Source: Candidatus Heimdallarchaeota archaeon B3_Heim (GTDB taxonomy: Archaea > Asgardarchaeota > Heimdallarchaeia > Hodarchaeales > Hodarchaeaceae). From it: 14,755 bases of DNA. Location: positions 1-14,755 of the forward strand of contig NJBF01000062.1 of NCBI GenBank assembly GCA_003144275.1. Reading direction: 5' to 3'. How positions within the stretch are numbered: the first letter of the stretch is position 1; each line of letters starts with the position of its first letter. Both the position numbers and the translations under genes were made by a program. Below the pieces are notes generated by a model that had not been told where the DNA came from, made no database searches, and saw nothing but the letters and a program-made list of their open reading frames with translations. Positions 1 through 14,755 of the stretch are shown one piece after another.

Positions 1-108
1 TCTGCTAGTTAACCACTAAGGTAACTTATTAGATTAAAAATCTTTGTCTCCCTCCCTTCTGTTGCTTGAAAACAAAGCATTCCAGTTGAAAAAATTGAGA
101 ATCAATTT

Positions 109-684
109 TCAGCTAGTTTTCTTTTTTAGAATAAATAAAAGCAGTAAAAAGATTCCAGCTAACAGGCTTATCCGCGTCATCAAATCCGGTGTAGACATAG
201 AATTATTGATGGTAAAATAACTCGTCATCTCTGTTGTCATTCCTGCTATACATCTTGCGACTATTTTTAGTTGATAAGAACCATCGGGAACTGCATAAGT
301 ATTCCAGTTATAATTGGTGAAATATTCCAATGAAACAATTAATTCCCAGGTGATATTTTCAATCGAGGAGAAATAAATTAGATACGTTATTCTATGGGCA
401 AATGTATCACTGACAGCTTCCCAAGCTAGAGTGACCGCTCCCGAAATTATCGCATGGTTACTTGGATAAATGATTAACGAGGGCGATACACTATGGGCTA
501 TCTGCGTGGTTTCCTGATAAACTTCCTGATCTTCTGTATCCTCGGCCATCCTATCTCCTCTTTTCGCCATCCTATCATTGCTTCTGTTCGAGCTCGTTGT
601 GAGGCTCCCTTCCTGTGTACCTAGTAGGTGAACTCCTGCACCCAGATAAATGAGTAAAATTATCAGGACATAGGTTCTTTTCAT
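109..684 (-). CDS. Secreted/surface protein with one Ig-like (FnIII/Big-type) domain and a C-terminal membrane anchor
   Basis: Hydrophobic N-terminal signal; beta-sandwich-type motif YNWNTYAVPDGSYQLKIVA; C-terminal STPDL + hydrophobic helix + KKK tail. Confidence 0.7.
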   Translation of the reverse strand: MKRTYVLIILLIYLGAGVHLLGTQEGSLTTSSNRSNDRMAKRGDRMAEDTEDQEVYQETTQIAHSVSPSLIIYPSNHAIISGAVTLAWEAVSDTFAHRITYLIYFSSIENITWELIVSLEYFTNYNWNTYAVPDGSYQLKIVARCIAGMTTEMTSYFTINNSMSTPDLMTRISLLAGIFLLLLFILKKKTS

Positions 685-1025
685 TACTTCCTGCGCGAGA
701 ATTTTTCCTTTATATCATTTTATTTTTTTCTTTTTCCTATTTGGCTTTGTTCTCATTCTTTTTACGGCTCGTCCTCATCGTCGTCCAATGTAGGGCGTAA
801 CTAATTCTAGATTCCCCTCCCTTTTCTCCATATCCAGAGAGAGGTTTGGATTAACGATCACGATTAGTAGGAGATTTTTTCTTATTCTCCTCCAATTCAG
901 GGATAGTTATATAGTTCCAGAAACTAGATCATACTAACTACCCATCTTCCTTTGAAGCATACATTGCATTTTATTACCTTTGTATTCTTAGATAGTTCTT
1001 ACTTCCTAGCTGGAGGATTACGCGA

Positions 1026-1469
1026 ATGACTTATCAAACATATCAACCAAATGACACTAAAGGCTGGACAACGTGGTTAGCACGCGCAGTTGGGCTTGTT
1101 GAAATATTAATTGGAGTTGGAATCATTTTACTCGGTTTAGCTACCATTATCGCTGGGATCATTGATCTAGGCGATGCATCTGATACAATTATTGGAGAAG
1201 ATTTAACCGCGCTCTTTGGAGGGTTATTTCTCCTCTTCATGGGTGGTCTCATTATCATTGGAGCCATTGTCTTGTTTATCGGTCTTGGTTTATGGAATCT
1301 TAGTAGTTTTTCTTTGTGGCTGAATGTGCTTGGAGTCTTCCTTTATATCGGAAGTGGACTTCTTTCCTTACCGGATACTATCGACCCCTTAAATCCCGAG
1401 ATTCTCTCTTTAGTAATTCCTGCGATTTTTGGTCTTTATCTTTTACTTATCAAATCTAAGTTTCACTAG
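1026..1469 (+). CDS. Hypothetical multi-pass membrane protein (about 4 TM)
   Basis: 147-aa ORF with four Gly/Leu/Ile-rich hydrophobic segments; GGAGG just upstream of the ATG. No family recognised. Confidence 0.75.
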   Translation: MTYQTYQPNDTKGWTTWLARAVGLVEILIGVGIILLGLATIIAGIIDLGDASDTIIGEDLTALFGGLFLLFMGGLIIIGAIVLFIGLGLWNLSSFSLWLNVLGVFLYIGSGLLSLPDTIDPLNPEILSLVIPAIFGLYLLLIKSKFH

Positions 1470-1505
1470 GTTTATTCTACTCAATACTCCAGATTTTATT
1501 TCCTG

Positions 1506-1964
1506 TTAAGAATTCAAATCCTTCAGAAGTATAATAATTATGAGGAAGAGTGATCCTCCCTGAACTAATCTTAGCTGGTCGTTTAACATTGTTTTATTCT
1601 TGTCTCCCTCAATTTTTGGCGAAAATAAAACGTTGATCGTACACACAAACAGGAACGATAATCCGAACATCCAATGATGCACCCCTTCGACATGAAAATC
1701 GCTCATATCAGGCAGGATGTGTCCTAACGGAATTCCAAGCATCCATAGCTCGTCAAAAACCAGGATAAATCCCAATATACATAATAACAGTCTGATGTTT
1801 GCCTCTACCTTCTTTCGTGCAATTAAAATTCCTATTGTTGTTAAGAAAAGAGCAAGGATTATCCAAGAGATTAAATCTGAAGTGTTTACAATGTTTTGCA
1901 ATTGAGTCTCGCCATGATGAGAGGCTGAAAGCGTTTGTAAAATCATTTTTAATCCCCATTTCAT
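1506..1964 (-). CDS. Hypothetical membrane protein with an acidic/His-rich loop
   Basis: ORF 1506-2018. Start moved to ATG 1964 because GAGGT lies 7 nt upstream; a second ATG six codons later is also possible. About 4 hydrophobic segments. Confidence 0.6.
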   Translation of the reverse strand: MKWGLKMILQTLSASHHGETQLQNIVNTSDLISWIILALFLTTIGILIARKKVEANIRLLLCILGFILVFDELWMLGIPLGHILPDMSDFHVEGVHHWMFGLSFLFVCTINVLFSPKIEGDKNKTMLNDQLRLVQGGSLFLIIIILLKDLNS

Positions 1965-2214
1965 TTTTAATACCTCTGTACAACTCTTGCTTGTTACAAC
2001 ATAGCTTGGTAGGTCCAAATGTGGGTATTTACTCGACTCCTTGTCATTTTGAATGCGATAGATTTGTCAAATGAAATTGATTGAAAAATTAGCGCCTCAA
2101 TAAACTGTTTTATTCCACTTCCTTTGAATGAGTTTTTCGAGATCCTGTTTCCTTACTTAAGGAAGACTTAATTTTCGAGCTCTCTATTTATATTTTAGAA
2201 ACTTATGGTACATT

Positions 2215-2727
2215 ATGGTATACGATTTACAAGAAGCTATCGAACTCCTCTCTCGGACTCCTAAAGTCTTACGCGAGTTATTGGGTGGACTTGAGGATAA
2301 TTGGGTAACTTTTCATAAACATCCTCACGCTTTTTCTCCCTCTGATGTCATTGGTCATCTTATTGCGGGAGAACAAACTGATTGGATTCTTCGAATGAAG
2401 ATAATGCTTTCTAAGGACGGTTCCAAAGCTTTTCCCCCTTTTAATCGTGAGGGTTTCGATAAGCGTTTAACACTTAAAGAACGATTAGATCAATTTGAAG
2501 CGCTTCGTGCACAAAACCTCGTGACCTTAAAGGAGATTGTGACTGTTAATGATCTTCAGAAAACGGGGATTCATCCTGAATTTGGTGAAGTCACATTACA
2601 ACAACATTTAGCTACCTGGGTTGTTCATGATTTAACCCATCTCTTTCAAATTACTGAGTCCTTAGCTTTACGGTACAAGGAATCCGTTGGTCCTTGGGTA
2701 CCGTATTTAAGGGTTCTTAATGTTTAA
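2215..2727 (+). CDS. DinB/YfiT-like family protein (putative metal-dependent thiol S-transferase)
   Basis: Typical DinB_2 pattern: LSRTP at the N-terminus, SPSDVIGHL, and WVVHDLTHLFQI, giving the three-His metal site. Confidence 0.9.
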   Translation: MVYDLQEAIELLSRTPKVLRELLGGLEDNWVTFHKHPHAFSPSDVIGHLIAGEQTDWILRMKIMLSKDGSKAFPPFNREGFDKRLTLKERLDQFEALRAQNLVTLKEIVTVNDLQKTGIHPEFGEVTLQQHLATWVVHDLTHLFQITESLALRYKESVGPWVPYLRVLNV

Positions 2728-3184
2728 AGTCTCTCTTTTCTCCGCACTTAGGACAATAGCTAGCTGTTACAGTCAATTCTGCCCCGCAATTTTCACAAAA
2801 TTCTCCTCTATCTTCCCATTCAGTTTTTGGGATGTTTTGGGTTGGGGAGGAAAATGTGACTTTGGTGCTTGGACTATTTTGCGAGGGACGTGCTGGAGAT
2901 GGCTGAGGATTCACTGACAGAGGAGAACGATTGGGATTTCGTACCATCATATACAAAAGAACCCCAAGGCCCATAGTAAAGAAAACGACGAGTGCCCACA
3001 ATGCTGCATTCTCACCGTATCGCTGTGCATCTTGATAGGTCCAGATAGCTAATATTGGAACTATTAACATCCCTCCAATGATCAGTATCCACATCCACCA
3101 TCCTCCTCCAAAATCTCCCATCATTCCAAAGCCATCAGTCATATGATCTCCCTCATCGAGAATCGTAAGCAATTGTTGTATCAT
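2717..3184 (-). CDS. PLDc_N-like two-TM domain plus C-terminal zinc-ribbon protein
   Basis: IWTYQDAQRYGENAALWALVVFF...LLYMMVR, a Pro/Ser-rich linker, then CENCG-x8-CPKCG. Overlaps the convergent DinB gene by 11 bp. Confidence 0.85.
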   Translation of the reverse strand: MIQQLLTILDEGDHMTDGFGMMGDFGGGWWMWILIIGGMLIVPILAIWTYQDAQRYGENAALWALVVFFTMGLGVLLYMMVRNPNRSPLSVNPQPSPARPSQNSPSTKVTFSSPTQNIPKTEWEDRGEFCENCGAELTVTASYCPKCGEKRDFKH

Positions 3185-3689
3185 TTTCTTTTCTCTCTAA
3201 TTTTTCTTCTTTATGGAACTACTACCAAGTGACATGATTTTGGGAATTGAGGTTAGAAAACCTACCTAACTATAAGATAAACCATATATCCCTCTTTACT
3301 TTCTCAAGCAAATTTGTATACAATTCTCCTCTTCATCAATTGTAACGAGAAATTGTGAAATTTATGGAGAATTGTGGAAAGGATCACGAATGACACTTTC
3401 CACATGAAACAAACGGTTTATTGCCTATTAGTACTTGGATCAAGAAGTACCAAAAGTCCATTTAATGCCTTATTAAAAATAGCTTTAAGATAATCCGCAT
3501 TAAAAAATTTAGTCGAGATACTTTTTTTTTTCAATGAGAATTTCTTTTGATCAATTGATCGTCGAGATTTGTACTACCTAATTCTATAATTATAAACTCG
3601 AATGTCTACTGTCATAAATATTGTTCTCACTTCATATAATCTTAGATTAGAGAATTTAGTATGAATCTTCTATAGTTAAAATTTTAAAC

Positions 3690-4051
3690 CATGATCATTT
3701 TTGTCCGACAAAGCGAGATTACTCGTATTCGCTAACCTCTCCCTCTCTCTTACATTCATAAAAAGCCTCCCTCCATAACCTCTTCCAAGTGAGGTGATGA
3801 AAAGAAAAATTCCTAAATTCTTGGGTTTTATTCACTTGTAACTACGTGAGACGAGTTACCTGTCAAAGGCAAGAGAAGAATGACCCTTTAGGCGTGAGAG
3901 GTATTAGCGCTGGGGATATCAGCAGTAAGGATGCTTCAAGTAGTCCCAATGAATAGTAACCCTTTTAGTGGTGCTAATCTGCCGGATAGCGGATGTGTGA
4001 CTCATCCTGTCCAGAACTCTTTTCAAGAGTTGTCTGACAAATCTAGTCATG
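3690..4051 (+). mobile_element. 362-bp non-autonomous MITE-like element, copy 1
   Basis: Reverse complement of 12462-12823, identical by base-by-base reading. Imperfect terminal inverted repeats CATGATCATTTTTGTCCGACAA / CATGACTAGATTTGTCAGACAA (17/22). No long ORF. Orientation is arbitrary. Confidence 0.85.
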
Positions 4052-4178
4052 AATTGATCAGAGGTATATTTATGAAATTACCAAATAACATCCTAATTGT
4101 TCCCTAGTTAGAGAGTGATTTAATCCTTATCTCACTATATACTCGTTTTATGCATTAATTTGAGGTTGCCTGATATTC

Positions 4179-4790
4179 TTGTCTATTGAACTCGACCAGA
4201 AAGATTTAATAATACTTGAGCGTTTGAATAAAAATGGGAGAATGACTTATTCACAACTTGGTGAAGAACTCAATCTTTCTGTTCCAAGTATTAAGTCCAG
4301 AATTGAAAAACTACAAAAAATAGGTGTTTTCGATTATATTGGTCTCCATTTGAATCCTCACACGATGACTCCTGATGGAGCGGCCATCATAACACTTAAA
4401 GTAAACCCAGATAATAAAGACGAGCTGTTTGAGTTCTTATCCTCCTCAGATTTAATAAGAGTCGTTTACGAGGTCATGGATGAATATAATGTCACCATTG
4501 TTTCCCAGCATTGTAGTTTTTTAGAATCTGATCAACTATTTGAATCTCTGATGAAAAGACCAGAAGTCGAGCATGCTAAAATTTCTTTCATAAAGAAAAG
4601 AGTTCTTATCAAACCTCATAGAATTCCTAAAGGCACTAAATTATTGAATGTGATGTGTGAATACTGTGGTAAGCAACTTGAAAGCAGTTACGAGGTCGGA
4701 AAATTTGATCAAGTTCCTCATTATTTCTGTTGTACCTCCTGTCTTAAAAATTATAAAAAATGGCGAGATTCTCAACTAAAGAAGAAATAG
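4179..4790 (+). CDS. Lrp/AsnC-family transcriptional regulator with a C-terminal TRASH metal-binding domain (CopR/CopT-like architecture)
   Basis: N-terminal AsnC HTH (LDQKDLIILERLNKNGRMTYSQLGEELNLSVPSIKSRIEKL), RAM-like middle, and CEYCG...HYFCCTSC TRASH motif. TTG start with GAGGT upstream. Confidence 0.9.
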   Translation: MSIELDQKDLIILERLNKNGRMTYSQLGEELNLSVPSIKSRIEKLQKIGVFDYIGLHLNPHTMTPDGAAIITLKVNPDNKDELFEFLSSSDLIRVVYEVMDEYNVTIVSQHCSFLESDQLFESLMKRPEVEHAKISFIKKRVLIKPHRIPKGTKLLNVMCEYCGKQLESSYEVGKFDQVPHYFCCTSCLKNYKKWRDSQLKKK

Positions 4791-5053
4791 TAATAATCAA
4801 ACCTACCAAACATATTTCCTTCTGTAACCAGGAATTAGAAAACGATCTTAATTCCATAGGGGAGAATAAAATTGTAGCGACTCTAGTCCCCGTTCGGTGT
4901 AGGGGGTTTCTAGCAAAGAATCGCCTCCCTTTTTTCCATATAGTTTTCTTTCTATTTCATATATCAAATTTTAGTGACTTCTGATCACTTATTTTTCTCA
5001 TGTCTCTCCTTCTGGGAGAATACGCTGACTTACGTATTGAATGACTTCGTATC

Positions 5054-5518
5054 CTAAAGTATTTTCAACCGATAAAGCCGATAAGTTTCCCACCAACAGA
5101 CAATTATTCCTACTAGACAGAAGATCACAAATAGTATCCGATCAAAAATTCCCGGAGCGATCGTTATCATCCATAGTATGCTTAAGAATAGCAGACTGGT
5201 AAAAAAAACTGCGAGAAAGAAAAAACGGGGTAATAAAATTCCTCGAAATTGAATGAAATGTTGCAGTATTCCCACTGGTACATACTTGGTTAAATAATAT
5301 TTTCCCGTCTCGTCTTTATCCGCAATTCCTAATGTTAAAAGCTTATTCAAATGATGAGACGCAATACTCGGACTTGAAAATTTCATTTCTCCTGTTAATT
5401 CTCTTACAGTTACCTCTGAGTTTACTAATAAATACCAATAGGTTAATAGCGTTTTTCCCGTAAGTTGGGATTCAATCTCCTCTGTGTTTTTCGCAGACGG
5501 CATTGGAGTGCTCTCCAC
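5054..5518 (-). CDS. Membrane-anchored winged-helix (ArsR-like) regulator with two C-terminal TM helices
   Basis: GKTLLTYWYLL...VRELTGEMKFSSPSIASHHLNKL wHTH, followed by LLPRFFF and two hydrophobic helices. Start is GTG 5518 or ATG 5503. Confidence 0.8.
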   Translation of the reverse strand: MESTPMPSAKNTEEIESQLTGKTLLTYWYLLVNSEVTVRELTGEMKFSSPSIASHHLNKLLTLGIADKDETGKYYLTKYVPVGILQHFIQFRGILLPRFFFLAVFFTSLLFLSILWMITIAPGIFDRILFVIFCLVGIIVCWWETYRLYRLKIL

Positions 5519-5560
5519 GCTCCTAAGAAGTTCTCTTTCCTCTCAAAATTTAGATCGAGA

Positions 5561-7819
5561 TTAAATGGTTGATATTTCTTTCCACGAAAACCTTGACATA
5601 GGGGTGGTAAGCAAGTAGAGAGTTGCCTGAGAAATGAACTTATCAGTGGCTATGAAGCTCTCTACCCATGAAGGTAATTCAGGTATGGCATTTCCTTGAT
5701 CAAGAATTTCTTGCCATGTTTCATCAGTCAATCTTTCCGCTAGAGGTTGTTCAAACTCGTAATAAGAGAATATTGCTCCGCGTGAGAGTATTAATTCTCC
5801 ATTCACCTCATTTACTGTAAAGATTACAAATGGATTACCTACTCCCTCTTCTAATACTTTTTCTGAGTATGGATCCGTATGTACATCTGCTACTAGTGCC
5901 ATTCGGGAATCTGTATCCGTATAATAAACCGATTCATTGATATTTACTATACCCTCTAAAGTATACCCGATATTTTCTATAAGATCTACTTCACTACTTT
6001 TCAAAGGCTTATTTTCGAGTTCCTTAATCGTGATTTCGGTTAAGCTAAATAGTGTTTCTAGAAGCAGCGTTAAGCGATTATTGATGATATCTGGCATCAA
6101 ACTACGACTGCTCAATCCTTCAAAGGTAAGAGAGGCTAGACTTGCTAAGCGAGCAAATAACTCGGGATTTGCCTCCACATATCCTTGTTCGGGTTCAGGT
6201 GGCATTGATACGAACTTTGTGTAACTTTGCTTGGCATAGAGAATTGTATCATGTCTTAATTCTGTCCATGAGCCTAAAGCCGTTATTAATTCTTTATCTA
6301 CCCAAGCAGGGGTCTGCATATACGTTGGATAACCCGTACCTTTCGGATTTAAGAGTGGGGTCAATGAATACAACCATAACCAGTACAGGTTTTGCGTCCA
6401 CACAGTTAGGTTATAGAGAGCATATTCAGTTTCTAATTCGTTTCTTTTGGGAAGATAATCCGGATATAGAGCTGCTTCTTCTGTTAATAGTTCTTTTGAC
6501 CGATTTGAGCCGAAGACGGCAAAAATATCTAACGCGGTAGGAAAAAGTCTATTCCTCACACTATCATGGACAAGTTTTTGGAAGATATATGAATCTGGAA
6601 TAAAGCGTTGTCCCATAAAGCGGAGGCCTTTTGTTTCATTACTTGCATCTTGAGTATCAGGGATCACTGACGATAATATCCGGGGATTGCGATAAAGAAG
6701 CCCTTCTTGGATAATTTTCTCTATCACTGAGTTATTTTCAACTGTTTCAAGCTCTACTGGAGAAGTTAGGACTTTTCCAATCATCTCAAGATAATCAGAG
6801 TAAATAAGATCGTCTGCACTTCCCACAAAAAATACTGTTGGTTCATAGATGTCTGACCAATAGTCTATATTTCCTTCTAATTGGGCTATCCCTAGTGCTA
6901 TTAATACTGCTTGCCTGGTTTCATTCATTCCTCGATTATCGCTCGGGTTTAATCGAAAGCTCATTCGTCCATACCACATCATGGCTTTGAAAAACTGTTC
7001 CAATTTTTCGGTTCGAGTATAATGGCCTCGGGGTTTGTATTGGGAATAGTCCTCTAAATAACCAAAGAGGGGTGATGAAGTTATTGTTGAATGAGCTTCG
7101 ATTAAAGCTAATTCTGCTGCTACTAATGTCTCCACCAGTGGATCACTGTTTGACATCGGGTCAAGTAATGTCTGTGCAATTGAGAAGAATGCAAGATTCT
7201 TCCGGGCCGCTTCTTCAACATTGGGGGAATTGCCTTCGCTGAGTGCGTGTAGATATTGAGTTCGTGAGACATCCATCATATTTATGGTGAGATTTCGAAG
7301 CAAAAACCAAAAGATATCTCCTTCTATTGAGCGAAGGGCATTATCATACAGAACATGATAAGCATGGAGTACAGCATCAGTAGTAACAAAACTGGGAATA
7401 CCACTCTCTTCATTTTCTGTGTAAATGTCATATATTTGTTGATAATCAGATGGTATGACGACAAAACCGTTCTGTACTAATAGGCTTTTAGCTTCCCCTG
7501 TTAATACTTCAAAGAACGAATTAGACGGATTATAGTTTACTACATTGCTTAGATCTGAGTCGATGGTGTACGGTTGGAGGATGGGTGTAAAATTGAGTGA
7601 GGCTTCATACGGAACGTATGTCCCAAAACTGGTCTTAATTGGTCCTGGAATGGTGTAAAGGGGATCTTCTCCTTTAGTACCTGGAATAAGGAGCTCTCCA
7701 AAATAATCACTCGCAATAAAAATTCCTGAAAACACAACGATTATCGTTAATAGTATTCCTGCTCCTCCTTCCTTTAGAATTCTCTTTTTTGTTAGATCAT
7801 CTAATGCCATCTCAATCAC
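5561..7819 (-). CDS. DUF3160 domain-containing exported protein with an N-terminal membrane anchor
   Basis: Characteristic motifs: NGFVVIP, IPSFVTTDAVLHAYH, DYSQYKPRGHYT, YFKAMMWYGR-like FFKAMMWYGR, GLRFMGQRFIPDS, SWTELRHDTILYAKQSY, GYVEANP, ADVHTD, FSYYEF. Start is GTG 7819 or ATG 7810. Confidence 0.9.
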   Translation of the reverse strand: MIEMALDDLTKKRILKEGGAGILLTIIVVFSGIFIASDYFGELLIPGTKGEDPLYTIPGPIKTSFGTYVPYEASLNFTPILQPYTIDSDLSNVVNYNPSNSFFEVLTGEAKSLLVQNGFVVIPSDYQQIYDIYTENEESGIPSFVTTDAVLHAYHVLYDNALRSIEGDIFWFLLRNLTINMMDVSRTQYLHALSEGNSPNVEEAARKNLAFFSIAQTLLDPMSNSDPLVETLVAAELALIEAHSTITSSPLFGYLEDYSQYKPRGHYTRTEKLEQFFKAMMWYGRMSFRLNPSDNRGMNETRQAVLIALGIAQLEGNIDYWSDIYEPTVFFVGSADDLIYSDYLEMIGKVLTSPVELETVENNSVIEKIIQEGLLYRNPRILSSVIPDTQDASNETKGLRFMGQRFIPDSYIFQKLVHDSVRNRLFPTALDIFAVFGSNRSKELLTEEAALYPDYLPKRNELETEYALYNLTVWTQNLYWLWLYSLTPLLNPKGTGYPTYMQTPAWVDKELITALGSWTELRHDTILYAKQSYTKFVSMPPEPEQGYVEANPELFARLASLASLTFEGLSSRSLMPDIINNRLTLLLETLFSLTEITIKELENKPLKSSEVDLIENIGYTLEGIVNINESVYYTDTDSRMALVADVHTDPYSEKVLEEGVGNPFVIFTVNEVNGELILSRGAIFSYYEFEQPLAERLTDETWQEILDQGNAIPELPSWVESFIATDKFISQATLYLLTTPMSRFSWKEISTI

Positions 7820-8448
7820 CGTACCTCAATTTTTGATCTGAATCTTGAATAGTAAAATAATTGAGTTCCTACATAATACCATACTTTAGAACATAGGATT
7901 TCATTTCTTCGCTTTCCGGTTCCAATGACTGGTACATTATAAATAGAGTTTTTATCATAAAGTCTTTCCACAAAGTAGTTCTCAATTCTGAAGATCAAAA
8001 AGGACCTAAACTTACCAAAATAAAGGATCTTTTAACAACAGATACTTCTTATCTCATAAAATTCTATGTAACATCATTAGATGATGTATCTACTGTACAA
8101 AATGTCTTTTCAGATATCATTCTCCATGTTTATTAGCTACGTGATTATTAATAGAGAATAAGATCCAGAAAGAGTATTAATCAAGTTACACATTTATCTC
8201 TTCTAACGAAAATTTTTGTTGTTCCATTATTGGCGAAGGCCATCCTGAAAGAGCTAGGAGAATAACAATCGCTATACTCATCCCCCACTTTTTTGGCATA
8301 AATGAAATGTTAATTTTGAATCCACTTCTGAAGTAGAGAAAATACATCACTAAGGAGAGCAATATTAACCTTCTAAAGGAAGTTCTGATTCACAATTGGG
8401 GCAATACTTAGTTTTACTCTTACACGACATCTGAGTAATTGGATGATC

Positions 8449-8823
8449 TTACAAGACAGTTTTAGCCTTTTTTAGGTCATCTACTCCAATAACTAGTCTA
8501 TTATTTTCTGCCAAATAGATCAAATCAATATTTATCTCTTCATGGGCTAGTTTGCGAAACAAATTTCCTCCTGAACCTGGTTTTTTCACAATGTCTTTAA
8601 TTTCAACAACCAGCACTTCCCGTTGTGATTTTATCTTAAAACCAGCTCGTTCGAGTACATTGTATGCTTTTCCTGGGTTTTCAACCAAAATATGTATTAA
8701 ATCTTCTCCTTCACATAAAGTTCCACAAAGGCCCTCCATATTGATATTTTCCTTACCTAGGGTTTCTCCTAAATCAGCAAGAGCACCAGGCTTATTTTCT
8801 ACTACAATAGTTATATCCTTCAA
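8449..8823 (-). CDS. Tandem ACT-domain (amino-acid-binding) protein
   Basis: Two ACT repeats: ENKPGALADLGETLGKENINM and KPGSGGNLFRKLAHEEINIDLIY. Start moved to TTG 8823 (MKDITIVV) because GAGG lies 9 nt upstream. Confidence 0.9.
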   Translation of the reverse strand: MKDITIVVENKPGALADLGETLGKENINMEGLCGTLCEGEDLIHILVENPGKAYNVLERAGFKIKSQREVLVVEIKDIVKKPGSGGNLFRKLAHEEINIDLIYLAENNRLVIGVDDLKKAKTVL

Positions 8824-8953
8824 TATTTCAATCCTCACATTTGATTATCTCTTATTATTTGACAAAATAGAATAAAAACTTTTTCCTTTTGCTTTATTCC
8901 GATATGAATCTCTAGCCTATAACCGTTTTAAAAATTATTTAAGACCCAGAAAA

Positions 8954-9319
8954 TTAAGAAACTTTTTGCCGTTCATTCAAGCTGTCATTTTCCATCTTCT
9001 TTAGATCTCGCCTTGATTTGAATGTGAAGAAAGCAGCAATTATAAAGACTATTGACCAAAATCCGAAAAATCCCCATGTATCTTCATTAATGCCTTGATC
9101 TACCAATATAAAACCTAAGAAACAAACTGAAACTATGGTAACGAATAAGCTCCTTGTATAAAGCCATTTTTCATTTATAGATTCAGTCATCCCTCCTTTC
9201 TGTAGATGCTTCCCAGAATGAGAATGGCCGCTTGGTATACCGTACCAACTATACCCTTGAGGTACAGCATATCTTCGTTCATCATTGGATTTATTGGTGT
9301 CCTTTTTGTTTTCAGACAT
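8954..9319 (-). CDS. Hypothetical two-TM protein
   Basis: 121-aa ATG ORF with a hydrophilic N-terminus (GHSHSGKH), two hydrophobic helices and a basic tail; co-oriented with its neighbours. Confidence 0.55.
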   Translation of the reverse strand: MSENKKDTNKSNDERRYAVPQGYSWYGIPSGHSHSGKHLQKGGMTESINEKWLYTRSLFVTIVSVCFLGFILVDQGINEDTWGFFGFWSIVFIIAAFFTFKSRRDLKKMENDSLNERQKVS

Positions 9320-9502
9320 CTTATGTTCTTTTATCCCCTACGCCTATAAAAAGTAGTTGATTGGTACAACTAAAATGAGAATACGAGAATCAGATTATTA
9401 GATAAGTAAATACTACAAATGATGGTCCTTACTACCATCTCCCTTTCCTCCGATTTGTTCCTTTTTCTTTTGATTTTCCGTTATTCATTAGATATCAATT
9501 TT

Positions 9503-9898
9503 TCAGGTTAAGAGTATCCTCAACCCATCAATAACCCATATAAGAAGAAGTCCCAATCCGACGATCCAAATCATTAGTATAAGAAGAGAGGTTTTCTTTC
9601 CAATTGGCATTTCTTTCTTCTTTTCTTCCCTTGCTTTTCTTCTACAGTCTTCAATGACTTCTTTTGGAATTAGCTTTAGTGCGATAGAAATCCCGATAGG
9701 TACTAAGATTAAATCGTCTACATAGCCTAGAACAGGGATGAAATCGGGAATAAGATCAATCGGGCTAACCGCATATCCTATGACTATTCCTAGAAATAAT
9801 CGTTTCCACCAAGAGACTCGAGCGTCTTTATACACCAGATATAAAGTATAGGTCTCCATCTTAAGATCTTTGGCCTTAGTTTTTAGTTTTGTTAACAC
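9503..9898 (-). CDS. DUF1232 (YkvA-like) membrane protein
   Basis: Signature YAVSPIDLIPDFIPVLGYVDDL. Confidence 0.92.
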   Translation of the reverse strand: MLTKLKTKAKDLKMETYTLYLVYKDARVSWWKRLFLGIVIGYAVSPIDLIPDFIPVLGYVDDLILVPIGISIALKLIPKEVIEDCRRKAREEKKKEMPIGKKTSLLILMIWIVGLGLLLIWVIDGLRILLT

Positions 9899-10080
9899 AG
9901 CGGTTACTACCGTTAAATTAAATCTTATAGATTAATCCCTGATGATCCCAAGGAAAGCTTTTTATTCCTAGAGATTAGACGTTACTTACTCTGTAATTTC
10001 ATGAATCAAAATTAAACAATACTGTTTTGTTCTTCCTTCGGGATTGAAACAAAGAGTTTGTTTGTTTTATTCATGGAATT

Positions 10081-11223
10081 ATGGATACCTTTACGGGAGA
10101 GACACACATGGTTCTCGATCCTTTTTCTGTTAATAAACCCAATTTTCCGTCCAAAGCTGCTGTTGTAATTGATGGGGGCTATTGGCGTAAAGTGGTTGAA
10201 CATCTTGATTTAAAGTTCGTTGATCTAGTTGCACTAGCTAATGTTCTTTGTATGCCAGCCTATCGAATTAGAGCTTATTATTTTGACGGTAAAAAACAAC
10301 ATACACAATCTTTCCATGATAGCCTTCAGCTTCTTGATCGGTTTGAAGTCTACCTTGGAGAGCTCGTTCCAAGAGATATTACCTGTCCTCATTGTGAAAA
10401 GGTCATCACGACGCCTGTTCAGAAGAGGGTTGATGTTGCATTAGCCGTTGAACTTGTCCATCTAGCCACTACGGGTACCACTGATTTAATTGTCCTTATT
10501 GCCGGGGATCGTGATTTCATCCCTGCCATTGAAACTGCCAAACATGCCGGAGTGATAATTCGTCTTGTCCATGGTGCTCCTAAAACTGTTTCTAAGACGA
10601 TGTACAAGCTGGTAGATGAAAAGATAGAAATTACTATAGATTTTCTCAAAGAGAAGGGGATTCCTTACAAATTGCGAGGAGAAGCCGAACTCATCTCAAA
10701 GATTCAGAGTATTGAAGTAAAAAGTGAAAAGGAAAAACTCCGAATAGAGTCACATGTAAAACACATGTTGATCACTGTGGAATCGTTACTGTTAGAAATG
10801 TTAACACGTACTCCCAAAGAATCCATTCTTCTTAGTAGTCTTGGGATTGAGTTGTCGAAACGTGAACCTAACTGGAAAGAAAAAACCAAAATCAAACATC
10901 TCAAATCCCTCCTTAAATTAGAAGCCTCGAAATATAAACTCAAAGAACAGGATAAACAGGTTTATATTTCAACAATCAAAGCTATTCCAAAGGAGGATAT
11001 TGATTCTGCTAGAACATTCATATTACAAGTCGTCGAGAAATTCTTCCAAGAAAATAAATCTGATTCTATCTCATTACAACAATTAGGGTCTCTCTTATCC
11101 AGAAAGAATCCTGAGTGGAAAAAGAAGTATGAAGTCAAGCAACTCAGGACGGCGTTGAATACTTTGGAACAAGATCTGATTATATCTGGAACTAAACACA
11201 AGATTCGAATTAAACAGAAGTAA
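10081..11223 (+). CDS. NYN (LabA/DUF88, PIN-like) domain ribonuclease with two C-terminal LOTUS/OST-HTH-like repeats
   Basis: Catalytic-type acidic motifs IDGGY, QKRVDV and AGDRDFIP; C-terminal repeats LSSLGIELSKREPNW and LQQLGSLLSRKNPEW. Alternative start at ATG 10108. Confidence 0.9.
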   Translation: MDTFTGETHMVLDPFSVNKPNFPSKAAVVIDGGYWRKVVEHLDLKFVDLVALANVLCMPAYRIRAYYFDGKKQHTQSFHDSLQLLDRFEVYLGELVPRDITCPHCEKVITTPVQKRVDVALAVELVHLATTGTTDLIVLIAGDRDFIPAIETAKHAGVIIRLVHGAPKTVSKTMYKLVDEKIEITIDFLKEKGIPYKLRGEAELISKIQSIEVKSEKEKLRIESHVKHMLITVESLLLEMLTRTPKESILLSSLGIELSKREPNWKEKTKIKHLKSLLKLEASKYKLKEQDKQVYISTIKAIPKEDIDSARTFILQVVEKFFQENKSDSISLQQLGSLLSRKNPEWKKKYEVKQLRTALNTLEQDLIISGTKHKIRIKQK

Positions 11224-11352
11224 CCAGAATATCTGGGACTTTAGTGACAATCGTCTGTTTTTGTCTTCTGGACGTTATTTCAATTGTAGTAGGATTTGTA
11301 TATTCGAAATTCGCTAGTAGATTCGAGATAAATGAATCTAATGGATTATAAC

Positions 11353-11424
11353 CATGACTAAATTTGTCAGACAACGCAGTAAAACCGCGTTCTGGACAGG
11401 ATGAGTCATATATCCGCTATCCGG
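11353..11424 (-). mobile_element. Diverged right-end fragment of the same MITE family (copy 3, truncated)
   Basis: Aligns to 12462-12531 with three substitutions plus a replaced hairpin segment. Begins at CATG. No matching left end was found before the oxidoreductase stop codon. Confidence 0.8.
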
Positions 11425-11493
11425 AAAAAACTAACTACTGACAAATACTGAAGAAAAGAATAAACAGAAAGAAATCCCCCTGGTTTTGATTCA

Positions 11494-12464
11494 TCAATCT
11501 ATGGCAATAACAACTCTACCTTTAGCGTGACCTGCTTCATAATATCGATGAGCATCTGCAGTCTGGCTTAATGGATACACTCGGTCAATAACTGATCTGA
11601 TCTTTCCTTCTTCAATCCATTCTCGTAATAAATTCAGATCACTGAAATCTCCGAGCATGCCGCCTTTCATTTTCTTGCTGGTAAATATACTAGTAATCAG
11701 TTGTAATCGATGTAATCTGGGATTAAAAAATCAACCGTTACGTAGATTCCTTTTTGAGAGAGAGAATTCTTACAATTCGAAAAATTGTTTTTTCCCACAG
11801 CATCAAATATGACATCATAAATTTGGCCATTTTTTGTAAAATCTTCTTTTGTATAATCAATCACGTAATCTGAACCGAGATCCTTTACCATATCTATATT
11901 ACTCGTACCGCATACACCAGTCACTTCAGTATCATATACTTTTTTAGCAATTTGGACAGCGAAGGTACCAATTCCTCCAGAGGCGCCATTGATAAGAACT
12001 TTCTGACCACCTTGAATTTGTGCTTTATCCTTGAGAGCTGCTAATGCGGGTATTGCACCTCCAACCACTGCTACTGCTTCTTGAAAGCTCATATTTTTTG
12101 GTTTTATTGCTATTCTATTATTTATAGGAAGGCGCATATATTCAGCACAAGCGCCTCCATTCATTGTTCCTCCATAAACTTGATCTCCTTCGTTAAATTG
12201 TGTTACTTTCCTCCCTACAGCGACTACTTCTCCAGAAAAATCCAGACCAACAACCTTCTTCCGTGGTTTTCTGATTCCAGTCGCTACTATTCTAAATACT
12301 CCAGATAATACCTTCCTACCACTCCGAAAAGTGATATCCAATGCTTGCATTGCAGAAGCGTAGTTTCTAATTAGGACTTCATTATCTTTAGGGATAGGTT
12401 TTTCTATGTCTTTCAGTTCAAGGACATCGGCGGTACCAAATTTTTCACATACTATTGCTTTCAT
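11494..12464 (-). pseudogene. NAD(P)-dependent oxidoreductase of the zinc-binding dehydrogenase (MDR/QOR-like) family, split by a 1-bp frameshift
   Basis: MKAIV...GLDFSGEV...VLINGASGGIGTFAVQIAK...YDVIFDAVG in one frame. The expected C-terminus (KIRSVIDRVYPLSQTADAHRYYEAGHAKGRVVI*) continues in the -1 frame to the stop at 11494. One extra T in the T6 run (11725-11730) gives a 323-aa protein. A sequencing error is possible. Confidence 0.8.
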
Positions 12465-12823
12465 GACTAGATTTGTCAGACAACTCTTGAAAAGAGTTCT
12501 GGACAGGATGAGTCACACATCCGCTATCCGGCAGATTAGCACCACTAAAAGGGTTACTATTCATTGGGACTACTTGAAGCATCCTTACTGCTGATATCCC
12601 CAGCGCTAATACCTCTCACGCCTAAAGGGTCATTCTTCTCTTGCCTTTGACAGGTAACTCGTCTCACGTAGTTACAAGTGAATAAAACCCAAGAATTTAG
12701 GAATTTTTCTTTTCATCACCTCACTTGGAAGAGGTTATGGAGGGAGGCTTTTTATGAATGTAAGAGAGAGGGAGAGGTTAGCGAATACGAGTAATCTCGC
12801 TTTGTCGGACAAAAATGATCATG
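12462..12823 (-). mobile_element. 362-bp MITE-like element, copy 2
   Basis: Inverted copy of 3690-4051. Its terminal CATG contains the ATG of the oxidoreductase gene. Confidence 0.85.
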
Positions 12824-12830
12824 GTAGTAA

Positions 12831-12838
12831 TCACCTTT
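12831..12838 (-). promoter_or_regulatory. Stranded Shine-Dalgarno sequence (AAAGGTGA) of the oxidoreductase gene
   Basis: Lies 8 nt upstream of an ATG in the CATG at the far end of copy 2. No other gene start follows it. Confidence 0.65.
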
Positions 12839-12928
12839 CAAATCACATTCTCACTTAATCCATCTTATTTCTTCAAAATAGTGTAACAATAGTTTATGAG
12901 TTTTTCTCCTATTTCGTGTTATTGATAT

Positions 12929-13333
12929 TCATAGATTAGAATTGAATAAGGGTAACATCAAGAAAACGGCATCGAGAATTATTCCTACTATATAATACCA
13001 TGGACTCGGCCCTAATCCGTTCCAAAACAGCACGAATGAGACAAGTGAAAGAGCAGACGAGAGAATGATCGTTATTTCCCACCAATCAATAAAGACTGGA
13101 AATTCTAAGTATCCAAGCCCAGCGACCACAAAACCTACTATTACTAGTCCCCAGAGTATTCTGCCTGCTAATTTAACTGTATTCTCATTCAAGAAGTTGG
13201 ACAGTACCCACGATTCCCCTGACCAGCCAACATTCTTCTCATTGTTCGGATCTTGGATATTAAATTCAAACATTATATGTACTAGTCCGTGAGCTACAAT
13301 AAATAATCCTATTCCAATTTGTGCTAATTCCAT
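12929..13333 (-). CDS. Hypothetical four-TM membrane protein with an HGxxH motif
   Basis: AHGLVH in TM1, a WSGESW loop and Trp-rich helices; GAGGA upstream of the ATG. Confidence 0.8.
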   Translation of the reverse strand: MELAQIGIGLFIVAHGLVHIMFEFNIQDPNNEKNVGWSGESWVLSNFLNENTVKLAGRILWGLVIVGFVVAGLGYLEFPVFIDWWEITIILSSALSLVSFVLFWNGLGPSPWYYIVGIILDAVFLMLPLFNSNL

Positions 13334-13461
13334 CTATTTAAGCGTCCTCATATCATTTTATCTGTAATTATTTTACTTGTTTCTTTTCTTACTTTCCTCT
13401 GCAATAAACTGGTAATTATTGGTTCGAACTCAGCTGGGTCAACTTCACTTAATGACCTCAC

Positions 13462-14070
13462 TTAATTCGTGAGAAAGACCATCAGGGCCAAGACAAAGTA
13501 GTAGAGCTGATAGGCGGTCACCATGAATCGTTCAACTATGCCTCTATATTTCGTATTTGCGTAAATTCCTGCTAGAATGACAAGAATAAGGGAAACGATT
13601 GCTGAAAGAAGTGAATATGTGGCAAAGGTCTGCCACCCTTCTATGGATTCTAAACGAAGCCAAAGAGCGACCATTCCTGCAATTGTCAATATTCCTGATG
13701 TTACTATCAAGACGATATGCATTTTTCCTCTGAACGTTTGGAATTCACCCCCAGCATCCAAGGGGAAGAAAAGTGCCACGCATATTCCCAGAACGGAACT
13801 CACCAATAATAACATGGGACCTACCATTGACCCCTGTCCATTATTTATCCCGTCATGGACTCCCAGATAAAAGACAAATAATAAGACACTTGAAGTTATG
13901 ATAAATGCATCGAATAACCGTTTTCTCGGGGCTCCTGTTGCCATGAGTGAACTTACGTCATCTCTAATATGACTGTACTCGGGTCGTAACATTCCACCAA
14001 CAATCCACATCAGCGTATACACGACTGGACTCATCATTCCACAAATTGCTAAAATCTGAAAGATATTCAT
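13462..14070 (-). CDS. DUF998 family membrane protein
   Basis: YSHIRDDVSSLMATGAP, FFPLD and GKMHIV motifs with about 5 TM segments. Start moved to ATG 14070 (AAGTGA upstream). Confidence 0.85.
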   Translation of the reverse strand: MNIFQILAICGMMSPVVYTLMWIVGGMLRPEYSHIRDDVSSLMATGAPRKRLFDAFIITSSVLLFVFYLGVHDGINNGQGSMVGPMLLLVSSVLGICVALFFPLDAGGEFQTFRGKMHIVLIVTSGILTIAGMVALWLRLESIEGWQTFATYSLLSAIVSLILVILAGIYANTKYRGIVERFMVTAYQLYYFVLALMVFLTN

Positions 14071-14131
14071 CTTATTCACTTGTAATGCCAAACACTTTTG
14101 GGATTTTACTCGAAGATTTACTGATAATTAA

Positions 14132-14272
14132 TCAGTTTGAGCTTGGTTCAGTTGCTGAGTGGGAGTCTTTATTAATTCGATATTGACAGAATGCGTCCCC
14201 ATTTTTCAAACACTGTTGTTTCTCAGGTTGGGTATCAAGCATCACTTTCACAAGAGCTCCAGGTTCTGGCAT
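14132..14272 (-). pseudogene. Short ORF or remnant with a V4R/SufR-like C-terminal Cys motif
   Basis: 46-codon ORF below the track cut-off: MPEPGALVKVMLDTQPEKQQCLKNGDAFCQYRINKDSHSATEPSSN. CxxxGDxxCxYxI resembles V4R/SufR-type C-termini. Confidence 0.45.
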
Positions 14273-14738
14273 TCAGGCCAGTTAGTACTGTCACTTTGAT
14301 CTTTTCAACACCTGCTTGTTCCAAAAGGCCCTTGCTTAGCTCGTCCTTTTCCTCTTCCAGAAAAATGATTTCTTTGACGCCTGCATTGATGAGCAGTTTT
14401 GCGCACAAAACACAGGGAGCGCGCGTAGTGTAAAGTATTGCGCCGTCTGTTGCAATGCCCTGTGAAGCCGCCTGTGCAACAGCATTTTGCTCTGCATGCG
14501 TTGCCATGCAGAACTCAAGCCTTTCACCGCTTGGAATATTGTTCTTTGCCCTAAGGCACTCATTCAATTCAAGGCAGTCCTTCACTCCCTTGGGAGCACC
14601 GTTATAGCCTGTTGCAAGAATCTGGTTGCCTTTTACCAAAACGGCGCCGACCTTTTTGCCGCGAAAGCAGCTTGCCCTCTTTGAAGCCGTCTTGGCTATT
14701 TCAAGGAAATATTGGTCCCAAGTTATCCTGTCAGGCAT
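14235..14738 (-). CDS. dCMP deaminase / ComEB-like cytidine-deoxycytidylate deaminase
   Basis: RITWDQYF, VGAVLV, GYNGAP, HAEQNA and PCVLC zinc motifs. ATG 14738 is preceded by GGTGG. Confidence 0.93.
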   Translation of the reverse strand: MPDRITWDQYFLEIAKTASKRASCFRGKKVGAVLVKGNQILATGYNGAPKGVKDCLELNECLRAKNNIPSGERLEFCMATHAEQNAVAQAASQGIATDGAILYTTRAPCVLCAKLLINAGVKEIIFLEEEKDELSKGLLEQAGVEKIKVTVLTGLNARTWSSCESDA

Positions 14739-14755
14739 CCAACCCACCAATTTTA

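Follow-up and report, generated by a model that had tools for sequence, protein, structure and literature searches.

A 362-bp gene-less element with symmetric CATG ends, related to a TnpB-encoding insertion sequence of Hodarchaeales

The window, a stretch of 14,755 nucleotides corresponding to contig C67 of the genome searched (a 3.95-Mb assembly of 103 contigs, 36% G+C and 94% complete), contains two copies of a 362-bp unit. Judged from its alignments, this unit is a gene-less internal-deletion derivative of a tnpB-only insertion sequence (IS) of IS1341 type, within the IS200/IS605 superfamily. As a PATE-like, or standalone-omegaRNA, element it belongs to a class already described; guide-RNA-only miniatures of TnpB transposons are known, and the class itself is therefore ordinary. 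Two features are unusual. The first is a symmetric end architecture that departs from the definition of IS200/IS605 elements, with the same palindromic tetranucleotide, CATG, at both junctions. The second is recent mobility without any recognizable transposase. The reading that we prefer, with moderate confidence, is that the unit derives from a TnpB-encoding IS, carries a guide-RNA module, inserts at a V-CATG target (V, not T) with ends that would act as TAM and TEM, and would be mobilized in trans.

The miniature element, its parent and its relatives

The two copies in the window lie in opposite orientation and are 100% identical over 362 bp (BLAST E 1e-188; Table 1). The identity extends to 366 nt (3688–4053 versus 12460–12825), with two matching flank bases on each side. 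The unit starts with CATGATCATTTTTGTCCGACAA and ends with TTGTCTGACAAATCTAGTCATG. Its ends are inverted repeats with 17 matches over 22 positions (13 over 18 when CATG is left out); across the family the end-to-end match ranges from 17 to 18 of 22. Near both ends lies the palindrome TTGTCnGACAA, which is dimer-like and has arms of only 5 bp. CATG is present at all five ends visible in the window, and no longer direct repeat flanks the element at any of the 18 full-length copies examined in the genome. A third piece, the right-end fragment of Table 1, is 86% identical to unit positions 293–362 over 70 nt (BLAST). A first-pass annotation of this DNA, made from its letters, had described two identical copies and a diverged fragment, CATG at every end, no longer direct repeats and inner terminal repeats matching at 13 of 18, and all of these observations hold.

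Table 1. Features of the 362-bp family in the window, with short forms and a second tnpB family elsewhere
Feature	Position	Strand	Remarks
Left CATG, copy 1	3690..3693	+	Read as host target motif, TAM-like; preceded by C
Copy 1, 362-bp non-autonomous element	3690..4051	+	358 bp if the left CATG is host DNA
Left end	3690..3711	+	CATG, 7 nt, then 11-bp palindrome TTGTCCGACAA
Conserved left block	3712..3820	+	CTCGTATTCGCT, CT-rich run, A/T-rich TATA-like box, GAGGTGATGA; presumed promoter and leader
tnpB remnant, 36 nt	3835..3870	+	Just past RuvC-I GIDLG; full element 763–798 at 83–86%
Right 115 nt	3937..4051	+	Last tnpB codons LPDSGCVTHPVQNSF and right end; presumed omegaRNA scaffold
Hairpin 1, right module	3951..3979	+	3951–3958 pairs with 3972–3979
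Hairpin 2, AACTC / GAGTT	4015..4031	+	Directly upstream of right-end palindrome
Right end	4030..4051	+	TTGTCTGACAA, 7 nt, then CATG; TEM-like T before CATG
Right-end fragment	11353..11424	-	Diverged subfamily, TTTTTTCCGG type; internally truncated; ends in CATG
Copy 2	12462..12823	-	Identical to copy 1; right end abuts start codon of ORF 11697–12464 (-)
33-bp forms	G000:C8:64499-64531, C35:1462-1494, C50:11147-11179; metagenome contig L173:1114-1146		
Second tnpB family	G000:C82:50635-52296, C38, C61:21532-23188, C96, C63		No transposase partner

The family had been taken for an unrecognized one, possibly with a parent resembling IS4, IS5 or IS701. Neither idea survives. When left- and right-end motifs were paired within the genome, four intact elements of 1.41–1.42 kb were found to share their ends with the 362-bp unit; further full-element copies are cut by contig ends. 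The single open reading frame (ORF) of the full element encodes a TnpB of 417–420 aa, matching Pfam OrfB_IS605 and Cas12f1-like_TNB as well as NCBIfam guided_TnpB (215 bits); a 417-aa version is encoded at G000:C61:11104-12354. The ISs of the genome that do carry DDE_Tnp_1 have unrelated ends. Three blocks of the unit can be aligned to the full element: its left end (unit positions 1–22), unit positions 146–181, which match the full element within the tnpB remnant of Table 1, and unit positions 248–362, which match full-element positions 1303–1418 (85% identity). The translated tail of the unit matches TnpB residues 387–417 (tblastn). These three alignments and the retained tnpB tail are the basis for assigning parentage by internal deletion.

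The miniature copies have their left ~110 nt in common with the DNA that precedes tnpB in the full element, judging from an unaligned comparison, by eye, of the left ends of 39 copies. Further inside, at window positions 3833–3870, the RuvC-I remnant of tnpB forms a hairpin, GTAACT...AGTTAC. This block is the best conserved internal one in all miniature subfamilies, the copies being otherwise 67–77% alike, which suggests that it has a function in RNA or DNA beyond the standard omegaRNA picture.

The genome contains 48 matching pieces of the unit (BLAST). Among the full copies, five are 98–100% alike and 13 more are 67–79% alike; contig ends interrupt several others that are near-identical, and right-end fragments are numerous. 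A search with the end pattern CATGAYYANNTTTGTCNGACAA gave 65 matches in this genome versus 0 for its reversed control. Three other genomes of the genus have 61, 26 and 9 matches (the genome with 26 is G031 below) and none to the reversed control, and the pattern is nearly absent from the rest of the genus. Insertions are polymorphic between this genome and its sister G013, with flanks 93–95% identical. Because insertions differ between genomes across such similar flanks, and because copies are 98–100% alike, the family has moved recently, with clear mobility in at least three Asgard genomes. The annotation's view of a recently active non-autonomous element is thereby upheld, as it is by the empty allele of copy 1 described below.

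Shorter forms also exist. A 146-bp derivative lies at C57:96043-96188, and near-perfect palindromes of 33 bp (Table 1) consist of two element ends fused through the shared TTGTCTGACAA. The latter parallel the 52-bp terminal-only PATEs of Haloquadratum (PMC3119063), which arise by deletion between two near-terminal palindromes (PMC3119063). At G000:C82:62618-62630 (-), a miniature right end runs straight into ATCAAATTTG, which corresponds to the 10 outermost nt of a left end. This is a tandem remnant of the sort that insertion of a second copy at the CATG before a resident copy would leave. A right-end/left-end junction would read …TAGTCATGATCA….

The right-end CATG of copy 2 supplies, at 12462–12465, the ATG of a zinc-dependent alcohol-dehydrogenase-like ORF, 11697–12464 (-) (MKAIVCEKFG...). 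The whole native upstream region of this ORF has therefore been replaced by the element, and the presumed outward transcription of copy 2 runs into it. Targeting of start codons was considered and rejected: of 62 ends, 11 lie against an ORF of at least 60 codons that starts with ATG, versus 16% for random CATG.

Target sites, flanks and the right-hand module

Empty alleles were found for five insertions. Three sites occupied in G013 are empty in this genome (C74:~23158, C82:~110851 and C94:~2170), with one CATG when empty and two when occupied. At a fourth site occupied in G013, which lies in more diverged DNA, the empty allele reads TATG. The empty allele of copy 1 itself was found in a marine-sediment DNA run (X1), as a 240-nt contig that joins window position 3689 to 4048 and has one CATG. 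This contig skips 358 bp; five letters (CATGA) fit either side, leaving the position of the cut ambiguous within CATG(A). Thus, each empty allele holds a single tetranucleotide, CATG in four of the five and TATG in one, and CATG is the fixed palindromic target of the element. The annotation had predicted one CATG at empty sites, and had named empty sites lacking CATG and long variable duplications as the observations that would count against it. Apart from the single diverged TATG, its prediction was confirmed, and long variable duplications were not seen. The site of copy 2 is unoccupied in G013 and reads CATC, within a diverged leader, and therefore speaks neither for nor against the target.

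A single CATG at empty sites fits a staggered-cut duplication, an insertion in the manner of IS200/IS605 and a serine-recombinase crossover alike. The flanks, tallied in element orientation, are informative here; a few of the relatives' sites are orthologous. The base before the left CATG is A 18, C 14, G 4 and T 2 times in this genome and A 14, C 11, G 6 and T 2 times in relatives, giving T in 4 of 71 cases. In both T cases from this genome the end is degenerate and has lost its CATG. Genome-wide, T is the commonest base before CATG, preceding 37% of 10,223 occurrences. Outside the right end, the mirrored base is T in 19 of 38 cases in this genome and in 14 of 22 in relatives, and the left and mirrored right distributions differ (chi-square p = 1e-4). 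The target is V-CATG, and the element's own right end is T-CATG.

A difference between TAM and TEM has been described for IS200/IS605 elements, and the Geobacillus motifs differ at only two positions (PMC10055086). The oriented asymmetry fits this logic better than it fits a symmetric 4-bp duplication, and favours one CATG from the host and one from the element. Of the fixed palindromic CATG target duplication proposed in the annotation, the fixed target therefore stands, on the strength of the single CATG at empty sites, and the duplication is disfavoured by the asymmetric flanks. The asymmetry could also come from selection after insertion rather than from the chemistry of insertion; the pattern would be the same, and our confidence in one host CATG and one element CATG is therefore only moderate. 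A literature search returned no paper on CATG as a TnpB TAM.

The flanks bear equally on the proposal that the unit is a true MITE, whereby a DDE-type or similar enzyme would bind the 22-bp ends as double-stranded DNA and a 4-nt stagger would duplicate CATG, TnpB and its RNA being cargo as they are in the DDE-associated TnpB branches and in the Fanzor transposons of eukaryotes. A symmetric enzyme acting on a palindromic target predicts mirror-image flanks, but T is excluded from the left side, whereas among the mirrored right-hand bases it is the most frequent. No cargo other than tnpB was found between these ends in a survey of ~160 ends in four genomes and five metagenome matches, and the unrelated ends of the DDE_Tnp_1 ISs count further against this proposal. 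It does account for the symmetric inverted ends with their dimer-like palindrome and for a CATG present once at empty sites and twice at occupied ones. It also draws support from the failure to find a Y1 enzyme, and from the inverted terminal repeats reported for all six DDE-associated TnpB branches (PMC10691335). Taking both sides together, we regard it as rather unlikely.

In TnpB systems the guide RNA, or omegaRNA, shares sequence with the 3' end of tnpB and extends as far as the right end of the element, the flanking DNA providing its guide (PMC10691335, PMC10055086). An alignment was made of the terminal 140 nt on the right of 32 copies, full and miniature, drawn from at least five genomes. 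Its core, CAAGTAGTCCC ... CCGGATAGCGGATGTGTGACTCATCCTGTC, hardly varies; A134, G135 and T136 are invariant, and T precedes the right CATG in 32 of 32 sequences. Hairpin 1 shows compensatory changes at all six of its pairs, and hairpin 2 at three of four (CTC/GAG, CTAT/ATAG and CGCAG/CTGCG). Over the ten hairpin pairs, 88.8% of cells are paired; shuffles give 75%, and sliding the partners gives no more than 53%. For covariation the score is 0.433 versus 0.208, and 0 of 500 shuffles score as high. The covariation of the two hairpins supports a conserved folded strand in the right module, which would act either as RNA or as single-stranded DNA. A search of Rfam, at the gathering threshold and at E up to 1, returned no relevant family. 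Because the left block with its TATA-like box is kept in the miniatures, we infer that a miniature element could itself drive transcription of its guide module. In two runs with a metatranscriptomic label (X10 and X13), contigs cover only the right module of relatives (window 3855–4054), with word depths up to 160. Both runs are flagged as probably DNA, and the coverage is therefore not evidence of expression.

Our preferred reading assembles these elements as follows. Because it retains both 22-bp ends, a promoter-like left block and the 3' omegaRNA region, the 362-bp unit would probably make a guide RNA, the guide being the DNA just right of the element, and would be served by TnpB supplied by the full copies. 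Integration would take place at CATG in a fixed orientation relative to the 5-nt motif V-CATG. The left CATG would then be the host target (TAM) and the right T-CATG the terminal motif of the element (TEM), with no staggered-cut duplication. An empty site (TAM and flank) would be cleavable by the flank-guided TnpB and the occupied right junction (TEM and flank) would not, such that the T before the right CATG would protect an occupied site from the element's own nuclease. Movement itself would be carried out by an enzyme supplied in trans and absent from the assembly. Against this reading stand the ends, which are true inverted repeats (17–18 of 22) with palindrome arms of only 5 bp, where IS200/IS605 elements have asymmetric ends with stable subterminal hairpins (PMC4810608, PMC10691335). 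The failure to find a Y1 transposase in this genome and the absence of a canonical catalytic residue in TnpB also count against it.

The TnpB lineage and candidate mobilizing enzymes

The TnpB of the full element aligns to solved TnpB and Cas12f structures. The canonical RuvC-II glutamate is absent throughout the wider TnpB clade, in which LVIGYN replaces the usual E-containing strand. This wider clade conserves a glutamate in EESYTSK / (K/S/N)EAYTSQ, and the glutamate of (K/S/N)EAYTSQ may replace the canonical one. The resulting active site resembles the rearranged catalytic sites described in PMC10691335. Nuclease activity is plausible and, because the canonical RuvC-II glutamate is absent, not certain.

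The closest TnpBs outside the CATG-ended Hodarchaeales lineage are 27–36% identical. In tnpB-only relatives from Cyanobacteria and Firmicutes the right end is of the classic IS605 type, with TCAA after a hairpin, and one bacterial relative has an IS607-type serine tnpA directly upstream. Asgard relatives at 40–47% identity have IS605-type right ends, and a relative at 53% identity already ends in TTGTCTGACAA...AGTCAT. Judged by the ends of these relatives, the symmetric CATG ends appear to be an innovation of one Hodarchaeales lineage.

The annotation had placed the mobilizing enzyme outside the window; it was not found in the whole assembly either. The Y1 transposase (PF01797) has no match in this 94%-complete genome. 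Within the genus it is present in only 2 of 22 genomes; each copy is broken, and its neighbour is a different TnpB that has other ends. A single resolvase-domain gene is present in this genome, which encodes a 187-aa Hin-like protein and is unlinked to tnpB; G031, with 26 element ends, has no resolvase-domain gene. Cas1 is the proposed transposase of some Asgard TnpB elements. No match to Cas1 (PF01867) was found in this genome, nor in the neighbourhoods of the tnpB relatives examined, and the gene neighbourhoods of three more distant Asgard TnpB relatives contain no transposase neighbour. Among repeats of at least 300 bp, the other ISs of the genome are two DDE_Tnp_1 families, a family with a 470-aa ORF and a second TnpB family, none of which has ends related to those of the 362-bp unit. 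A scan of a species-level genome collection for TnpB relatives and a metagenome scan for left ends returned only tnpB-only elements, miniatures and one 33-bp form. Longer copies enclosing a transposase or recombinase, which the annotation had proposed to look for, did not emerge: the longer copies carry tnpB only.

Two solo left ends were considered as possible carriers of other cargo and rejected. One (C8:61897-64531) encloses an 842-aa host-like ORF, and the other (C82:78049) has degenerated to a terminal-only remnant and lies next to a broken transposase that is unrelated. The family with the 470-aa ORF is a 1.6-kb IS in two copies (G000:C31:8610-10216 and C30:3818-5423) whose inverted ends read GAGATTTCGCCTAGATTG; nothing in Pfam matches its ORF, which may encode an unclassified transposase. 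The second tnpB-only family is unrelated to the one studied here, and comprises five or more copies of a 1.66-kb element encoding a 430-aa TnpB with HTH_OrfB_IS605 (Table 1).

A serine recombinase could act in the manner of IS607, by excising a circle with a ~40-bp palindromic junction centred on CATG and recombining it with a target CATG across the central AT, to leave the core at both junctions with no duplication. In IS607, one and the same dinucleotide marks the ends and the target, and no duplication is made (PMC6188088); the closest non-Asgard TnpB (34% identity) lies directly behind an IS607-type serine tnpA. An intact IS607-type element of G013, whose TnpB is 36% identical to the one here and has the same rearranged RuvC-II motif, also speaks for this mechanism, but the ends of that element are unrelated and asymmetric. 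IS607 ends, moreover, lack terminal inverted repeats and have direct subterminal repeats (PMC6188088). With the single Hin-like gene of this genome unlinked to tnpB and no resolvase-domain gene in G031, we find the mechanism quite improbable.

The IS607-type element of G013 (L170; G013:C54:5509-8919) encodes a 195-aa serine TnpA and a 407-aa TnpB. Its site is empty in this genome (G000:C14:~21585-21591), where GTGATA occurs a single time, and each junction of the occupied site has one GTGATA; the core described for IS607, GG, is shorter.

The RuvC fold of TnpB resembles that of DDE enzymes, and it is conceivable that no dedicated transposase is involved, TnpB itself or a host enzyme cutting and joining. 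Recent mobility in three genomes without a recognizable transposase is in line with such a process, for which we know of no precedent. Haloquadratum presents the same paradox with its PATEs and tnpB-only elements, as has been noted (PMC3119063). For the IS608 and IS607 systems that have been tested, however, tnpA alone is both sufficient and necessary (PMC3119063, PMC6188088), and the assemblies are metagenome bins that are 84–94% complete, so that a low-copy or extrachromosomal transposase could be missed. We give transposase-free movement very little credence.

The known partners of TnpB are Y1, IS607 serine, DDE, Cas1 and tyrosine integrase enzymes. An unconventional account of the family would have a Hodarchaeales-specific TnpB lineage swapping the asymmetric IS605 or IS607 ends for symmetric ones on CATG, moved by an enzyme beyond these partners, conceivably TnpB itself, with the V/T difference as the sole safeguard against self-cleavage. 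We consider this account, taken as a whole, unlikely.

Relation to known systems and significance

The family is closest in outline to the PATEs and IS1341-type elements of haloarchaea (HqIRS families and ISHwa23; PMC3119063), which are likewise gene-less internal deletions of tnpB-only elements. PATEs also have near-terminal palindromes that may be identical at both ends, a 4–5-nt targeting sequence with no longer duplication, very short terminal-only forms, and mobility although intact IS200-type transposases are lacking (PMC3119063). PATEs, however, are defined as being without terminal inverted repeats, and their palindromes are not equidistant from the ends, the left one lying deeper inside. 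The 362-bp family, by contrast, has inverted repeats of 17–18 of 22, 5-bp palindrome arms and a palindromic CATG at both junctions. Among the hallmarks of IS200/IS605 and PATE elements, we find a TnpB (OrfB_IS605) parent and insertion at a 4–5-nt motif with a single motif at empty sites; asymmetric ends with stable hairpins and a Y1 (HUH) TnpA in the genome were not found.

The standalone omegaRNAs and PATE-like miniatures of Geobacillus ISGst elements (PMC10055086, PMC10691335) similarly keep their ends and guide scaffold, would depend on TnpB in trans, and have a TAM beside the left end and a near-identical TEM inside the right end. In the 362-bp family, TAM and TEM would differ only at the fifth position (V versus T). 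In Geobacillus, however, a Y1 TnpA with matching ends is present and has been shown to act, whereas none was found here.

IS607 (PMC6188088) shares with the family the same short core at ends and target, with no target duplication shown, and IS607-type elements in the same genus carry a TnpB of a related clade. IS607 differs in its GG core, its asymmetric ends with direct subterminal repeats and the presence of tnpA, none of which is seen here; in particular, no serine TnpA with an N-terminal MerR-like domain accompanies the 362-bp family. DDE-associated TnpB and Fanzor transposons (PMC10691335, PMC3627910) also have a TnpB-family nuclease within symmetric inverted repeats, but they or their close relatives carry a DDE transposase, and no such partner was found with these ends. 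The Cas1 homologue next to tnpB that marks the Asgard Cas1-associated TnpB transposons was not found.

The mobility of the 362-bp family without a recognizable transposase sharpens a question already raised by the haloarchaeal tnpB-only elements, namely what moves such elements. The preferred reading makes a specific prediction, which is that a single base, V or T before CATG, would separate cleavable empty sites from protected occupied sites. Finally, because their hosts are Asgard archaea, TnpB elements with inverted-repeat ends may be of some interest for the origin of the eukaryotic transposons that bear Fanzor.

Follow-up and report, generated by a model that had tools for sequence, protein, structure and literature searches.

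In known systems of TnpB, an RNA-guided nuclease, the guide RNA extends from the interior of the element into its right flank. IS607 elements are described as having no terminal inverted repeats and as crossing over at GG, and IS630 elements insert in CTAG, duplicating the central TA. The HqIRS families of Haloquadratum are PATEs derived from TnpB-only (IS1341-type) members of IS200/IS605 (PMC3119063), and standalone omegaRNAs working in trans have been described (PMC10691335). Altae-Tran et al. (PMC10691335) linked TnpBs with symmetrical ends to DDE transposases, including those of IS630 (branch DDE-6), and reported solo TnpBs that are mobilized in trans. Bacterial MITEs, such as the Correia elements of Neisseria, can lie beside or in gene starts, where they alter expression (reviewed in PMC10969869). 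The elements described here are an unusual variant of TnpB-derived non-autonomous elements. What sets them apart is a TnpB family of Hodarchaeales with inverted ends, found at the AT of CATG-like sites and without a recognizable transposase among the families that we searched.

The window, by which we mean the whole stretch of 14,755 nucleotides that was analysed, belongs to a genome (G000) of 3.95 Mb in 103 contigs, with 36% G+C and 94% completeness. It contains two copies of the gene-less element, hereafter the MITE (Table 1). Copy 2 sits exactly at the ATG that opens a dehydrogenase-like gene, where the junctions on the minus strand read AAAGGTGA-TTACTAC-CATG-[element]-CATG-AAAGCAATAGTA. 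Followed from 12860 to 12440 on that strand, the window gives ...tgAAAGGTGAttactacCATG|ATCATTTTTGTCCGACAAAG...GTTGTCTGACAAATCTAGTCATG|AAAGCAATAGTATGTGAAAAA, and in a shorter form the ends of copy 2 are ...tgAAAGGTGAttactacCATG|atcatttttgtccgacaaag...ttgtctgacaaatctagtCATG|aaagcaatagtatgtgaaaaa. A sequence-only reading of this DNA had described this arrangement at the start codon, and all the features it listed are present. It had also held that removal of both CATGs would leave no start codon, and indeed no in-frame start remains; and it had placed copy 1 away from any recognizable gene start, in agreement with the ORFs that run outward from that copy, which extend for 2 codons on either side. 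Elsewhere in the window, the solo right-end fragment of the same family adjoins the dehydrogenase-like gene on its downstream side.

Table 1. Features of the window, in window coordinates
Feature	Position	Strand	Description
MITE copy 1	3690..4051	+	Intergenic; 100% identical to copy 2
Solo right-end fragment, same family	11353..11424	-	72 nt; co-oriented with copy 2
Zinc-type alcohol dehydrogenase/quinone oxidoreductase-like gene	11494..12464	-	Pfam ADH_N and ADH_zinc_N
MITE copy 2 with both junction CATGs	12462..12823	-	362 bp
Net inserted DNA of copy 2	12465-12820, plus one AT		358 nt, made up of 356 nt (G to C) and one AT
Right-end junction CATG	12462..12465	-	Holds the dehydrogenase-like start codon, ATG 12464-12462
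Right-end module of the MITE	12462..12576	-	83-85% identical to the corresponding end of the 1.42-kb TnpB insertion sequence
Relic tnpB 3' codons, PDSGCVTHPVQN	12496-12531	-	Inside the MITE right-end module
Left-end junction CATG	12820..12823	-	Probable assignment, by the rule drawn from filled/empty pairs: outer C, host; AT, shared core; G, first base of the element
Shine-Dalgarno (SD)-like motif, AAAGGTGA	12831..12838	-	8 nt before the ATG when the element is absent

The element is repeated across its own genome, with 47 BLAST matches in G000, full-length and partial, at 67-100% identity. Its only ORF of at least 60 aa is a chance frame of 62 aa. The right ~115 nt of the MITE correspond to one end of a ~1.42-kb element (for example, G000:C61:10966-12383, C69:9356-10779, C44:69039-70462 and a copy on C57), and its left ~60-100 nt, with less clarity, to the other; the sole gene of this longer element encodes a 417-aa TnpB with the Pfam domains OrfB_IS605 and Cas12f1-like_TNB. 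Terminal inverted repeats of ~22 bp (CATGATCAtTTTTGTCCGACAA versus the reverse complement CATGACTAGATTTGTCAGACAA), perfect in the element at G013:C69, bound the MITE and the 1.42-kb tnpB elements alike; the end motif of the family is CATGAYYANNTTTGTCNGACAA, and the MITE carries the sub-terminal palindromes TTTGTCNGACAA. The element is short, occurs in many copies, has no transposase ORF and has its inverted repeats in common with a longer parent. Copy 2 derives from such a tnpB-only insertion sequence of 1.42 kb in Hodarchaeales, as a non-autonomous, gene-less form of MITE/PATE type. Homologues of the TnpB with 60-86% identity carry the NCBI name Candidatus Hodarchaeales archaeon, which places the host among the Heimdall-group Asgard archaea. 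Alignment to solved TnpB-type nucleases places the RuvC positions at D (GIDLG), E (IETL) and D (NADYN), and this triad is apparently intact in the full-length TnpB copies of G000. By analogy with known TnpB biology, the right-end module of the MITE is presumed to be the end of an omegaRNA scaffold. A scan of the window and of one full insertion sequence at the Rfam gathering thresholds matched zero families, and the element family is not mentioned in PMC13343696 or PMC8813620.

Nearly every element end in G000 abuts CATG, and longer direct repeats are absent. The sequence-only reading had taken CATG for the duplicated target; filled and empty versions of the same sites contradict this. For copy 2 of the window (pair a) the empty site is CATG, and for a MITE at G013:C125 (pair b) the empty site at G000:C74 is ccgccaCATGtgcg, again with one CATG. 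The MITE at G000:C44:7889 (pair c) has the junctions TATG|ATCATT... and ...TTAGT|CATG, and the empty site at G013:C72, with flanks 95-96% identical, is gtttgTATGgaatt (TATG). A full-length element at G013:C69 (pair d) reads, in the orientation of the locus, TATG|ACTAAA... and ...TTTAGT|CATG, and its empty site at G000:C55 is cttcTATGttttt (TATG). A duplication of 4 bp would predict TATG...TATG in pairs (c) and (d), which is not seen; in both, an empty TATG corresponds to a filled TATG...CATG, and the central AT alone occurs twice. Insertion in the manner of IS605, 3' of a left-flank tetranucleotide, would predict an empty CATG in pair (d), and this is not seen either. The variant base derived from the host lies on the left-end side in G000:C44:7889 and on the right-end side in G013:C69, because tnpB there is on the minus strand. 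In the fifth pair (e), a MITE at G013:C31 has the junctions CATG...CATA, and the empty site at G000:C88 reads CTTA where CATA is expected; the outer bases fit an AT rule and one inner base departs from it (one of the five pairs); with flanks 93-98% identical, we read this base as a later substitution. A copy from another assembly (L108) has the junctions TATG...CATA, and the same junction rule is found at >25 sites. Further candidate pairs were set aside: at G000:C85, C69:9356 and C21 the matching place in relatives holds other DNA or element remnants, and the insertions at G013:C82 and G013:C70 are common to G000.

Thus, an empty site has a single central AT, and a filled one has AT at both junctions. 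In the simplest rule that fits these pairs, the outermost base on each side would be host DNA, and the element would supply the G that follows AT at its left end and the C that precedes AT at its right end. The preferred site appears to be CATG, with Y-AT-R (YATR) tolerated. Both junctions would then read CATG at a true CATG target because the element contributes the inner G and C, and the ATG would be regenerated because the element ends in C, followed by AT and then by the G of the host. The AT on both sides may come from a 2-bp staggered-cut duplication, from a conservative 2-bp crossover or from an AT carried on one end of the element.

For copy 2, the locus without the element exists in other DNA. 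A 681-nt contig from a marine-sediment metagenome (run X1), the best match found for this locus, joins window position 12460 to 12819, skipping 358 nt (362 minus 4). Its flanks carry 1 mismatch in 145 bases and 3 in 171 (~99% identity), and it reads TTACTAC-CATG-AAAG at the empty site. The congener G002, with an orthologue 81% identical, has the empty site AAAGGTGATTACAAC-CATG-AAAGCTATAGTATGTG. Both bear out the empty allele with one CATG that had been reconstructed from the window, and the search proposed with that reconstruction returned an allele equal to it. The expected MKAIV N-terminus is likewise confirmed by the orthologues in G013, G002 and G006, which start MKAIVCEKFG. The base before the ATG is G in G013 (G-ATG) and A in G006 (A-ATG), and since these congeners are the closer ones, the C before the ATG is lineage-specific. 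The presence of a near-identical empty allele in a metagenome run implies that either the insertion is recent or the element is able to leave precisely; the existence of filled and empty alleles fits recent insertion as well as it fits excision. The flanks of copy 1 were sought in G013, G002, G006, G020 and G003 and are absent from these genomes, so that this copy yields no empty site.

To place the start codon among the insertion sites of the family, the empty sites of the 28 elements in G000 that have both ends were rebuilt and assigned to classes by a crude ORF rule. A site was called start-like when the junction ATG was in frame, at most 6 codons from the first start codon of the ORF and followed by at least 100 codons; sites within any ORF of at least 100 aa were called intragenic, and the remaining ones intergenic. 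Five of the 28 insertions were start-like, 16 intergenic and 7 intragenic, while 4000 random CATG sites in G000 gave 130 (3.25%), 414 and 3456 (86.4%), respectively; gene calls here are crude, each ORF of at least 100 aa being taken to begin at its first start codon, and the sample of insertions is small (28 in G000 and 13 in relatives). Measured against all CATG sites, the enrichment at starts that the sequence-only reading proposed to look for is there, about five-fold (5/28 versus 3.25%, P = 0.002). The dominant signal is the depletion of intragenic insertions (25% versus 86%, P = 3e-13). We attribute the excess over all CATG sites to selection, which removes insertions inside genes, although an intrinsic preference for gene 5' regions may also be compatible with it. 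Once selection is allowed for, the enrichment does not hold: outside ORFs, 23.9% of CATG sites are start-like, and so are 5 of 21 insertions (23.8%, P = 0.59). Nor is there a bias of orientation: the gene lies against the right end at three of the six start-associated sites and against the left end at the other three. The suggested preference for start codons is thus not borne out.

Of the 13 further insertions, from G013, G020, G003, G004 and G018, 1 is start-like, 6 are intergenic and 6 lie within ORFs, several of these in the final few codons. Start-site insertions recur, at the dehydrogenase-like gene, at genes for an HhH-GPD protein, a DUF998 protein and a 230-aa signal-peptide-like protein, and at a 269-aa gene in G013. 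Pfam supports true N-termini for two of these, the HhH-GPD match running from residue 41 at profile position 1 and the DUF998 match from residue 23 at position 2. One "start-like" case is, by its Pfam match, a C-terminal DUF362 fragment, and the copy at G000:C76 splits surE 40 codons in. By the same crude calls, 255 of the 3157 ORFs of at least 100 aa in G000 (~8%) begin with C-ATG.

The dehydrogenase-like gene downstream of copy 2 has an open frame of 255 aa (11697-12464, MKAIVCEKFG...) that starts at ATG 12464-12462, and its orthologues in G013 and G002 have 323 aa. A 1-nt deletion lies near 11724 (GATTTTT-TAATCC versus GATTTTTATAATCC in G013 and G002), and beyond this frameshift the last ~75 residues continue in another frame. 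The contigs that cover 11724 come from ~92%-identical relatives and carry an extra A; position 11724 is not covered by the listed contigs of the same strain, and the frameshift may therefore be an assembly error. The SD-like AAAGGTGA is kept in G002, as AAAGGTGATTACAACC-ATG. In the filled allele it stands 370 nt upstream of the ATG, with 358 nt interposed; the regenerated ATG is preceded by GACAAATCTAGTC, which holds no SD-like motif, and no such motif occurs before the ATG at either element end. Upstream of crudely called gene starts in G000, SD-like 5-mers are found in 13% of cases, versus 2% at a control position. The proposal that the insertion leaves the ORF intact and swaps its promoter and leader holds in part: the ATG is kept and the SD-like motif and the upstream region are lost, but the frame is broken by the 1-nt frameshift. 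The insertion has probably silenced or weakened this gene. Insertion at a start is not necessarily inactivating, because at two other start sites the ORFs are intact at unchanged length with respect to the empty-site orthologue (242/242 aa at 94% identity and 269/269 aa at 92%).

We regard it as likely that copy 2 marks an ordinary hit on a start codon by a CATG-seeking, TnpB-derived MITE, which makes its position a by-product of target and selection and not a regulatory design. The MITE keeps its inverted ends of ~22 bp on both sides, together with the part of the right end into which the 3' end of tnpB reaches. The family would integrate at CATG-like sites (YATR, mostly CATG), leaving AT at both junctions, and insertions within genes would be lost by selection. 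About a quarter of the surviving insertions would be expected on start codons, because CATG contains ATG, ~8% of the long ORFs of G000 begin with C-ATG, and intragenic insertions are lost. At the copy 2 locus the ATG has stayed, and the SD-like motif and the promoter region have been pushed 358 nt further away.

The strongest alternative concerns TnpB itself, and we consider it possible, if on the unlikely side. The omegaRNA of copy 2 would have as its guide the first ~16-20 nt of the gene, and TnpB supplied by full-length copies would cut the empty allele and so favour the filled one, by its retention or its spread; for the host, the position at a start codon would then be of no consequence. 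G000 has full-length tnpB copies whose D/E/D triad is apparently intact, the right-end module is conserved in the MITEs, standalone omegaRNAs that act in trans have been described (PMC10691335), and both alleles occur in metagenome data. However, the C-AT before the flank is the same in both alleles, and a short TAM would expose the filled allele as well.

It is more doubtful whether the insertion brought about an incidental swap of promoters, in which a retained tnpB promoter and leader would drive transcription through the omegaRNA scaffold, out of the right end and into the abutting gene. Such transcription would have to pass a hairpin and T-run, AACTCTTTTCAAGAGTT, that lies ~25 nt before the right end, and it would reach a regenerated ATG without a preceding SD-like motif and, at the copy 2 locus, a frameshifted gene. 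Moreover, start-site insertions adjacent to the left end are as common as those adjacent to the right end. What speaks for the swap is that ~60-100 nt from the left and ~115 nt from the right of the insertion sequence survive in the MITE, which also has an SD-like GAGGTGATG and, at the place of the tnpB start, a short ORF behind it; that the guide RNA of known TnpB systems runs into the right flank; and that two other start-site insertions are followed by intact ORFs.

The sequence-only reading had gone further and proposed that the element would be a switch, which swaps promoter and leader and restores the gene by precise excision, while calling a preference for start codons unproven; in its full form, such a reversible switch would prefer C-ATG starts. 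The ATG is indeed preserved, the reconstruction matches the empty allele, the locus exists both filled and empty, and start-site insertions recur, two of them with intact ORFs. Nevertheless, we find such a start-seeking switch very improbable. The share of insertions at starts does not exceed that among CATG sites outside ORFs (P = 0.59), orientation shows no bias, most copies are intergenic, and some split genes, as does the one in surE at G000:C76. The gene that would be switched is frameshifted, and the SD-like motif before the ATG is missing from both element ends. The filled and empty alleles fit a recent insertion equally well, and the empty allele may never have been hit at all.

One bolder combination, which we judge to be a long shot, is that an unseen enzyme, encoded in none of the three copy-rich genomes, moves this TnpB family by exchange at the AT of CATG. 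Because the preferred site contains ATG, the first codons of a gene would then repeatedly become an omegaRNA guide, and the gene would be separated from its leader. Inheritance could be biased by TnpB towards the filled allele, or the bound complex could modulate the gene. If true, close archaeal relatives of eukaryotes would have an on/off polymorphism at gene starts that is guided by RNA. Finally, a repeat wrongly placed at the copy 2 site is barely credible, even if G000 is a metagenome assembly of 103 contigs and repeats break contigs, given that both junctions join unique sequence to complete element ends within a 14.7-kb contig, that the junction rule is the same at >25 sites and that the empty allele differs by exactly the element minus 4 nt.

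We searched the copy-rich genomes and their congeners for an enzyme that might move the element. Y1 transposases (PF01797) are absent from G000, G013 and G020, the three copy-rich genomes, and the only full Y1 match in the genus (in G018) adjoins a TnpB that is 27% identical and lacks these ends. The IS630-type domain DDE_3 (PF13358) is absent from the same three genomes and is found only in congeners with few or no copies. As a serine recombinase, the only PF00239 match in G000 is a 183-aa protein of resolvase type, with the catalytic domain first, beside a reverse transcriptase, and we rejected it. Pairs of the end motif in 22 congeners bound forms of ~0.36 kb and ~1.3-1.4 kb only, none longer; an apparent 2.6-kb pair, at G000:C8:61897-64531, encloses the host gene for an 840-aa membrane protein and not a transposase. 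Other repeats of G000, namely two DDE_Tnp_1 insertion sequences, a second tnpB family and a 1.6-kb element with a 464-aa ORF without Pfam match, have unrelated ends. The neighbours of two TnpB homologues in other assemblies are host genes only. The families searched thus yield no candidate for the transposing enzyme.

The coincidence with a start codon has a simple cause, and it need not, therefore, be pursued as a new regulatory device. Since ~8% of the long ORFs of G000 start with C-ATG, annotators should expect true starts that abut such elements. Empty sites differ from filled ones by exactly the element, and recent activity is evident. New here are the AT core, as evidenced by pairs of filled and empty sites, the finding of the empty allele in a metagenome and the statistics on insertion sites; the sharper description of the family narrows the search for what mobilizes TnpB-only elements.

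Compared with known systems, the MITE is like PATEs and standalone omegaRNAs in being a gene-less internal deletion of a tnpB-only insertion sequence that keeps both ends and the region of the tnpB 3' end and right end, in its many copies and sub-terminal palindromes, and in having no transposase gene nearby. Unlike the PATEs of IS200/IS605 (IS1341), which have asymmetric ends, it has true inverted repeats of ~22 bp, and a dinucleotide is found at both of its junctions, with host variant bases on either side. Because host-derived variant bases occur on either side, the element cannot be described as inserted only 3' of a left-end tetranucleotide, and, again unlike IS200/IS605, a Y1 TnpA was not found in any of the three copy-rich genomes. 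With IS630/Tc1-mariner the family shares a palindromic preferred target of 4 bp, a central dinucleotide on both sides and inverted ends, and the IS630-linked DDE-6 branch shows that TnpB is able to ride on such transposons (PMC10691335); but the core here is AT and not TA, and DDE_3 is absent from G000, G013 and G020. Like IS607, which pairs a serine-recombinase TnpA with TnpB, the family has TnpB and 2 bp that are identical at both junctions and single when the site is empty. A conservative 2-bp crossover as in IS607 would give the AT pattern, and excision would be precise. In contrast to IS607 as it is generally described, inverted repeats are present, and a TnpA of IS607 type, with an N-terminal HTH, is absent from G000. 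The family thus resembles DDE-linked or trans-mobilized TnpBs, or else a 2-bp serine-recombinase crossover, and can be filed under neither. Target-specific MITEs such as Correia elements likewise have short inverted repeats and a fixed short target, and are mostly intergenic and sometimes fused to gene starts. Unlike in MITEs of Correia type, the preferred target here contains ATG, so that an exact hit on a start keeps the codon.

Read on the minus strand, window 11353-12823 carries in succession the left end, the MITE body and its right end, the dehydrogenase-like gene and, in the same orientation, a second right end that survives as a 72-nt fragment. In this arrangement a left end (12823) lies on one side of the gene and a spare right end (11353) on the other; the gene is also framed by two direct right-end repeats, between which it could be deleted. 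Beyond its stop codon, no synteny was found in either of the two congeneric genomes compared (G013 and G002). The protein of 380 aa encoded just upstream of the solo fragment (10081-11223, plus strand) carries an NYN ribonuclease domain at its N terminus and ends in a long coiled-coil tail.

A CATG site elsewhere looks like a variable spot. Where contig C85 of the window's own genome (G000) carries a MITE, G013 has approximately 1.2 kb of DNA (C83:20433-21637, L080) that begins directly after the same CATG and has no match in G000.

In run X5, labelled metatranscriptomic but flagged as "probably DNA," a 1763-nt contig at a depth of ~160 shows similarity to the family's right-end region (window 12436-12719), whereas contigs on the flanking genes reach a depth of at most 4. 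The contig derives from a relative's copy, and the depth contrast is a lead only, because contig depth cannot rank expression.

Further features of G000 include known and possible mobile elements (see table). The second tnpB-only family, with about six copies, encodes a 426-aa TnpB with an HTH_OrfB_IS605 domain and 23-25% identity to the TnpB of the first family. The 464-aa ORF of the 1.6-kb repeat has no Pfam match; this repeat is possibly an insertion sequence with an unclassified transposase.

Further features located in G000
Feature	Location	Remarks
Second tnpB-only family, ~1.66 kb	C38:57938-59598 (L067) and five similar places	Unrelated to first family
1.6-kb repeat	C30:3818-5423 and C31:8610-10215 (L065)	21-bp inverted ends GAGATTTCGYYTARATTGTTG
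Reverse transcriptase-like 416-aa ORF and 183-aa resolvase/invertase-type serine recombinase	C2:5532-7731 (L035)	Convergent, adjoining
33-nt mini-element	C8:64499-64531	Left and right ends fused at TTTGTCNGACAA palindromes
33-nt mini-element	C35:1462-1494	Left and right ends fused at TTTGTCNGACAA palindromes
33-nt mini-element	C50:11147-11179	Left and right ends fused at TTTGTCNGACAA palindromes

The fused-end mini-elements, exemplified by CATGATCAAATTTGTCTGACAATTTTAGTCATG, are probably core deletions between both sub-terminal palindromes of the family. Read in this way, they resemble the 52-bp relic on record for ISHwa23 (PMC3119063).
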